A DNA stretch of 64,000 nt, taken from assembly GCA_004022145.1 (NCBI GenBank), contig RCNU01000009.1; one strand, given 5' to 3'. This document shows positions 1 to 64,000 of this stretch, piece by piece (within the stretch, counting starts at the first letter, position 1; each line of letters begins with the position of its first letter). This stretch comes from Paecilomyces variotii. Its lineage: Eukaryota. The notes under the pieces are model-generated. The model saw only the letters and a list, made by a program, of their open reading frames with translations. It did not search any database and had not been told where the DNA came from. Both the position numbers and the translations under genes were made by a program.

Positions 1-550
1 CATACCCAGGAGAAGACCGATGTCATCCAGAACGAGAAACGAAACATGCGGTTGAGTCCGAATCTATGACCACGAGTATCTTGAGACTCTCGGTACCCTC
101 CACCCTCATCATGGAAAAGTACAATTAGTGATCGACAAAGAATACGATAAAGGCCCCGCGCATCTAAGTATTATGAGAGCCGTTAACTTGGGTATTCTGT
201 TTCAAGTATTTTCTCATTATCGAAGATATTCTTGGCCCGTCGACTACATTGTACGTGCAAGCCATAGTATGTAACTTCAATCTGTTCTGTTATGGACCGT
301 AAAACCCTGATACAGCTTCGGCAATACATCAAGTAGACAGTAGTATTAGTGGAGAGTGTCAACGACAGTCTATCGGATCAACATCCTTATCGGACGGATC
401 CAGCGGAGCCATGATGGTCTCTTCTCAACGCTATCACGGCTCACACCTAATCTGATAGTAAAACAAATAAGGTATTCCAGAAAACGCCATATCAAAAATG
501 AAATCAACAAAAGGAGATGGCTGTCGAAGCCTGTGTCAAGAGAACAAAAG

Positions 551-1980
551 TTAACGACCCGCTGCAGCTTGGTCGCATTCAGAAATGAATCTATATATCC
601 CCCCGAGACCTTCATGATCTGCGGATCGAGAACCTCCTGTGACGGACAACTCAGGAAAGAATCCCCTATCACCCAGTTCACTGATGTCGACGCTAGAATA
701 GCCAGACGGCGAGGTTGTCCAAGGGTTTGGCCCGAACATCTCAACGTCCTCGTAGTCCAGACCCGTTCCAGTGTGCGGTGAGTAGATCCACGAAGGATGT
801 GTCTTGCGTTCTGAAGACATCATGTCGCGCCAGTCGACTTCATGTGGAGTCTGCTGTCCGGGCGGGTCTCTCAGATTGAAGTAACCAGCCGCGGATGAAG
901 GTGCAACGCTGGGGGCAAATGGGAAGAGAAGAGCGAGATCAGCTGCGTTGCGGACCTCGAAGTCCTCATCTTGGATGATTCGGCCCCTCTCAACTCCCAC
1001 TTCATCACATAGTCGCTCCACTGTGTCCGCATCGCAACCCGGGAATCCCACTCGGATTGTGGATTTCCCTTGAAGAGAGATAGGCAAGTCTCCTAGTGCC
1101 GAGAGACGCTTCAGATCGTTCAGCACAGCAGCAAAATCCTTTAAAGCACGTGCGAAGTCGACGGACAGCAGCTCTAGAAGGCCCTCGGAGCTAAGAGTGT
1201 TTTGCTCAAAATCCTCAGCCGACACCTGCTTCTTTTGCAGTTCCCCCATGACACCGAAAGCGGTGATGGTAGGAGAAACTTCAAAGTCAATGTATGAGCC
1301 GGGACTCGCGCGTGGGATATCTGCCATGCGGCGTTCAGTCTGATCCTGGAGAGCAGTCACAGCCTTGTAACGCTTCTCGCCCGTACGAGGATCAATTCCA
1401 TCGAATCTGACCCTCTGACCGGACAAGAAGAAAGCACGTACTCCTTGCGAGACATTGTTGATGACCTGCGCGGGGTTCGCCGGCCCATGCGAGAAGTACC
1501 GGGCTCCTCCAACACGCCCGGCACCGATAGCATAGCCTCCCGCTGTCCGACCCAGAGTACCACCCGTCAGGTTAGGACGAAGAGTCGTCGCGAAGGGCGC
1601 TTGCGCAGTAAGGCGACTGACGGCAGAACCGACACGAGTGCTCTGGTAAGAAGGGGCGCTTCCACGGGCGGCAGCGGCATTGACAAGCTTGCCAGCTGCG
1701 TGTGTAGAGAAGTATCGGCCACGGGCCTGGCGGATAGCAGCGGCACGGCTGATGGGTTGCTTGGGGGTAATTCGAGCATAGGCTGGCTGCAATCGCAGCT
1801 GAGCCTGCTGGATCTGCTCAGGGAATTTCGATTTGAGGGCTCTATACGCCTTCTCGTAGGCAAACCTGCGGGAACTATGAGTCAGTAACTATGGTCAATG
1901 GCCGAAAGACGCAAGAGGGATACTGACCTGGCTGCCCGCCAAACCTTGGGGAGCAACAGGTGCCCACTTGATGGCGCCAT
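551..1980 (-). CDS. Conserved fungal protein, SPG5 (stationary phase protein 5)-like; 2 exons (1980-1928, 1865-551)
   Basis: ATG at 1980 (MAPSSGHLLLPKVWRAAR); GTCAGT..CAG intron 1927-1866 joins in frame to the 413-aa ORF. Motifs ARYFSHGP..AQVINNVSQGVRAFFLSG, GSYIDF and DLKRLSALGDLPI; family assignment from memory. Confidence 0.7.
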
Positions 1981-2424
1981 GCTGTTGATATCGAGATGGG
2001 TTTCTCGACAGAAGCGTTAGATGGAAGATGGAAAGACAAGATGGACGATGCCTGGTTCTTGAGGGGTGGTCTCCGCGCAGCTGATGTGGCGGTGCACCCC
2101 CGACTCCGAGTCAGCCGTTGCCACCCGCCGGTTGGTTTAAGTACTCAGTATGGTACTTACTGAAACTGAAACGGGAGGCTTATTCCCTCTAGTCTCTGAT
2201 ATCTCCCTAAAAAACCACGATCATAATTATTTTTATCCAATATGCTAATGTACTGCAAGAAAGAGCTATTGTCATGCGGAGGTGATGAAAGAAGTCTATT
2301 CATTGTCATCAAGTCTATGATGGAACATAACATAAGCCGCTCGTATGACCACTCTGGGTCTGTAGGTACCTAATTTAAGACAATTCGGGTATATGTTTCT
2401 ATGCGCGTGCCAGGTACTAGGCCT

Positions 2425-3502
2425 TTACTCGTCATCACCAAAGAAGACCTTGACAGGAAGCCAGTCGTCACCGCAGACCTTGAAACGGTCGGGCAGGTTG
2501 TCCAGCGCCTTGATCTCGTCCTCAGAGAGCTCCCAGCCGTCCAGCTCGAAGTTCTTCTCAATGCGCTCCTTGTTGACGGACTTGGGGATGACACTCCAGC
2601 CCTTCTGCAGACCCCACAGAAGCAGAACCTGCTGGGGAGTCTTGCCCTTCTTCTCCGCCAACGTCAGGAGGGTCTGGTCCTTGTACAAAGGCGAGTTGGT
2701 CGATCCCAAGCAAGAGTAACCTGTGCAGTGGATGCCCTTCTCCTTGTTATAGGCGACCAGCTTGGGCGATGGGTTATTGGGGTGCAGCTCAATCTGGTTG
2801 ACCGCAGGAACGATCTTGGTGCTCGGGTCGTTCAGGAGCTTCTCCAGGTTCTTGATTCCGAAGTTGGAGACACCGATGTTCTTGACCTTGCCGGTAGCAG
2901 GGAGCTTCTGCATCTCTTGCCTGTTCTAGTGTTAATGCCATGAAAATCTCCACGGGAAATAACAATTGGGACGTACCAGGTCTTGATGAAGTCCCAGTCA
3001 GGCAGGTGCTTCTTCTTGTCATTCGGGTCCGTGGAGCTGGGCCAGTGCACCAGGTAGAGATCGACATAATCAAGACCAAGGCTCTTGAGGGAGGAGTCAA
3101 TACCCTCCTGGACACGGTGGTGCCAGGTGTTGTCCAGCTTGGTGGTCACCCAGATCTCTTCGCGGGGAACACCCGACTCCTTGATACCCTCGCCAACCTC
3201 TGCTTCGTTGCCATAGGCAAGAGCGCTGCACACCCGCTTGTCAGCTTCTTTCACGGGACGCTCGAGTGTCCGGATCAGAGAATATTACTTACGTGTCAAT
3301 GTGACGGTATCCCTTGGCCAGCGCAGTCTTCACGGCCTCCTTGACCTCGTTGGGCTTGGACTGCCAGGTACCCAGACCAACGGCGGGGATCTTGGCGCCG
3401 GTGTTGAGGGTGAAAGTCAACCTGTACAAGATCTCGATAAGTTTCTGGCGCTTTGTTGATTATGTGCAGAGGTGCTTACTTGGTGTGATCGAGGGTCGAC
3501 AT
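2425..3502 (-). CDS. Aldo-keto reductase (Gcy1/Ypr1-like), 4 exons
   Basis: [57 protein letters not shown] and SVIPKS motifs across spliced ORFs. Confidence 0.92.
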
Positions 3503-4434
3503 CTTGCGTGTTTGGAGAGAGAAAAATCTATGTTCGAAGAACCTATGTTTGTAACACGAAGAGAATCGAGTGATACGGAGAGATGCTGGAAAGAAAGTCG
3601 AGCAAGACTGCGCCAGAAGGGAGCTTCCCCCCTCTATAAGGGAGGGGAAGCCAACACGAGCGAGAGTCCGCATTGGCGGGGAACGAGCAGCACAGCAACA
3701 ACGCGAGCGCCCGTATCGCAATCGTCAATGAGGGGCAATCCAGAGAGGGCAACGCGCCAGTCACTGCAGGTAATCGCTTTCCAACGCCCCTCCTGGTGGC
3801 TCCAGAAGGTGGGGGAAGGCCGTCCCATTTCTAGTCGGAGGATCAACCGTTTGCTGGTTAATATTCAAGCCGAATGGGCCCAATATCGGGTAAAAAGGGC
3901 ATAGCTGTTCACCCAAGCTTTCGACAGGGGAATTGGCCGATCAGACCCAGTAGAAAATGCTATGCTATCTGATTGCTCAATCAGGCACCGCATGTCTACC
4001 AGGGGCCATTGGGGATACCGGTTTCATTAGTGTCTCACCGGTTAAAAGGGAATACACAGACACCAGCGTGTATTATTCTATCTATCTATCTATCTACTCT
4101 AGTGGCAGAAAGAACCTTACCGGCGGGTTGAGCTGCCTTCGGTGATTTTGCAGATACGTCCAGTTTGACGTCACGTCACCGCCTGGCTAATTCTGCCGCG
4201 GCAAGCCACACACGAATCCGCTAAGACCGTCTACTTTCTCCGTGAAGTTCAGGCGCAATTCGTCTCTGTCTTAGTTAGATACGCCGCTGCCAGGGACGAG
4301 GCACTGCTTAGAAATTATCCTGGCCCGAGTTATATGCACTTGGTGACGGCGCACCCACCTGTCGCAACCGCACTAGAACCCATCCCACCAGGTCAGAACC
4401 GATCTGCCCCTACGGGTAAAATCAGCCTGCGAAG

Positions 4435-5411
4435 ATGTCTTCCGGCTTTGTATCCGCAGGGACCAACGAAGAGCCTGTGACTCGCGATGACGAATGGCTC
4501 CGGGCACAGCAGGAATTGGAGGAAGAGCGGAGACGGAAGGCGGAGATAGGAAAACAGAACGATGGGAAGAGTCTCTATGAAGTGCTGCAGCAGAACAAGA
4601 GTGAGTTGTGCTCAATAGCATTGTTTCTTCGCCTCCACTACTATGAATCATTGTAGTCAACAATAACAATTCGACGTGATGTTATCCATCCTTTCTTTCC
4701 TTTTCTTTTTCTTCGATGATGATGAATAAATGACACGGCCATGGAAGGAAAAACCGCACTTCTCCATGACCTCCGGCTAACATATCAGGGTGAAACCCTT
4801 GCCGTCATACAGTGGCCAAGCAAGAGGCCTTTGAAGAGTCGATTCGACTGAAGAACCAATTTCGATCTCTGGATGAGGATGAGGTCGAGTTTCTAGATTC
4901 GCTCCTCGAGTCGACGCGAGCCAAAGAGGCTGCGGTCAAGCAAGAGACCGCTGAGCAGCTGGAAGCATTCCACCGTCAGCGCCAAGAAGCCGATAAAGCC
5001 CTACTCGAAACAGCATCTGGAGAGACAGCCAATCCTGGGGCAGGATCCCCGGGCGAAGAGGAGCAATGGGCGATCTCCGGACGGAAAAGGAGGCGTGATA
5101 AGAAGAAGGAATCATTGATCCCAGGGAAAAGACGCAAGTCATCAGCGGCAGAAGAGGCGGAGGCTTCTGGCTCTACGGAGCGGAAAGCCAGCTCTGCGTC
5201 CGCCAAGGAAGATACCGAGAAGAATAAAGAGGGGTCAAAGTCATCGATATCACCATCGACGAACCAGTCACGGCCGGCAGCAGCCACTGTAACGGCACAA
5301 GGGCTCCCAGAAAAAGCTCAAACACCTTCGCAGCCCAGTCCTCCTGTGGCCAAAGCTGCTGCACCATTATCAGGGTTAATAGCCTATAGTTCCGACGAAG
5401 ATTCGTCATAA
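4435..5411 (+). CDS. FYV6: FYV6/FAM192A (PSME3IP1/NIP30) second-step splicing factor; exons 4435-4600, 4813-5411
   Basis: MSSGFVSAG...KSLYEVLQQNK-MAKQEAFEESIRLKNQFRSLDEDEVEFL signature; C-terminal GLIAYSSDED. Confidence 0.85.
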
Positions 5412-5937
5412 TCCGCGAAGGGACATGTCCGTCCGCAGCAATATGTATTTGTAGCATCCTCTGACTGACACTTCTTACATAATGCGTCTTGAGAGGATCA
5501 TTGCCAGATATTTATTTATACTGGTTGCATCTGAACAGACTCAAACGATGTTACTGGTAACATACATCGGTAGCCCGGTGCCATGAAGATTGACGTGACT
5601 GTCTTGATAAGACGGACCATATAATTTCAGTCCCACTCGAAGAGCTGTTCAGTCACCAGCCTGCTACATGGTTGAAACTACGAGTTGCTTTTGCCTTTAA
5701 TATCGGTATCAATTACAAGCTTAAAAAACAAGTCGCTTTATATTGTGTCATTCTGCGCCATCTTCAGTCGTTACACATAGGTAAAGAACTCCCATAAATC
5801 ATCATAGCTCAATATTAGTCACAATACAGCGTCTTGGGATAATCTCCCAGAAATCGTCATTATACGTAGAGATAGAGGCACTGGGCCAAAATCTCCAAGG
5901 TGGCTGAAATAAAAGAGATCACCCTCCTCCTCAAGCT

Positions 5938-6347
5938 TTAGCCGTACCTAACATCACGAACGGTTCCATCGTCATCCACATGGATGTTCAATCTGGTAGA
6001 AGTTGTCTAAGTATTAGCAAATCTCCCAATGAGACGACAATTGCAGATGCAGGTATATGTCATCGCTGCCAACTAGTGAGACTAACCTATCCGGGTTATG
6101 GTCCATGGTTGTCATATCTCCCTGTTTAACCACCCTGTGAGTCTGGGGGAGATCCTTCTTTGCAAAGGACTATATACAAGACAAATGGAGTTAGTAAATC
6201 CAGAACAAAACCAAGCTGACGACTCGAAATCGAGACACATACAGTAGCATCAGTCGTAGAGTCGGTGAGTTTCTTGCCCATCAATTTGTTCACCCATTCC
6301 GACTTATCTCCGAAAGAGGAGTTGATCCCTGGAACGACGAGAGGCAT
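5938..6347 (-). CDS. Small (~80 aa) peptidase inhibitor I78-like protein, 3 exons
   Basis: Spliced product MPLVVPGI..KLMGKKL..SFAKKDLPQTHRVVKQGDMTTMDHNPDRLNIHVDDDGTVRDVRYG*, with the TMD..PDRLNI reactive-loop motif. Confidence 0.8.
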
Positions 6348-7730
6348 TATGAATGAGTGGTAGCTTTAATTATGTATACTTATGTATTGCTGTGAAATGA
6401 CGAGAGGCACGGGTTTCTTGTCTAGATTTCAAAAAGTGATGGAACCTAAACTTCCTTGGATCTGAGATCTCGTTTATATAACTTTCAGCGATAAGCAGGC
6501 AGCATCATTCAATCTACAGCCAAGATCATGACGTAGCCTGGCATTTCAGGATGGGACCCTGTGACTATATAGACTGAAACGGGAAACTAGGGTTTAGGGC
6601 TATCTACTGTATGCGGTGATGCTGCGGAGCAACATCAAAGATACAGCACTGCTGCAATATCTGGTAGGAATCTGACCCATGAGATATGCTTAAATTGCAT
6701 CTCATCCATCGGTCCCTGTGCCGCAAGCTAAGATATTTCTGATCTATTGTTAGGACTCACAGCCTTTCGCTATGTCGCGCCAGCGGAAAGGTCGCCTATC
6801 CGCAAGACGCCAACGCAACCACAGCCACATTGCTCCGAGCGATGGCTTGAAGGTTACCGCGTTCATTATCTAGCAGGGGACTTGTGAGGACATCGTATTG
6901 ATGAATAAATCCGTTAAGCAGCAATCAAAACCTGGTATCGTTCCTCAAGGTACCCGGAGAGGTAGTATTAGCAAAACACTGAGGATGTTGGAGCCTTGTT
7001 CATGATACTAATCCTATAAGCAGTTCAGTGGTTCGATCCTTTGGCATTATGGAGGGAAATTCAGAGCGCATACTGTCGTTTCTTGAGTCGTTGGTGGATG
7101 CTTTGGCCCCCAATATTCCTCCGACGGCTGTGAGGTAGCTTCCAAGTCCTAACGGGGATATCGACCGTTCTGCCCATGAGTCCTGGCAGAGCCTCCTCCA
7201 TCGCAGATTTGTGGAGGTCGCGAATGCATATTCTTGATCCCTGGTTCCAACGTCGCTTGGTACTTCATCAGTTATTGGCTTGAGGCTGCTTGCGGGCTGC
7301 ACACCTGGGTCCTTAGCAGGAAAGCAGACTATGTTATCATGGATTTCCAAAAGAGGCTGTGCCTTTTCATACTAACCTATGGGTGCTTACTTATAGATTT
7401 TGATCCTGTAACATAAATGGCCCCCTCTGATGTCGGATGTTCTTTCTATGTGGTGACGCGCTGTTGTTCTACTTCACTTATATGGCGGGAAGCTGCGGTG
7501 CAGGCCGGCTTTGCTGCAGATCTACTTGGGACTTCTGATCACCGTTTACACATATCGTCGCCGCAGCGATATCACCGTGATTGTTCAGCGTTGCCTAGAT
7601 GTGTTCTCGGCGGGTCACACGTTGCACGCTTTTTGGTTTATTTTTTCAAATTGCTCCTGATATCAAATCCTTTCTTCAACCCGCATCTCCATGTGTCCCA
7701 GCTTCATCACCATCCCGCACCTACTGCTGC

Positions 7731-9122
7731 ATGATGAAAGCCCTCTACCTCTTTGCCCTTTTATGGGCCATCTCTGCTTGGGCTATACCACTGCTGTCTA
7801 CTTCGGCGGAACTGGCTTATCCTACTCTCACGCATGTGCTTGTTGTCAACCTTTGCTGGCGCGTGCATGAAGGGACTGAAGCTGAACACGCAGTCTGTCA
7901 TTACCTTGGTCCTCAGCCTCTTGGTACAGGCGATGATGAGTGCTCTGCAATGATTGAAAAGGGAAAGGATCTCTGGAGGACTGGGAAGATCGGCGCTTCC
8001 AAGGAGTACCAGAACTCATCTAAACATCCTGCGCATGCCAAAGTGGTCTACAGACGCTCTGATGACCACTTAGAAAGCGATGCCGAGGAAAATAGTGAAG
8101 GCAACGGACACGATGGCTATCAGACAGAAGCTGCTAAGACGACCGCAAAAGCTAGTCAGCCAACTGAGACGACGTCCGAAGAGAATCATACGAGTACAAA
8201 GGGCGAATCTACAGCGACAGTGGCATCCTTGGTGTCTTCTCATGAGACGACACAATCTTCGACCGAGAATATGTCTAAAACAGAGGCATCTAAAACTTCT
8301 GACACAAAGACAATCTCTACGACTGAAAGTCGCACTTCGGTGGTCACCAGCACATCTAAAGCATTTGCTACTACCTCGCATCCATCAAGAGCCCGCACTA
8401 CCATTGCTCAGGCTCAACAGACGAGCTATCGGAAGTTCGATATGGCCAGTTACCATCGGAGTTCCATTGCTGCCGGTGTGATCTTCGGCTTTCTCGCCTC
8501 CCTAGCAGTTGTATGTGTCTTTGTGATGTATGTCAGGAAGTGGATCAGGGCCTGGAAGCGTCGACAGCAGGGCCGGTTGGGTGATTCTGTTCTCCCTCTG
8601 GTTGAAGATGGTAGGACCTCCAGATCCGGTACGGCGCAGGGCTATCCCTCACGAATGCGAGATCACCAGTCTCCGATGTGGGCTCCCATTCAACCTTCAG
8701 AGTCTTCTGTTACCGTCGCCGTTGGACAGCAACATTCGACCCATGAAATGACTCCCATCTCGACGAATAGCGGAAGCAACACTCCTGTTGGTAGAACACC
8801 CACCGACTCTCAGGGGTCTTCTTCCAACAGCACAGACTCACAAATCCGAGTCGTTACCGGGCTCATCCCTTCAGTTATCGTGGTCCCTCCCACGCCTAGT
8901 CCGGTTCTCGAGATGCCAAGTAACAATACTCCCCTCCCGTCTGCTGAAATGGGCTCCGGTGACAATCGTGACCGCACCCCAATGACTCCTCGACACCAGA
9001 GCCGCCACTCGGAACCGACCCTTCGCACTCACGATGGTTCGACTCATCCGTCATGGCTCCCCTTTATTCCGAGGTGGTCAGCCTCTCCGATTATCAATGT
9101 CTCTGATCACATGGGACATTAG
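7731..9122 (+). CDS. Type I membrane protein: signal peptide, Ser/Thr-rich ectodomain, one TM helix, disordered tail
   Basis: MMKALYLFALLWAISAWA signal; S/T-rich stretch; IAAGVIFGFLASLAVVCVFVMYV followed by RKWIRAWKRR. Confidence 0.7.
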   Translation: MMKALYLFALLWAISAWAIPLLSTSAELAYPTLTHVLVVNLCWRVHEGTEAEHAVCHYLGPQPLGTGDDECSAMIEKGKDLWRTGKIGASKEYQNSSKHPAHAKVVYRRSDDHLESDAEENSEGNGHDGYQTEAAKTTAKASQPTETTSEENHTSTKGESTATVASLVSSHETTQSSTENMSKTEASKTSDTKTISTTESRTSVVTSTSKAFATTSHPSRARTTIAQAQQTSYRKFDMASYHRSSIAAGVIFGFLASLAVVCVFVMYVRKWIRAWKRRQQGRLGDSVLPLVEDGRTSRSGTAQGYPSRMRDHQSPMWAPIQPSESSVTVAVGQQHSTHEMTPISTNSGSNTPVGRTPTDSQGSSSNSTDSQIRVVTGLIPSVIVVPPTPSPVLEMPSNNTPLPSAEMGSGDNRDRTPMTPRHQSRHSEPTLRTHDGSTHPSWLPFIPRWSASPIINVSDHMGH

Positions 9123-10048
9123 ATTCACTGGCACAGCGCTGTGTTCGCGCCTGAGATTATCTCTCGGCCCTAGGCACGTGTTCATACGGAATCCAAAAGG
9201 ATCCTATCTTCGCGCCATACTTTCCTCAAATTTCTGCTATGTCGTTCTCGTCATCATTTGTGTCAGTTGTAATACCCCCTACTGTTTGGTTGGAGTAATG
9301 GTTTTCTTCCTTGGCGCCCGGCGAAAGGCTACGGTCTGCTCCTTTTGAAATTTGTAACTACAAAAAAAAAAGTCGATACGTTTCCTGGCTAGCAGAATAA
9401 AGAAAATTCAGCGAATAAATAGTGGATCTTCCTTGACTGTAGACAAGTAGGGTACGATACTGGTGGCCTCCTTAATGGTATTATATATACTACCCCGTTA
9501 TCAGCATATGTATCTAGTGCATGTGATGCACCCCTCGAATATATCAATGAATCTGTAGAATCCTAAATGGATGGGAGCATAGTCTGAACAGAACCACCTA
9601 GTTGATTTGCTAGATTGCTTGAATATAATTCTAAGGGACGGGGATCTCAACCCATATTTATCTGTTATAGCATACAAAGGATCTAGATCCTAGTTCTATC
9701 CTATAATTACAATATCAAAGAATGCCATGTCAGCAATAAGAGTTGCGGTCTGTTGTTTATTCTACGTACCGTTGAAGAGGGCTTATTGCGTCTGTAAGGG
9801 CCAATCAAGGCTTCAGAGTAGATAGACAGATATTCATTACCATTGAATGAGAAAGTATCAGAAGAAACACAATGAAGAAGTGAAATAGGGGGTTGTTTGA
9901 TTTGATTTAATTTGATATGACATGAGAGAGATGACGTGAGACGTAAAACATACAATTGTGTAACGTGGGGGGAAATCTTTATCGTGAATCGCCATAAAGG
10001 AACAGATGAAATAATCCAGGTCTCATGATCAAAAGTCGTATCTAGATT

Positions 10049-13000
10049 CTATGATGAGTTCATTTCCTTCACACTTCGGAGACAACGTTCTAATCGTTTC
10101 CCACGCTCCTTTTCCCTCACTAAAGTTGACCTGACGAAAGAGCGGATAGCTTCCCTTCCAACTTTCTCCCGCCAGGTTGTCCATCCGGCCAGTTCGCCGA
10201 CTACCACATCCTTATTCCATGTAATCTCTCGTGAAAGCCGTGCGGTCTGCGCTTCAGAATCCCGGATCTTCTGCTCCAGGTCACGGACTGATTTCTGCCT
10301 CGATTCTTCAAGCCCAGGAAGGTTGATGTTGAATTTCCGGGGAAGAGAGGACGAGACCAGTGAGGAACGTGATCGCGCAAGGCTGCGGTTGGTGGATGCC
10401 AGCTCGGAAATCAGCGATAGAGGACGAGACAAGGAAGCTAGAATGGCAGATGTGGTACTATGTGTCGAGGTGATGGCAGTGAGGTACTGAATAAGAGGTG
10501 ATGAATCCGAAGAGGAGGTGGAGACATAACTCGCATATCGGGAAAACGCCTCGATGTGAGAGCTTGGAAGAGCATTCGTGGGTTCCCCGAGAGTCGACAA
10601 TGCAGTAGATAATAGCATGGCAGCATCTGCGAAATCTGATACTGCATGTTGCAAAGCATGGCCACGTCGAATCAAGCTCCGCGTGTTAGCATGAACGGCA
10701 CGGACCATATCCTGAGCATGAGAGACGAATTGTTCCGTATCCCTGATCCCTTCAACCGTGACAGGAGCATAGTCTTCCTGTATAGATTCGGAAAGAACTG
10801 CAGCTTTGCGGCGGGACCTGTCCGCCATCATTTCAGGCTGCATTTCAGGCACAAGGAAAAATTCCCAAAGCATTTCATGCGTAGCAAATGTAGGATGCGC
10901 GAGCAGGATCTTCAAAAATCTATCAAGCTTTTCCTGCATGTCATGGAGCACGGCTCTAGAGGGTTTGGAATGGATCTGAAAGGGGGTGCGAAAGTCGTTG
11001 ATTTTAGGTATGTAGGAGGCCGGGTGCTCAACAGAGAGCCACTTGGCCAAATTCTCAAAGTCAGCCAAAGTTCGCCGACAGGTAGTGACCGTGTAAGTCG
11101 TCGAGCCTGGACGAGATAGTTCATCGGGAGTATCTGATGGCGGAGTTGGCGCACCGGATTTGAGTATGAAGCGAACCGTGGCATCCTCAACAAAGAATGA
11201 ACGAACAACTGTCGTGATGCGCCCGGAGGGGTCCGAGGGAGACGATGGAGGATTAGAGAAAAGGATAAGGTCGTCAATCCTATTTCGCACTTCATCATCC
11301 TTTGCAAGCTCAACTGCGGTCAAACCACGTGCCTCCTTGATAGAGACATCGACTCTCGAATCAGAGAAGAACGTCCTAACAAGATCGATACGCCCATATT
11401 TGCTGGCCATCATTAGAGGCGTGAACTTCTTGTCATTCGTAGCATTCGGATCTGAGTCACATTCGTGCAGGATTCGTAGTGTGATTTCGGGATCACTGAC
11501 GATATGTAACAGGGTGTTGCCCTTTGCATCGACGTGTTCATCCAACCGAAGAGGTCTTCCACCCCCCTGAGCTTCCCGAACGGTCGTCAGAGCTTCGTTC
11601 ACCATGCTTTTATAGTCAGGGTGGTCGTATGATCTGCAGAGCGCAAATAGCGGCGTCTGTCCATGTTTATCCTGTTGACGCCATGGGAGAAGTCGCCCGA
11701 GCCTGGACATCAGACTTGGCGCACTGAAGAGATAGTGAGCAACCGTCCGCCCACGGATATCAGATTTAGATAGATAGGAAACCACCGTGTCCTCATTTGA
11801 ATTTCGGAAGAGGAGGTCAAGAATGATATCAACAAGTTCGGTATGACCTAATTGGACAGCAGCACTCAACAGTGTCGTACCATCACTATTAGTGTCCTCG
11901 AGAACATACTCCAGTGGATAGTACTCTTCGAGACTCAGAAGGTATCTCAAAGCCTCGGGCTGGCGCGACTCTACTGCCATCATGAGAACAGAATCGCCAG
12001 ATGGATCCTGCGTTTTCGTGAGAGTCTCAATGGAGCTATCTCCTTCAATACAGCTCATTGTCGACCCGATGGTCGTACGCGAGACGTGTGATATCACGGA
12101 TGACCCAGACAGACTGTGGACGTCCATTGACACCTTTTTGACAGGGCGTGGTCGTTCTTTCGGCACCGTATCCGACCATGTTTGGAAAGGGAATACGTGA
12201 GCCAAAGAAGGTCTGTCTTCCGCCTCTTCGACATCCGTCACGCTATTGCCTACGTCAGATGATACACCAAACCCGGAGAGTCGCGATGATAGCCCGTCAA
12301 CATCGTCCTTATCTTCATCGGTTAGGAACATCACTGATTTCCCTTCTGGCTCATTTGGCGCATCATCTATCGAGTCATGGTCACCGTCCGGTTCCAGTAT
12401 CGCCTTCATCTCTGAGATCTTCCCCGTCTTCGTAGCATTCCAAAGACGCTTATTCCGCGAACTGGCCCGCCTAAGACCCCCAGAGTCCGTGACCAGATAA
12501 GTCAAAACAGCCTCAAGAGTACTCAGAGCATAGCCCATCTCCCCGCTTTCAACATCGTCGATATAGATAAAATGCTGCATATACAGTAGCCTGGCTTGTA
12601 AATGACGTATTTGAGCTCTGATGACAACGATGAGCAGCATTGACACCAAAAGATCTGCATTAACGGTCACTGGTGCCTGCTTTTCAGATGTCGACGAGTT
12701 CTCTGCGTCGTAGCTCTCGGGGACACTTATAACTTTGATAGTGGCGAGAAGCACTTCAAGCATATCTTGCGGACACTTGGCTTCCGTCATTTTTCGAAAC
12801 TCTTCCACGCCTCTACCAAGTCTGCGGATCAGTTCCTGCTTTCGTTCTCGACCTCCTTCGATGGAGATCCCAACCTGAGAGACATCAATGTTCTCGATCT
12901 GTCGTATCCGTACATCGAGCTCTGTGTCTTCCGGCTGCCGGAAACTGCATAGTCGAGGGAAGAGTAGTGACTCGTGAACTTGTTCTGCGACGTAGCGTTC

Positions 13001-14065
13001 AATAAGTCGTTCGACAAGTGGGCCCGTCAGATCCGTTGTGGCACCGAGTAATGAAAGCTGCTGCTTATCCACCAAGCGAAAGAGATCTATTGCAGCAGTG
13101 ACAGCTGTCTCCAAGCTGCGCCTCATGAGGTCTTCATCATCTTCGAAGTATTCTTCTGAATTGAATGGGAGACGCCCCCGATCCGGGGATGGGACACGAA
13201 GGGAAGGGCCTTCATTATCACGTCTTTTGCTTTCCCCATTCGATAATGGGGACGGTGACGGAGAGGGGGGAGGCGGCAACGGTTTTCCAAGCTCCTTTCC
13301 GAATTCGCGAAACAGTCTCTCCAAGCCAGGTTGCATCTGTCTCGCTATCATGGGAAAGTTCGCTAATAGTTCACCAAAGGTCTTTATTTCTTTCTTCGGG
13401 AGCGTAGCTATATTTGTGACGCTGCCTTGATTTTGAGAGTTGCTCCCATTTCTCTTTGGGATCTTTCCAGGCGGGGCTGCCGCGATGATCTTGCCAGGTT
13501 CGAAAGATCCGACGAGCGGCCGGGAAATATAGTATATGAGCCATGGCTGGGATTCATTGCTGGGAGTATAGTACAGGACATCCGTCAGAAGTTGAGCCTG
13601 TCCCAAGGTTTTGAAACCTAAAGCCCGTGTCAGCGCATGTAAGACAGGGTATTGCTACTCCAACCTCACCTTTGTTGCTGTAAACGGAGTTTTCCTTGAT
13701 AATGACTGTGCGTCCATTAACCGTAGTTACCTGCTTTGCCTTCCCCCGACTATCCCGCACGTTGGGGCCATCTTTCCCATTGGAAGAGCCGGTGGGAACC
13801 GGGATTCGAAGTACATGACTCCCTAAGAACTCCTCCGACGTGACAAGGTCGGAATATAAGTTATTCGTTTCTCGATCGCGCGATCCGATCAGAGACTCCG
13901 TCGTAGGGACCAGTAAGACCTATTCGCAAAGTGATGTGAGCACTAAGTCGTGAGTTGAAAGAGACCGGGATTGCTCTTCGCACGTACGTGATTCTGGGTC
14001 GGTATACACTGCCCCGGCACAGTGCTTCGGAAGAAGGCACGCAGGAATGGGTTTAGTGGGTGCAT
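10049..14065 (-). CDS. VPS9-domain, ankyrin-repeat and PX-domain protein (Rab GEF-like), 3 exons
   Basis: Start MHPLNPFLRAFFRS at 14065; VPS9 motifs NADLLVSMLL and GEMGYALSTLEA; ankyrin repeats (GQTPLFALC, GNTLLHI, FTPLMMASKYG); PX-like RRTLADFENL..HPTF. Confidence 0.88.
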
Positions 14066-14856
14066 CCAAACGACGTTGGACGGCCCGGAGAAGAAATTCC
14101 AGCGCTCATCAATCCGTTTATAGCCAGCGTCGAGTGTTGTCTCCGCTGTTCAAGATGTCGCAAATTTAGAGGAGCGCATTCGCCCTTGGCAGGTAACGGC
14201 TGATATTGGTTGGAGCGGTTCAGGCGGCAACGAAACCACGGGATTATTCGAGGGGCAAAAGAGACAGAGTGTCTCAAGACATGAAATGTCAGCTAGTATA
14301 TCTGTAATATCGCACGGCCGCGATGATGGACGATCGTAAGGTGAAAGGCGCGACTTGAAGCACATCGACCTGGACCTTTCGATGGCAACTCCAGAGCTCC
14401 CCGGAGCCGCTAGTCCGCTTTGGGACGGGGGATTCTTGTCTGATGTCGACGATGATGAAGACCTATTGCTATAGCCCACGAAGAGTGCTACAGGAGTTGA
14501 TTCAAATAAAATATTACATTCTTCAGCATTTGGATCTAGTAAAAATGAAATGGGGATTTTGTAGTTGGGATAGAGCTGGCATTCCACCGTCCGCAAGCCG
14601 GTCTTTTATACTACATGCATACTGTACAGATCAAGAAAAGAAAAGGAACATGCTAAATCAAATCCCGTTCTCTCGCGGTTCCCTGCCCAGAGAGGCGGAC
14701 AATTACTCCAGAAGAACGTTGCACATAACTCCACCGTTTTCTTCCGTGTTGGTAAGGCATCTATAACCCGCATGACAAAGTGATGATAGAACCGAGTCGC
14801 CCACCGCCATCGATATGGCTCGTCTTGTCCATGACGACAATGAATAGACATCTAGA

Positions 14857-15573
14857 TTAACCCAGTCTGCGAACTTTCCTGCTCCTGGTACCACCAAACT
14901 TGATTCTGGTGGAATCCGTAACGCGGCTAACCAAGCCTCGAATGTATCTGCCCTCATTACCGAGCAGGACCTTGGTAAAGGCTTCACGTCCAGGGCCGAA
15001 CCCACGATAGACGAGTTCTAGGCGCTTGATGTCGAGAAGCAGACCTCGCTCCTGGATTTGTCCGAAGACGTGTGATGCCAGCTGGTATGCCGGGTCGTAA
15101 CCCGATCGACCGGCTTTGCGGAACCCGAGGTTACCGCAACCAAGCGACAGCAGCGGGTTTCCATTCGGTCTCGTGAGAGTCAGAATCGTGTTGTGCTTGT
15201 GGGCGTAGATATGGAGGTGGTGCGGCGGAGCTCTGTCGGCATAAGGATGCTTGATCATCTCTGCCTCCAAACTCTCTGCCATGCGGAAGTAATCACGGCT
15301 CACGGGCTGACTCGTGCCGCTCTTCTCTCCTTGCATCAATTGTGTAATCTTCGACAGTGGCGAGTTGGCTTCCGACGGCTGACTGTTTCCGGTATCTAGA
15401 ATCTGCTTCTCCAACGCCTGTCCCTTGTCTCTCGATGTTGTGTTAGGCTGAGCATTGATATGTCGCGAGGAGGAAAATGGACGCAGTAGCTGCGAAGGTG
15501 TCAGGCGGATCTGACATCTCTGGCAGACTGAAGGCAGCGCTGCCGACAGCCTGTTCATGATTTGGAAGTTCAT
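14857..15573 (-). CDS. MRPS18: Mitochondrial ribosomal protein uS11m
   Basis: HNTILTLT, GNLGFRK, GFGPGRE, DSTRIKFGGTRSRKVRRLG; presequence-like N-terminus. Confidence 0.9.
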   Translation of the reverse strand: MNFQIMNRLSAALPSVCQRCQIRLTPSQLLRPFSSSRHINAQPNTTSRDKGQALEKQILDTGNSQPSEANSPLSKITQLMQGEKSGTSQPVSRDYFRMAESLEAEMIKHPYADRAPPHHLHIYAHKHNTILTLTRPNGNPLLSLGCGNLGFRKAGRSGYDPAYQLASHVFGQIQERGLLLDIKRLELVYRGFGPGREAFTKVLLGNEGRYIRGLVSRVTDSTRIKFGGTRSRKVRRLG

Positions 15574-16564
15574 CGTGAAAGATGTCGGACGTATCGAATG
15601 TCCGAAAGGCGACGGAGGTCAACAAGATATCTGAGATGGATGGCAAAAGAAGGATATGTAGTCCACAGGCTCGCGGCCTTGCCTGACAAAGAAAGGATTT
15701 GAACCTAGAATGTGTGAGGCTTGACAGTAAAGCACATTCGGGGCTGATTGTAGCAACACTCGCTCTGGACTTGTAGAAATCGCGCCTAAAGTTTTTGGGT
15801 CTTGGCGTCGGTGTGAATGCCTGAGGCACTATATCTAACATCACCACAGGATTCTCCCATCCAGATCGTGAACACAAGAAGAGGAAGACTGATTGAATCG
15901 TACATTATCCTGTGTCAGTCTAATCTATATGGTCGATACTATCTGGGCCAATGCTATTGATAGGTTCCTCACGTGTTCTAAGGCACAATATTAGACACCA
16001 CACACCCGAAGAGATCGCCTTGCTCAAAACTAAGATGAATTATGTATTTTGAATTTCTTGTAAACCTCTGTATACACTGCTAGGGATGCCTTTTTATGAC
16101 ATAATTGAAGGCATAAGTCGTTTTCGTCTGAGGTTGGTCGTCTATATATTTATCGAAAGACCTCTAGGAAGTAATAAGTACTACATGAGCTTCAATGATA
16201 GTTCTAAGCCAGCGTGACAGGAAAATATTCCACCAGATCCGAAGTGAAGATCGAACTAGATGCGAAAATGACTCGATCACCGTGTTCAGCTTCAGCAGAG
16301 CTATTAGGATATATCATATTAGGATACATAGTACTCGGTAGACTCGTAAAGAAAGGATTACCGGTTTGGGGTCTTGGCGCGCTTGCGATCTCGCAGTTGA
16401 ACATTTTCTCTTCCGCCATCAAAAGCTGCTTTCCGGCCGACAGCAATACAGCACGCGCCCAGACTTGCTATTTCCTTGTCAACCTCCAGTGGGCTGGGCT
16501 ATCTCTTTCATCTTCTTTTAATAGTCCTTTTTTCCTTTTTTTTTTCTATTCCCATCCGCAGAGC

Positions 16565-18210
16565 ATGATATCCGCAACCAAGGCCGGTCCCTCTGCGGCA
16601 GCGAGGACCGCTCTCATGCGAAACCAGCTCCTTTCGCCCAGAAGTGCAAATGGCGGCGCTATTGCATACCGGGGCCTGTTGACCAAGGCTCAACTATACT
16701 CTACAGCCGCTCCTCGGCTCTTTGCTGATTCCCGACAAAAGAGTGCCAGCTCTGCCACCTTCCTCCAACCTCCCGCCTCTCAGCTAACGTCGTTATGGGC
16801 TACTCTGCCTGCAAGACGCCCATTCCACGCAGCTGCAACTCGCTGGGAGCAGAAGAAAGAAGCGGAATCGGGATCGCAAAGTAAGGAGAGCAAGGAAGGC
16901 AAGGAGGGCAAGTCTGAGGACGGCAAGTCTGAGGACAGCAAGCAGGACGAAGCTCCGCCTCCTCCGCCTCACGGAGACAAGACGCCGTGGCAAGTATTCA
17001 CGGATACTCTGCGTTCTGAATTCAAGAAGTCCAAGGAATGGAACGAGTCTACCAAGGCTCTGGCCTCTTCTGCTCATCAGTTTACTGAGAGCGAGTCGGT
17101 TAAGAGGGCTCGTGCAGCTTATGAGGCAGCATCCGGAGCCGCTACCTCCAAGACAGCTTCCGCATTGAAGACCACCGGAAAGGCTCTGGGACAAGGTGCC
17201 GCGTGGACTTGGGATACCACTCTCGTCAAGGGAATCCGGAAGGGAGTCGCTGTTACCGGAAAGGGACTTGACAAGGCCACGCGGCCTGTGAGAGAAACAA
17301 AGGCTTACAAGACGGCTGTCGGTGGAGTGAAAGAAGCCATCGACGACGGTAGCAGTTCTCGCTATGGTGGATGGATTGAGAAGGAGGAGCGCCGCAGACA
17401 AAGACAGCTCCGCGAAGAGGCAGAGGCCAAGTCGGGACGCCGGAAAGTCGAAAAGATGGAGGAAGATCCAAAGTAAGATAAGCCCCTCGTCCCTAAGGTC
17501 CATCGATTCTTATGTTGCTGACACGTTTCTCAAGCGCTGGTACGAGTCTCACGGTTCACAAAGATGCCGCCTGGAAGGAGTCATGGCGGCAGTTCCGGGA
17601 CACTAGCCCTGTGATGCAGAGGCTTTTCTCCTTGAAGGAGACCTACAACGAATCTGAGAATCCCTTGATCAGCACGGCTCGCAGCATCTCCGACCGTGTC
17701 ACCGGATTCTTTGCAGAGAACGAGACAGCTCGCGTGATCAAGAAGTTCCGTGAAATGGACCCCAGTTTCCAACTCGAGCCTTTCCTGAGGGACCTGCGAG
17801 AGTACATCCTTCCGGAGGTCCTGGATGCTTATGTCAAGGGAGACGTCGAGACACTCAAACTCTGGCTCTCTGATGCCCAGTTTCACGTTTATGCTGCTTT
17901 GGCTCAGCAGTATACCACTGCAGGTCTCAAGTCCGATGGTCGTATCCTCGATATCCGAAACGTCGACGTCACTCACGCCCGTATGTTGGAGCCTGGTGAT
18001 ATCCCCGTTTTCGTCGTCACATGCCGTTCTCAAGAAGTCCATGTTTACCGCAACGCCAAAACCAACGAGCTTGCTGCTGGCATGGAGGACAAGGTGCAAC
18101 TTGTTACCTATGCCATCGGTATGACGAGGATACCTGAAGATGTGAACAACCCAGAGACGAGAGGATGGAGATTGATCGAGCTGCAGAAGGCTGGAAGAGA
18201 CTACATCTAA
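16565..18210 (+). CDS. TIM44: Mitochondrial import inner membrane translocase subunit Tim44; intron 17473-17534 (AAG acceptor)
   Basis: TPWQVF..LRSEFKKSKEWNES, ESENPLIS, YILPEVLDAYVKGD, GRILDIRNVD, WRLIE. Confidence 0.95.
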
Positions 18211-19477
18211 GCGTACGCAGCTCGTCTCATCTCCGAACTCGCACAACATTCTAAACGACATTGCATAGAGCTTTTCATCTCAGCGATTCTAGGCTTCTGG
18301 CGTCGTTTGTTTCGTGATTGTTTTATCTACGACTGTACAATATCCGGTGTCCATATTCTAGACCTACGGGAGGGAAAACAGGGCAAATATCCTTCATATC
18401 TGTTATAGTTTACCGACATTTTCCTCACTGGCTAATCGGATTCTACTCTTCTCATAATCATGTATCTTTAACGCCCAACCTTACCTCGTTCAATGGCGAA
18501 GAGAAAGGACCGGATGATCTGTCGAGACTCGTGGAGGTACGGTGCACAGCATGCCAGCAGAGCTCTAACATGACCTCTCTTTCTGGGCGTATCGTGGCGT
18601 ATTTGGATGTTATATTTTCTCCTGCCTCAGAGCACATGATCACCAACTCTCCTCTCCCCCTCCCCGTCCCGAATATCTCGGGACGTTTCTTAATCTTTGT
18701 TATCTAGTGCGTTCTTACCACCCTTGTCGTCTCTGGAAGCTGTGTTGGATTGCCATCGATGCTCATCATGTATCAATGAAAACAAAATGCAAAGAAACAT
18801 TACAATGCAATACGTACTCTACGTTAGACATAGTATTGGAGGAATGTGGGAACGTATGCTCGTACATCCTGATAATTCGGTTTTTATAACTGTTAAGATC
18901 CAAGACCACGGAAGCAAGGAGATTGGAATAGCATTAGACACGGGGATAAGAGCGTAATTGCTTGAAGAGTTAGAGGGTATCGAAATCTATCGATTATTTA
19001 TGCCCACGGACTTCATCTGAATTAATTGCTGCCCGCCACTATTCCTGAGCATTTCCTACTTCCGGTGTCTCTGCTTGTGATTCTATATTGGTGGAAGTGA
19101 GTGGCTTCATGTTGTTTGTTCTGTATCCTTTATATAGGGTAGTAGCCTCCACTAAAGCCGTTGAGCGCTGATAATATCCAAGTCAGGCTGCATGCAGTGT
19201 TGGCTTCATTGAAACTACGCCATAGTTGGATCAGCGGCAGTTATGGGCAGATAACTGAAGAGACAGATAGATTTGATCGTTACTATATCTTTGCTTTTAA
19301 TATCATTTTGTTTTTGCGACACTGCCAGACATCCTGAACTGGGATGACATCCGGATCGTAAGGCGTCTAGAAGTTGATGATATATTATAAACATCCGAAG
19401 GAAAGAGAACAAGAAAATGTCGTGAGGTCTTCCAAGCAAAAGCCGACCACTGCCAACCCTTAAAATATGCGATTATA

Positions 19478-20704
19478 TTATTGGCCCTGGCCTCCGCGTC
19501 CCTGGCCTCCCATCAAGTTTCGGGCCCTGTGTTGGTGCTGTTAGTTGACAAATCTGTATTCGTTAGGACAAGTAGAAGCTTACATCTCTGCAATACTAGG
19601 ATCGTTCATCAAGCCTGACATATCGGGCATGCCACCACCACCGCCGCGGCCGCCAAAGCTTTCTGCCATCTGCCTCAAGCGGGGGTTGCTCATGAGGTTG
19701 TTTAGCATGTCGGGGTTGCTCATAAGGTTCTGGGCCATGCTGGCGAACATGGGGTTGTTCATGATTGAGCTCAGGTCGGGCATGCCACCACCAGCACCAC
19801 CTCCGCCGCCAAGCATGCTGGCGAGAGAAGAGAGATCTGGCATACCGCCAGCTCCTCGAGAGGCTCCAGGGGCGTTATCAACAGCGTCCGCTGGAGGCTC
19901 GTTGCTAGCCCTGCCCATCTCCGCGATCCTCTTCCTGGACGTCTCCAGACCCCTCTTCATAGCCTCACTGCCACCATTTCCTTCAGCCTCGATTCCCTTC
20001 TCGTAAGCCTCAGCAGCCCCCTTGGCGTCGCCCAGGTCATATCGAGCGAGACCAAGTCGGCTCCAGGCCTTGGAGTACTTGGGGTCCACAGCGACGGCAA
20101 GCTCCGCATCCTCGACAGCCTTTGCATGTTGTCCGGAAGCAGAGTAGGCAGCTGCTCGGTTAGACAGATAGATCGGGTTTGCAGGAGCAATTTCCAAGGC
20201 CTTCGTGTAGAAGTCGATAGCGACGCTGTATTCCTTGCGGGCCATAGCGGCGTTACCTTCGGACTTCAGCTTATCGGATTCCGGAGTGGGAGCGCCAGCC
20301 TTTGGCTTCGACTCTTCACCTGCCTTTGGAGCCTCAGTTGCAGTAGCGGAGGCAGCAGGAGTCTTTCCCTTCAGCTTCTCGTAGACACTGTAGATGCTGG
20401 CGAGAGATTGGCCGCCAAGGGCGTCCTTCACGGCAGCCTCGTCATTGGGGTCAACCTTGAAGGTGTCCGCGATACAGGACTGCGCAATTTCAATAGACTC
20501 AGCGTCATCAGCAGTCAGAGTGCCATCTTTCAGACTCGCGCCGAGGAAGTCGATAATGGCAAGCGCCAGGCGCTTCTTGGATTCTGTCGGGGCCTAAACA
20601 AAGAAACACTATCAGCGCTGACCAGCGTCTGCGGGGTGAAGCCGAAGGTGGAGTCTTGATTTTTTGACGATTGACTGAACCAGACTTTTGAGGCATCTTA
20701 CCAT
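19478..20704 (-). CDS. SGT2: SGT2 TPR co-chaperone of the GET pathway; coding part of exon 1 is the ATG only
   Basis: KKRLALAIIDFL..ESIEIAQSCIADTFKV dimerisation domain; TPR LKSEGNAAM..YLSNRAAAYS..YSKAWSRLG; STI1-like Met-rich C-terminus. Confidence 0.95.
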
Positions 20705-21067
20705 GGCGACCCTTGGATTTCTCGTGGCTTCACTCGCGACTGTATATGCTGGAGAGGGAAGAAAAGCTCGTTGGGGGGGATTGGAATTAATAAATATTAT
20801 TGCTCCCAAAGTGACAAAGTCCCAAAGCCGTCTAGACGCTTCGACATGACCGTATCAACACGTGACAGCTGCCCCCTGCGCGGCAATTGCTGAGCTTGCA
20901 ACGACTCTTGCTTCTGCTTCCGGCTTTTCGATACCAGTTGGGTATGGCGGGCAGTATCTTGATCTCTGCTGTCCTGTACCTGGCAGAATAAGGGTCTCGT
21001 CGTACGAAGATGACCCGATGTGAGCGTCGTTGCCAGCTCCTTGTGACTAACTCAGCTGTGTTGAGCC

Positions 21068-24000
21068 ATGTACTGGCCCAATGGAGTACCCCGGGTCTAT
21101 GCGGTCAATGGCCCCGGGATTGTGCCCAGTCCATCCGGCGAGGACGAAGAGCTTCGGGGCGATAATGCGCAAGAGAATGCAGATTTGATAGCCCAGCATG
21201 AGAGGAGACGACCGTCCAAGATCAATGCTTCCGCGTGGGCAGACGAACCGATCGGTGGTCTCTGCGTCTCGCGGAGTGGCCATCTGTTCGCGACAATGAC
21301 TGAGACGTCCATTGCAGTTTGGCAGACGAGAGTAGGTCATCTCCCATTAGGTGGTTTCCAGTATTGACTCATTGTCAGCCGACAGCTGTTGTTGCTGCCG
21401 TTGCACGCTCCCCGCTGTCCCTGAAGACATACGGTCCGAACGTGGCGCTTATGCTCCATCCAGACTCGACAATCCTGGTCGTTCAGACATTGCTCGGGTA
21501 TCTCCTGACATACACAATTGCTTCAGACCCCAATACGGAGGTCTATCAGCAGCACTTCAATCACTCCACTCAACCTCGGCGACAGCAGCTGCCCCGTCAC
21601 TTTGGGCGCGAAGACGCCAACGGCATCTGCGATGTTAGTATCCGTTTTAGAATGGCTATAAAGGTTGACGCCGGTATCTCGAAAGCGTTGGCTCTTGACA
21701 AGGAATTAGTTGTTGCTACTGTTAAACCGGCCGCCATTCAATGCATCCGCTGGACTCCTGATAGGAGTGGGACTCAGACGACATCAGAGGTGCTGAGCCG
21801 TATATTGAAAGTTCCAAAGTCGACTACAATTATGGAGATGATCTATGATCGGGCTATGAGTCTTCTGCTGTGGGTTACGAGCGACGGGCAGGCTTATGCG
21901 GTGCAACGAGTTACGGAGAGCTCGCAGGACCCAGAAGAACCAAAGAAGATGTTCAGAGGCCATTGCTTTCACAATCCGGAAACGGAGGATCAGAGGGCGG
22001 TCAAGGTTGCAGTAAATGCGCGGTTTTCTCTACTCGCCGTGAGCTGTGCCAATGGTGAGATCTTGGTGTATACAGCCAAGGATTACCTAGGAAATGTTCC
22101 TCTTTCCTTCAAACTCCAACTGCCTGCTTCGCCTTCTACGACGGGAGAACTAATGTTCTTGAGCTACTCGCCTGACGGATATTCCCTTTTCGCTGGGTAC
22201 GAGCACGGATGGACAAGCTGGAGTGTTTTCGGCAAACCTGGTGGCAATAGCTTTTCAATAGATCGGTCTCTGGCGGCCGCAAACACCGAAGACTGGCTAA
22301 CTGGGGTCTCTATGGGTTGCTGGATTGGTGGAGGCTCTGATCTGATTCTTTCGCGGCGGAATGATCGTCGCATCTGGGTCCTTGAAACAGCACGCAGTGC
22401 TTTGTCGGGCTGCTTTTCATCTGCTAATCTTGCCAGGGCTCTCCTGCAGACTGGATCAGAGGTCATTCTCTACCGTGGACATGACTTGCCCGATTTGATG
22501 ACTATATCTGGCAAGGACTCGTTATGGCATCATGCACAGTATCCGCCGGGATATCTACATTCACAGTGGCCGATACGGTCCTCTGTTGTCTCCCAGGATG
22601 GAAGATACATAGCTATCGCAGGCAGACGCGGATTAGCACATTATAGTGTCAGCAGTGGACGCTGGAAGACTTTTGATGATCCGAAGCAGGAGAACGCTTT
22701 TTCTGTACGAGGCGGGATGTGCTGGTACGGACATATTTTGATCGCCGCTGTCGACAATGAGGGTTCATATGAAGTATGCCAGTCTTGCCCAACTTTTTGC
22801 AGAGTGTCCATGAAACTGACTTCTATAGCTGCGCTTGTACTCACGAGAGCGAACGCTGAATAATAACTCGATCCTTCACATTGAATACCTTCCTTCCCCT
22901 GCGGTCTTCGTTGGGCCGTCTGGCGAGGATTCACTTCTTGTTTACACTTACGACAATATCTTGTATCACTATGTCATTAGCTCTATGCAAGGGAGGGTTA
23001 CGCTCGTTCCTGTGGGTCAGATCGCTTTCAACGGTATCGTGCGAGCACCTACTAGAGTCCGATCGATCAGCTGGGTTCTGCCAGAGGATCAACTGCGTGA
23101 GTGAAATTGCCTTCTAATAGTAGCATGACTGGACTGACAACGTGAAGGGAATGGCGACCCGTCTCAGGATGTCAAGGTGGCATCAGTTCTACTGTTGGTA
23201 GACGGGAATCTAGTTTTGCTGCAGCCCTCAGTATCTGACACTGGTGAATTGAAATACGAAATGCGCATTATAGCCCAGGATGTGGAATACTATATCCTGA
23301 TGCGTGACCAGTTGTCCTTCAATTTCGCCCCGCCATCAGATGAATCTCTTCCACCTAGCCCGTCGGTTGGGGTAGCATTGGGCGGGTACCACGGCAATCA
23401 ATCGTTAAGAGATTCGCTGTGGATGTTCTGTGGAAAGGATCTCCTCGCATGGGGTGACGTGCAAGATGTTCTTCGGGGAGGAGATATACCGAAGCCTCTC
23501 CCTGTTCCGGTTGACTTCTATCCGCTTTCGGTCCTTCTTAACAAAGGCATCGTTCTTGGTGTTGAGCCAGAACTGATCCAAAGACGCGATGTGACATTTA
23601 CGATGCTCAAGTTCGCCATTCGGGTATGTTGGTTCATTATTCGCCTTGTCCCGAAGTTGTTCGCTGACAGATGTAAACCCACACCAGACACATCTATTTC
23701 TCCCATACTTTTTGCAGCAGTATCTGGCCAGTGGTGATATGCCTTCGGCACTCTCACTTTCCTACCATTTCAATCATCTCTCCTATTTCCCTCACGCCCT
23801 TGAAGTCCTTCTCCATCATGTCTTGGACGAGGATGTGGACAAGCAGAGCGGAGATGCGGCTTTGTCCGACAAATCTCAGCCACTTCTACCTATGGTCATT
23901 GGTTTCCTGCAGGCCTCGTTACCAGCGAGGGTCTATCTTGATATTATTGTCCAGTGCACGCGAAAGACGGAACTGCGATCGTGGCGCACCTTATTCGCCC

Positions 24001-24527
24001 ATCTTCCGCCTCCCAGAGATCTCTTTGAGCAGGCGCTGAGACTGAACTCCTTGAAGACGGCAGTTGGATATCTTTTGGTTCTTCAGGCGTTCGAGGACGA
24101 AGAAGAGGGAAGCGATGGTCGAATCGAAGACTATGTTGTCCGCCTGCTCAGCTTAGCTTCTGCAAAGGGCATATGGGATCTCTGTGCAGAACTGGCTAGA
24201 TTCCTGATTGCTCTGGATGCATCCGGAGACATGCTACGGCGCGCGATTGCCCGCGTGGGCTTTAAAAACGGCGATACGAATGGCTTGGGAAACAGCCCGA
24301 AGGGGCTAGGTCTTTCTCTGGGAATCCCACTGTCGGCCACATCGTCGGTGTCCACGGCATCGCTATCCCCAAGCGCGGCATACGACCGGCGAAGGAGAGG
24401 AAGCGACGCTACTAGTGCTGGCACCATGGCCACACCTTCGCGGGGAAGAAGTGACGAAGATCTGCGAAGCCAGGGAAGCAGTGCAGTTGATGACCTAATT
24501 TCAGGTAGCTTCTCGCCTGGCACTTGA
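21068..24527 (+). CDS. RIC1: RIC1, subunit of the Ric1-Rgp1 Ypt6/Rab6 GEF, 5 exons
   Basis: MYWPNGVP start, beta-propeller region, IAIAGRRGLAHYS, DFYPLSVLLNKGI, YFPHALEVLLH, VQCTRKTE..W. Confidence 0.92.
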
Positions 24528-24754
24528 TTCGCATGTTCAGCTGCAGACTGGCAGAAACAAAGGTCCCACAAGGGATAGTTTACTTGGGATTTTGATGTTT
24601 CACTTCCTTTTGTCACTGACCCCAAATATATAGATATGTTCGTGGCCTGTATAGGAGGCGTTCCTGACGATGTTGAGAGTCACTGTTAGATAATTCAGTC
24701 TGGTAACTAAAGCAAGTTGGCGTTTTTGTATTTTCATTTTGGTCTGGCATATTT

Positions 24755-24772
24755 CTCTCTCTCTCTCTCTCT
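24755..24772. repeat. (CT)n microsatellite
   Basis: ctctctctctctctctct seen directly. Confidence 0.85.
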
Positions 24773-25225
24773 AAATATTAACAGATGCAAAGAACTGCGC
24801 TCATGAATTCATCACGTTTCTGAGTAGATATCGTCCTGTCTTCCAAATACGCAGGACAAGTTTCTAGGCTCCCATTGCTGGGATATCTCCTGACATGGTC
24901 CCACAATCTCATCGGACCATGGCTAGTTGGACTGGATCACTTCTGTCTCCTGGTGAGTAGAATCGTTTCCCCGTAGAACTCTTCCTCGAGGGGTAGATAA
25001 TTTTCTGGTCGAGCGAAACCCCCATGAATCGATCACCAGCAGCCGAAAATCTCCCATCATTCCAAGTTCCTCTCTGAAAGAGAAGAAAAAAAAAAAAAGA
25101 AAAGAAGTAGGTCATTTCCAACAAAACCCACCCCAACGCCTCCACGATGCATCTCTTTTTTTTTCCCCCTTTTTCTTTCTCGAGCCACATTTACCAACTC
25201 CATCCCTTTCAAACCCGCATCCTCC

Positions 25226-26092
25226 TCACGACAAATGCATATTCCACAACCCATCACCCAAATAATGACCCTGCTCCATCGCAACCCCCTTCCCCTTCTC
25301 CTTCATCTCCTCCGTCCCCATCGTCAACGGACCCACAAGACAAATCTCCTCCTTCCCCTCCGCCTTCACAGCCACGACGTCCCCCTTTTGCAACGCGTGC
25401 TCTTTCTCAGGAAGACGTCCCCCCGCGGACGTTAGACCGGGCGCCATGAGCGCCGCGCCAGAGAGGACGAAGCGGATTGCGCCGCGGTCGATTTGGACCG
25501 TGGGGATGGTATCTGGGTATGCGTGGAGGAGACGGAGGTGGGGGATGGGAGGGTCGTCGAAACGTTGGAAGAAGAGAGGGGTGTTGTCGATTGCGTAGAG
25601 GGTTGCGCGATCGGGACTGGTTGGTGTTAGTTTGTTTTTGTTTCCAGTCTCCCAACATGTATATGTATATAAATCTTAGGAGGGAGGGGGAAACGCACAG
25701 CTTAATAGCATCCAACTGCGCCTTCTTGGGAATGACTTCATCGATATAAGGCTCGAAACCAGGATACGTCTCGAGGAACTTTTGGCGTAGACCGCGCTGA
25801 ACGGATGATTTCACCTTGGATTTGGCGCCGGGGGATATACTTCATTAATCAAAAATTGATATTAGCCTTTTGTTCTTTTCTCTCTTCATCTTCGTACAAC
25901 TGTGGTTTGTTCAGGGGGTATAGTATATGAAAAGTAGAAGGGTTAAAAGAAGGGAAATGAATCCCAATCCCAATTCTCATCGGGGAAGGAGTTGTAGATC
26001 GGAAGAGGGGTAAAATCAAGAAGAAAAAAGACAACAGCGCTTCGATGAACTGTGGGTTTTCTTGCGGATGGAACTCACTCTTTTTTGAACAT
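25226..26092 (-). CDS. TMA20: TMA20/MCT-1 PUA-domain translation factor, 3 exons
   Basis: MFKK..KVKSSVQRGLR..PHLRLLHAYP..IDRGAIRFVLSGAALMAPGLTS..KGKG..HYLGDGLW. Confidence 0.93.
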
Positions 26093-26525
26093 TTTCGATA
26101 TTCAATTTAATATGCAAACGACAAGAAGAATGGTAATGAGGGGGGTATCTTAATGGTAATGTTACTATCAGCAAGAGCTGCGGCGGCGGAGAACTGCCTG
26201 CCTTTGCCGGTCTTGCGCGTCTGGCATGACACGGCCAACGCGGGGAAAAGGGCTAGGGTTCTCACGTGGACTTGCAGAGAGCAAAACTGGGTAAGGTACA
26301 GTATGTACGAAATCTAGAAATAAAATAATATTCCGCTCCATGATGCTATTTCCAGTTTGGAATGGATAAAGAGACAGAGATTGAATAACGACTCCTGTGC
26401 TGATGTACTCTATAAGTTGTAATTTACAGGCTGTTATGGTCATATTGCTTCTTTTCCGATGACATTAGTTACGTCAATATTGATTTCTTCAGCCGAGCTG
26501 AGATGGTATCTGATGTGATGTCTAT

Positions 26526-28213
26526 TTAACCCTTGGCAGCACCCGCCTTGATGAGCAGGATATCGCCATCCTCCACTACGTAGTCCTTGCCCTTGGTCAT
26601 GACCTTACCAGCGGCCTTGACCGCGGCTTCGTCACCGTACTCCTTCAGAGTCTCAAAGTTGAAGACAATAGCCTGGATGAAAGTCTTCTCGAAATCTGCA
26701 GAACAGAGCATCAGTATCTACGATTAATCACAACTTATGATGGATGTGCTTACCAGTGTGGATAACACCAGCGGCCTGAGGAGCCTTGGTGCCCTTGCGG
26801 ATAGTCCACTGTCGGACTTCGTCCGCACCGCAGGTGAAGAAGCTGCCCAGGTTCAGAACCTGGCGCATGGTCACAATGACCTTGGGCAGGGCCGATTTGG
26901 TGCCCAGCTTCTTGCACTCCTCCTCGGCCTCAGCATCGTTCTCAAAGCGGGTCAATCGCTCCTCGAAAGAGACGGACAGCGGAATGACTGGGTCACCGGC
27001 AGAGTGCTCCTTGATCCACTCCGCGACCTTGGGAAGATACTTGTTCTTCTGGCGGATGTAGTCCCTCTCGCTGAGGTTGACCAGGTAGACGACGGGCTTA
27101 GCCGTGAGGAGGAACAGAGGGTTGATCACCTCGACCTAATCGCGTCATGGTCAGCACATGCTGCGCGAAATGCAAATTGGCAACAAAATATAATGATCCA
27201 TTTGTGCTTGCACATATCAGGTAGGGTTTCTTCTCAATGTGACCTCAACGTGAGATGAAACGAGGCCACTCGACGAGCTGGGTTATATTATCGAGCTAAA
27301 GCTCTTATTCATCATAATAAAGCGCAGCAAAAAAAATAGACCAAAAAAAAGGTATTAACCACATACCTCCTTGGGCGTCCAGTCACCCTTGCGGACATCC
27401 TTGCCGTCCTTGAGCCACTGGAGGACCTTAGCCACGGTGGCCTCCTCTTCCTTCAGCTTCTTCATTTCCAAACTCTGACCACCACGCTTCGTCTGCTTCT
27501 GCAGGGACTCGAGGGCCTTCTCGACGAACTCGATATCCTTGATGCGCAGCTCCTCGCTGATGATGGTCAGATCACGGATGGGATCGACGTCACCCTCGAC
27601 GTGGATGATCTCTGCATCATCGAAACATCGCACCACCTGGAAGATGGCATCGACGGCACGGATGTGCGACAGGAAAGCGTTTCCCAGACCAGCACCGGTC
27701 GAAGCACCACGCGTCAGACCGGCGATATCGTAGACTGTCAGGTTGGCAGGCACCTGCGACTTGGGCTTATAGTGCTCGCACAGCCAGTCGAAGCGGGAAT
27801 CAGGGACAATGACACGCGCTTCTTCTGGGTCGATGGTGGCATACGGGAAGTTAGCCGGGTTACCCAGCGAACACTTGGTGATCGCCTGGAAGAGCGTCGA
27901 CTTGCCAACGTTGGCGAGACCGACCTGGAGTCGAGAACATTATTATTAGTTTCAGTGCTGCGCGACGAATTCACATTGTGGAAGTGTCGTGAAGGAAGAA
28001 AGAAAAGACAAGAAAAGATAAAGAAGAAAAAAAAAAAAAGAGAAGAAATTGTGTGTGCGTGGGAGCGGTGGGAATAAATAAGTAAAGGGGAGAGAGAGGC
28101 TAGAGAGAAAAAAATTTAGTTCGGCAAGTCTCACATACGATACCGCTCTTCAGGTTGTTCCCCGGACGACCGAGAAGCACCTTTTCTTCCTTCACGGCCT
28201 TCTTGGGACCCAT
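26526..28213 (-). CDS. OLA1: Obg-like ATPase 1 (OLA1/YchF), 4 exons
   Basis: GRPGNNLKSGI-VGLANVGKST, NFPYATIDP, DIAGL, GLGNAFLSHIRAVD, APQAAGVIHT, KDYVVEDGDI. Confidence 0.96.
27213..27320 (-). ncRNA. snR69: Box C/D snoRNA snR69 homolog in OLA1 intron 2; predicted guide for 25S Cm2948 (yeast numbering)
   Basis: C box ATGATGA 27315-27309; D box CTGA 27220-27217; AACCCAGCTC (27284-27275) is complementary to 25S GAGCUGGGUU and precedes a D'-like TCGA, so the +5 rule lands on the C. Confidence 0.82.
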
Positions 28214-28831
28214 CTTCTTTCCCTTTTTCTTACTGGAATAGGGACGGCGACAGATAAAAAGGTGGGAGGCTAAAGAGGTGGTGGAGGTGGAGGAGGAGGA
28301 GGAGAGGAAAGGCGGGAAGGCGGAGGGAGGGGTCGGCCGGGCACAATGCTTGAGATGGGATGCAAGAGCAGGACCAGCTGCAGACCGTGCCAACCGGAGG
28401 GGGAGAGAAAGGAAGAAGAGGGAAGACTGGAGGGAAGACGTGGTGAACCAGAGGAGGGGCAACCCGCAGAGACAGGCTGCACCAAAGCTAAGTAGAAGAG
28501 TGGCGGGGTAAAGAGTAAGGTGTGATGGGCAATAATTCGTTAAAGTTGCCTTGATTATTAGTTCTAGTTAGAGTCTGCAAGTGAGGGGAAATCAGAAGAA
28601 AAGGCGCGTTCTCTTTTGCTGGCAACGAAAAAGTTCCGTGGGAAGAAGATCGTTGGTTGGCGGTTGATAGGTAGTCATGTGATTCCAGTCTGCCCTAGGC
28701 ATCTTTACTAGTTACTATCAGAGTAGAGGAGATAACTAGATCCTATGTTTGAAAAGACCATGATATGCATTTTGCAAGCACACTAGTTGCATGTTAATTT
28801 AAGCCACAAAGATGCTGGAAGACCTTCCTGT

Positions 28832-29605
28832 TCAATCTTGTTTCAAGATAGAAATATGCTGAGAGCCCCCCTCAATAGCGTATCGTAAAGAACAAATAGA
28901 AGAATTCACAGTTATAAGCACCAAACGCCTTTTCCCAACCGTCCATTTCATCCCATCCAGGTCCTTTCCATTTGACCATATCTGATGTATTATCAGAGAG
29001 AAGAACTCCATAGTGGTCCTCCATGGCCTCCACAATGTCCACTGAAACAGTAGACTGGACTTATTCTCGTCCCATATTTCCACGTCGAAGTTGCGTTCAG
29101 CTAACATTATATTATATTAGCTTCATTCCTTCTCATCTACAATAATTACCTATAGATAAACTCACCCAGCTTTGCTATGTTCAAGCATCTTATTCTCAGC
29201 ATCAACGACCGAACCGCGTTGAGTGAAGGTAAACCAGGCACAGAAACCCAGCATAAGAATCGCCATCATAAGGAGCTTTCTCTTCGTAGCACGGAGACGA
29301 CAGAATGAGATCACAGCGCGTATCTTCTTCGCAATGTATTCAATGAGGTCCAGCAACAGCAGCATCTTCAGAAGGATCCAGTGACTCAGAGAAGTGGCAC
29401 GTATACCAGCTTCTGCCGCAGGATCAATACGAGGTTCGTACATTCCCAGGTAAGTGTCAGGAGAGAAGGCAAGCCATTCGCGAGGGAACATAGTGCCGTC
29501 ACTCAGCGTGGGCCAGGGGAAGTCCAGATAGGAGGTCGAGACACCAAGCATAGCCAGCCGGTCGCTGAGCCAGCGCTGGACTATATGCTTCACAGACATA
29601 AGCAT
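28832..29605 (-). CDS. Putative orphan membrane protein, 2 exons (29605-29166, 29100-28832), ~235 aa
   Basis: Two ORFs joined in phase by a canonical GTGAGT..GCTAAT..TAG 65-nt intron; hydrophobic segment LLMMAILMLGFCAWFTF. Confidence 0.55.
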
Positions 29606-30157
29606 ATTGGGCTATGATAGTGGGTATGTTCAAGATGGAGAAGATGAAAGGAGTTCTCGCAGTTCACAGTTCGACTGCTTGCAGTAAAGTGACGTGAACA
29701 TGAGCGGAAGATGTCGATACAGACAGTGAAGCAGGATAACATGTTGGATAGGCATGGCTGGATCACACCGCCTTGCAAGCATCAGGAAGCTGGAAAGAGG
29801 CAATTCCGTTATTCTCACCAGGCACTATACTGGGGTACATTGCCTGTGAAAAGGGAAGAAAGACAAAGCGTCAATAAAACTAGAATAGCTTGGATAAACA
29901 GCAGAACTAAAAGGCTCAAGGAACAGATGAAGAAAAGTAGCCACCAGTCATAAACACATGCGCACGCGATATAAGAAAGTAGAGGAGCAATTGGTATGTT
30001 ACAAACTACAAGAAGAACAGAAAAAACCATCCAAAACCTACTGTAGCAGAATAATAGGACTTGGCCCTGTCCCGTACTGAAAGAGACCCCATTTCCTCGC
30101 TCTCCCGTAAATGCCTTTATGAACGCCAGAGAAAAATGAACCACACAATACCGCCTG

Positions 30158-33100
30158 TTAGGTCTCCATAGCATCTCCTTGACCGGACTCCTCGTGCAGA
30201 ACCCCCAGTAGTTTTGCATAGGGCACCGTAACCCGTTGAAGATCCCGATGCTTACCTATAGAGTTGTCAGTAATCGGACACGGTAGTAAATGGTCTTTGA
30301 TAATAAAGAGAATACTCACCTATGGCTAGAAGCACCTCCTTCAATAAGACGTCTCGTGGCCAGCCACAGAGAGTGTCAGAGCCATCCTGCCAGTTCCTGC
30401 CCTCTTTTTCGTTTGCCTGCAGTTTCCGCACAGTATCCGTCTCGTCTTCCTCTTCGAAGATACCGCCGACCAGAGCCTTCAGTAACTCCTCGACCTTCAG
30501 CTTAAGCCCTTCAGCCCCAATGCGCTTGGCATACATCGAGAGGTAGAGGCGGAATTCCTCCTTGGCTCCCAGAGACAACGCTGCTGCCACACGATTCTCG
30601 AGGTGAGCAATGGAGACACTCGACTCGAAACTCTCGTAACCCTCCCGGGAGAGAAGAACTTTGATGAGACGCTGTAGGAAGTATGCCCGACCACGGAGCA
30701 GTGTTTCACTCGTCGTATTCCGCTCCAAGAACGGAATAATGCCTGCAGAGACGGTTCTCTTCGTTTCGCTGTCCTGCTCAGCACCGGAGGTCCGGATGTT
30801 GCCGACTGAGACGTCTGTTGTGTTCCAGTATTGACTTCCGACGGCCCACCAGGCTTCCGAGATTCGCTGCCATGTATACATTGCCTGAGAGTATGTATAG
30901 CCTTCGCCATTCGAGAGTGCAACAACGATACGTCCTTCAGAATTGATCCGCGCGTTGGTGATCGCGGGTGCCGGCGTCGGATGTGCAGTCATGGTATGTA
31001 TAGCGGCGTCCAGAACAGGCTGGAGAGATACTGGGGGATGCGGTGACGAAAGCGTCTTTACGTTCCAGACATAGCACATGCCAACCGCAGATATAGCGAG
31101 AATCCAAGGACCGTGGGACTCGAGGATGACCGGCTGAGCCTCAAGCACCAAGGCACTGACAAGTCGACGACCTGCAGGGGTCCAGATATATATCGAACCG
31201 TCTTCGCACGCAGCAGCCCACATGCCCTCATTTCCAGTCACCAGAAGCACGGTTCTTGGCAGGAAATCCTGCCATAAGGGCTGGTCACCTTTAGTCAAGG
31301 TGATGCGGACTGGTTCTCGATCCGCCGCTCTGCCAGTCAACGTTGCTGGCGGAGGGTTCCGGGCCTCGAAAACGAGGTCCGCTCGAGACTTGCTCGAATC
31401 ATTTGAAGCGCTTGGCGGCTCCGTAGGATCGCCATTGGCATCCAAGGCACGCACGATTTGATTGCGCACCTTTGGAACAGCTAGTCGAAGCTGACTGATA
31501 GTCATGCAAGGGTTGGTCACTGCAGGGCGTATAAATTCCGGTGTAGCCTGTTGCCCTGTCACGGGGGGTTGCGATTGCGCCGGAAGAAGGCCATCTACCG
31601 TGTTCGAAAGGATGGCCGTCGCACCGTTCTGACTTGCCAATGCTATGCGCTTTTCTACCTGGCCCTCTTCATCGCCTTCGATCTGTGCCAATTTGCGCTT
31701 GTTTCCAAACAGCAGCGCCGCCAGACCGCCTTTTGGCAGTGCATCGAACGGCTTAGAGAGATCGACGATGGACTGCGGTGCATCGGCTTTGGCTTGGTTG
31801 CTCACAGTAGCAGCCATAAGTCGGGCTTGGGGAAGAGAAGACTGCGCCGCGCCGGCTCCTGAGACTAGCAGTGGTTGTATACGCTTTTTGCCTTCTTTCG
31901 TGTATGTAGGACGCTGCTTCAACCTCTCCAGCTTGGCCTGGTATGGATCAGGTTTCTCTGGTTCAGTAGCTGACGGTGCAGCTGTGCCATTGGTCTGGGC
32001 CTTTGCTGGCTCTGCGGACGGAGACGGACCGCCAGCAGGAGTTGTACCGTTGGTCGTAGGTAGCGCTGGAGTTCCATTGGTAGGTTCATTTGAAGGATGA
32101 TGATCTCCCATCAAGGCACCCATCCTGCCCTCGACATCCTTGATCTCGCCGGCCTTGCTCTTTTCCTCGAGCAGCAAGCCATCAGTCGTCTCGGGAATGC
32201 CCGCTCCCCTTCTGTTTGTTCCAAACTTGGTAAGCGATTTCTCATTTTCCTCCATAGCCATTGGAAATCCTAGCTCCGCATCCTCAAATCTGACGGCGAC
32301 AATTGTTCCGTCAAGAGCACAAGCAAAAAGACATTTGCCGTCAGGAGACCAGGCAAGGTCACAGATCGACTTTGATGCAATATCTTGTGTGATGACAATG
32401 GGTCGAGGGTTGCTGGTGATCCAAACACTCAATGACTTATCTCCTCCAGCGCATGCGATAACAGTGACCAGATTGTGCATGGCATGACCTTGACTGTCGA
32501 CCGTCGGCTTATCGATCGGTTGGCTGGAATACAGTCTCGGAGAAAAGGCGCAAACCTCCACCGGCGCTTCATGCCCGATCAGATGGATGTCCCCATCCCA
32601 AGAACCACGGTTGATAATGGCGACTGAGCTAACAGGTCCGTTGACCGCGTTGGCAGCAGCTATGTGCATGCCATCCGGCGACCACGAGCATCGACGGAAG
32701 TACGCAGTCAATGGCGAATTAGCAAATGGGGCGATTATTGTGTGTTCGAGAACGAAGTTGTTCATCTGATCATGGGCGGTAGAGTTGGGGGCGGGAGAAG
32801 TAAATCGAAAGATTCGCACGGTCCGATCATCACTTGCGGTAGCAAAATACTTGTTTGCCGGATCAAATGTGATTCCCTTAACATGACTCTGGTGATTCGA
32901 CAGAGTCTTCAACTTCTCAAATGTATGCCCAGACCAGACAACGACTTTGGAATCTAGACCGACGGAGACGAGGATCGAGGAATCGTACGACCAGCCGAGA
33001 TCTTGCACATCATTGTCGTGCCCTATTAACCTTCGTATCGTACGCCAATTCTCAACCGGAGGCGCTTCATTCGTCCCTAAACCCGCACAGAAACACAATG

Positions 33101-33758
33101 TCAGCCAGGGGGCCTCTTGCGACAGAGAAGGTCATAGGTCCCTACCAAACGTCGACGCATGCGAGGGCGGGTTTGAATCCAATGTATATACGCAAACAAT
33201 CTTATCATCCGCTCCCGACGCAAGGTACCTCCCATTTGGCGAAAACCGAACCGTGTGGATTGTCCCCGAATGGTTGCTCATGGAAGCCAGCTGCTTTGGC
33301 TTGCTGGCGTAGGCAGGGTCGGCAGCGTTGTAAATGGCCTCCGTAGACCATATCCGAACGTATCCATCTATACCAGAAAGCAACTCGTCAGAACATTGAT
33401 CTCATCCATGTACACGAAGGGCGCGCGGAGAACAAATTCCCATATCGCGAAACGGGATCCCCTCGCGCACGAGACAAAATCACGAAAAAAAAAGGGCGTC
33501 CGCATAGAATCATATCATCTCACCTCCAGCTGCCGTAACCAATCGACTACCATCCGGAGACACATCACAACTATAGACCTCGAAATCCTTCCGTTCGCCT
33601 ATTATCCAAGAGCAAAAAAAGGCACACGTTAGCAAAAAATCGTTCGACGCAGTCTAACCAAACGACCCCCCCTCTCTCTCCCCAAAGCTTCCTCCCGCTA
33701 TAGAAAAGTCCCAATAAATACCTCCATGTGTAAGCCACACGGGCTTAATGATATGCAT
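30158..33758 (-). CDS. HIR1: HIRA/Hir1 histone chaperone, 5 exons
   Basis: MHIIKPVWLTHG start, WD40 repeats (GHDNDVQDLGWS), B-domain TKEGKKRIQPL, HLENRV, KHRDLQR. Confidence 0.95.
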
Positions 33759-34608
33759 CGTGACAACTGGCTGGTGGCGCTTTACTGATTATTATCTATT
33801 ATCGTTTCTGCGCGCGCGCGGATCTCGGGGATTCCGGTAGGTATCGAGACGATCACTGAATAGTTGACGTGGAGGACGAGGAGCTTAGTTGGAGCATCGC
33901 AAAACCAAACCGATCGATCGCACGTTCCCGTTGGTTTCTTTCGTGCTGGGCGTGTAGTTATATTGGATTGAAGAGATGCGGCTTGAGGATGCTTGATGCC
34001 CGCTCCTGGACGCAAGGCCTGCGGTTGATAGATGGAAGGCAGGAATGATTCTGGTATTAAATGAAAGGCGGCTTTGCTTGCTCTCAAAAAGTCGCGATCC
34101 CCCCCAGCTTTCCTCGCGCGGGAGTGGTTGGCCCGAGCTCCACCGCGCCAGCGGCTGCAGGCAGGCAATCGGAATGGTTCAGAGATATCTGGTTACGCAA
34201 GGGCGCTTAATTAACGGTGACAGCAGAGGGCGATGATAGTTATCCTGGAGTGAATGTGGAATAAAATGGAACTAGATGTCCGTCTACTTCTGGACTGAGA
34301 CACGACTTGAAAACATGTTATACGTACATATTCCGCTTATACTCCTTTTAGATCTCTGATCAGGGGGTGCTATATACAAAGGTACCAGAAGACCGTTTGA
34401 CCAGTATGCACGCTCGACGTTCATGTCGTCGCTGAAGTACTGCTCATACACGGACTCCCAGAGAGGATGCTAAGAGATAAAGGATGGGGTGGCGGCCAAA
34501 TGGAAATAAGGAAACTAACTCTGTTACAACACAGTGATGCAGAAGGGAAAAGGTCATACAAATGCGTGGCTTTCCTGAACGCTTGAGGAGATGGACCATC
34601 TGTGCCGT

Positions 34609-36099
34609 CTATCTCCTTTGTTGGTTGGCCTCGTCGAAGCCATCAAGAACGCTCTTCGCGACGTCGCTTTGTCCGACTCCAGATCCGACATCAGATGCCT
34701 CCTCCGTAGTTCCAAACTCACTTTCGGTGTGCTGGTCCTGCTTAGGCTGAGGAGCAGGCTCCTCAGCAGGCGTCTGGACACCAATTGCCTTAGCTGCCAA
34801 AGCCTTTGCCTGGCTCTCACTGACCTTGCCGTAGACAGCCATAGCACTTGCGATCATGCCGCCAATGTCACCAACGTTTCCTGGCACCACGACGGCAGTG
34901 CCCTCGCGCGCAAGGTTACCAAAGGCATCAACATACTTCTCAGCGACGCTGAGGCTAACTGCACTCTGTGCACTCTGCTCACCCTCGCGGATGGCCTTCG
35001 CAACAGCTTCAATTCCCCTTGCGGTAGCCTGGGACTTCAGAAGGATAGCTTCAGCTTCACCGGAAGCTCGGTTGATCTGCTCCGCGCGCATAGCTTCTGA
35101 AGCCAGAATAACCGACTGCTTGCGACCCTCTGCGATGTTGATCGCGCTCTGTCTCTGACCCTCGGACTCAAGAATCTCAGCCCGCTTGGAACGCTCAGCT
35201 GTCACCTGACGGTGCATCGCGGCCACGACTCCCTCAGGGGCATGGATATCTCTGATCTCATATCTCAAGCAAACAACACCCCAGTCCTGCGCCGCTTCAT
35301 TGATAGCCTGGGTGATGTTGGTGTTCAATGTCGCACGTTCCTTCAGAACGTGGTCGAGCGTAAGCTGACCGATCTCGGAACGCATCGTCGTCTGCGCAAG
35401 TTGGGAGATGGCGTATTCAGCGTCCTCAACTCCGTAGCTATTGAATTTAAAATAAGTTAGCTATGGCTTTATATAGGACACTCGTGCTTTCACTATGCAA
35501 CATGAAACCGCATCACAGCGAGTCGACAGTCCGAACGGACAGTTCCGCAATCGACATTCAAGAAAACAATCTTACCTAGCCTTATACGCATCAAAAACTC
35601 TCGTATAGAGCACTCCATCCAGCTCCAACGTCACATTATCCGCCGTAATGGCATTCTGACTCGGGATTTCAATCGCCGACTCCTTCAAGCTCTTCACATA
35701 GGCAATTCGGTCTATGAACGGGATCAAAATAGCCAAACCCGGTTCAAGGATCCGGTTGAACTTTCCCATCCGTTCGACAATCCATGCCGTCTGCTGGGGA
35801 ACGAAGCGGATGATGGTGTTTGCAGGGAGGGATGAGCGATGCGAGAAGTATGTGGTCGGGACACCCCCGGAGGAAGAGGAAGAGCTGCCGGAGGCAAAGC
35901 TGAGGAGAGAAGAGTCGGGTGCTTGGGATTGAGAGGATGAGGTCAGGTTTCTTCGTCGGACATTGGTGAGCCCATATGTCGATGTCGGTCTTGTGCCTGC
36001 AAGCAAGAGACGGCTATTCCTGGCGGTTTGCTGCAGGGCTTTGGAGCAATTGTCGGGCGACCGAAGTAGCGTCAATGACCGAGCGGCCGCCTCCATCAT
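34609..36099 (-). CDS. Stomatin-like protein 2 (SPFH/band-7), mitochondrial, 2 exons
   Basis: FVPQQTAWIVERMGKF, AITADNV, AQTTMRSEIG, AERSKRAEILESEG, VAEKYVDAFG. Confidence 0.93.
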
Positions 36100-37953
36100 G
36101 AATAGAGGTAGAACCTGCGGTCCAGAAACGAGGGTGAAGTCACGGTTGGTGAGGAGACACCGAGATGCGGAGGCTGGACAAGCTCGGCCGTTTGGAGGAC
36201 TAAGCAGAGCTGCCTGGGGAGTTTCCAGTCGTTCGTCGTTCGCCGCGGCATTGCGCGGGCGCGGAATAACAATATGTCCGGCTAAGCTCAGTACTTTTGT
36301 GATGCTTCGTAGTATAATTAATTTAAAGAGTCGGAATAGCTCAATATATTCGCAAATTATTATTGTATCTTCGATTATCTTTGCTTTTTGTATTCAGATA
36401 CGACCAAGGCGGTATAAACTCCCCCGCCCAAGGGACAACGCGGTCACCATATAATAGAGCCCAGCTGGGGAAAGACGGCAGCAGGCCTGCCGGTTTGCCT
36501 TTAGAAATTCCCAGACACTACACACAAGACAGAGACAAAGACCGAGCCAGAGACGATGAGGGACTGAGGAGAGAGATAGACCGTTCGTAAACTAAGAACG
36601 AGAGACAGCACCCGTGACTCGGGCCCAATACGCGATCAATTCGCCATCACATACAGATGTTCAAGGTCTCCATCAAGCTCGACGAAAGAGACGCTTGTAG
36701 ATACATCGACTCCTGCTATGCAAAACATTCGACTTAACGCCTCACATAAGTCACCCTGACAGAAGAAGGCAGCAGGGTACCCCGTGGAAGTTCTCCGCAT
36801 TGGACGAAGGGAGCCACGAAAGGGCTGGAAGAAATAGCAAACTAGCCTTTCTCGTTTCTTTGTTGAATTTCATATTGTGACAGAGTGGGTTTTCTTCTTT
36901 TTTCTGAAAGCAGATCGGATCCCCGCTTGAGCTTTTGTTCTTTTTTCTTTTCATGCTTATGCTCGCTAATTCCGGAACACAACAGCAGCGACATAATAAA
37001 CAGATTAGCGAAGTGGATAGTAAGAAATGTCTCTATGGTCATGGGGAAAAAGCAGAAATTTTTGGCCCGGCGCAGAAGCGACCAGGAAGGTGGGAGATGC
37101 TATCTGCCCCAGTGAATCATACCAGGACGCCACGAATACTTGAACCACCCATGACTGAAAGAAGAAATAAAGACGAAGAACAGATCGAGGTTGCGGATAT
37201 GCGCATGTTGCACTTCTTTGCGTTGTGCGATGCCATTCCGTCGCCTCGCACAAATAAAATGCAAAACTAGAAGGATGCAGGTCATAACAAACAAGTTAAA
37301 AAAAAGATATATCGAAATCATCCCTTCAGGTTGGCTTTCAAAGTTGCATCGAGAAAAGCTCAGACGGCCTGTGATGCCTCGAGTCGATCTCTTCTTTTGC
37401 ACCAGACATGAACCGGCCAAACACATGGCTGAACTCAAGTAATCCAGGTCCTCTGCAATGTCACCGGCATTATCGACTGCTTGCAGTTAAAGTAAGGTGA
37501 AATCGAATAGAACTGCCGGGTCCGCGAAGCGCCTCCCCTGAGAAATATCATCGAAGGTTAAGACCCCTAGATTCATTGTACATTTTTGCATTCAAATTTT
37601 CAATCAAGAAATACGACCAGAATTCGTATAAAACGGGCGTATAATGGTCGCCGTCGCAGGTTGCCCTTGAATTTCATTTTCTCAAGGCCTCATCCGAAAA
37701 AAAAGTGTTGCAGAATAAGGGTTTGAAAGAAAGCGGTGCAATCACTGCATCTTTCTTTGTAGCCGTAGTCTTAAGTCTGATCACAGATCGTTGCAAACAT
37801 AAACACATCGGAGCCGATCCGCTAACGTATCGGCATATCCACATTTCGCTGAACTGTTCGAAATTAGATTTTTACCTTGTCACAATTTTCGAAATGGGAT
37901 GTACCTAAATCAATAGGCCATATCAGCCAAAGAAAGAATGCAATCTCTATGGA

Positions 37954-40574
37954 TCACTGTTCCGACTTCTAATAATCATACGTTAGCTCGAACGTAAAAC
38001 AGGCGACGACTGGAGATAGCGGTATAAGATACTCAGAGCAAGCCGACATCACAAGTACCATATCCCCGACCGGTTTCCAGAGGGGAATTTATGAGGATAG
38101 CGGGGGATCTTACAGTCGCATTCTCATCTTGAGCAGTCACAGGCGTCAAATTCCCAGACGGGGAGAATTCCGGCGCTGTTGAGGAGAGCAATTTGCTCTT
38201 CGTACCATTCGTCAAGGCGTGATGCGAACCATCTGAGGCAGAACCGTTGACATAGGGAGCGGCGGCATATTCAAAGTGGGATGCATTCTCGTCCACCGGC
38301 GGATAAGACTTGGCAGGTGGAGGGCCTTCATTCTGCGCGGAGGGGTCACGCTGATCAATGGTGAGAACCCACTGTTCCCATCTCTCTCTAGGACGAACTC
38401 TGTCAACGCCGTCCTCGCTGATCTGGTACTCCACATTGCGAAGTTGACGGGCGACATGGCGGAGAAGCTCGAAATCCTCCGTCAGAGTCTTGACCCTCTT
38501 GAAGCCAGCAATAAAGCTCAGGAGAACGAAACCCTGAGAGTCCATGTGTTTCCGGAGGAAGATATCCTTGCAAAGGTTGTCCACGGAGAAGTAGTACTCA
38601 AGCTGCATAGAGATCATGCCCATAAGAGAAAACGGTTCCATGTATGGCTGGTACGGGATCGCAGTCATAGGACCAGGATGCACCGGGGGATAAGCATACA
38701 CAGTGTTAATGTCAGCAGGAACCGGATAGGCGCCGTACATAGCGGCCGTGTTGGGTAGCGAGGGGGAGCGAATGGACATCCGGTTGTGAGACTGTCCGTT
38801 CTGGAGCCCTTGCTGCGAACGTTGGCGGTCGAAGTTGAACGACTTGTTCGGGATGAATGAGTGGTGCGAAATGTGAGGGTTAGGGAACTGAGAGCTCTGG
38901 GAGCTTCCATAGGAGCCGTGGCCACCTCGTCCCCTGTATGCACCCCGGCCGCGCTCTGGGCGCGAGTCGCCTCGCTCCCTGGGGTGATCACGGTGACTGT
39001 GGAATTCGCGAGGGAATGATGCAACGTCCGCAGACTTCGGACCGTTATCAAAGCGACGCTCGTGGCTGGAGCTGAAACGACCATTATGGGAGTCTCCGGG
39101 AACGTGGATGCTCCGCGAGTGGTAATCAGCACCCTTGTGAGAAGGCTCATGAGTTTTGCCAAAGGACTTTCGTGGGAAACCCTCCGTGCCATTGGTCTGT
39201 GCACCCTCGTTGGCTCCATGCGTATCCTCAGAGCCCTTTGCCCGGGGTTCACCACGGGCTCGCTCTGGTGCCTGAGAAGATCTACGCTGCTCCGTTGCAG
39301 TCGCAGCATCCGTACTGTCCGACCTCCGGGTCTGAGCTGGCAGGGAGTTTGCCCTAGTACCATTAGGCTCGTTTCGGCCTCTGTCTCCAGCAGCGGCCAC
39401 CTTAGAGGCGCTTCCCTGCACCGTTTGGCCTGGAGCGGCCTTGTCTGCTCCAGCAGCAGCGCCGGCACCGTGAGCTCCTCCACGGCCACCGTCTCTTCCA
39501 CCTCGAGACGCTCTTCCACCTCTGCGTGATCCAGAGGGCAAGGGCGTATTGAAAACAGCGGTTGGGACATATGGCACAGGTGTCCACTTCTCCTTGCCAT
39601 GAGTTCTGACTCCGGGACTCTTCTCAGTCTTTTCAGACTTCTCGCTCTTCTCCTGAGCTTTCCTCTTCTCCTCTCCCTGGGCAGTCTGCGGGGTCGGCCA
39701 CAAGGCAGCATCACCAACCGGTGGAAGTGCTCCTTCAGCTGAGACGGCGCCGCCATAACGGAATCCGGATTTTCTCGCACCTTCAATTCTTGATTAGCTA
39801 GGGACCATATAGATTTTGGCTACAAGATGGCAACTTACCCTCATCACGTCCTCTTCCATCGGTCTTCTTGCGATCCCTTACTTGAGAGCCAGCTCCCTCA
39901 GGAGCGCCATCGGCCTTCTTCTTGGGGCCGGATCTCGACGGATCTTGGTCTGCACCAGATTTCACGGCGCCACCCTTGGCGGCGGCCGAAGCTGTAGGCT
40001 TCAAGGTACCAGTGGCCTTGGCCTTTGCTTCCTGTGCCTCTTTCCTCTGTTGCCAGACATTAACCGCAGGGATGGGTGCGGCCTTCAATTCCTTAGGTGG
40101 GGAGGGCGCCTTTTCAGAAGCGCCGTTGGATTTCTCCTGGGTTCCCTCAGCTGTCTGGTTGGCCTTCTCAACAGGCACAGAAGCCTGCGACTGCTTATCC
40201 CACGTTGAGTCGGAGGATCCGTTAGGAGTGACGGAAGCGTCATCGTCCTTTGTGAGCGTCGAAGTAGAGGCAGTACCGAGGCTAGGAGAAGAAGTTCCAG
40301 AAACGATATTCTTTGATGAACCTGCTGAAGCTTGCTGCTGGCCGGCAGATTCAGTCTCTCGTTCGACCTTGGACTCTGTATTCTCCGTGTCCGCCTTTAC
40401 CTCTGACCTGGTCGCAGGAACTGAGCTATCGTTCGAGTCGTCATTAGAAGCTTGTTTGCTCTGATTAGCACTGGATTTGGCTGTCTGTTGCGTCGTAGGT
40501 GTTGACACAATGCCCTTAGCTGCCTGGGCGTATGAGAAAGTAGGCATTTCTGGTTTGCTCGCCATTGCTGCCAT
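37954..40574 (-). CDS. La-related RNA-binding protein (Sro9/Slf1/LARP1-like); 3' end uncertain (38033 if the last intron is retained)
   Basis: FSYAQAAKG, APIPAVNVW, WPTP, KEKWTPV, La motif QLEYYFSVDNLCKDIFLRKHMDSQGFV..F.RV; RGG-rich. Confidence 0.88.
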
Positions 40575-42294
40575 AGCGACGGAAAAACTGTAATGTCCAA
40601 GAATGGTCCGACGCTGCGCACCAAGACCGAAGGGATTTTTCGTATAGCAGCCACCGGAAGGATTTCTGCGCACCGACTATAGTCGAGATTGCTTCGCACC
40701 GGCGGAATCAGTGACACCTATTTCCGCCCTCAGGCAACCCCACCAATCTGCGAACCCCGTTTATTGTTGTCCAACTAGGAAACTCCCACTCGGTTATATG
40801 GTTGATAGACACGAATAGCCGTAGAGGTGTCGAGCAAAGGAATCGGTATACTTCGTCTGTGGCGAAGGCGTTGCGGAACGTTGGTCTTTCACAAAAAGCG
40901 AATTAATATCCGGGTTGCATGGATATGGTTGCTATCAAACCCTCCTAGATTCTGTCCGACTGGCACTGTAAGGGTATATGATCCTTCTCGGCCAGATGGT
41001 GATCCTTTGCACAGATGATGGGAGACACTGTCTGATTCAACACCTGAGAGAAAGAGAGAGTCGAGGACCTTCGTCGAAACCCGTTGAACTCTGTCCACAA
41101 AAATCCGACACGCGAATCTGCCCGTCGAGAAAAAAAAAGTGGCCGGTCACTGGGATGCGGAGTGAGACAACGCAACGTGTGATTGTTGAACAGACAAAGC
41201 AGTTTTAACGACACCAGAAAAGGCACGCAAGCTGCTGATGGAACGTTCGGAGCGCTGTCCCCCTGTAAAGCAAGAGTGAGAGCGCGAGTTGCACGTGGTG
41301 ACGGTGACGGACGGCACAGTCGACACTACCACAAAGTATTGTTTAGTAGTGCAGAGACGACGGTCGAACGTGCAGTCGAAGCAAACTCGCGAGACACTTG
41401 AGTGCTGAGGAACGAAACCCTCGTAATCAGTCCAGTCCCACACCAGCAAAGATGTTGGTGTGAAGGAAGATCGAGAGACCGAGACGGATGAGGGCACACG
41501 GAAAAGGAATCTAACCTCAGCAGCACGGACGCCAACAGCAGCCGACGGGGACGTCGACAAAAGACGTACAAGGGCCGTGAACAAAAGGGCAAAGTACGAC
41601 GAGGGGTTGTTGGAGAGAAGAAAGGGACGAGGAAGAGGTTCGGGGACGAGGTATTATTGTGGAATCCGCAAAGTAAAAAAAAAAAAGTCTTCTGCCTCCC
41701 GTTAAGCTAGGAAATTATGTTCTCTTGGGTTGCCGAACGCCCGCGGTGCACCAAAATGGACTAAGAGACGGCCTTCTCTTTCTCTGTGGGTAACGAGCTG
41801 GTCACTGGACAGTACGCAGTTACGCAGCCTCGCGCGGGCGCTGGCGGAACCATCGCTGCTGGTACCGAGCAATACTCAGGCAATACCGCACGACTTGGCC
41901 TGTCCTGGCCTGATCTCTGCGTATCTCCCAGGTACCCGGCGGTCTCGGTATGGCCAATACGCCCGGTCGTACCAAATCCCGTACCAGAACCCCTCGTTCC
42001 ATACAGTATCCAATACGTCTTTATACACACTCATACCAATCTTACCTATTTACCGTTGTCGGGCCGCTGGCAGACAGAGAGGGGCTTATTTTTGCTCATT
42101 AACAGCTCTTTGTGACCTGATAATTCGGGATAATAATAATAATCATAATACCACTACTGATCAGGCACTTCTCTCGAAATAACGAGGCCAACTAATAGGC
42201 GTAGCAGATGCATCGACCAATTCAATGTAGATAAGAAAACGCCAGCGCGTGGCGGTGGTTGCTATGCTGGACTGCAGTGCATTATTTTGGAGAA

Positions 42295-42302
<8 letters not shown>

Positions 42303-42330
<28 letters not shown>
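42303..42330. repeat. (AG)n microsatellite
   Basis: 14 AG units seen directly. Confidence 0.9.
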
Positions 42331-44294
42331 TAAGCAACACTTTCTCGCGTGCACTATCGTCCCATCACAAGCGACCGTTTTATTTTCGCCAGGCCCGTCA
42401 TCAATTGTCGAGACGCGAAAGGTATCTTCTGCAATACCTGCCCTGTTGCACCATACTCAATGTGCTGCTTACCCAGGCGTCCATCTCAGCCATTGATTGA
42501 TATCATTAGCAAGTAACGAGGGCTGCGACAATGGATAGCCCGCTTAACAAGAGATTCATTGAAGGAAATTCCATACAGTAACTATGGAGTAATAATAATC
42601 GTTGTAAAAAGTATTAGTAGGTCGCTGCATTTGGCCCCTCACTCAACCCCCGCGCGGTGGAAATCAGGAGAGGGCGTTTTCCTGCAAGTCCTGCTACATC
42701 CCTGTAGGGTCGTATCATTATCTGTCTCAGGGAAAAAATTCAAGAAGGTCGTGCCCAAAGAAATAATTATTACGGAATGCGCCTTTTCTTCAGGGTCCTT
42801 AGGGAAAGCTCCGGCATTTCATCGCGCGGGGTCCCACCACAGGAGGAGCAGAACAGCTGAGCAAGCCATGATTAATATCTCCTCCCACCTTAGGCGCGGG
42901 ACGCGGTTCTTATCCCTCATCTATATATTGCCGGGGGCATGGCTAGTCTTTTCTTCCAATTTCAGAGCCCTCGGTGTAAACCCGTGAGCATGGTCCTTGC
43001 ACAGGTTTTGTCATATTGCTGGAATGGACGAGTATCGATACGTTCATCCCTGCCAGGGTCCTCGCAGTAGTAATAATAATAATAATAATCACAATAATAG
43101 TTAACGGCGTACATGTATGTAAATACTCACGTGTCGCTGGTTTTTCCGGCGCTAATTCCTCTAGACCCGGAAGATGAAAGATTGTTAGTATGGTAGGTAG
43201 GTAGTAGTTCTACCACATCATGCAGAGTACAGTACTCCGTAGATGGCAGATGCAGACCTTGACTTCTCCACGTTTTCTTTTTATGGCGTCTAAACGCCTT
43301 GGGTCATTATTATTGCCACACTGTTCCAGGCTTCCAGCCATCACCGTGACAGTCATGGGGTTTTTCCTGATCTGGTCGGGACAGACTCCGCAAGAAGGCT
43401 TGTCTGTCTTTTCTCCGAACAGTAAGAGTGATGCGCGATGATCAGGTACGTGCGAGCCTTTTGAAACTGTATCGGTCTCTCCCCGGGGAAGCGCCCCTAT
43501 CCAGGGCATAGGTTCGCGGGCTGTCGCGGGCGTTGCCAGGTAAGACTTACTGTAGTAACTTAGACGTCAGCTCGCTTCCCGGGGAGCTCACTGCTCAGAG
43601 CACAAAGGTCGGATCTCCTTCAGGGCTCAAGCCCCAGTTGCGGGGCTACCGTGCGCGATGTGATGATGGCGTTCTGATTATCTGTTTGCGTGCAAGACAA
43701 ACTCAAACTCGGCTGTCATACGATACTGTGCGTCACCAGGAGATTGAGTGAAGAGATCTATACCGAGTTTCTGCATTGAACGACGTACACTGCCCTCTGT
43801 CCGTTCGATATGTGGCAAGCCATCTCCCCCAACAATTTTTATGGCCGCGATGGTGCTTTCCCGGGAAATCCCATGTTTCCAGCTGTCCGGCCTCCATTTT
43901 CCCGGGAGTTATCTAATACCTGATAATAGTTTTGCCGAATTACCACCAGCATGGCCGCCAAACAATGTAAACTGTATTCCGTAGGTCTTGCAGTGAACAA
44001 TTCCATATGCAACCGCTTTGTGCACCCGGATTCGACGTGAGAAGTTGGAAATTCAATTGAGAGCTGAGTGTCAAATCCCAAGAGTCACCGTGCAATTTCA
44101 GCGCCAAAAGATCAAGAAGTATACAGTAGTTATGGGTATAATATCACAATAGAGCTCCGGGACATGACCCCAGAGGATTAAAAAAAAGGAAAGGACCAAA
44201 ACGTATGCCAATCCGGCAATTTCAAAAACACAGCAGAAATTTGAAGCAAAAACAGTCATTCTATAGAGAAGCCAGACAGAATATGCCCCTGCTT

Positions 44295-46762
44295 TTACCA
44301 ATGTCTCACACTGACCAGCACTTTCTCTCGTGGGTCAGGGTCGAAGCCTGGTTGTCCGGTATTCAGCCCCATGCGCATAAGCATATGCCAAACGACCTTT
44401 CGCTTCAGTCCCTCTCGCACAGGGATCTTCTCTAGGGCGTCATGCCCATTGAAATACTTAGTAAATAAAGGCCAGTACTTCTTCAGGGACTCGTTAAACC
44501 CGTTGTCGTCCACATCAGCACCCACAGTACCGCCATTTACCAATCCTCGCGTGGTGTCGGACCCAGTTCGGTCTGGGAAGCGTGCCATGATCTCATCAAG
44601 CCATCGAGACTCCAGAGGAGATGCACGATGAGGGAAAGGGATAAGGGATGACGTGGTCATGTGCATATCCCGATTGATGAGCGACTGTGAAAGATGCATT
44701 GATCGTTCGGACCCGTAACGGCCAGGTATTGGGGTCTGCTGCCCACTTGCTTGGCTCTCCAGGGACGAGGAAGAGGAGGAGCCGTTGTCATCTTCATTGC
44801 CAGACCCGTCTCCATCCTCCAGCGGACTGGAAGATATCCTATGCTGGGAAAGGAGCTTGTCCATCTCCTCCCTTCGCATGGCCATCTCCACCGCCATTTT
44901 AATCTCAGGAGTGACCTTGACCCTCGCGAAAGCCCTGAGCTGAGTGACCCAACCTCCTCGCAACAACCATGCCAGAATAGCGAAGTAGGCTTCCTTGTGA
45001 TCATTGCTAGGTATGAAGCTCCCGTATGGGCGTGGCGTACGGCTGAGCGCAGACAGCATCTTTGGCAGGCTAGGAAGAGTTGGGAAGGCCGCTGCATAAG
45101 CAGCGGTGGCAGCTTCAAGCTTGCTCAGATCGCAATTGGGAGATACAATGTATGTATCCCGTTGGTGGAGAGGAGGGATAGCCCTTGCGCGTCTCCAGTA
45201 CACAAGGTGGCTGGCCAGCAGCTGGATATTGGAGAGTGGGATTCCCGAAGCAGCTGAAACCTGAGCAAATGACTTCGTTGGCTTAGAACAACGAATATAG
45301 TGTGCTAATGCTGGACCAAGCGCACCACCAGATGCTTCAACGTCTTTTAATATAGTTGCTTCATTATCCAGCAACAAAAGTGCAAAGTGTTTGGCCAGTA
45401 TCTGGTGCGGTGGAGCAGTGTCAGCAGCGAAGGTATCATCAGCTGGGCTTAGACTATCCGCAGTAGTGAGCCATAGGCCTGGGTATGCAGTGTCCATTGG
45501 AGTGGGAAGATATGGTGTCGATGTTAAAGGTGGGATCTGTAGCGATATCGAAACATCTGGGCTTAGAGTGACGGAGGCAATCTTCGAAGCTGATATGCTT
45601 GAATAGAGTGTACAGATCGCTCTCGCCAGAGACGAGCGAGAAACAAGCTCGGAATAGAGACTATTTACTGATGTCTCTGCAGGTCATGATCAGTCAGGAT
45701 GATCCAGATGCCAAACCACGGACATGACTTACTCTGCTCTTTCGCCTTTTCCTTGATATGTAGAATCGTCTGCGCCTCTGTCCATACGTAGTCCGCACGG
45801 GCTTGTTCCCATTTCAGAGCCTTTCCGAACTTCTTGATCACGTTTTCATAGTTTTCCTTGATACGGATCGAGTATTCCAGCTGTGGAGGGTCCAGTACGA
45901 AGACGACGTTGAACATTGTCATCGAGTCCTTATCGTTGTCTGGCGATTCATCGCTTTTTGATGTCTTGCTTTTAGTGTCCGTAGGAGCTTTCCCATCACT
46001 AGCTGTGCTTGACTTAGTTCCTGCCGGAGTGGCCGACTCAGGTGCTGTGCCTTCTTCCTCCAACCGACTTTTATCAAGTTGATCTTCGTGACCAAGATCA
46101 CCTCCCTCCCATTCCGGTCTAGGTTTCTTCTTCTTTCGTTTCTGTTTGCGCCATGTGCCATCATCGCGGACAAATACAGGCCAGCCGACAAATGCTAGGT
46201 CATTGATCCCAACCTCAAACCGCCGTTTATGCCAGGTTTCCGACGGAGCCAGCAGTTTCTCCCACACATCTGTCGTGAGGCCCAAGAGCGTTTCCCATGG
46301 TGGTCGAGTGTTCTCTCCGCTGCCGTTGCGTCGCGCATCGGATGAGGTGCCCTGATCATCCTCTATGTCCGAATTTGCTCCTCTCTTTCTCACAGAGGCA
46401 CGGCTAGAGACCAAAGATGGTGGCCGTTGAGACTCTGCTGCGACTGTCGAAGCGGATACAACATTCTCGTCAATACCATGGTTGCTCTGGGGCCTGCCGA
46501 AAGAACCACTGTTTCCTAGATAACTTGCTTCATCTTCTTCGTCTGAAGTGCTGCTAGTCTCGTCGCTGGAGGCTGATTCGTTATTTTTGGTTCCTTGCGT
46601 GTTCTTGCGAGAGATCGAACGTCTCTTGGTCGGATTTCTTAGGCCATTGTCACTGAGAGGGTTCGGAGGGTAATGGAAAACAAATCGCGGACCGGCGCGG
46701 GAGCGGACGATAAGGATGATCGCAACAAGGCAGGGGTCTGGAGGGCGCGCTATAGATGACAT
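44295..46762 (-). CDS. NPR3: NPR3 (SEACIT/GATOR1 subunit), 2 exons
   Basis: GPRFVFHYPP, FEVGINDLAFVG.P, MFNVVFVL, LKWEQAR..YV, HLVYWRRARAIPPLH, YFNG..ALE.I. Confidence 0.93.
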
Positions 46763-47170
46763 TGATGGTCACAAGTGTTCCTAGCAGCTTCCTAGGACGA
46801 ACGTTGTGGGATTAAAGTTGGGGACCTTAAGAGCTGCTGAATTTCTGGAAGGCGGATAGATAGCTTCCCCGCATCGAGCTTGCAGAGGATCGACCGACTG
46901 GAGCAGCGACTGCACCAGGAAAGTGGAGCAAACAACGCGATTCCAATCATTCGAAGAGGTAGGGAGATTCTATTTCATTTTGTATATCGTCATGCTAATG
47001 TACATATAGTTGTCTGAACCATCTGCCTGTTCTGGCAAGAAAAGATGTCACATATTGACACACGTAGGAATACCCATCCAACGCCGTATCCATGCTATTT
47101 AAGAACCCTATTGATTCCTCTGCGGAATTCATTGATTTCTGAGAACGTCCCAGTTATGTGAATTGAGTTA

Positions 47171-47918
47171 TTAACTTCCTCCTTCAGGTTTCGTTACTGA
47201 TGCGCCGGTTGTTCCCTGGTCCTGGCCTTTGTTGTCCCCTTCGAAGACGAGCCCTAAGTTCTTGAAATCGTCTGGAGCCATAAGATTCCTATTCGCAGAC
47301 AAATACAATTAGCATCCCTCAAAAGTTCATGTGCTTTCCTACGTATCAACAGCAAGGGGTGCGATAGCAGGATCGTCGCGAGAGCGCAATCCAGTCTCTC
47401 TCTAGAAACCCCAAGCAACCGGGTTATTGGAGAACGACATTGATGTCAACGACAGAATTCACTTACTTGTCCATGCGACAACCCAAGTATCCTTTCGCGA
47501 GTTTGCGACACCGCTCATCATTGACGCCTTTCTGCGACTTGAGACACTTGATGTATTCAGAGATCAGGTGCTTGCATTCTCCTGCAGGGAGGACAATACG
47601 TATTAGCAACGTCGTATTAATGTATTTTCAACGGGATATAGACAGTCCAGAGATATTATTCTCTAATCCAAAACCCGAAGATTGACCACTGAAAGAACGC
47701 GCTCGAACGGGAAAGGTGCTCCAGTACCGTCATGATCAAGAGGAAAGCTACCACGCTCAGGTCTGTTTAGAGAAGTATTAGTCTCATAAGTCCAATAGAA
47801 GATTCGAACTGCTCTTGAACGAGCTGGCTGATGCGATTGAAGACCACGAGGGGTATTCAATAACTCACGGCGTGGGCTTGAAGTTGACGGCACCGCCACC
47901 TGGGCTTCCAAAACTCAT
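47171..47918 (-). CDS. COX19: COX19 twin-CX9C cytochrome c oxidase assembly factor, 4 exons
   Basis: Spliced [67 protein letters not shown]. Confidence 0.93.
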
Positions 47919-48658
47919 GTTTTCTAGCTATCCCTGCTTCAAGAAAAGTACTCAATGGCTTGAGACGAAAATAGTATAGATTTTCGCCGGACGACGTTCT
48001 GCAAAGCAAATCCTCTTCTTCCTTTCTCTCGCTGCGCCGCTTTGAATCGGGACCTCGGAAAGACTTCAAACAAGACAAAAGGTACAAACACCACTAGCTC
48101 CATCCAGACTCCGTCCGCTTATCCCGAATCATCTCTTACTTGCTGCCAACGAGATCCACATGAACGAGTCATGCTACTCCCATCGATTGAGATAGAATAA
48201 ATTGACTCGTCTATTGGTAAGCTCATCCACGATGCGGGCATTTCGTATCTGTAGAGCCAGGCCTTCAATGCTGTGCCAATCTTATCGAGGCGTGTATATA
48301 CAGACGTCTACTATTCGTACATAGCCTGTGAAAATTGTAGGAAATCAGAATAGGCTCTGATACCTTTTGTACCGTCTTCTTCAGAACAAGTACTGTCTTG
48401 ATAAGGGAAACCTGCGGAGTAATTCCGCTCCTGAAATCTGGTATCAAGCCGTGAGACCTGCCGATTTGGACGGACCCCCTCAGTTGTATGTATGACGTCC
48501 CAGCCCCTCTTTATCAACTTATTTCTTAATACGTAGTCCCATCTACAGGATCTTTCATTTCAAATTTCTCTTTCGCGCAGGATCAGACCTATTATCTGGT
48601 ATTGTTATTCGATCGACATACGGTTTCTTCCAACCATCTCTACTACCGCCGATTCACG

Positions 48659-49330
48659 ATGCCGATGTTAGTCGTCTTCCTATTTTGACGGGTGACAGCC
48701 AGTCGCGTCCAATATCTTTATCCACGGGGTTACTAACATTGCTGGTAAATATGCAGGCTACTCCTGGGCAGCTGCCAATGCGGTGGCGTTGAATTTTCCC
48801 TTGAATCGCATACTCCGGTCCCATACCAGCTCTGCGCATGCAGTATCTGTCGGAAAGTTGGCGGCTACAACGGCTGCGTGAATCTCGGAGGCGTCGCAAA
48901 GACACTGGTAATCAAGAAAGGGAAAGATCTCCTTAAGTAAGTTATATATCTATTTCCTGTGCAGGCGCTCAGTTCATTGCGTATGATGGATTGGTAGCGT
49001 TCGGGACTGATTGTGCTCTTTGGCAGGAAATACACTGCTATCAAAGATCGCGGCAAGCCAAACCAGCAGATCTGCTCGTCGGAACGTAATTTCTGCTCTA
49101 ATTGCAGCACGATGCTCTGGTTATGGGACCGTCATTGGCCAGAACTGATTCATCCGTTTTCGTCCGCCATAGACACTGAGTTGCCTGCTCCAGATGAGAT
49201 GGTCTGCGTCATGGCAGGTTCCAAGCCGAACTACGTGAGGTGGCCGGAGGGCAAGAAGAGCGTCCACGAATTGTATGGCGAGGATAGCATTGAAGGATGG
49301 CATAAGAAACATGGCCTTTACATTCGGTAG
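48659..49330 (+). CDS. GFA/CENP-V (Mss4-like) zinc-binding protein, 3 exons
   Basis: MPMLLLGSCQCGGV..YQLCACSICRK..RNFCSNCSTMLW..HPFSSAID; introns begin GTTAGT (48667) and GTAAGT. Confidence 0.85.
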
Positions 49331-49757
49331 GTTTACGACAAAGGGAAAACTGGCATGAGAATGGTATGACAATGTATTCATTGATCTAGCTAGCGAGAAT
49401 TATGGACCACCTGATAGGTGCTGCAGTTTATCTCGTCGACGAGATGTGGGGTATCTTATGATCTTCCAATTGTTAGTCAAGGATTCAAACTCAAGATGAG
49501 TAGTACAGCAAAGTGGAAACAAATTCGAATCAGTTCTCCAAGATGAATAAGATTCTTCAACGTGTAACTCAGTAAGAACACAGCGAATAAAGAGTTCATC
49601 ACGAAAGAATATGCAACGAGAATGGAACAAAACTTACAATCTAGGAGGAAAACGTCCGCTATTGCAAGGTAAGTTCCTAGCGAGACCGAAAATGTCAGCG
49701 ACATGACTGAATAAGCGATCCTCTGCAGGATGATGAAAGATATAAAGGCATATCATC

Positions 49758-49920
49758 TATCTCAGGCTTTGCGCCCATCTGTTAGCATGCGCACTTCCTT
49801 CTGTTCAGTACTGGAATACGACATACCTCATTAAATCAGAATTTTCAGTGTATACGTTCATACCCGGAACACTGTTGGTGTATCCGGTTCAAACAGTGTG
49901 AATAGTGTTCATCATTTGAA
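49758..49920 (-). ncRNA. snR51: Box C/D snoRNA snR51 homolog (25S Um2729, 18S Am100), split by an internal intron 49826-49767
   Basis: C box ATGATGA 49915-49909; TATTCACACTG before D' TTGA is complementary to 25S CAGUGUGAAUA; after splicing, CTGATTTAATGAG|C-CTGA is complementary to 18S GCUCAUUAAAUCAG. Confidence 0.88.
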
Positions 49921-50045
49921 AGATGATAGCCATATACTTCGGGGAATCAGGGCTCCTTGTGCATATGAGACAGTACCTAGTGACATTAAGGTCAGTTCGA
50001 GTTCGAATCATACAATGATATCAAAAATGCGAGTCATGTTGATAA

Positions 50046-50180
50046 TCAATCAGGTGACGAGTTCTCAACAAGCATTTCGCCTCCCCAGCACCCGCAAAGT
50101 TTGTACGCTTTGCTTTTCATGGATGAGGGCAGATGAATCCGTTCTGTCCGCCCGTTCGTTCATGGCTTCTTCATGAAGGG
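50046..50180 (-). ncRNA. snR70: Box C/D snoRNA snR70 homolog (18S Cm1639)
   Basis: C box ATGAAGA 50174-50168; ACGGGCGG before D' CAGA is complementary to 18S CCGCCCGU; extra element GTACAAA pairs with the adjacent UUUGUAC; D box CTGA 50053-50050. Confidence 0.85.
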
Positions 50181-50295
50181 GTCGCGTGGTGAGGTGTGGG
50201 AATGTTGATAGATAGAGAATAAAAGTACCTATTAGCGTCGACTGTTAGTTACTGCGAAATCAATGGCATGGGACAAATGATATCGTTGTAGAGAT

Positions 50296-50393
50296 TGGAT
50301 CAGACAAGGCTGAAACTTGATTTATTGACAGGTTCCACATGGATCTTAAGATTGAGGAATGCCTTTCGCATGTCATATGAGTCATCACAAAAG
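50296..50393 (-). ncRNA. snR41: Box C/D snoRNA snR41 homolog (18S Gm1126)
   Basis: C box GTGATGA 50388-50382; 14-nt AAGTTTCAGCCTTG is complementary to 18S CAAGGCUGAAACUU and precedes D box CTGA 50303-50300; position upstream of snR70 and snR51 matches the yeast cluster order. Confidence 0.88.
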
Positions 50394-50555
50394 GGGGGCG
50401 GTGAGAATGAACAGCGAGGAAAAGTAAACGTACCTTTTACAAATTGTATGATGAGCAAGATGGAGTACGCGATAGGAATATTATTCTAAGCCTAGTTTCG
50501 AGGTATTAGCAGCTGTCATACCAGATAACGACGCAACCACAATTGTATGACGGAA

Positions 50556-50639
50556 GGCATCAGAGTAATTCTAGAGTTTTTTTTTGAAGTCCTTCATGGT
50601 CATAGGATTTTGTGGATAAAAAATTTTTCATCACTTGAG
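50556..50639 (-). ncRNA. Box C/D snoRNA, U45/SNORD45-like (18S A equivalent to human Am159)
   Basis: C box GTGATGA 50634-50628; 12-nt CTCTAGAATTAC is complementary to 18S GUAAUUCUAGAG and precedes D box CTGA 50563-50560. Confidence 0.82.
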
Positions 50640-51878
50640 AAGAGTATATAAAATAGAACGTATGGACTTACCATTAATGAATAACAGGTAGTGTCACAGC
50701 TATGCAGCTAGTAGGTGAGAATATCAAATATAAAAGGTCATGACGCCTTCCAGGAAGGGCGACATCAGCCCTGCCGTGCCTGCGGCAGATATTTTGCTGA
50801 GAAGAATTAGTGTGGGATGGGAACAAAAATTTATAGACGCGTAGGCAGCGCTACGGAGCGCGCTTGTTACCTTAAGCGAAAGTTGAGCCCCACTTAGGTA
50901 GGTCCGATGCATTGACCAATGCGAACGAGGATCTCCAGGTTCATGAATTGAACAACTGCTGGTTCATCTGTGTTGATTTCCTCCACCTCCAAATACTACA
51001 TATATCTACTCTAAGGAGAGGCTCCCTCAAACTTAAATGAAGAATTTCGTAGTATGAGTGTCCGGAAAGGATCCATTTATCACGCACCACTGGAAAGAAT
51101 CAGCCAGCGGACGATGATCGCATGGATATTACTATCTCTAGGAAGTACTTCTATCAAATTGTATTCTTTCAGGATGGGTAGTCGGTCATACGCCTAATAT
51201 ACTTCTTGAATCCTGAAGTCGTTGGGGAAGTTATTATTAGAAGCAGACTCACAGGAGCGCTAGATGAGAGTGTCTCAAAACGTCCCCATCACGTTAGAGA
51301 TATTTGCAAGAAATTCCGTATACAAAGTTCAATTTCAAGGGAATGATTAAGCCTAGCGCCATCCTGAAGATTCGCGCACTGAATGGGTTGGACATATGAG
51401 TACTCGGATTCACAAGTGCATAATGACCTGTAAGTCAAAAGTCCCGCCGGTAACTATGTATGTACCTTGAGGAATTGACACTCTGCTTCGCTCGAATACA
51501 CTTCACTTGTACGGGGTGCTCGTTGCTTTCTCATCCTTTTACTGCAGCTAACTAATGACCATAGACGAGCTGCCTTCGTTACTTCCTGCTTTTATACTGG
51601 CGAAGCTCGCGTCCCTCATATAGACGTCATGGTTTCCCGGGCTGACTTTTACGACACACACTCTAAGGGCTTTTCTGCGTCAATTTGACGTCGCTTTACA
51701 GTGTCGCAGGTCCCCCTGATTGCATAATCCATACGCGGCCTGGGATGTTAAATATCTCAAGCTGTCTCCTTTATCGCTCAAATCAAAACTGACCGGTATT
51801 GTTGCAATAGCATAATTTAGCCCACCAATGAATCATATATTATCCAATATTACCCCATTTCGTCCGATATAATCCAAT

Positions 51879-53053
51879 ATGTCTGTTGGAACTACCAAAG
51901 CTGGATCTACAAAGTTCAAGCTCAACACCGGTGCTGAGATCCCAGCACTCGGATTCGGCACCTGGCAGGATCCAGAGTCTCAGGAGGCCGCCGTGCGTGA
52001 AGCGATCAAGACGGGATACCGTCATATTGATACTGCAAGAGTGTGCGTTACAATATATATCTTGCCTAACACAAATATGACACTAATCGGCTGCATTAGA
52101 TATGGTACGGAGAAAGCTGTTGGGAAAGCTATCAGAGAGTGCGGCGTGCCTCGGGACCAGCTTTTCGTAACAACCAAGCTTTGGAACAACAAGCACCATC
52201 CGGATGATGTTGCTGATGCACTTGATGACTCGCTCAAAGATCTTGGTCTCGACTATGTTGACCTCTACCTAATGCACTACCCTATCGCCTGGAAGCGTGG
52301 AAGTGACCCGTTCCCGAAAGAGAATGGGAAACCGGCTGTGGTAGACATTGACTATGCCGATGTATGATCTTGTCCTTCTACCATGTGAGTAATGTGCCTA
52401 ACAACATGTCGCTACAGACATACAAAGCCATGGAAAAACTGTTGAAGACCGGCAAGGTCAGGGCCATTGGAATTTCGAACTTCTCGCAAGCAGAGATGGA
52501 GCACTTACTTAAGAGCGTTTCCGTCGTCCCGGCTGTCCACCAAATGGAATTCCATCCATGGCTGCAACAAAAAACCTTTGCCAACTGGCACAAGCAAAGA
52601 GGAATTCATGTCACCCAATATTCGCCCTTCGGTAATCAGAACGAGACCTACTCCGGTCTTACGAAGATTGGCAAGATGATTGAGGACCCCATCTTGAACG
52701 AGATTGGCAAGAAGTACGGTAAAACTGGAGCACAAGTCGCACTCGGTAAGTCTGTCCATGCCTAATTTGTTGCCTGTCTAGCATAAACGAATCGCCATTT
52801 TGACATACTACTTCCTTCAGCGTGGGGTATCTCCCAGGGTCACTCTGTTCTTCCCAAGTCGAAGACCCCATCAAGGATCAGGCAAAACCTGGAGGGCGAT
52901 TTCATTCTCAGTCAGGAGGATATCGACAGGATTCAGACAATCGATAAGAAACTACGGTTCAATGACAGTAGCAAGGACTTTGGCTACGAACTGTTCGCAG
53001 ACCTGGAAGGCAAGAATGCAACAAATACTGAGAGGACTGGGACTTCAGATTAA
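51879..53053 (+). CDS. Aldo-keto reductase, 4 exons
   Basis: [67 protein letters not shown]. Confidence 0.92.
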
Positions 53054-53954
53054 GCTATGCATCTCGATGCTCCCACAGACTTGTCCGGGTGGGAAATGTA
53101 ACACCTATAGTTCACGTGGTACGATATGGCTTAGCCATTATAGATAAAATGGTCACTTAATAATTGTTTGGATTCTACGACGGTTGGACTTTATGAAAGC
53201 GGATGGAAAAAACCAGAGAAACCATAGTATGGCTTTGAAAGATCGCCTTCATGTCTAGATACATAACCATTCTGTTGCTGTTACTGTTCCAGTTCCACCA
53301 CAGCAGGATTTTCCTTTTTCAACTTCTATCATAAGCGTGACCGACATGATTGCCACCAAGGGAATAGCTACAACCCAAGAAACCCAGAAGTTCTTCGGTC
53401 GAGGTAGATACCTAGTCACCGCCCATCAAAAATCGTCTTTTGAGCTCTCATATCCTCTTATCAGCAGCAATCTACCAAACACTGACGCCAGTCCTGCCAG
53501 GGCATTAGGCGTGAATACATGATACGGAATAGCGGTCACTTAGTGGTCTTATTTCTTAGTGTACTCTTTACTTGTGTCCGTGCTTCTTCCGCCGATCATA
53601 CCAGCGTACCTTCTCCCATTGGTGAAGTAGTTGAGTAGCTAGTATTATCAACATCTTGGCGCCCACCGCCCCGACTGAGCATTGGATTCGATTTCTGCTG
53701 GGATAGTCAATGTGATTATCGATTTTTTTCTCTCTTGCAATACTAGATTCTTGATACAAAAAGTCAGTTGGGCGTCAGGCTTATTGTTTGTTTCGATTCC
53801 GGCGGACAGCAATTGTCCCTCGTCCTTTCTCTGATCTCAATTTTCACATCTTCGGTGCTCTGGCCATGCGCGTCGATTGACAAGTTATCGGATTCAAAAT
53901 CATCACAATTGAAGTCCTTTGTCTCAGTCGGCAGAGGTCTACCCTGTGGAAACA

Positions 53955-55421
53955 ATGGTATTTCGAGGCATCGCCAACCGGCTGCGCGCGATGGCAATTG
54001 AAGCTGTATTTGACAGATTATGTGGCGGCACCATATTTACCAGCAAAAAGTTAATATTGGCCTATACTATCGACTGGGTTCTTATTATGTACGTAGGCCC
54101 GCGAATATGGTCCCATAATGAGTCAAGCACGGATACACAAGCTTTCAGCCCGCTCTCGTCATGTCTAACTTTGGAATTATATCGATTCTAATTGCTTCTA
54201 TAGAGGCACCGGCTTAGTGGGATATGCTTTTACCAGAATCGAACCTAATCGCAGTCCGTTCTCTCTTACAGACCTGAGCATCTCATATCCATATAAGGTT
54301 CATGAGACTGTGTCGACCACGGTCATGGTCTTGGTCTCGCTTTTGGCACCAGCTATGATAATCCTACTCTTAACGCTCGTCTTTGTTCCGGGCCCGTTAG
54401 TGGACAAGAATGCACCCAGTTTTGTAATACTGAAACGCAAGCTGTGGGAGTTGAATGCTGGATGGATGGGTCTGGGAGTTTCTCTGGCTGGAGTCTACAT
54501 GTGTACAGAGGCCTTGAAGGACTTGTACGGAAAACCCAGACCCGATCTACTCGGCAGATGCAGACCCGATTTGTCGAATATTGCAGCATATGCAGTCAGT
54601 GGGCTAGGACTTCAACTCGAACATGCCCCAGTTCTAGTGACATGGGAGATCTGCCAGAACAAGTCATATATGCTTAGAAAGGCTGGTTTTGCGAGCTTCC
54701 CAAGCGGGCATTCATCCTGTGAGTGCATCATGAGCTTAAGATAAAGCAATCTTAAACTAACAATGCAAAAGTTTCTTGGGCAGGCATGACTTATCTTACG
54801 CTCTGGCTATGTTCCAAGTTTTCCATCACTATTCCGTATCTCTCTCAACAGCCTTTAGACAATGGCATTCCGCCAACGGGTCCGCAAGACGATTCGAATG
54901 CCAATGACACCACGCATCATCATCGCCATCATCATCTTCTTCACATTTTCCATGAAACTGTCACAGGGAAGCCCTTACCCTCTCAATTTAGCCTCTCCAT
55001 TCGGAACCGGGGGGCACCACCTCCGGTCTATCTACTCATTGTTGCCTTGATACCCTTGGGGGTTGCGGCTTTCATTTCTTCATCCCGTTGGTTTGACCAC
55101 CGACACTACGGATTTGACATCATATTCGGATCTATCATGGGGATCCTTTTCGCATTTCTTGGATTTTACCTATATCATCTGCCGATCAGACGCGGAGCAG
55201 GCTGGTCATGGGGACCGAGAAGCCCCGAACATGCATTCTGGAAGGGCATCGGGTATCCAAACCAGATAGCAGCTGATGGATGGACTAGCTCAACGGCGAT
55301 GGAGGCCAAAGATGAGGGCTTGCTGCAAAACGAACATTTCAGACACGAGAGGTGGAGTAGAGTCATCTCTTCGACCCCGGACGTGAACGGATCTTCAAGT
55401 AGTTCTTCCAACGAAGTATGA
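53955..55421 (+). CDS. PAP2-family lipid phosphate phosphatase (Dpp1/Lpp1-like), 3 exons
   Basis: Catalytic motifs KDLYGKPRPD, SFPSGHSS and SRWFDHRHYGFD; multiple TM segments. Confidence 0.9.
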
Positions 55422-55714
55422 GTATAAAGCAAGGACCTAACGAACCTGCCTTCACACACAGGTTACCCAAATCATGAATAAACGATGTTCATGGAGTGCG
55501 TTAAGGCCGCAAAAAAAACAATCGTGATGCGGAAAATGTACTTCGACCATGGCTAGGATTTGATAATATAGCCCGAACGAGACTTCATGCATATATGTAT
55601 AAACAGATACCCCGGACTCCGCGCTTCTAAACCCATGTTTACACGCCCACGTTAAGAACCTAATGCAGAACAGTCCGTAAAACAAAGCCCCACGTCATGC
55701 AATAATATGGGGTA

Positions 55715-56619
55715 TCATCTCCAACCACCAACTCTTCCTTCATCCCATCTCGCCCTTGCTTCTCTCCTAGCTTCCAACTTTGCTGCCTCAGCCCTCACTC
55801 TCCGTACCCAATCCACGACTTCCTTCTCACTGGCTCGCCCATGGTGGTCTCCTTCTAGGAAACTTTCTTCCACAGCTTGACAGACAGCTTCCTGCTCAGC
55901 AACCGCTGCCGCAAGTCGTTGGTAGAGAGCCTTTGGTGACCATGGTGCCAATGCAGCATCCATCTCGGCCTGCTTCTTCCTCCATGAAACTTCGAGGGAC
56001 TGGTGTGTAAGAAGAAGGGACTCTGTCGAGGCGCGGAGATTGGCAATGTGGGATTCTAACTCGAGTAGATGGTTCGCCAGAGCTTTATTGGACTCGAGGA
56101 GAGAATAGAGCGGCTTTTGAGAGGCAGCGTAAGATGGATGCTGGGTAGAGAGGGCGGATATGAGATTCGGGTTCGATAGGATAGTTTGCAGGTCAGCGTT
56201 TCTGAACTCGCGCCTATGTTAGTCTTCTACAAACGGAAATTTAGGCTGGGAAAGTGGATTTCGACTTACGATTTATCCTTTACGATATCTGGCAGCCAGC
56301 ACTCTTCGATACTCGGGGGTTGCGGCTGTGACGCTTCCGTGTTCGGGTCGTAAACATCCTCAATGGTAGAAGGTACGTATGCCGCTGTAGGCTGTCCTTC
56401 TGAATTTGTCTGTCCTTGAGCTCCAGCATGGGATACAGACTGTGGAGGACGAGGCAAAGGGGGTCCTGTCTGCGGTGTACCCCGTCGACTTGCTTCGTGA
56501 CTACTAGGCTTTGGTGGAGGCGGCGGCGGTGTGTCCGGATCAATGGCCGGACTCCGTACGGTCCCCGTGTTCGAGTACACAAAAGGTTGAGGAGAGTATG
56601 TATGCGGAGACTGAGACAT
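55715..56619 (-). CDS. VPS37: ESCRT-I subunit Vps37/Srn2 (Mod(r) domain), 2 exons; start may be an upstream in-frame ATG
   Basis: Pro-rich N-terminus, coiled coil, WSPKALYQRL..EQEAVC..EESFLEG..WDEGRVGGWR. Confidence 0.75.
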
Positions 56620-57330
56620 TATTAGTGGAAGGAGGAATTTCTGAACGCTTTCATTGAAGACGTGGAGCAGCTGGTCATCGTGAGACATGGAGATTGCGGG
56701 GATGATAAGTACATATTCTGCCGATTTATACCGCCTCATGATGCTATGGAATTGGCTGAACAGTAGCTTAAGGAACTCTCAAGATGTGGTTTGAAAAGGT
56801 GAGATTTACTAATATTGAGAATATATTAGGAAAGCTAATTTTCCATTATTGAAGAATTGTAGATGATATGTGTTATCTTCAGTGGTTCATTCTCTACTCA
56901 GATGTCAATTGCAAATAACATTTACGAATATATTTTCGAGCAGAAAAGCGTCACTTGTGAGATAATTAAACTTTTTATATTAGTATTCACCTAAGATAAC
57001 ACCCGGTTCTGGAACACTGATTTTGTTCATATACTCATGATGACTCCCTGTGGAGGAGGCAGGAAGTATAGTTCCATTACAACAAAAGACTACAGCTTCT
57101 ATTTTCACATACAATCTTACATTTCTTTTGAGCTTCTCCTTAATTCCAGCTCCATTGTCTCCTCTATGTATACTGACAGGAACCAAGATAACTGGTTTTG
57201 TTATTGCTGATTGCGAAATATACCACATTTCATCTCAGCACCAGGCAATTGAATATACCAAAATAATGCCTCGCTCAAGGTGTATAGGAATACTAGCCAG
57301 ATGCCGCAGAACAATCTGTTTCCACAGAGG

Positions 57331-59004
57331 TTACAACTTGGCTTTGACATTCCCTTGGAGTCTTTCAGTATCCCTTTTCGCCCACTCTTTGACAACCTTT
57401 CTCAAAATCTTACCGCTCGCAAGCCTTGGTACTTCGTCGACAAAGGACACACCACCCGTCAATCGCTTATGTTTCGCAACCCGCTCTCCTACAAATTTCA
57501 CGATATCATCCTCAGATATCTTTCCCTTAGCTCGAGGCTGCAAGGACACATATGCTCGAGGCCTTTCTTCGTCATTGAGGCTAATCCCCACAACAGCGGC
57601 GTCCGACACTCCGTCACATTGCAGCAAAAGAGCCTCTAACTCAGCAGGTGCCACTTGAAGCCCGTTCACTTTGATGAGTTCTTTGTTTCGATCCACAATG
57701 GTAAACACGCCTTTGGCGAAAGTAGCGATATCACCGGTTTTGAGCCATCCATCGGTCGTTTTGCAGGCCCTTGTAGCTTCCTCATTATCAAAATATCCCA
57801 GCATGACCTGCGGGCCTCGGAACCAAATCTCCCCTGGTTCGCCTTCGTCGAGAATCTCATTCCCGTTCTCGCCAACAAGAATAGCTTCAGAATTAGGAGC
57901 CAGAGTTCCAACGCTGCCAGTATTGTCGTGAAGAAACCCGGGTACCATAGTGCCCGCACAGGTAACTTCAGTCATTCCCCAGCCCTGTGCAATCGTCACA
58001 TCAAAACGACTGCTTATCTCATTTTGAAGTTCGCGCGACAGTGGAGCTGCTCCGCACATGATATGTTTGAGACTTTGCAAGTTATACTTCGACGACTCTT
58101 CTCGCTTACTGAGCATGATAAGCACCGGGGGGACTAATTGAACACTGGTTATCCTGTATGCTTCGATCAAGCGCAGGAATTCCTCAAACTCAAAGCGCGG
58201 CATCACGTAAGTAGGAATGCCCAGTTTGCATGGAATAGTGACCGTCCACAGCTGAGAATAAGCATGGTACATAGGTAGGAAGCTAAGCCCTCTCTCCCGA
58301 GTTATTGGGTTGTTCGCGCTGTCAGCCTCTGGTGTGTAGAATCTGGTAAAGATGCTTTGGGCGGCGTTTGCCACGATGTTGCGGTGGGATATGCAAGTGC
58401 CTTTAGGAAGCCCTGTTGTGCCGCTGGAGAAATTGATCACTGCCACAGTTGTCGAAGATGCGTCACCAAGAAGAGGATCCCATGACCACTGACTAGACTC
58501 TCCTTGAGAGGCCAAGATATCCTTCCAATCGTGAACAGCACTGTTCGTTGTGAGTGCATTGTCCGAAAACTGGTAGATTCGATCATATGGAAAGTTAACA
58601 CGGCGAGCTGCCTCCAATCCCTTCTCCAGAGAACTTGGATGAACCAGAAAGACCGCCGCTTTGGACGCCTTTAGTTGGTACGCGACTTCTTTAGGCGTAA
58701 AGACTGGATTGACGCCGGTAAACCGTCTTTTGGATCCCACAGTAGCAAGATAAACTACTGGCACGTATATGTGGTTCGGCGTCATCAACATAATTGTGCT
58801 TTCTTCTGGGATGCCCAAGTTGCTAAAGCCCACTGCAAGCCGCCGGATCCATATTAGGGCTTCAGCAGGAGATAAGCTTTTAGATGGATCCAGTGCGTCT
58901 AGCCACAGCGGAGTACTCGAGAGCTTTTCACCACCTGGAAACAAATAGGAAAGGAGATTGCAGTGAGGAATATCAATGTCTGGATAGGGGGACTTTCGAG
59001 GCAT
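57331..59004 (-). CDS. 4-coumarate/phenylacetate-CoA ligase-like AMP-binding enzyme, peroxisomal (PTS1 AKL), intronless
   Basis: FSSGTTGLPKG, QGWGMTE, GWLKTGD, DRNKELIKVNGLQVAPAELE, SGKILR, C-terminal AKL. Confidence 0.92.
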   Translation of the reverse strand: MPRKSPYPDIDIPHCNLLSYLFPGGEKLSSTPLWLDALDPSKSLSPAEALIWIRRLAVGFSNLGIPEESTIMLMTPNHIYVPVVYLATVGSKRRFTGVNPVFTPKEVAYQLKASKAAVFLVHPSSLEKGLEAARRVNFPYDRIYQFSDNALTTNSAVHDWKDILASQGESSQWSWDPLLGDASSTTVAVINFSSGTTGLPKGTCISHRNIVANAAQSIFTRFYTPEADSANNPITRERGLSFLPMYHAYSQLWTVTIPCKLGIPTYVMPRFEFEEFLRLIEAYRITSVQLVPPVLIMLSKREESSKYNLQSLKHIMCGAAPLSRELQNEISSRFDVTIAQGWGMTEVTCAGTMVPGFLHDNTGSVGTLAPNSEAILVGENGNEILDEGEPGEIWFRGPQVMLGYFDNEEATRACKTTDGWLKTGDIATFAKGVFTIVDRNKELIKVNGLQVAPAELEALLLQCDGVSDAAVVGISLNDEERPRAYVSLQPRAKGKISEDDIVKFVGERVAKHKRLTGGVSFVDEVPRLASGKILRKVVKEWAKRDTERLQGNVKAKL

Positions 59005-59225
59005 TATGACGACTAGAGGAGATGTGAATGTTTACAACTGTCTAGGAAACAGTTGATGTCTGGTTGATGTAACGAAGTACCGTTTGGATGGGGGACACCT
59101 CAGCTCTTTAACAATGATACTATGCTAAAGAGGCTGGGGTTACACAAGAGATACACCTATGTATGACCCCTGTGCTGACGTGTGTTTCCTAATCGGCTTT
59201 ACCCCTCGAGGTACGACTTCTATAA

Positions 59226-59231
59226 CCGAGG
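59226..59231. promoter_or_regulatory. CCGAGG (CCTCGG) core, candidate FarA/FarB (CTF1) site in the divergent promoter
   Basis: Exact hexamer between two peroxisomal CoA-metabolism genes; a short motif that could occur by chance. Confidence 0.45.
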
Positions 59232-59370
59232 TAAATTACTATGGCCAGACAACGCTAAACTATAAGTATATTTCAAATATAATGCATTAACTAACGGTCT
59301 ATTAAGGTGCGATTCTCAATATTCGAGCAATTACATGTCTGCTGGGCTATCGTGGCTATAATCCATAACT

Positions 59371-60195
59371 ATGGATCCGGAATCGAACGCCGTTACCAGC
59401 ACAACTACCACAAGTGGTATCACTACCATTTTCCTGAACCGACCTCATCGCCGCAACGCAGTCAATCCAGCGACTGCCAAAAGATTATATGAAAAGATCC
59501 TGGAATTCGAAAATAACCCCTCGCAGAAAGTATGCATTCTAGCTGGATTGAACGGTACTTTTTGTGCCGGAGCGGACCTGCATGAAGTAGCTAGAATGGA
59601 GCGATCGACGAACGTACCGGAAAACCTGCAACCTGTGTCGAATGGCAATCTGGGCCCAATGGGCCCCAGTCGACTTCAAGTGAAAAAGCCCGTCATCAGC
59701 GCCGTATCTGGGTATGCCGTAGCTGGTGGTCTGGAATTAAGTCTTATAGGAGACATTCGCGTGGCAGAAGATGATGCTGTGTTTGGCGTGTTCTGCAGAA
59801 GATGGGGCGTGCCATTGATTGATGGAGGTACTGTCCGCTTGCAAGCAATCATTGGTCTCGGTAGGGCCCTGGATATGATCTTGACAGGACGGCCTGTCAA
59901 TGCCCAGGAAGCCTTGACAATGGGCCTGGTAAACAGAGTGGTTCCCAAAGGAAAGGCTCTCGAAGAAGCTATGGATATTGCAAATCAACTGCTTTCATTC
60001 CCACAGGAATGTATGAACGTTGACAGGCAGTCATGCTATTATAGCGCTTACAATGCCACCTCATTCGAGGATGCTTTGCGGGAAGAGTTTAGACGTGGTG
60101 TCGGGGTTATAACTTCAGAGAGCATTAAGGGTGCTACTAGATTCAAGGAGGGTCATGGAAGGCATGGAAGTTTTGGCGATACTACGAAGTTGTAA
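59371..60195 (+). CDS. Enoyl-CoA hydratase/isomerase (crotonase family), PTS1-like TKL, intronless
   Basis: LNRPHRRNAVN, FCAGADL, KPVISAVSGYAVAGGLEL, FCRRWGVPLIDGGTVRL, DMILTGRPV. Confidence 0.92.
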   Translation: MDPESNAVTSTTTTSGITTIFLNRPHRRNAVNPATAKRLYEKILEFENNPSQKVCILAGLNGTFCAGADLHEVARMERSTNVPENLQPVSNGNLGPMGPSRLQVKKPVISAVSGYAVAGGLELSLIGDIRVAEDDAVFGVFCRRWGVPLIDGGTVRLQAIIGLGRALDMILTGRPVNAQEALTMGLVNRVVPKGKALEEAMDIANQLLSFPQECMNVDRQSCYYSAYNATSFEDALREEFRRGVGVITSESIKGATRFKEGHGRHGSFGDTTKL

Positions 60196-60690
60196 TTTTG
60201 ATGATATCCATTTCTCTTATTAGTTTCAAATCTGTTAAAGTCCCATTGATAGATGGACAAATTGAGTATATCCGAGGGACTCGGACTTCTGTCAGAATAA
60301 GCATAGTGGTTCTCTACATGAGATCGTAGGGAGTCAGAGAACCCCGCATCTATAGAACAGTAACAATGCGGGGACCTATAATATAGTCAGACTAACTAGC
60401 AGACTACTAACTATGGTACGTAACAAGGTATAACTAACACAGAGAAGCGTGTATTCTAGCTCCCAGGGCATCGATAATTCGTTCCCTTCTAATATACGGT
60501 ACTAATTATTTGTCGGTATTTTATCTGCTCAGTACAGATCAATCAGTTCACTGGATCGTCCACAAGGGAACCGTATTGGTTTTTATGGCGGTGGTAATTT
60601 GTCAAAGATATACTCCGGGAAGGACAGATAAATATTGGAAACCGTGGAAAAGTACCGTAGTTCTGGGCACATTCCCATCAGCAGTTTAGC

Positions 60691-61005
60691 ATGCAGATTT
60701 ATAGGTATATAAAACCAACAACTAACGGGGAAAATAAACAGATATCCCCAAGAGAAAGCCAACGCTTAAGAAAACGAAAGCAACGATTCGAGAACGCAGT
60801 AGAGAGGGGATAATCGGATGAAATCGAACGAACACGGATAGCACTAATAAAGGAAGATGAGGAAATTATGGAAAATACACCAACGGAGAGATCAAAGCTA
60901 GATGCAGACAGCTTAACAGAGAGGCGAAGGAAGGAAGCAGAACGGAAAAGGAGACAACGATTAAGGATGGAACAGCAATTAAGCAAGGAAACAGATACAA
61001 CTTAA
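60691..61005 (+). pseudogene. Degenerate charged-protein reading frame with one in-frame TAA; possible RIP-mutated relic
   Basis: ATG 60691 to TAA 61003-61005, interrupted by TAA at 60811; purine-rich; TpA-rich flanks. Confidence 0.35.
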
Positions 61006-61509
61006 GCAGACAATAGGAACGACAAATCAGAATCAGTAAGTCGAATTTATGTAATTGAGAATATATATAGCTAGTTAAATGAGATTTATTGGTCCTATCA
61101 TCTTCTGGAGACCTCGCGTATCACGAATGCAGGTCAGTGACCTACACGATGCTTACACTCTGTGTGCAACCTATTGAAGTTTAGTGTATCTAAAGATACA
61201 CATAATGTCTCCAGAAACAGAGAGTCAGACTCTAGGCTGCTCTCGGCTCATCTCTCTAAGCTATAGAGAAAGGCCATCATGGGCGTTAGCTCGCAGCGAC
61301 TATTGTTACACTGCAGAACCACAAGTGCCCATACTAGCTCCAGGAGGCCGTCGTCTTGGAGACATCCACTGCCCATTACTTTATCACGTCTCCCGAAAAT
61401 GCCTTCTTAACCGACCCTGGATGGAGCGGTCTAGGTGTGAGTCACCATTGACTCAAACATGCTGACATTATCCATAAAATCTCTTGTACTGAATTCAAAC
61501 CGCCGTTTA

Positions 61510-62160
61510 TCATTCCAATCGCCGCCGCTGATCTCTTTCCCGTGTCTCAATGTTGACTCCGCGAAGTGCATCTGCGACCAGCTCTCGCAGCTGGCTTTGT
61601 CCAGACTCACTGTGGAAATCTTCCCTGGCAGCTAGCTCATCGATCCGTCTCTTGAATTCAGGATCCATGATGTCTGCCTCTGCTTCCGCTTCTGACATTG
61701 TTCCAACATTCACTTTGACATTTGGAGGCAACGGCGGCGCAGGATGTAAGGCATCGGTGGGTTGGGCTGCAGCGCTGGAACCAGAGCCTGAGACTTCCCT
61801 AAGATAGGCTGCAACATCTGGGAAAGAACCGTCGTTCTCGATCGTCTCTTGCGCCGTTAACCCCTCGTCATTCTTGTGATTGTAGTCCACACCAAGCTCT
61901 TCAACTAGACACTTTGCGATGTCGACATTTTCGGCGACGAAAAGGCATGTCTCAGCATCTTCGTCGGTCAAGTTGATATTGACATTGAACTCGCGTACTA
62001 ATGCGCGAAGCAGATCGATATGGCCGTACGAAGAAGCAGCATGGAGAAGAGAGTACCCATGTTCGTCCTGACCCGACGCCAGAGAGGGGTTGGAGCGGAG
62101 CAAATTCAATAGCGCTGTAGGATTATCAGCCGCGAGGATGTAGGGATTTGGTTGACTCAT
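61510..62160 (-). CDS. Ankyrin-repeat protein (yeast YCR051W-like)
   Basis: NPYILAAD, QDEHGYSLLHAASSYGH, DEDAETCLF, NDEGLTA. Confidence 0.85.
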   Translation of the reverse strand: MSQPNPYILAADNPTALLNLLRSNPSLASGQDEHGYSLLHAASSYGHIDLLRALVREFNVNINLTDEDAETCLFVAENVDIAKCLVEELGVDYNHKNDEGLTAQETIENDGSFPDVAAYLREVSGSGSSAAAQPTDALHPAPPLPPNVKVNVGTMSEAEAEADIMDPEFKRRIDELAAREDFHSESGQSQLRELVADALRGVNIETRERDQRRRLE

Positions 62161-62563
62161 GGCTATCGTAGGCAGCAAAGGATGATCGATAGGTAGTCGC
62201 AAGTCGCAAAGGAAAAAAATAGTTTTAAGTAGGCGGTGCGCAAACTTCCCTTGACGCCGCGCGCGGGGGCGCGGGCGGTGAAGAGTCCGTAGATCAGCTT
62301 GCCCCGCGATTTTTTGACGTAGCGATTGATATTATTTGGCACTGTCACAAATCAGCTTGCTTGCTGTGACTCAGAAAGAGTCATTGATGGAAAGTTTCCT
62401 TCAGTCATCTCTACCAGAAACCGCAATTTCTTTGTAAGGGATAGAAGACTTAACTTAAGGGAGAAGACGCCAGAGCCAGCGGCTCCTGTGCTCTTCTTTC
62501 TCTCAAGACATTTTCACTGCCAGCTGAAGTAATAAGTCAGTTTTCGACTCAGTGATCATCACT

Positions 62564-64000
62564 ATGGTGCAACAAGACGTTCAGGAGGTCGCACGGCTGG
62601 TTGACAGCCTCGAAGAGGCCAGCAAACGAGGGAAGACACAAGGCAAAAAGAGCTTTGTCTGCAAAAAGTCCACCTTTGCAGTAGCGGGGTCAGATAATAT
62701 CTTCGTCGATTCCTGGAGGTTTAACGATTGGGACTACAAGCGTCGTGACCTTCCGACTTACGCCCGTGGACTATTCACTACACGAACCAAGTCTGGTCGT
62801 CCAGAGATTGCTGTCCGCGGTTACGACAAGTTTTTCAACGTGGATGAAGCGGGCAACACGAAATGGGACCAGATCGAGAAATACACGCGTGGTCCGTATG
62901 AGCTTAGTGTCAAAGAGAATGGATGCATCATCTTCATTTCTGGTCTCGAAGATGGCTCTCTGTTAGTATGCAGCAAGCACTCTACGGGAGTTCGAAATGA
63001 TACCAACCTGAGCCATGCCCAAGCCGGCGAGAAATGGGTTGAACAACACGTTACTTCTGTCGGAAAGACAGTAAAAGAACTTGCGATGCAACTGCGGAAG
63101 ATGAACGTTACCGCAGTTGGTGAGCTCTGCGATGACAGCTTCGAAGAGCATGTCCTGGCGTATGATGAAAATGCTGCTGGTATCTACCTTCACGGCATAA
63201 ACTATAACGTTCCAGAATTTGCGACTATGCCCAGCTCTGAGGTGCACAAATTCGCTGACGAGTGGGGATTCAAGAAGGCACAGTTTCTTGTCATGGACGA
63301 TATCAGGGCTGTGAAACAATTCTTGGACAACTGCGCCGAAACAGGCTCATGGAATGGAAGAGATACAGAAGGATTCGTTATCAGATGCAAGCAACGCGAA
63401 GGAGAAGATGGGCCATATCGGGACTGGTTCTTCAAATACAAGTTTGAGGAGCCATATCTTATGTACAGACAGTGGCGTGAATGCACCAAGGCAGTCATTG
63501 CCGGAAAACTTCCGAAGATCAAGAAGCATCAGAAGATCACCGAGGAATATCTACAATATGCTCGCAGACAGCTCGTGAAGGATCCAGCCATTGGAAAACT
63601 TTACAACCAGAATCACGGAATCATTTCAATGAGAGAGGGATTCCTGCGTGAACGTGGCTTGAAAGGATCAGATATCATCCAAATGGAAAACGAAGGGCGT
63701 GCTGAAGGAGTCAGCAAAAACGTCATCCTGGTTCCAATTGCATCTATCGGCTGCGGAAAGACGACCCTGTCACTGGCCCTGGCCAAGCTATTCGGATGGG
63801 GTCACATCCAGAATGATAACATCCCCAAACAGAAGAATCGCCCGAAGAGGTTTGCCTTTGAGGTGACGAACGAACTTGCGAACCATCCCGTTGTCATAGC
63901 AGACCGCAACAACCATCAGAGACGGGAAAGGAAACAGCTCATGGAAGATATTACCCCGGTCCTCACTGATGCTCGATTCGTTGCCCTCCAGTACGTGCAT
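62564..64000 (+). CDS. TRL1: Fungal tRNA ligase Trl1, 5' portion; runs off the window and is absent from the ORF track
   Basis: MVQQDVQEV..SWRFNDWDY..LPTYARGLF..RGYDKFFN..KENGCIIF..CSKHSTG..EGFVIRC..FFKYKFEEPYLMYRQWRE; kinase P-loop IGCGKTT and DRNNH. Confidence 0.95.
   Translation, partial: MVQQDVQEVARLVDSLEEASKRGKTQGKKSFVCKKSTFAVAGSDNIFVDSWRFNDWDYKRRDLPTYARGLFTTRTKSGRPEIAVRGYDKFFNVDEAGNTKWDQIEKYTRGPYELSVKENGCIIFISGLEDGSLLVCSKHSTGVRNDTNLSHAQAGEKWVEQHVTSVGKTVKELAMQLRKMNVTAVGELCDDSFEEHVLAYDENAAGIYLHGINYNVPEFATMPSSEVHKFADEWGFKKAQFLVMDDIRAVKQFLDNCAETGSWNGRDTEGFVIRCKQREGEDGPYRDWFFKYKFEEPYLMYRQWRECTKAVIAGKLPKIKKHQKITEEYLQYARRQLVKDPAIGKLYNQNHGIISMREGFLRERGLKGSDIIQMENEGRAEGVSKNVILVPIASIGCGKTTLSLALAKLFGWGHIQNDNIPKQKNRPKRFAFEVTNELANHPVVIADRNNHQRRERKQLMEDITPVLTDARFVALQYVH

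What the first reader, a model, noticed from the sequence alone, without database searches (positions are those of the whole stretch)
4776..4812. FYV6 intron has a branch-proximal poison AG: candidate autoregulation by a 3'-splice-site selection factor
Seen: the branch point GCTAAC (A at 4780) is followed by CAG ending at 4788 (8 nt away) and CAG ending at 4812 (32 nt away). Exon 1 ends in phase 1. The proximal site yields AGG-TGA, an immediate stop, whereas the distal site yields the expected K-M-A-K-Q frame. The proximal AG lies in a small hairpin AGGGT-GAA-ACCCT (4787-4799). Established: yeast Fyv6 (FAM192A) promotes use of branch-distal 3' splice sites, and its loss activates proximal ones. 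Inference: productive FYV6 splicing may depend on Fyv6 itself, forming a feedback loop coupled to NMD and possibly tuned by RNA structure or temperature.
Basis: partly seen in the sequence, partly recalled or inferred. Interest (0 to 1): 0.78.

Follow-up and report, generated by a model that had tools for sequence, protein, structure and literature searches.

The report
Conserved decoy splice site in FYV6
The single intron of a mould's FYV6 gene, which encodes a factor that helps choose intron ends, has an early "poison" intron end just after its branch point; this layout is kept across at least four classes of fungi, so the gene's output probably depends on that choice.

Summary
The gene (4435-5411, +) is the FAM192A/Fyv6 orthologue of a Paecilomyces variotii-like fungus. 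Only the distal AG (4812) gives a continuous Pfam domain.

In this window alone, an AG 8 nt after CTAAC is not beyond chance. Comparison makes it significant:
- 60 of 66 distinct orthologous introns keep an AG 8-9 nt after the branch motif. They come from metagenome contigs assigned to Eurotiomycetes, Dothideomycetes, Leotiomycetes and probably Lecanoromycetes.
- The productive AG lies 17-34 nt from the branch motif (mode 28).
- Elsewhere the introns are unalignable.

In the 51 introns analysed in detail, proximal use always gives an early stop. The reading frame appears selected:
- All 8 inserts of in-frame length carry a stop.
- The distal site is TAG in 29/36 cases where it would be read as a codon, against 1/15 otherwise.

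One RNA contig joins 4600>4789, and two runs show the distal junction. Two orphan database proteins end exactly as predicted for proximal isoforms.

The distances straddle yeast's Fyv6 threshold (9-15 nt unaffected, >=21 nt dependent). Self-regulation is therefore plausible but untested, and by yeast logic it would be positive feedback. The hairpin is not supported. I found no paper describing this.

The parts
4435..4600 (+). FYV6/FAM192A exon 1 (55 codons plus 1 base, phase 1). It encodes the N-terminal GFVS 'hook' and the first helix.
   Evidence: ORF. Pfam PF10187 profile positions 1-50, E 2e-10. The hook motif is described in PMC11651659.
4601..4606 (+). 5' splice site GTGAGT
   Evidence: Sequence. 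Junctions from 4600 in RNA contigs.
4601..4812 (+). Single intron of 212 nt when the distal site is used (188 nt with the proximal site)
   Evidence: Joints 4600>4813 (run X1) and 4600>4789 (run X2), both GT..AG.
4776..4781 (+). Predicted branch-point motif GCTAAC (branch A at 4780). It is predicted, not mapped.
   Evidence: It is the CTRAY motif chosen by the rule in the last 60 nt. The homologous CTRAY is at 0.9-2.0 bits in 51 orthologues.
4786..4788 (+). Branch-proximal 3' splice site CAG (G is 8 nt from the branch A). This is the poison site.
   Evidence: Joint 4600>4789 in an X2 contig. AG at +8/+9 in 60/66 distinct orthologous introns.
4789..4812 (+). 24-nt segment kept in the mRNA if the proximal site is used. 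It carries the in-frame stop TGA at 4791-4793.
   Evidence: Sequence. All 8 orthologous inserts of in-frame length carry an in-frame stop.
4787..4799 (+). Small hairpin AGGGU-GAA-ACCCU covering the proximal AG. It is present but not supported as functional.
   Evidence: MFE -5.1 kcal/mol, z +0.69. No shared fold in 7 orthologues.
4810..4812 (+). Branch-distal, productive 3' splice site CAG (32 nt from the branch A)
   Evidence: Joint 4600>4813 in X1. The X9 loose end equals the start of exon 2. Pfam continuity.
4813..5411 (+). Exon 2 (second half of the Fyv6_N domain plus the C-terminal region), with stop TAA at 5409-5411

Best explanation
The FYV6 intron carries two competing 3' splice sites that are served by one branch point.

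The two sites:
- A consensus YAG lies 8 nt after the branch A. Using it keeps 24 nt of intron in the mRNA and stops translation at once (AGG-TGA). The product is an unproductive mRNA encoding only the 56-residue N-terminal fragment. That mRNA is probably removed by NMD because of its 3' UTR of more than 600 nt.
- A second YAG lies 32 nt from the branch. Using it gives full-length Fyv6.

What is shown:
- The layout is anciently conserved.
- The reading frame of the short isoform looks selected.
- Both junctions exist in RNA.

What is inferred:
- The choice is made at the second catalytic step, by branch-to-AG distance.
- It therefore reports the state of the second-step machinery, including Fyv6 itself. 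In yeast, Fyv6 is needed for sites 21 nt or more from the branch and is dispensable at 9-15 nt.
- On that logic Fyv6 promotes its own productive splicing. That is a positive, switch-like loop, not a homeostatic one.

Conservation:
- 80 metagenome loci encode orthologues.
- 51/55 distinct introns have an AG at +8 (47) or +9 (4) from the best CTRAY motif.
- 5/5 further introns have it, and 4 of 6 more have it by eye. The total is 60/66.
- Information content is 0.2 bits or less at -25..-6, 0.56-1.0 bits at +1..+6 and 1.6-1.7 bits at +7/+8.
- The background rate at other CTRAY motifs is 10.2%.

Taxa:
- The window is 99% identical to P. variotii (Eurotiomycetes).
- L019 and L031 are 84-87% identical to Cenococcum, and L074 is 92% identical to Friedmanniomyces (both Dothideomycetes).
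- L037 is 80% identical to Stipitochalara, and L027 is 73% identical to Lachnellula (Lachnellula's Leotiomycetes lineage was looked up; Stipitochalara's class is recalled).
- About 50% identity is the best hit to Lecanoromycetes for many other loci.

One branch point for both sites:
- Only 4/51 inserts hold a YTRAY motif.
- 5/51 inserts have no A at all before the final AG.

Poison character of the proximal site:
- Proximal use gives a stop in 51/51 introns, and in 43 of them the stop lies inside the insert.
- 8/8 inserts of in-frame length carry a stop. The shuffle probability is 0.15-0.40 for each, with a product of 1.1e-5.
- The distal site is TAG in 29/36 introns when it is in frame and in 1/15 otherwise, p 1.1e-6.
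- Within Leotiomycetes the same split is 8/8 against 0/4 (rows).

Use in RNA:
- An X2 contig joins 4600>4789. X1 joins 4600>4813. The X9 loose end equals the start of exon 2.
- Database proteins P0495 (...ANK-GVR-end) and P0426 (...ANK-GVL-end) match the predicted proximal tails of their nearest loci and do not match the read-through tails.

Distances:
- The branch-to-distal distance is 21 nt or more in 48/51 introns.
- In yeast, Fyv6 loss has no effect at 9-15 nt and a significant effect at 21 nt or more.
- In S. pombe about 90 of about 5250 introns have a spacing of 20 nt or more, and a branch-near site wins in competition.
Against: - The proximal junction in this species rests on one contig with a 26-letter anchor. 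That is below the tool's 31-letter rule, and contigs cannot give ratios.
- The branch point is predicted, not mapped. 15/51 inserts hold a loose NTNAY motif. L058, L063 and L066 have a strict branch motif 10 nt from the productive AG.
- 6/66 introns lack the proximal AG and 3 loci lack the intron, so the device is dispensable in some lineages.
- No data exist on Fyv6 function outside S. cerevisiae. Other factors also promote branch-distant sites in intron-rich fungi, namely Sde2, Cactin and Tls1.
- The predicted feedback is positive, which is unusual for a constitutive factor.
- The statistics are not corrected for shared ancestry.
- P0495 and P0426 have no DNA or names behind them.
Confidence: 0.55

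Rival explanations
1. The two-site switch is real, but it is read by other parts of the second-step machinery or by general splicing kinetics, not by Fyv6 levels. Candidates are Slu7, Prp18, Prp22, Sde2/Cactin/Tls1, or a protein binding the G-rich block after the proximal AG. FYV6 would then be a target and not its own regulator.
For: In S. pombe, branch-distant sites depend on Sde2, Cay1 and Tls1. In human cells, several C* proteins shift alternative 3' site choice. Positions +9..+12 after the branch A are moderately conserved and G-rich, for example GGGGTGC in the Leotiomycete and Dothideomycete loci.
Against: The device sits in the gene of the one factor whose known role is to discriminate sites by branch distance. 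Its two distances straddle that factor's yeast threshold. No other gene was surveyed here, so specificity to FYV6 is not shown either way.
Confidence: 0.25
2. The +8 AG is an assembly signal. SF1/U2AF would recognise a branch-near AG before the first step, and the AG would then be skipped because it lies too close to the branch. Proximal junctions would be rare noise.
For: The spacing is fixed at 8 nt in 47 of 55 introns. Productive sites are sometimes weak, AAG or GAG in 7/51, so they might need help in early recognition.
Against: Selection acts on the reading frame of the proximal isoform: 8/8 in-frame stops, and TAG coupled to phase at 29/36 against 1/15. A proximal junction occurs in a contig. 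Two proteins end as proximal isoforms would. Other ascomycetes routinely use an AG only 2-8 nt after the branch motif.
Confidence: 0.1
3. There are two branch points. The strong CTRAY motif serves only the proximal AG, and a weak downstream branch serves the productive AG. The choice would then be made at branch selection, before the first step.
For: L058, L063 and L066 have a strict branch motif 10 nt from the productive AG. The Leotiomycete inserts share TTGAAY 9-10 nt before the productive AG (rows). 15/51 inserts hold an NTNAY motif.
Against: Only 4/51 inserts have a YTRAY motif. 5/51 have no A at all before the final AG; L021, for example, is a pure pyrimidine/G tract. In the window the only candidate (GTCAT) would put the branch 5 nt from the AG.
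Confidence: 0.08
4. A chance AG with no function.
For: In a single sequence, AG at +7/+8 follows 10.2% of CTRAY motifs.
Against: The AG is present in 60/66 distinct orthologous introns across at least three confidently assigned classes, while the rest of the intron is unalignable.
Confidence: 0.02

Closest known systems
Branch-proximal alternative 3' splice sites activated in S. cerevisiae fyv6-delta, e.g. SUS1 intron 1 (PMC11651659; passages and section 6 read)
   Same: An AG between the branch and the normal 3' site competes with a distal site 21 nt or more away. Many of the resulting isoforms are NMD substrates.
   Different: The yeast sites are mostly non-consensus and cryptic and lie in other genes. 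Here the proximal site is a consensus YAG at a fixed +8, is conserved across classes, and sits in the FYV6 gene itself. S. cerevisiae FYV6 has no intron (recalled, not checked here).
Autoregulatory unproductive splicing of splicing-factor genes (poison exons or sites coupled to NMD, e.g. SR proteins; recalled, no paper read here)
   Same: A conserved alternative splice choice in a splicing-factor gene gives a premature stop.
   Different: The known cases act at splice-site recognition and are negative loops. Here the choice would be made at exon ligation by branch distance, and the predicted sign is positive.
Drosophila Sxl positive autoregulation, with two AGs and SPF45 acting at the second step (recalled, no paper read here)
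   Same: A positive splicing loop, with two nearby AGs distinguished after the first step.
   Different: In Sxl a dedicated RNA-binding regulator acts. Here a core second-step factor is the candidate regulator, and the proteins are unrelated.
S. pombe introns with branch-distant 3' sites, e.g. rap1 intron 2, which need Sde2/Cay1/Tls1 (PMC9508853; passages read)
   Same: A rare class of intron in an intron-rich fungus whose productive AG lies 20 nt or more from the branch. A branch-near AG wins when it competes.
   Different: Those introns have no conserved poison AG, and they are not in the genes of the factors that act on them.
Structure-controlled 3' site choice, the yeast APE2 'thermosensor' (recalled)
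   Same: An AG between the branch and the 3' site lies within a possible stem.
   Different: The stem here is no better than shuffles and is not conserved.

Membership tests
FAM192A/Fyv6 protein family (PF10187) | Pfam FAM192A_Fyv6_N domain above the curated cut-off | tested here: met
   Exon 1 scores 41.2 bits and exon 2 scores 63.1 bits, against a cut-off of 20.2. The profile positions are contiguous, 1-50 and 52-104.
FAM192A/Fyv6 protein family (PF10187) | N-terminal FVS(E) hook motif that binds Prp22 in yeast | tested here: met
   The window protein starts MSSGFVSAGT. The motif is described in PMC11651659. Binding itself was not tested.
Unproductive-splicing (AS-NMD) autoregulation of a splicing factor | An alternative splice choice introduces a premature stop | tested here: met
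   AGG-TGA in the window. A stop in 51/51 orthologues analysed.
Unproductive-splicing (AS-NMD) autoregulation of a splicing factor | The alternative junction exists in RNA | tested here: met
   One X2 contig joins 4600>4789, with a 26-letter anchor. The tails of P0495 and P0426 give indirect support. The evidence is thin.
Unproductive-splicing (AS-NMD) autoregulation of a splicing factor | The unproductive isoform is stabilised when NMD is off | not testable with these tools
   This needs a upf1/nmdA mutant or a translation block.
Unproductive-splicing (AS-NMD) autoregulation of a splicing factor | The isoform ratio responds to the level of the encoded protein | not testable with these tools
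   This needs Fyv6 depletion or over-expression.
Fyv6-dependent (branch-distal) 3' splice sites as defined in yeast | Productive AG 21 nt or more from the branch, and the competitor within 20 nt | tested here: met
   32 nt and 8 nt in the window. The distal distance is 21 nt or more in 48/51 orthologues, and the proximal is 8-9 nt in 51/51. The branch point is predicted only.
RNA-structure or thermosensor control of 3' site choice | A stable, conserved structure between the branch and the 3' site that masks the AG | tested here: not met
   z +0.69 in the window and -0.68 to +1.67 in 7 orthologues, with no common fold. The CTRAC...GTYAG near-palindrome shows many A·C mismatches, by my reading of the rows.
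Stwintron or recursive splicing | A second complete intron (donor, branch, acceptor) nested in or abutting the first | tested here: not met
   The segment between the two AGs is only 9-26 nt, and only 4/51 hold a YTRAY motif.

The most novel reading that the evidence does not exclude
The intron is an ancient molecular ruler by which one gene makes two products.
- Full-length Fyv6 comes from the distal site.
- The proximal site gives a conserved peptide of about 56-62 residues, the 'hook plus helix 1', whose stop codon is itself under selection.
- In yeast the hook binds the Prp22 helicase, while the part that anchors Fyv6 to Syf1 is missing from this peptide. The short product could therefore compete with Fyv6 at Prp22.
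- That competition would turn an otherwise runaway positive loop into a self-limiting one.
- This would be the first autoregulation of a core splicing factor exerted at exon ligation.
Probability: 0.12. Interest if true: 0.9.

Novelty: new variant of a known kind. Interest (0 to 1): 0.8.

Why it matters

A natural, deeply conserved intron places a Fyv6-independent poison site (8 nt) against a Fyv6-dependent productive site (about 28-32 nt) inside FYV6 itself. It would give:
- a ready-made in vivo reporter of second-step site choice;
- evidence that discrimination by branch distance is physiologically used, not only a mutant phenotype;
- possibly the first regulatory loop acting at exon ligation.

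It also warns gene annotators: several database models of this gene have odd junctions at this site.

Tried and rejected
- **Own genome:** none is held for this window, so no genome-wide intron background could be made.
- **ORF-joining intron set in the window:** this gave 20 candidates at 13 donors. They were too few and too ambiguous to serve as a background for branch-AG distances, so I dropped it.
- **Run X6:** nothing was laid. This is no evidence either way.
- **Hairpin 4787-4799 as a regulator:** not better than shuffles and not conserved.
- **Mini-hairpin from the CTRAC-NNNN-GTYAG near-palindrome:** the third stem pair is often A·C, as in the window, L010, L011, L024, L025, L028 and L030 (rows). 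The pairing follows from the CT/AG consensus itself, so I rejected it.
- **Recursive splicing or a nested intron:** the segment is too short.
- **Rfam:** no family matches 4400-5000 at E<=1, so there is no hosted snoRNA.
- **Earlier scan notes:** nothing on this genome or this protein.
- **Peptide 'imprint' of the motif in read-through ORFs:** 30 of 94 tails of 10 residues or more show it. My patterns were loose and there was no null, so this is only a hint of wider spread.
- **Proteins P0467 (tail D) and P0370 (tail GALEFVA):** these may be proximal isoforms or truncated calls. They are undecidable without DNA.
- **Literature:** Fyv6 + autoregulat (3 papers), FAM192A + alternative splicing + nonsense-mediated (8 papers), NIP30 + intron (2 papers), and second step + splicing factor + own pre-mRNA + branch point (8 papers). 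By their titles and abstract starts, none appears to describe this intron. Of these hits I opened only PMC11585973, for its Fyv6 passages.

Full report
**1. What is there**

On the + strand an ORF starts at ATG 4435 and meets GTGAGT at 4601. A second frame runs from 4813 to TAA 5409-5411.
- Pfam PF10187 (FAM192A/Fyv6 N-terminal domain) matches the first piece at profile positions 1-50. It matches the second piece, from 4815, at positions 52-104.
- The split codon A4600+TG is therefore profile position 51, and only the AG at 4811-4812 gives a continuous domain.
- The best database relative is a 254-aa protein named Paecilomyces variotii, 99% identical over exon 2. The lineage is Eurotiales.
  - GCTAAC 4776-4781 with the branch A at 4780;
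  - CAG ending at 4788 (8 nt);
  - CAG ending at 4812 (32 nt);
  - phase 1;
  - proximal joining gives AGG-TGA.

**2. RNA evidence**

I laid four coded runs on 4300-5500. All of them are assembled contigs, so they show presence only, not ratios.
- X1: one contig joins 4600>4813 (GT..AG, 255 letters on the shorter side).
- X9 (another species label): a contig ends at 4600 and runs on for 16 letters that equal the start of exon 2.
- X2 (same species label as X1, a strain with a few SNPs): a 773-nt contig joins 4600>4789 (GT..AG). This is the proximal junction.
  - The anchor is 26 letters at the contig end. That is under the tool's 31-letter rule, but it is an exact match at the exact exon end.
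- X2 also has a contig that runs unspliced from exon 1 to 4683.
- X6 gave nothing.

Both junctions therefore exist in RNA. The proximal one rests on a single contig.

**3. Conservation**

*Loci.* A profile of 26 homologues retrieved 80 fungal loci from metagenome contigs.
- Exon 1 was found in 79 of the 80.
- Both exon ends were placed by tblastn in 68 loci plus the window. Three of the loci (L048, L071, L080) have no intron at this site. That is either intron loss or cDNA-derived contigs; I cannot tell which.
- The other 66 sources (65 loci plus the window) give 55 distinct intron sequences, all at the same phase-1 position.

*Branch rule.* I took the most 3' CTRAY motif in the last 60 nt as the branch. 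For L052 I set it by hand to CTAAA.

*Counts.*
- 51 of the 55 have an AG 8 nt (47) or 9 nt (4) after the branch A, upstream of the productive AG.
- Five more distinct introns, parsed only by pattern, all have it.
- Of the last seven loci, read by eye, L035, L039, L043 and L075 have it. L055 and L061/L062 do not.
- The total is 60 of 66 distinct introns.
- The exceptions are L006, L055, L058, L061/62, L063 and L066.

*Profile and background.*
- Anchored on the branch A, information content is 0.2 bits or less from -25 to -6, 0.9-2.0 bits in the branch motif, 0.56-1.0 bits at +1..+6 and 1.6-1.7 bits at +7/+8.
- Intron lengths range from 64 to 219 nt. The 5' parts cannot be aligned.
- Elsewhere in the same loci only 118 of 1157 CTRAY motifs (10.2%) are followed by AG at +7/+8.

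*Motif families* (rows):
- CTRAC-ATGT-YAG;
- CTGAT-CACG-YAG-GGGTGC;
- CTGAC-GAGT-CAG-GGGTGC;
- CTGAC-CGGGG-TAG.

What they share is the spacing and the YAG, not the spacer letters.

**4. Taxonomic span**

Nearest named proteins (lineages):
- The window is 99% identical to P. variotii (Eurotiomycetes).
- L019 and L031 are 84-87% identical to Cenococcum, and L074 is 92% identical to Friedmanniomyces (both Dothideomycetes).
- L037 is 80% identical to Stipitochalara, and L027 is 73% identical to Lachnellula. Lachnellula is Leotiomycetes by look-up; the class label for Stipitochalara is recalled.
- About twenty loci are closest, at only about 50%, to Lecanoromycetes. That assignment is weak.

Three classes are therefore firm and a fourth is likely.

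**5. One branch, two AGs**

Between the two AGs, only 4 of 51 inserts hold a YTRAY motif and 15 hold a loose NTNAY. Five have no A at all before the final AG. For most orthologues the productive AG must be reached from the upstream branch, past the proximal YAG.
- The branch-to-productive distance is 17-34 nt, with mode 28 (26 of 51), and is 21 nt or more in 48 of 51.
- The proximal triplet is CAG in 25, TAG in 25 and AAG in 1.
- The productive triplet is TAG in 30, CAG in 14, AAG in 6 and GAG in 1. The productive site is therefore often the weaker one.

**6. The short isoform's reading frame looks selected**

- Proximal use gives a stop in 51 of 51 introns, after 1-27 codons. In 43 of them the stop lies inside the retained segment.
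- Eight inserts have a length divisible by three and could have given an in-frame insertion. All eight carry an in-frame stop. The shuffle probability is 0.15-0.40 each, with a product of 1.1e-5. The window and L001 share the stop and may not be independent.
- When the insert length is 2 mod 3, the last intron triplet is read as a codon. It is TAG in 29 of those 36 introns, against 1 of 15 otherwise (Fisher p 1.1e-6, uncorrected for ancestry).
- Within the Leotiomycete loci alone the split is 8 of 8 against 0 of 4 (rows).
- Such coupling is expected only if the proximal mRNA is made and translated often enough to matter.

**7. Independent hint from protein databases**

A search with the exon-1 peptide against 1.84 billion representatives gave 242 hits, of which 150 were listed.
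- Most of the short hits are read-through ORFs. Their tails start G or S, from the x+GT codon.
- Two hits end exactly as the predicted proximal isoforms of their nearest loci would:
  - P0495 ends ...ANK-GVR. Its nearest locus is L027, at 89% in exon 1.
  - P0426 ends ...ANK-GVL. Its nearest locus is L049, at 85%.
- Read-through of those loci would give other tails.
- None of the 12 Leotiomycete loci has the GTGT donor that read-through would need to give G-V.
- Both proteins come from contigs of about 1.0 kb in JGI/IMG, and one of them also from Logan. That size fits an mRNA, but I could not see the DNA.

**8. Structure**

- Seven orthologues give z values from -0.68 to +1.67 and no shared fold.
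- The near-palindrome CTRAC...GTYAG follows from the consensus letters, and its third pair is often A·C.
- No Rfam family matches.

**9. Link to Fyv6**

In S. cerevisiae (PMC11651659; passages and section 6 read):
- Loss of Fyv6 activates branch-proximal sites transcriptome-wide.
- Many of the products are NMD substrates.
- In reporters, exon ligation is unaffected at 9-15 nt and falls significantly at 21 nt or more.

The FYV6 intron's two distances (8-9 nt, and mostly 21 nt or more) straddle that threshold.

In S. pombe (PMC9508853, passages):
- Only about 90 of about 5250 introns have spacings of 20 nt or more.
- A branch-near site wins in direct competition.

Other ascomycetes routinely use an AG only 2-8 nt beyond the branch motif (PMC2483917, passages). 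An AG at +8 is therefore usable in fungi.

That Fyv6 sets the ratio on its own intron is an inference. By the yeast data the loop would be positive: more Fyv6 gives more productive mRNA. The exon-1 peptide contains the GFVS hook that binds Prp22 in yeast, but it lacks the Syf1-binding part that is essential there.

**10. Verdict**

- The poison-site reading is strongly supported by comparison and thinly supported by RNA.
- Autoregulation by Fyv6 is plausible and directly testable, but it is not shown.
- The hairpin idea is not supported.
- Four searches of the held library returned no paper whose title or abstract start points to this intron.

Noticed in passing
L001-L080, first six intron bases; window 4601-4606: The 5' splice site of this intron usually lacks the consensus G at +5. 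Only 13 of 55 distinct introns have G there, 31 have C, and GTGACT occurs 17 times. In a Fusarium intron set G at +5 is 93% (PMC5677156 Table 1). The window itself has the consensus GTGAGT. A weak donor may be part of the same regulatory design.
   Followed up: partly
L018, L032, L034, L051, L057, L074, L078 (also L035, L039, L054, L060, L075 by eye): The productive 3' site is a non-consensus AAG or GAG in 7 of 51 analysed introns, whereas the poison site is YAG in 50 of 51. The site the gene needs is thus sometimes the weaker one.
   Followed up: partly
window 4778-5087 (run X9): A contig of run X9 starts at 4778, 2 nt before the predicted branch A, and runs unspliced into exon 2. It could derive from lariat intermediates, or its start could be chance.
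   Followed up: no
window 4303-4683 (run X2): A contig runs from exon 1 into the intron at a depth (11) similar to that of the exon contig (13.7). It carries three intron SNPs at 4635, 4646 and 4649. This looks like intron retention in the same run that shows the proximal junction.
   Followed up: no
positions +9 to +12 after the branch A in the orthologues, e.g. L026, L027, L037, L074: A G-rich block follows the proximal AG, often GGGGTGC. It is shared by the Leotiomycete and Dothideomycete loci at 0.3-0.75 bits. The Leotiomycete inserts also share TTGAAY 9-10 nt before the productive AG. It could be a protein site or a weak second branch.
   Followed up: no
L035, L043, L075: In these loci a second intron starts directly after the codons for AKQEAFEE (GAG|GTAGGG, GAG|GTATGT, GAG|GTGAGT). 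The 24-nt stretch after the productive AG is therefore a micro-exon.
   Followed up: no
window 4601-4812, esp. 4684-4725: The window's intron is 212 nt against a median of 83 nt in the orthologues. It holds a T/C-rich low-complexity stretch that read laying skipped as a repeat.
   Followed up: no
database proteins P0056, P0242, P0297 and others: 19 of the 126 database proteins examined that carry an exon-1-length N-terminus (40 or more residues before the AKQ motif) were flagged as not matching my NK-x pattern before AKQ. The first 9 listed, however, read ...ERNK-M-AKQEAFEE, which is the canonical junction missed by my pattern. About 10 have genuinely odd junctions, for example extra residues. 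Gene callers are probably misled by the two AGs.
   Followed up: no

Follow-up and report, generated by a model that had tools for sequence, protein, structure and literature searches.

The window analysed here, by which we mean the whole stretch of 64,000 nucleotides taken from contig RCNU01000009.1 of Paecilomyces variotii (GenBank assembly GCA_004022145.1), carries a cluster of snoRNAs, and the features mapped below lie on its minus strand. At 49677-50433 there is a composite outer intron of a non-coding host gene, which is made up of three introns that abut one another with zero exon between them, namely intron I (50433-50229), intron II (50228-49977) and intron III (49976-49677), and the two internal boundaries, at 50229/50228 and 49977/49976, are marked by TAG directly followed by GTAC. 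Intron III has the donor GTACTG (49976-49971), a branch-like GCTGAC (49699-49694) and the acceptor TAG (49679-49677). The snR41-type snoRNA Afu_455 was found in intron I (50298-50392, 85.1 bits in Rfam) and Afu_294, which is of the SNORD55/39 type (49527-49606, 76.1 bits in Rfam), was found in the next intron, 49637-49463, an intron that also ends in AAG (49465-49463). The order of the cluster in the window is snR41/Afu_455, a middle unit, snR51 and then Afu_294, and Afu_304 also lies near it. An Afu_455/snR41-type RNA upstream of snR51, as in the snR41 cluster known as cluster III, was found in the window as well as in the relatives listed, where the matches to the Afu_455 and snR41 models overlap and the order Afu_455, snR51, Afu_294 recurs. 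Only three ORFs of at least 50 aa (75, 53 and 62 aa) touch the region 49400-50800.

The snR51 element lies within intron III. Its box C, ATGATGA (49909-49915), aligned to the box C of both the snR51 and the snR67 models of Rfam, and it is followed by a D' guide, TATTCACACTGT (49893-49904), which is identical to the Rfam snR51 consensus in 12 of 12 bases and is predicted to be of the 25S U2729 type. A putative box D', TTGA (49889-49892), was placed by applying the +5 rule to the conserved guide, and T55, G56 and A57 are invariant in the alignment; divergent D' boxes have been reported for snR51 (PMC3116282). In a putative box C', ATGAACG (49855-49861), A85, T86, G87, A88, C90 and G91 are invariant in an alignment of five sequences. 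Further on, the first 13 nt of the 18S-A100 guide, CTGATTTAATGAG, occupy 49839-49827, and the initial four bases of this guide (49839-49836) are CTGA, which may be taken for a cryptic box D and is hereafter called the near CTGA or CUGA. Directly before it lies a second guide-like element, ACACTGAAAATT (49840-49851), and the two together agree in 16 of 16 bases with the Rfam snR67 consensus at its 3' end. The last base of the A100 guide, C (49766), and the far box D, CTGA (49765-49762), together make up 49762-49766, so that in the genome the gap between the 13-nt guide and its box D is 61 nt. The interval 49767-49826 has the signals of a U2-type spliceosomal intron of 60 nt, with the donor GTATGT (49826-49821), GCTAAC (49786-49781) with the branch A 15 nt before the acceptor, and the acceptor AAG (49769-49767). 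Only when 49826-49767 is excised do the guide and one C abut CTGA. Counted back from the far box D, the fifth base of the resulting 14-nt guide then pairs with 18S A100, a check that was made on the yeast 18S sequence as printed in the DNAzyme arms of Buchhaupt et al. 2014 (PMC3938493). The initial annotation had placed these motifs, had proposed that removal of the 60 nt sets a 14-nt guide directly before CTGA, and had applied the +5 rule to arrive at A100; all of its positions were exact on the minus strand, and the two proposals were borne out by the sequence and by the yeast 18S, respectively. The unspliced RNA has a computed length of 163 nt, which falls to 103 nt on splicing at AAG and to 88 nt if the RNA is cut at the near CUGA.

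The 13-mer at the start of the A100 guide is single-copy within the 64-kb window. When up to one mismatch was allowed it was matched in 10 of 100 shuffles, so the 13-mer alone is not beyond chance and it is the context that carries the case; a chance origin of the match would be allowed by the window alone and was ruled out by that context. The Rfam snR51 model (RF01214), when run with Infernal, aligned to 49919-49824 with box C, the D' guide and a 12-nt 3' guide equal to the consensus, and with no box D found, and at 28.5 bits the genomic sequence stayed below the gathering threshold of 44. Natural intronless relatives were used as a proxy for the spliced sequence in this comparison, and among the matches listed 6 of 6 intronless relatives tested passed the gathering score (46.3-86.1 bits) compared to 1 of 9 intron-bearing ones. 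This agrees with the earlier expectation that standard finders would miss or truncate the snoRNA. That they do so is also indicated by the homologue in Neurospora crassa, which has been catalogued as a 76-nt 'exon-encoded' RNA with the D' target only (Liu et al. 2009, PMC2780460).

Box C and the far CTGA are bracketed by a terminal stem of 8+3 bp. Its 5' strand, GGCTATCATCT (49921-49931), is upstream of box C and its 3' strand, which consists of AGATGATA, T and GCC (49747-49758), begins 3 nt past the far CTGA, and the duplex of 49931-49921 with 49758-49747 has a computed energy of -17.6 kcal/mol. In the minimum-energy structure of 49940-49740 (-53.8 kcal/mol, z -3.05) it is this stem that closes the fold. 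When the own 5' flank was paired with the own flank of the far box D in 88 loci among the matches listed, the mean energy was -10.59 kcal/mol compared to -6.19 (sd 0.25) when the partners were permuted, and none of 2000 permutations equalled it. In 73 of the 88 the pairing with the own partner at the far box D was stronger than the average over ten other loci, and the sequences of the stem vary from locus to locus in the relatives listed while the pairing persists. What counts against the far box D is that its own flank was better than the genomic flank of the near CUGA in just 58 of the 88 loci among the matches listed.

Relatives were obtained from metagenome contigs with a pattern in which the D' guide and the A100 guide are 35-65 nt apart. 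This gave at least 117 loci, and no 18S sequence was found in the 117 listed. Since the pattern needed both guides, lineages that have lost one of them, for example the A100 guide, are invisible to it. Together with the window there were 96 distinct sequences among the matches listed, after 22 duplicates had been dropped, and 89 of these were assessable, the other 7 being too short to judge; the loci are kin and the counts below are therefore not of independent events. In 76 of the 89 assessable sequences among the matches listed an insert is present directly after AATGAG. Its donor is GT in 75 of the 76 and GC in one, a CTRAY branch site is present in 75 of 76, and its length is 46-68 nt with a median of 54. 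In all 76 inserts listed the acceptor AG is followed by one base (C in 60, G in 11, A in 5) and then by CTGA, which reads CCGA once. The proximal acceptors are CAG in 32, AAG in 26 and TAG in 18 of the inserts listed. The sequences of the inserts have diverged among the relatives listed, and what is kept is the splice signals and not structure. The 13 relatives listed that have no insert read AATGA, then GC (8), CT as in yeast (4) or GA (1), and then CTGA. The presence or absence of the insert is thus polymorphic with an exact junction, and the eight GC sequences read like the AAG-spliced product. One of them, L063, shares the second guide and the stem motif of the window and reads as its predicted AAG-spliced product. 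In the interval 38-62 nt upstream of box C, 63 of 75 relatives listed have a YAG directly followed by GTA, compared to 123 of 2340 background windows. The insert has the same position and splice signals in every one of the intron-bearing sequences listed.

The RNA evidence consists of assembled contigs of the runs X1, X5 and X6, and the ends and abundance of the mature RNA are beyond the resolution of such contigs. Joints were called with the minimum likeness lowered to 90, and sides below 30 were flagged as weak in metagenomes. Every RNA joint in these three runs corresponds to GT..AG on the minus strand. In the host gene, the joint 50671 to 50492 is present, the joint 50433 to 49977, which skips 457 nt and removes introns I and II, was found in X1, X5 and X6, the joint 50433 to 49677, which skips 757 nt and removes all three, was found in X1 and X6, and the joint 49637 to 49463, which skips the 175 nt of the Afu_294 intron, was found in X1, X5 and X6. 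Loose contig ends at 50234 are compatible with the removal of intron I alone. A standalone joint 49976 to 49677, in which the donor of intron III is used by itself, was not seen in the RNA contigs. The outer intron 49976-49677 of the initial annotation fits these joints, the joint to 49677 giving its acceptor and the joint to 49977 its donor at 49976. The introns are nested in the literal sense, as the joint 50433 to 49677 in X1 and X6 removes the whole region and the inner joints described next lie within it.

The depth is zero across 49776-49822 in X1, X5 and X6, and two joints run across the insert. The proximal joint 49827/49766, a skip of 60 nt that uses AAG, was found in one contig of X6 only, at a depth of 54.4 and with a side of 23. 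The distal joint 49827/49756 skips 70 nt (49826-49757) and uses a competing acceptor TAG (49757-49759) which is 10 nt past AAG and whose use deletes box D as well; it was found in X1 (depth 59.9, side 108), X5 (25.7, side 119) and X6 (81.1, side 28). In X6 the proximal and distal forms are the two arms of a bubble between the shared contigs 49978-49827 and 49758-49649, and their depths of 54.4 and 81.1 correspond to about 40:60. The proximal joint was not seen in X1 and X5, which is no evidence of its absence because contigs drop rarer variants. Thus the junction 49827-49766 that had been predicted is present in X6, where its short side and the lowered likeness make it weak evidence, but the junction found most in the contigs is 49827/49756, with which box D is lost, and in the assembled long transcripts AAG is used no more often than the acceptor by which box D is removed. 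As for the order of the two removals, contigs that lack the inner intron but still contain the outer one were found in all three runs. Among them are X1 record 3 and X5 record 7, in both of which outer intron III is unspliced; the latter is a contig of 965 nt that continues into the exons downstream. The reverse state, in which the outer intron is spliced out and the inner one is kept, was not seen in the contigs of X1, X5 and X6, though contigs are no proof of an order. The run X7 is labelled as RNA and covers the whole stretch unspliced in one contig of 4548 nt. This contig differs by 20 substitutions and 6 gaps, and the inner intron has three of the substitutions whereas the exonic parts of the snoRNA have none; it was read as DNA of a relative or as precursor and was set aside as evidence on splicing.

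From these data we conclude that, very probably, the locus is an snR51-family box C/D snoRNA of a Eurotiales-like fungus, that a U2-type intron of 60 nt separates its 3' guide from its box D, and that it lies inside the third of three abutting host introns and is spliced at AAG and then trimmed to about 100 nt. What was observed directly is the anatomy of the element, the conservation of the position and of the splice signals of the insert, the covarying stems, the joints across the insert and the molecules that have lost the inner intron and kept the outer one. The claim that there is an intron within the snoRNA is accordingly upheld by splice signals at a fixed position, by intronless relatives, by the stems at the far box D and by RNA contigs joined across the insert. 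The sequence of events would be as follows. The inner intron would be cut out at AAG while the precursor is intact and CUGAUUUAAUGAG would be joined to C-CUGA, by which the layout of an intronless snR51 would be recreated, in which a guide of 14 nt has its fifth base, counted back from box D, opposite 18S A100. The external stem may then hold box C next to the far box D so that the snoRNP can assemble, and the outer intron or the retained precursor would be trimmed to an RNA of about 100 nt, which is predicted to guide methylation of the equivalents of 18S A100, by its 3' guide, and of 26S U2729, by its D' guide. It is presumably the AAG-spliced form that is assembled into the snoRNP, A100 is probably methylated in Paecilomyces variotii, and the splicing of the inner intron before the outer one may be obligatory. 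An excess of the distal-spliced form in long contigs is to be expected if snoRNP processing consumes the AAG-spliced precursors and those that lack box D persist as host transcripts.

The distal acceptor and the second guide-like element can be combined into an extension of this explanation, according to which a selected choice between a weak proximal AAG and a strong distal YAG, 10 nt apart, sets the fate of box D; we regard it as possible and on balance unlikely. With the AAG splice box D would be kept and the 18S-A100 guide would be active, and with the distal splice box D would be lost and the stem kept, so that the embedded CUGA would be the sole box D and the overlapping guide ACACUGAAAAUU, of the 25S U2724 type, would be active. 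Several observations point this way. Both joints occur in the one bubble of X6, the distal joint occurs in three of three runs, and the second guide with the near CUGA is the 3' end of snR67 base for base. The 10-mer ACTGAAAATT, which was not part of the search pattern, is present in 41 of 88 distinct relatives among the matches listed (one as an AAAAAT variant) and is preceded by AC in 40. Among the matches listed, the proximal AAG was found in 24 of 40 loci with the second guide compared to 2 of 36 without it, a distal NAG within 14 nt after box D was found in 39 of 40 compared to 11 of 36, and a distal YAG is present in all 24 AAG loci that have the second guide. The terminal stem of the window is preserved whichever acceptor is used, since AG is the end of exon 1 as well, and both computed products, whether spliced at AAG or at TAG, fold with the stem closed; among the matches listed the stem energy of the distal product is -12.70 compared to -12.82 kcal/mol, the permuted value is -8.54 and the score was 0 of 1000 permutations. 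In Onygenales and part of Dothideomycetes 25S-2724 has been predicted as the D-box target of snR51 (Canzler 2018, PMC5824354). Finally, in yeast, where snR51 guides 18S Am100 and 25S U2729, A100 is just 68% methylated and this is limited by the level of snR51 (Buchhaupt et al. 2014, PMC3938493).

Other observations count against it. The distal AG forms the first base pair of the conserved stem, so the stem alone explains its conservation, and the intronless L063 retains both this AG and the second guide though it is unable to splice there. The associations may be inheritance from one ancestor, as the counts are taken without a phylogeny, and five of eight loci whose proximal acceptor is TAG, among the matches listed, offer distally only a weak AAG. 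An AAG acceptor is unexceptional in this host gene, as the Afu_294 intron uses it too. The distal-spliced molecules sit in long host-transcript contigs, such as X5 record 7, which fits dead-end by-products, and in Aspergillus fumigatus a separate snoRNA, Afu-380, is predicted for Um2701 (Jöchl et al. 2008, PMC2377427). If the extension were true, the balance between two methylation specificities would be governed by alternative splicing, by which A100, a site only partly methylated in yeast, could be tuned; and if the competition of acceptors and the second guide prove functional, this would be a new mode of regulating the target choice of a snoRNA. For now it is a lead.

It could also be argued that the snoRNA is an exon-encoded, truncated RNA of about 88 nt which ends after the near CUGA (49836) and carries 25S guides only, that 49826-49757 or 49826-49767 is an ordinary host intron, and that the far CUGA and the complementarity to A100 are relics. 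The 76-nt, exon-encoded N. crassa CD6 with its D' target only is what would be expected from this (PMC2780460), and so are the assignment of the D-box target by snoStrip via the near CUGA (PMC5824354), the alignment of the Rfam snR67 model through the near CUGA and the exon-like appearance of 49978-49827 in long RNA contigs. Relics, however, would hardly explain why AG, one base and CUGA are retained in 76 of 76 relatives listed despite their diverged introns, why the stems around the far box D covary, or why the intronless relatives listed read guide, two bases and CUGA. In A. fumigatus, moreover, the cDNA of Afu-277 is 100 nt long and has 18S-Am97 as a predicted target, which requires a box D behind the guide (PMC2377427), and we consider truncation very improbable. 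That splicing is not needed, and that the 60 nt are an expansion which folds away and leaves guide and box D joined in an RNA of about 163 nt, is hardly credible, since the closed stem and local hairpins of the insert in the precursor fold (-53.8 kcal/mol, z -3.05) are outweighed by the zero depth within the insert in three RNA runs whose contigs are joined across it, by the conserved features of the insert being splice signals and not structure, and by the 100 nt of Afu-277 (PMC2377427).

The AAG-spliced, nested snR51 thus remains the preferred reading; the observation is real and its interpretation right, and the nested architecture has been known since 2013. What is added here is the comparative count, with the splice frame kept in 76 of 76 and 13 intronless sequences among the matches listed, statistical support for covarying stems at the far box D, and RNA evidence for an acceptor that removes box D. 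The competing acceptor which deletes box D and the second conserved guide-like element that would use the CUGA embedded in the A100 guide are possibly new. Searches of papers gave nothing on a competing acceptor, on isoforms of the snoRNA or on a dual reading of box D beyond the papers cited here. The description of 2013 is that of Luo et al. (PLoS One, PMC3596301), the consulted text of which gives no intron B junction, mature RNA, competing acceptor or second overlapping guide, and whose supplementary figures S5-S14, with alignments and EST comparisons, may show these.

In that report cluster III of Euascomycetes, snR41-snR70-snR51, is described as an 'intron-intron-intron' structure, and the antisense element of the intronic snR51 is separated from its box D by an extra intron, 'intron B', for which the term nested introns is used; A. 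fumigatus, A. flavus, A. terreus, A. nidulans and N. fischeri are among the species studied (PMC3596301). Intron B is the same object as the inner intron described here, and the outer introns likewise abut without intervening exons. In the ESTs introns I, I+II or I+II+III were removed and never the later ones alone, which is the pattern of the outer-intron joints of the window (PMC3596301). The mature RNA of the A. fumigatus counterpart had been cloned already in 2008, when Jöchl et al. (PMC2377427) obtained Afu-277 (AM921925) in four clones of 100 nt, between Afu-455 and Afu-294, with 26S-Um2706, 18S-Am97 and 5.8S-Cm47 as predicted targets. It is called intergenic there, and splicing goes unmentioned in what is said of it. 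The snoRNA of the window is its positional counterpart, the orthology being based on position and predicted targets; Afu-304 is on chromosome 1 of A. fumigatus, and likewise Afu_304 is near the cluster in the window (PMC2377427). Nc CD6 of N. crassa (Liu et al. 2009, PMC2780460) and CD_6 of snoStrip (PMC5824354) are homologues in other Pezizomycotina, annotated as short RNAs that end at the near CUGA, so that the A100 guide and the far box D are excluded. With snR51 of Saccharomyces cerevisiae (RF01214) the snoRNA of the window shares box C, the D' guide, the 12-nt A100 guide, the 2-nt spacing to box D after splicing and the cluster with snR41, but the yeast gene is intronless and its RNA is made from an unspliced polycistron (PMC3596301).

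What makes the locus of interest is that the splice fixes the distance from guide to box D and hence the nucleotide that would be methylated, and that this unusual architecture defeats standard snoRNA finders. The U3 snoRNA genes of S. cerevisiae carry a spliceosomal intron. As in the window, in U3 genes of yeasts a spliceosomal intron interrupts a box C/D snoRNA gene and its removal is needed for a functional RNA (PMC5832005); the U3 genes, however, are transcription units of their own and are not nested in a host intron, and U3 is not a methylation guide in which splicing sets the distance from guide to box D. There is also a likeness to the stwintrons of Pezizomycotina, in which a U2 intron is nested in another and the order of removal matters (PMC8469720). 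For the window a stwintron was rejected because the inner intron leaves the donor, branch site and acceptor of the outer one uninterrupted, its distance being 150 nt to the outer donor and 68 nt to the branch-like site. Thus, while in stwintrons the inner intron breaks a splice signal of the outer one (PMC8469720), here it is the snoRNA that is broken and the outer signals are intact.

When the inner intron of the snR51-like RNA (minus strand, like all features of the window described here) was spliced at the distal acceptor 49757-49759, which lies 10 nt beyond the proximal AAG and was used in the RNA runs X1, X5, and X6, box D was lost in the RNA contigs of all three runs. Among the matches listed, a weak AAG at the proximal acceptor was accompanied by a strong YAG at the distal one in the relatives that carry the second guide (24/40, versus 2/36 in the others). 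This second guide-like element is a conserved stretch of 12 nt at 49840-49851 and it abuts the CUGA at 49836-49839 with which the A100 guide starts. Together, the element and this CUGA match the Rfam snR67 consensus 3' guide and box D at 16 of 16 bases, and from this match the snR51-like RNA may have three guides, two of which would have four bases in common.

The snR51-like RNA of the metagenome locus L063 (841-939, minus strand) agrees with that of the window in its second guide and its stem motif but lacks the inner intron, and when the loci were compared its sequence was that expected of the AAG-spliced product. Judged by this comparison, L063 is a natural, precise loss of the inner intron. 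In the metagenome locus L112, alone among the matches listed, the far box D is CCGA and not CTGA, while the locus retains an intact A100 guide and an intact second guide.

Upstream of the snR51-like RNA, a single X6 contig extends from the upstream exon across the 5' portion of intron I. It ends precisely at 50298 (minus strand), the 3' end of Afu_455 according to Rfam, and there it carries 24 additional A's that have no template (they read as T's on the plus strand). This contig looks like an oligoadenylated, 5'-extended precursor of the Afu_455 snoRNA. The intron at 50671-50492 was confirmed by its 180-nt joint, present in X1, X5, and X6, and inside it lies a box C/D-like RNA (50558-50638; GTGATGA ... 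CTGA) whose match to the snR51 model is weak at 25.7 bits, no stronger match having been obtained. This RNA probably corresponds to the 'intron A' snoRNA described in Luo 2013 (PMC3596301). The cluster order given in that paper leads one to expect an snR70 homologue in the middle one of the three abutting introns (49977-50228), where box-like motifs occur (ATGAAGA near 50174-50168 and CTGA at 50053-50050) and where a search with E up to 10 returned no Rfam family match.

Finally, about 22 kb from the snoRNA cluster, the window carries an Afu_304 snoRNA (27213-27319, minus strand; 85.2 bits). According to PMC2377427, on A. fumigatus chromosome 1 Afu-304 lies within Afu1g09800 and the cluster between Afu1g09740 and Afu1g09760, and this arrangement is mirrored by Afu_304 and the cluster in the window.

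Follow-up and report, generated by a model that had tools for sequence, protein, structure and literature searches.

A single snR51-type gene in the window, by which we mean the whole stretch of 64,000 nucleotides of Paecilomyces variotii DNA that was analysed, probably makes two alternative, mutually exclusive guide-RNA assemblies, as judged from its sequence. In the shorter one, box C (49915-49909) would pair with a proximal CUGA (49839-49836) to give an RNA of about 85-90 nt. In this RNA the D' guide would target the 25S U equivalent to yeast U2729 for methylation and the D guide, ACACUGAAAAUU, the U2724 equivalent, five nucleotides upstream on the same rRNA strand. In the longer one, a nested intron of 60 nt would be removed at its first AG and box C would pair with a distal CUGA (49765-49762). 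A 7-bp external stem is expected to support this pairing, giving an RNA of about 100-104 nt whose D guide, starting with the shared CUGA, would be directed to 18S Am100. The two uses of the proximal CUGA exclude each other in any one molecule, because the tetranucleotide lies either in the terminal kink-turn with box C or inside the Am100 guide duplex. We infer that core proteins bind the proximal CUGA, that both mature RNAs accumulate and that methylation of the U2724 equivalent requires this locus, although the genome may carry another guide for it. A box C/D snoRNA is usually credited with a single box D and no more than two guides. Should both forms exist here, three rRNA sites would be served from one locus, and the choice among them would be coupled to nested and alternative splicing.

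The gene is a box C/D unit of the snR51 family, placed on the minus strand between Afu_455 and Afu_294 within a non-coding snoRNA host gene (about 50830-49400). Its features, with the two neighbours, are the following.

50392-50298, minus strand: Afu_455, from the Rfam scan.
49976-49971, minus strand: GTACTG, predicted donor, the 5' splice site of an outer intron with a lost exon ('intron III' of Luo 2013).
49927-49921, minus strand: 5' strand of the external stem, ATCATCT, which pairs with 49758-49752 and so brackets the whole unit.
49915-49909, minus strand: box C, ATGATGA, from the Rfam alignment; TGATGA is invariant in the 39-sequence alignment.
49904-49894, minus strand: D' guide TATTCACACTG, directed to the 25S U equivalent to yeast U2729, matching the Rfam snR51 consensus.
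49892-49889, minus strand: divergent D' box, TTGA; tTGA is kept in the alignment.
Between D' and C', minus strand: variable hairpin.
49861-49855, minus strand: C'-like box, ATGAACG; aTGA.cg is kept in the 39-sequence alignment.
49852-49840, minus strand: guide TACACTGAAAATT, directed to the 25S U equivalent to yeast U2724; the Rfam snR67 consensus has an identical D guide.
49839-49836, minus strand: proximal CTGA, putative box D of the short form and first four bases of the Am100 guide.
49839-49827, minus strand: 18S Am100 guide CTGATTTAATGAG, completed by C 49766 after splicing, matching the Rfam snR51 consensus.
Up to 49827, minus strand: remainder of the 18S guide, TTTAATGAG.
49826-49767, minus strand: nested 60-nt intron ('intron B' of Luo 2013), GTATGT...CTAAC...AG, from RNA contigs.
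49785-49781, minus strand: branch site CTAAC of the nested intron.
49768-49767, minus strand: first 3' splice site AG of the nested intron.
49765-49762, minus strand: distal box D, CTGA, after the AG and C 49766.
49758-49752, minus strand: 3' strand of the external stem, AGATGAT, which pairs with 49927-49921 and contains a second AG (49758-49757).
49606-49527, minus strand: Afu_294, from the Rfam scan.

The locus is probably the snR51 member, the last one, of the fungal snR41-snR70-snR51 host-gene cluster, and both the cluster layout and the lost exons agree with the description given by Luo 2013 (PMC3596301). The neighbours Afu_455 and Afu_294 may be snR41 or U55 types, and a further Rfam match, Afu_304, lies elsewhere in the window. 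The predicted outer donor GTACTG stands immediately 3' of a splice-site AG (49978-49977). An AG directly followed by GTACT is found twice on the minus strand, at 50229/50228 and 49977/49976, as expected for juxtaposed introns without an exon between them, which Luo 2013 describes. The first intron of the host gene (50670-50491, spliced in contigs of runs X1, X6 and X8) holds a box C/D unit of its own, GTGATGA...CTGA, at 50638-50558 on the minus strand. It matches no Rfam family at gathering score and gives a weak, false-looking snR51 match of 25.7 bits; by position, it may be the counterpart of Neurospora CD17 or of the U45-type snoRNA that Luo 2013 places in 'intron A'. The middle intron (50228-49977) has no Rfam match, and a snR70-type snoRNA is expected there from the published cluster order. 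A candidate ATGAAGA...CTGA unit was spotted by eye at about 50200-50050 on the minus strand.

No Rfam family reached its gathering score for the unit between Afu_455 and Afu_294. In a scan with an E-value threshold, snR51 (RF01214; CD_6 in snoStrip) matched with 28.5 bits (E 2.2), under its gathering score of 44; the model derives from intron-less yeast sequences, and box D is missing from the genomic match. The alignment takes in box C, the guide TATTCACACTG and CTGATTTAATGA. Membership of the family is seen in the boxes, with a box C of the form RUGAUGA near the 5' end and a CUGA near the 3' end, and in the guides, where the consensus identifies the U2729-equivalent D' guide and the A100 guide, the latter reaching box D after splicing. 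The same scan aligned snR67 (RF01177) to 49919-49834 with 23.4 bits (E 0.084; gathering score 55). The last 16 positions of the snR67 consensus before its tail, ACACUGAAAAUUCUGA, are identical to 49851-49836 of the window, and the rest of the alignment is poor. As a whole the RNA falls outside the snR67 family, being below 55 bits and devoid of a G2619-type D' guide, and the guide alone is common to both.

It is this guide that points to a second D-side target. The proximal CTGA is preceded by ACACTGAAAATT, and 16 bases here are the same as those that close the snR67 consensus at its 3' end, D guide and box D together. Identity over the 16 nt of ACACUGAAAAUUCUGA means that guide, two-base spacer and box D all stand in the snR67 register. 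A functional methylation guide needs at least 10 contiguous pairs with rRNA, and the target lies opposite the fifth nucleotide upstream of box D. For the guide at 49852-49840, 12 pairs plus one G-U are predicted from the window's own complement. The D target of snR67 is 25S-2724 of S. cerevisiae (Canzler 2018, PMC5824354), and the fifth-nucleotide rule would thus pick the U equivalent to yeast U2724. A preliminary description of this DNA had reported the proximal CTGA with its preceding guide, and the sequence is exactly as stated there. It had also named U2724, the snR67 site in yeast, and that target is borne out by guide identity and the published snR67 target. In the shared complement, the U targeted by the D' guide lies 5 nt downstream of the first target, in agreement with the spacing of 2724 and 2729 in yeast. 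The same spacing is found in Neurospora, between 26S-Um2682 and Um2687 (Liu 2009, PMC2780460, Table 1).

We looked at conservation with a pattern scan of metagenomes for the D' guide, a gap of 35-65 nt and the Am100 guide, which gave at least 116 loci. The matches listed comprise 93 distinct sequences including the window; one of them (L017), which has no box C and looks coding, was excluded, and counts over the remaining 92 take no account of shared ancestry. As the pattern demanded both other guides, loci without the Am100 part are invisible to it. It also fixed 10 bases of the D' guide, and the proximal CTGA is present in every locus by design. Conservation of this CTGA is uninformative on its use as box D, since the Am100 guide fully accounts for it. 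The class of loci with a Um2724-type guide was defined by a regular expression.

The guide described in the window recurs in this set. Among the matches listed, the 11-mer before the proximal CTGA is exactly that of the window in 38 of the 92 distinct loci; it shows one change in 1 locus, two changes in none and three or more in 53, most of the last being A-rich before CTGA. In the single-change locus the altered base is the nearest but one to the box. Such a lack of intermediates between exact copies and sequences with three or more changes argues for selection where the guide exists. In an alignment of the 39 guide-bearing loci among the matches listed, box C, the D' guide, tTGA, aTGA.cg and the Um2724-type guide are all fixed, and the distance from guide to CTGA is constant in 39/39. 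Variation is seen in the hairpin and in the spacer between C' and guide, which differ both in sequence and in length, and also in the intron and in the flanks. By a coarse measure, the variable parts of the window are at most 0.69 identical to those of any other locus among the matches listed. Clustered by global identity, the 39 guide-bearing loci fall into 27 groups at 0.8, 13 at 0.7 and 2 at 0.6; this measure is too coarse for lineages, so these groups are no count of independent origins.

These counts bear on the idea that the guide is a chance resemblance without function. A 15-mer match with up to two mismatches occurs once in the window against 0.21 expected, and at least one was present in 17 of 100 window shuffles, which by itself would leave some room for chance. 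However, the match is exact and in register, it adjoins a second guide for the same rRNA helix and, among the matches listed, it is unchanged in 38 of 92 loci with no intermediates. The conservation data contradict a chance resemblance, which we reject as highly improbable.

The distal box D is likewise widespread. After the Am100 guide, GT...AG and then NCTGA are found in 72 of the 92 loci among the matches listed, and in 73 when L060 is added, where a GC 5' splice site opens a GC-AG intron that is followed by NCTGA. In 14/92 the Am100 guide is contiguous with box D, as GCCTGA, GACTGA or the yeast-like CTCTGA, and 4/92 end at a contig edge after the guide. One locus (L108) keeps both D-side guides and has CCCGA in place of the distal NCTGA. 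Another (L061) carries the Um2724-type guide without any intron: guide, proximal CTGA, Am100 remainder and distal CTGA are contiguous there, and the two-box arrangement therefore needs no intron. Both box D arrangements appear to be under selection.

RNA evidence was taken from assembled contigs of four public runs (X1, X4, X6 and X8) over 49400-50900; their depth, holes and ends carry no information on mature snoRNA ends. No loose contig end lies near 49833 or 49759, an observation that does not speak against RNA ends at these places. Run X4 gave a single unspliced contig from a close relative, with 21 substitutions in 1501 nt. In the spliced contigs of X1, X6 and X8 the exon ends at 49827 in all three runs, so GTATGT is a real 5' splice site and directly borders the Am100 guide, as the preliminary description had held. 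That description had also predicted a junction in which AATGAG is joined to CCTGAG, and this junction is present in one run: in X6, a single contig joins 49827>49766 (skip of 60) and restores the distal box D, with a depth of 54.4 against 81.1 and a shorter side of 23 letters. The joint 49827>49756 (skip of 70), found in X1, X6 and X8, uses the AG at 49758-49757 and deletes the distal box D. Of the proposed choice between spliced and unspliced RNA, the splicing after the Am100 guide is real, but the choice seen is one between two 3' splice sites, since the commoner junction takes an acceptor AG lying 10 nt downstream of the first one and thereby loses the distal box D.

The second acceptor is itself conserved with the guide. 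Among the matches listed, the 14 nt that follow the distal box D contain an AG in 34 of the 35 guide-bearing intron loci and in 11 of the 37 without the guide (Fisher 7e-10, a value that ignores ancestry). In the window this AG is the acceptor most often seen. As one strand of the external stem includes this AG, it could be conserved for either of two reasons, and the intron-less L061 has an AG at the same place after its distal box D.

It is tempting to propose that splicing sets which guide RNA forms, the Am100 or the Um2724 one, although from sequence data we hold this further step to be rather doubtful. Splicing at the first AG before particle assembly would let the distal box D and the external stem win, yielding the 18S Am100 guide. 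Assembly on the nascent exon first, or use of the AG 10 nt further on, would make only the short 25S Um2724 RNA possible. The CUGA would then be box D, guide and possibly also the branch site of the outer intron, and intron gain would have been the event that let the new guide evolve. The data are compatible with a switch governed by splice-site choice or by whether assembly or splicing comes first.

The prevalence of the box-D-deleting junction could also mean that the short form alone is produced at useful levels in this species, with the Am100 guide, its intron and the distal box D decaying or seldom used, and A100 unmethylated or guided elsewhere. This would agree with its presence in 3/3 spliced runs when the restoring junction is in one, with the fact that Table 1 of Liu 2009 (PMC2780460) gives no 18S A100 guide for Neurospora, and with the CCCGA that replaces the distal NCTGA in L108. 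Yet the Am100 guide, the AG followed by NCTGA and the external stem are retained in very divergent loci, and the relative in X4 has 3 of its 21 substitutions within the 60-nt intron and 0 in the 116 nt of snoRNA and stem. Molecules processed into snoRNA are, besides, under-represented in contigs of long RNA, and rare variants are dropped from them. We consider loss of the long form quite improbable.

Further upstream, X1, X6 and X8 share the joint 50434>49976, other contigs retain 50234-49949, and there are contigs with the first juxtaposed intron removed and the next retained as well as contigs with both removed. Two other products were observed. A joint 50434>49676 (X1, X6) takes exon 2 to 49676, skipping 757 nt with three snoRNAs and part of the next exon. 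One X6 contig extends from exon 2 across the intron to precisely the 3' end of Afu_455 (50298, minus strand), where 24 untemplated A (T on the plus strand) follow; it looks like an oligoadenylated, 5'-extended intermediate of snoRNA processing.

The two predicted forms differ in how their ends would be held. The 18-nt flanks outside box C and the distal box D form a duplex with an energy of -17.2 kcal/mol, compared with a mean of -4.5 in 200 shuffles, 0 of which reached the observed value. Among the matches listed, the stem is reached by at most 5% of shuffles in 54 of 84 loci, and guide-bearing loci have a mean stem energy of -11.95 vs -4.90. Such a stem argues for the distal box D and, with the junction 49827>49766, gives the long form good support. 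The short form would have no equivalent stem at its ends. What speaks for it is its canonical guide, the complementary way in which U2724 guides are distributed among snR67, snR54 and snR51 in published work, the snoStrip annotation with the proximal CTGA as box D, and Neurospora CD6. CD6 is a 76-nt cDNA cloned from size-selected small RNA and termed exon-encoded, listed without northern confirmation in Table 1 of Liu 2009 (PMC2780460). For the 36 intron-bearing loci without the guide among the matches listed, the predicted short form is within 4 nt of 76 in 21 and the long form in 0, a fit to the reported length of CD6.

A strong stem around the distal box D is also what one would expect if only the long spliced snR51 matured, directed to U2729 and A100. 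In that case ACACUGAAAAUU would be a docking pairing near U2729 or a folding chaperone that causes no methylation, and the proximal CUGA would be guide sequence only, perhaps with a part as CUGAU branch site of the outer intron after removal of the inner one. The stem does bracket box C together with the distal box D, 73 of 92 loci among the matches listed have NCTGA after the intron, and the element and the D' guide pair with the same rRNA stretch. Extra pairing beside guides is, moreover, established in yeast (van Nues 2011, PMC3116282; Aquino 2021, PMC8053091). However, the complements show that the element overlaps the target of the D' guide by 7 nt, which means competition rather than addition. 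Its register to CUGA is constant in the 39/39 guide-bearing loci among the matches listed, while the other side varies in length, and it equals the proven snR67 guide letter for letter with the same spacer. Saccharomycotina and Sordariales, which have the U2724 guide elsewhere, are reported without a copy in snR51 (Canzler 2018, PMC5824354), and the 76-nt Neurospora clone fits the short form. Accessory pairing alone, which the preliminary description had kept as its fallback, is less likely given the invariant spacing to CTGA and the variable other side; we regard it as unlikely, but as the most serious competitor of the dual assembly.

If the dual assembly is accepted, a likely history can be suggested. 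The intron may have displaced the true box D, and the CUGA inside the Am100 guide may then have been adopted as box D. The A-rich spacer before this CUGA would next have been free to become a Um2724 guide, the one carried by snR67 in yeasts.

Each part of this arrangement has some precedent. The U2724 target is reported for snR67 only in Saccharomycotina and for snR51 in some Pezizomycotina, where it is given as the 'D-box target' of snR51 in Onygenales and some Dothideomycetes with a low snoStrip interaction score (ICI 0.36; Canzler 2018, PMC5824354). These RNAs have the same guide and the same proximal CTGA as box D and belong to the same family as the RNA in the window. The passages of Canzler 2018 on snR51 mention no Am100 guide, intron or second box D, and do not name Eurotiales. 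Luo 2013 (PMC3596301) places 'intron B' of the Euascomycete snR51 between the antisense element and box D in cluster III, and attributes to this cluster an 'intron-intron-intron' structure with lost exons and stepwise splicing. Intron position, lost exons (50229/50228 and 49977/49976) and the products of stepwise splicing are the same in the window. Luo 2013 treats the distal box as the sole box D, whereas the window has the proximal CTGA besides. Neurospora CD6 is the snR51 homologue, is called exon-encoded and, like the gene in the window, has a D' target at the U2729 equivalent (26S-Um2687), and its 76-nt cDNA fits in length an RNA ending at the proximal CTGA (PMC2780460). In the same source, unlike in the window, CD6 has no assigned D guide, and the U2724 equivalent (26S-Um2682) is guided by CD49.

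Yeast snR67 (RF01177) shares with the window the 12-nt D guide, the 2-nt register and the box D for Um2724, but it is a separate gene and the remainder of its RNA is unlike the window. Pairing of yeast snR67 and snR51 overlaps weakly (Aquino 2021, PMC8053091), and the D' box of snR51 is divergent yet functional in yeast (van Nues 2011, PMC3116282). Alternative boxes within one snoRNA are known from yeast U18, snR48 and snR13, in which two overlapping D' boxes give two snoRNPs per snoRNA (van Nues and Watkins, PMC5389607). The likeness lies in a single snoRNA with alternative boxes and two particles with different targets, which for this type is demonstrated by mutation and primer extension and for the window is proposed from sequence, conservation and junctions. 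In U18, snR48 and snR13 the boxes are internal, shifted by 1-2 nt, and serve one guide on one target region, whereas those in the window are terminal, 14 nt apart after splicing, and would serve separate 25S and 18S guides with an intron between them.

Earlier papers already report the intron (Luo 2013), a short clone and its location in an exon (Liu 2009) and the U2724 target of snR51 (Canzler 2018), and with 'intron B' the split Am100 guide is published too (PMC3596301). Our literature search, which covered passages of main texts, found no statement of overlapping, mutually exclusive box D choices, of three targets at the locus or of an alternative acceptor that removes box D. It also found no relevant paper on ribose-methylation mapping in filamentous fungi. 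Two published annotations of one fungal gene choose different boxes D, the proximal CTGA with Um2724 in one and the distal CTGA after the intron with Am100 in the other. In practice, this explains why the Am100 guide escapes homology pipelines in Pezizomycotina. If both forms are made, the locus would also exemplify a guide moving between families, being carried by snR67 in yeasts, snR54 in Sordariales and snR51 here. Were the switch true as well, it would be a simple case of splicing controlling rRNA modification, and the selection of splice sites could adjust methylation in both ribosomal subunits from a single gene.

Two further observations concern the hairpin between D' and C'. On the minus strand, the end of the D' guide, ACACTGTT (49900-49893), is complementary to AACAGTGT (49876-49869) in the internal hairpin region. 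Such pairing could mask the D' guide in P. variotii, and the other aligned loci are without it. Absent from the window, TGTAACGA or TGTAAACGA is found in the internal hairpin loop of many loci, both with and without the Um2724 guide, L002, L004, L006, L013, L016, L024 and L033 being among the carriers.

Follow-up and report, generated by a model that had tools for sequence, protein, structure and literature searches.

Zero-length exons between adjoining snoRNA introns in a Paecilomyces variotii host gene and the probable recursive splicing of its cluster III transcript

Architecture of the snoRNA host gene

The window, a 64-kb stretch of Paecilomyces variotii DNA, carries a snoRNA host gene on its minus strand, and all sequence elements given below were read directly from that strand. 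Exon 1 (50672..50795) has an approximate 5' limit, with RNA contigs extending to 50795 and a depth of zero from 50812. It is followed by intron A (50492..50671, 180 nt; donor GTAAGT, branch point CTAAT at 50509-50505, acceptor TAG), in which a box C/D snoRNA at 50638-50558 takes up the U45 position of the cluster III of Luo et al. (2013; PLoS One 8:e58547, PMC3596301), and by exon 2 (50434..50491, 58 nt), which ends in GTAAAAG at 50434.

Introns I, II and III then make up a 757-nt stretch with one box C/D snoRNA in each. Intron I (50229..50433, 205 nt) has the donor GTACGT, the motif CTAAC at 50248-50244 (branch A at 50245) and the acceptor TAG at 50231-50229, and contains snR41/Afu_455 (50392-50298; Rfam RF01860, 85.1 bits). 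Its acceptor directly adjoins the donor of intron II, forming the first zero-length exon, TAG/GTACTT (50228..50229). Intron II (49977..50228, 252 nt; donor GTACTT, CTGAC at 49995-49991 with branch A at 49992, acceptor TAG at 49979-49977) contains an snR70-like box C/D RNA at approximately 50178-50048, delimited by an RNA contig and a 3' end, and meets intron III in the second zero-length exon, TAG/GTACTG (49976..49977). Intron III (49677..49976, 300 nt; donor GTACTG, CTGAC with branch A at 49695, acceptor TAG at 49679-49677) holds an snR51-like box C/D snoRNA, the short unspliced form of which spans 49834..49919. Within this snoRNA lies the nested intron B (49767..49826, 60 nt; donor GTATGT, CTAAC with branch A at 49782, acceptor AAG), and the 3' piece of the long form of snR51, consisting of C, the box D CTGA and G, is located at 49761..49766 and is joined to 49827. 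Exon 3 (49638..49676, 39 nt) has RNA joints at both edges and is followed by intron C (49463..49637, 175 nt; donor GTAAGT, CTAAC with branch A at 49473, acceptor AAG), where Afu_294 (49606-49527; RF01506, 76.1 bits) occupies the U55 position of Luo et al. (2013). The start of the last exon (49300..49462) continues past 49300. All of these features are on the minus strand.

No ATG-initiated open reading frame above 86 amino acids was found in 47500-51500 and none spans the exons, and the host gene is therefore considered non-coding. The snoRNAs follow each other on the minus strand in the order U45-position, snR41, snR70-like, snR51-like and U55-position/Afu_294, each within an intron, and this five-snoRNA order, the missing interior exons, the presence of intron B and the non-coding host all match the Euascomycete cluster III. 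In the preliminary description, two acceptors had been placed directly against donors, at 50229/50228 and 49977/49976, with each junction between two snoRNAs; the adjacency is confirmed with all coordinates correct, and the flanking position of snR41/Afu_455, the snR70-like and the snR51-like RNAs is borne out.

Counted over the 64-kb window on the two strands together, the compound motif CTRAC-N4-30-YAG/GTAYK has two matches, namely the two zero-length exons, as against an expected count of 0.38 (standard deviation 0.61; 200 Markov-1 simulations). The branch point lies 11-16 nt from the acceptor at both sites. As bare YAG/GTA is common in the window, with 51 occurrences against 35.7 expected, the signal is carried by the branch point and the placement rather than by YAG/GTA itself.

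Splice junctions in RNA contigs

The RNA evidence consists of assembled contigs from four runs of four studies, aligned to 49300-50900. Two of the runs (X6 and X11) are labelled as RNA, a third (X1) is presumed to be RNA, and the fourth (X5) derives from a related strain. Contigs of this kind can reveal joints but not lariats, splicing order, quantities or the absence of a form, and their coverage has gaps, such as 50542-50649 in X1 and X6 or 50218-50379 in X11. In the last exon, 163 nt of the 617-nt record 1 of X1 fall in 49300..49462.

Removal of intron A is recorded by the joint 50491>50672, which skips 180 nt (given as 50490>50671, with the cut at +1), and that of intron C by 49462>49638, both in X1, X6 and X11. 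Across the zero-length exons, the joint 49976>50434 skips 457 nt and corresponds to the removal of introns I and II (X1, X6 and X11), while 49676>50434 skips 757 nt and corresponds to the removal of introns I, II and III (X1 and X6). The skips of 457 and 757 nt equal the sums of the intron lengths, and all the listed joints have GT..AG ends on the minus strand. The junction 50434>50228, produced by removal of intron I, appears in X1 and X6 not as a listed joint but as a loose end at 50234 of a contig that covers intron II. The 15 loose letters at this point correspond, in reverse complement, to bases 50454-50440 of exon 2, and the six bases between the loose end and the junction read TAAAAG in the exon and TAATAG in the intron. 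As these differ by one letter, the aligner overran the junction by one mismatch.

The junctions that the preliminary description had proposed to look for, 50434>50228, 50434>49976 and 50434>49676, are thus all present in the RNA contigs. The same junctions agree with its statement that exon 2, which ends in AAAG, would regenerate AAG/GTACT before the next intron. Joints removing intron II or III with intron I kept (50229>49976 and 49977>49676) are not listed in the four runs of contigs.

The related strain is represented by a single unspliced contig of 4548 nt, which is uninformative on splicing and shows 24 differences over 1.6 kb. Two of its substitutions fall in the zero-length exons, namely CAG for TAG at 49979 (the acceptor of zero-length exon 2) and GTATTT for GTACTT at the first internal donor (50225); judged by sequence, both keep splice-site function.

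Identity and 3' ends of the snoRNAs

RNA 3' ends are marked by poly(A) or poly(T) loose ends at 50558, 50298, 50048 and 49834, each exactly 2 nt past a CTGA, which is the usual end of mature box C/D snoRNAs. The 3' end of snR41 at 50298 was found in X6. The intron A snoRNA ends at 50558, as set by a poly(A) loose end, and is covered by an X11 contig (50568-50638); its only Rfam match is a weak one to snR51 (25.7 bits). The snR70-like RNA has the C box ATGAAGA and a CTGA, is covered by an X11 contig (50048-50178) and ends at 50048 in a poly(A) loose end. No Rfam family was retrieved for the snR70-like RNA or the U45-position RNA at E values up to 10, and both names are assigned by position alone. 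For the snR51-like RNA, Rfam snR51 scores 28.5 bits (gathering score 44) and snR67 23.4 bits, both below gathering, and both of its guide motifs are conserved in the metagenome loci described below, among the matches listed. Weak Rfam matches to aspC, snoR86, WT1-AS_2 and PhotoRC-I were all far below gathering and were rejected as noise. The snoRNA 3' ends in the window all lie 64-84 nt upstream of their own 3' splice sites.

Two irregularities were seen in the contigs over these RNAs. The X11 contig over the snR70-like RNA ends at 50178 in 10 loose letters that match, in reverse complement, a sequence lying slightly beyond this point, probably through an assembly fold-back at a short inverted repeat that surrounds the C box. 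In Afu_294, the X6 and X11 contigs break at 49547, where the loose letters are runs of A or T; strain variation or an artefact of low complexity may be the reason.

Conservation of the zero-length exons

The comparative set comprises at least 113 loci from metagenome contigs, picked by an exact 19-base snR41 guide and a box D pattern. As the loci were picked by this exact 19-mer and are without taxonomy, many of them may be close relatives. The 8-mer of the snR70-like guide occurs downstream of snR41 in 89 of the at least 113 loci, in addition to the window.

A branch-like motif, YAG and GT in succession occur between snR41 and snR70 (junction 1) in 70 of 72 distinct spacers among the matches listed, at a site with a median distance of 72 nt past box D. 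Of the two misses among the same matches, L069 still reads TAG/GTACAT and L008 looks unrelated. Between snR70 and snR51 (junction 2), the pattern is present in 48 of 62 distinct spacers among the matches listed. By eye, the 14 misses break down into a zero-length exon whose branch motif is unusual (L077), a TAG/GC (L012) and 12 distinct spacers that seem to keep a small exon. When the branch-point condition is dropped, YAGGTA is found in 68 of 69 distinct spacers at junction 1 (resampled control: mean 1.0, maximum 5), while junction 2 has it in 51 of 62 (control: mean 3.8, maximum 8), again among the matches listed. The conservation of YAG/GTA, which the preliminary description had put forward as a check, is therefore evident at both points.

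Position +3 of the internal donors, which lay outside the search pattern, is A in 67 of 70 cases at junction 1 and in 44 of 48 at junction 2 among the matches listed. The acceptor, by comparison, alternates between TAG and CAG (36/34 at junction 1 and 26/22 at junction 2, among the matches listed), with AG/GTA fixed. The retention of GTA beside a varying Y, in spacers that are otherwise unalignable, provides an argument that the internal donors are used, since a donor that is never used would not be expected to be conserved in this way.

The 12 small exons at junction 2 range from approximately 10 to 90 nt by eye and include a 10-nt micro-exon in L070, suggesting a route from exon to micro-exon to zero length. 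By eye, and among the matches listed, none of the 12 acceptors in these spacers is followed by GT. The loci that retain the junction 2 exon (L070, L007, L011, L028, L040, L048, L071 and relatives) largely overlap with those that have no intron inside snR51.

Donor strength and the end of exon 2

Among the matches listed, 61 distinct loci have a C box, and in 41 of them a first donor was assigned, as AG/GTR 30-60 nt upstream of that box; in the other 20, placement failed or was ambiguous. Exon 2 ends in AAAG in 35 of the 41 loci with a placed donor among the matches listed; in the window this AAAG lies at 50437-50434, and such conservation is unusual for the end of a non-coding exon. The donors differ in their use of G at position +5, which, among the matches listed, is present in 35 of 41 first donors (exon 2/intron I) and in 45 of 46 donors of the nested intron B, as against 14 of 70 donors at zero-length exon 1 and 13 of 48 at zero-length exon 2. 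In the internal donors, +5 G thus occurs at about the neutral rate, so that these donors would be weak beyond +3 and would have to lean on the acceptor AG and, later, on the conserved AAAG. The donors of zero-length exons may accordingly represent a distinct weak class, defined by GTA only, with a neutral +5 position and a reliance on the acceptor AG and AAAG.

Mechanism of splicing

What the sequence and the contigs show is the arrangement of the motifs, the three kinds of junction in RNA, the conservation of the sites and the 3' ends of the mature RNAs; from these we infer that the internal GTs are actually used as donors, in a strict order and with the release of separate lariats. Under this reading, to which a probability of about 0.75 is assigned, the introns are removed one at a time from 5' to 3' with regeneration of the internal donors, that is, by recursive splicing. 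The host gene would be a conserved cluster III Pol II non-coding transcript from the minus strand that delivers five intronic box C/D snoRNAs, and the two exons that once lay between the snR41, snR70 and snR51 introns would have shrunk to nothing; with the interior exons lost, each acceptor TAG adjoins the next donor GTA. The strong first donor, AAAG/GTACGT, would pair with the nearest branch point and acceptor (50245/50229), and the first ligation would set the exon end AAAG before GTACTT (50228). This donor would be used with 49992/49977, bringing AAAG before GTACTG (49976), which would finally pair with 49695/49677. Every snoRNA would be released in a separate lariat, at a distance of 64-84 nt upstream of the matching 3' splice site, in the arrangement of one snoRNA per intron that maturation requires. 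Intronic snoRNAs are matured by exonucleases that trim the debranched intron, a route that works only if an intron holds a single snoRNA, and the spacing of 64-84 nt to the 3' splice site is one known to favour the processing of intronic box C/D snoRNAs (cited in Liu et al., 2009).

The same intermediates would also arise from one donor with three acceptors, and it is in this respect that the recursive splicing proposed in the preliminary description is only partly supported: the intermediates and the conservation of YAG/GTA speak for it, but the intermediates fit both schemes. The two possibilities were raised for this cluster by Luo et al. (2013; PMC3596301), who report 42 ESTs with intron I removed in 18, introns I and II in 14, all three in 10 and out-of-order removal in none, and who consider either stepwise 5'-to-3' splicing or one donor choosing among three acceptors. 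In the latter case, the donor GTACGT at 50433 would be joined to 50229, 49977 or 49677, RNAs that keep intron II or III would be dead ends, and lariats with two or three snoRNAs would be cut apart by an endonuclease. Such a scheme predicts all three junction forms as well as the absence of out-of-order products, in keeping with the contigs and with the 42 ESTs of Luo et al. (2013), and it would account for internal donors that lack +5 G in about three quarters of the loci among the matches listed. It draws further support from S. cerevisiae, where the same snR41-snR70-snR51 cluster is matured by Rnt1 cleavage. It leaves unexplained, however, why GTA is conserved behind an acceptor with a variable Y (68 of 69 distinct spacers at junction 1 and 51 of 62 at junction 2, among the matches listed) and why each snoRNA keeps its own branch point geometry of 64-84 nt. 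An intron of 457 or 757 nt that skips good branch sites would, moreover, be odd for an intron-defined fungal gene. The spacers also offer no stable stem: in a search for Rnt1-type stems, the two spacers of the window folded no better than shuffled sequences (z -1.30 and +1.03), a weak negative result in which nothing suggests endonuclease stems. Use of a single donor is thus considered unlikely, and the conservation of GTA after a varying TAG/CAG, as a comparative argument, favours recursion over it. If the internal GTA is under selection, as this pattern suggests, it argues on a question that Luo et al. (2013) left open.

A further alternative is that the three introns are independent and removable in any order. 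TAG/GT re-forms whichever neighbour goes first, so that strict recursion starting 5' would not be required; were intron II to go first, the TAG at 50229 would come to stand before GTACTG (49976), with both sites surviving. Two pathways are described for cluster II of Candida parapsilosis by Donovan et al. (2016), which lends this alternative some plausibility. Neither of the joints it predicts, 50229>49976 and 49977>49676, was present in any of the four runs, although contigs can miss rare forms, and none of the 42 ESTs described by Luo et al. (2013) was out of order, although ESTs can miss rare forms as well. Removal in any order is consequently regarded as very improbable. That the AG/GT sites are coincidences with no splicing role, a view for which the abundance of bare YAGGTA in the window (51 seen, 35.7 expected) might be cited, is refuted by the RNA junctions, in which both sites are used as acceptors, by the spacer conservation across dozens of divergent loci, and by the branch point at 11-16 nt and the placement between snoRNAs that both sites share.

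Recursive splicing therefore remains the preferred reading, and under it the zero-length exons would permit the host gene to lose every dispensable exon base and yet obey the rule of one snoRNA per intron.

A nested intron and two possible forms of snR51

The nested intron in snR51 was absent from the preliminary description, which had snR41, snR70 and snR51 released separately. As intron B (49826-49767) lies inside snR51, removal of intron III alone does not release the whole of this snoRNA. The snR51-like RNA has the C box ATGATGA and the guide TATTCACACTGT, then a second guide ACACTGAAAATT followed by an internal CTGA, and intron B sits between the 18S guide CTGATTTAATGAG and box D. The joint 49766>49827 (X6) brings CTGATTTAATGAG directly before CCTGA and restores box D, and an X11 loose end at 49827 continues with CCTGAG and poly(A). 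Splicing to a second acceptor, the TAG at 49757, extends the intron to 70 nt, produces the joint 49756>49827 (X1, X6 and X11) and removes box D.

The signature of intron B, GAG/GT..NAG/(C)CTGA, is present in 47 of 61 distinct loci among the matches listed, while nine of the 61 have no intron B, with box D in place and GAGCCTGA read contiguously. Since the intron-less loci read GAGCCTGA contiguously, splicing of intron B restores the ancestral 3' end. The X11 poly(A) loose end at 49834 marks a second 3' end of snR51, 2 nt after the internal CTGA, and the 16 consecutive bases ending there are those of the 3' end of the Rfam snR67 consensus. The short-form guide before the internal CTGA is found in many intron-bearing loci and in no intron-less one, among the matches listed.

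With RNA 3' ends at 49834 and 49761, snR51 may therefore exist in two forms with different guides. In the unspliced short form, ending at 49834, the guide would be ACACUGAAAAUU, the same sequence as the D guide of yeast snR67, with a 25S target five bases from the D' target of snR51. In the long form, spliced at the acceptor 49767, the CTGA would become part of the 18S guide CUGAUUUAAUGAG, with a new box D and a 3' end at 49761, while splicing at the second acceptor (49757) would delete box D. It is tentatively suggested, on the basis of single contigs in one run, that snR51 is a two-form snoRNA in which the guide set is chosen by splicing of the nested intron; this is a possibility to which less than even odds are given. 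If it is true, the balance of the three snR51 outcomes could set the methylation level of two rRNA sites.

Several published observations are in keeping with both forms of snR51. Liu et al. (2009) describe N. crassa CD6 as a 76-nt 'exon-encoded' snR51 homologue, and A. fumigatus Afu-277 is described as a 100-nt cDNA with an 18S Am97 target. In some lineages, according to Canzler et al. (2018), the snR51 family has the D target of snR67. No statement of the two snR51 forms as splicing alternatives was found in the literature search, which covered few subscription journals. The donor of intron B can pair just upstream of its branch point (49757-49833; minimum free energy -19 kcal/mol, z -1.64, not significant), which recalls the short inverted repeats at intron B noted by Luo et al. 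(2013).

Comparison with known systems

The arrangement in the window is already known for the same gene cluster. Luo et al. (2013; PMC3596301) describe cluster III as an intron-intron-intron arrangement in all Euascomycetes, with U45 and U55 introns added upstream and downstream and with intron B, which carries no snoRNA, placed within snR51 where it separates the antisense element from box D. The host gene of P. variotii is the same gene, with both interior exons missing, the same intron B and the same spliced products. The caution on novelty in the preliminary description was hence well placed, stepwise splicing of this Euascomycete cluster having been published in 2013 (PMC3596301). Because the idea of zero-length exons has been published for cluster III, the window adds confirmation rather than discovery. 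It contributes one more species, together with a comparative argument on the question that Luo et al. (2013) left open. Beyond that article, the additions are the species with RNA-contig junctions, the survey of at least 113 loci, the weak +5 position and the AAAG end of exon 2, as well as the two acceptors for intron B and the two 3' ends of snR51. No paper testing lariats for cluster III was found in the literature search, which covered few subscription journals.

Related arrangements occur in other fungi. According to Donovan et al. (2016; PMC5033589), citing Luo et al. (2013), cluster III of D. hansenii depends on recursive splicing, since snR41 and snR70 are separated by an exon of size zero. 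In the snoRNA polycistrons of Candida and Debaryomyces, as described by Donovan et al. (2016) and in citations of Mitrovich et al. (2010), adjoining snoRNA introns are likewise separated by exons of size 0 or 1, but some junctions overlap, with nested introns and a 'negative' exon size, and the need to create a splice site beforehand imposes the order of splicing. The window differs in having clean zero-length exons at which no splice site has to be created. A close counterpart is the S. pombe SPNCRNA.445, the host of snoRNA61, for which Chen et al. (2018; bioRxiv 10.1101/226894), by spliceosome profiling, describe spliceosome-generated ends at a zero-length exon. The likeness extends to the 3' splice site next to a 5' splice site in a short snoRNA host intron, conserved across the genus; SPNCRNA.445, however, has direct 5'-P/3'-OH ends from spliceosome cleavage, whereas the exons of the window are known from contig junctions.

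The stwintrons (spliceosomal twin introns) of Aspergillus and Hypoxylaceae similarly involve consecutive splicing within one intervening sequence in filamentous fungi. A stwintron has an inner intron that disrupts a splice signal of the outer one, be it donor, branch point or acceptor, whereas here intron B, which is 150 nt away from the outer donor and 69 nt away from the outer branch point, interrupts a snoRNA. Identity with a stwintron was rejected, as intron B interrupts no splice signal and introns I-III adjoin rather than nest.

The zero-length exons would represent the smallest natural case of recursive splicing, and fungi with short introns would offer a convenient system in which to study how the spliceosome uses a donor without an exon of its own. 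At the ratchet points of Drosophila and vertebrates, joining the upstream exon to an AG/GT likewise re-creates a 5' splice site. These metazoan ratchet points, which have strong GTAAGT donors, subdivide introns that are tens of kilobases long, whereas the window follows the same logic with pieces of 205-300 nt (757 nt in the composite) and donors that are weak beyond +3. The junctions of the cluster III host gene thus work like metazoan ratchet points without being members of that class, and their apparent purpose here is the placement of one snoRNA in each lariat rather than the handling of intron length.
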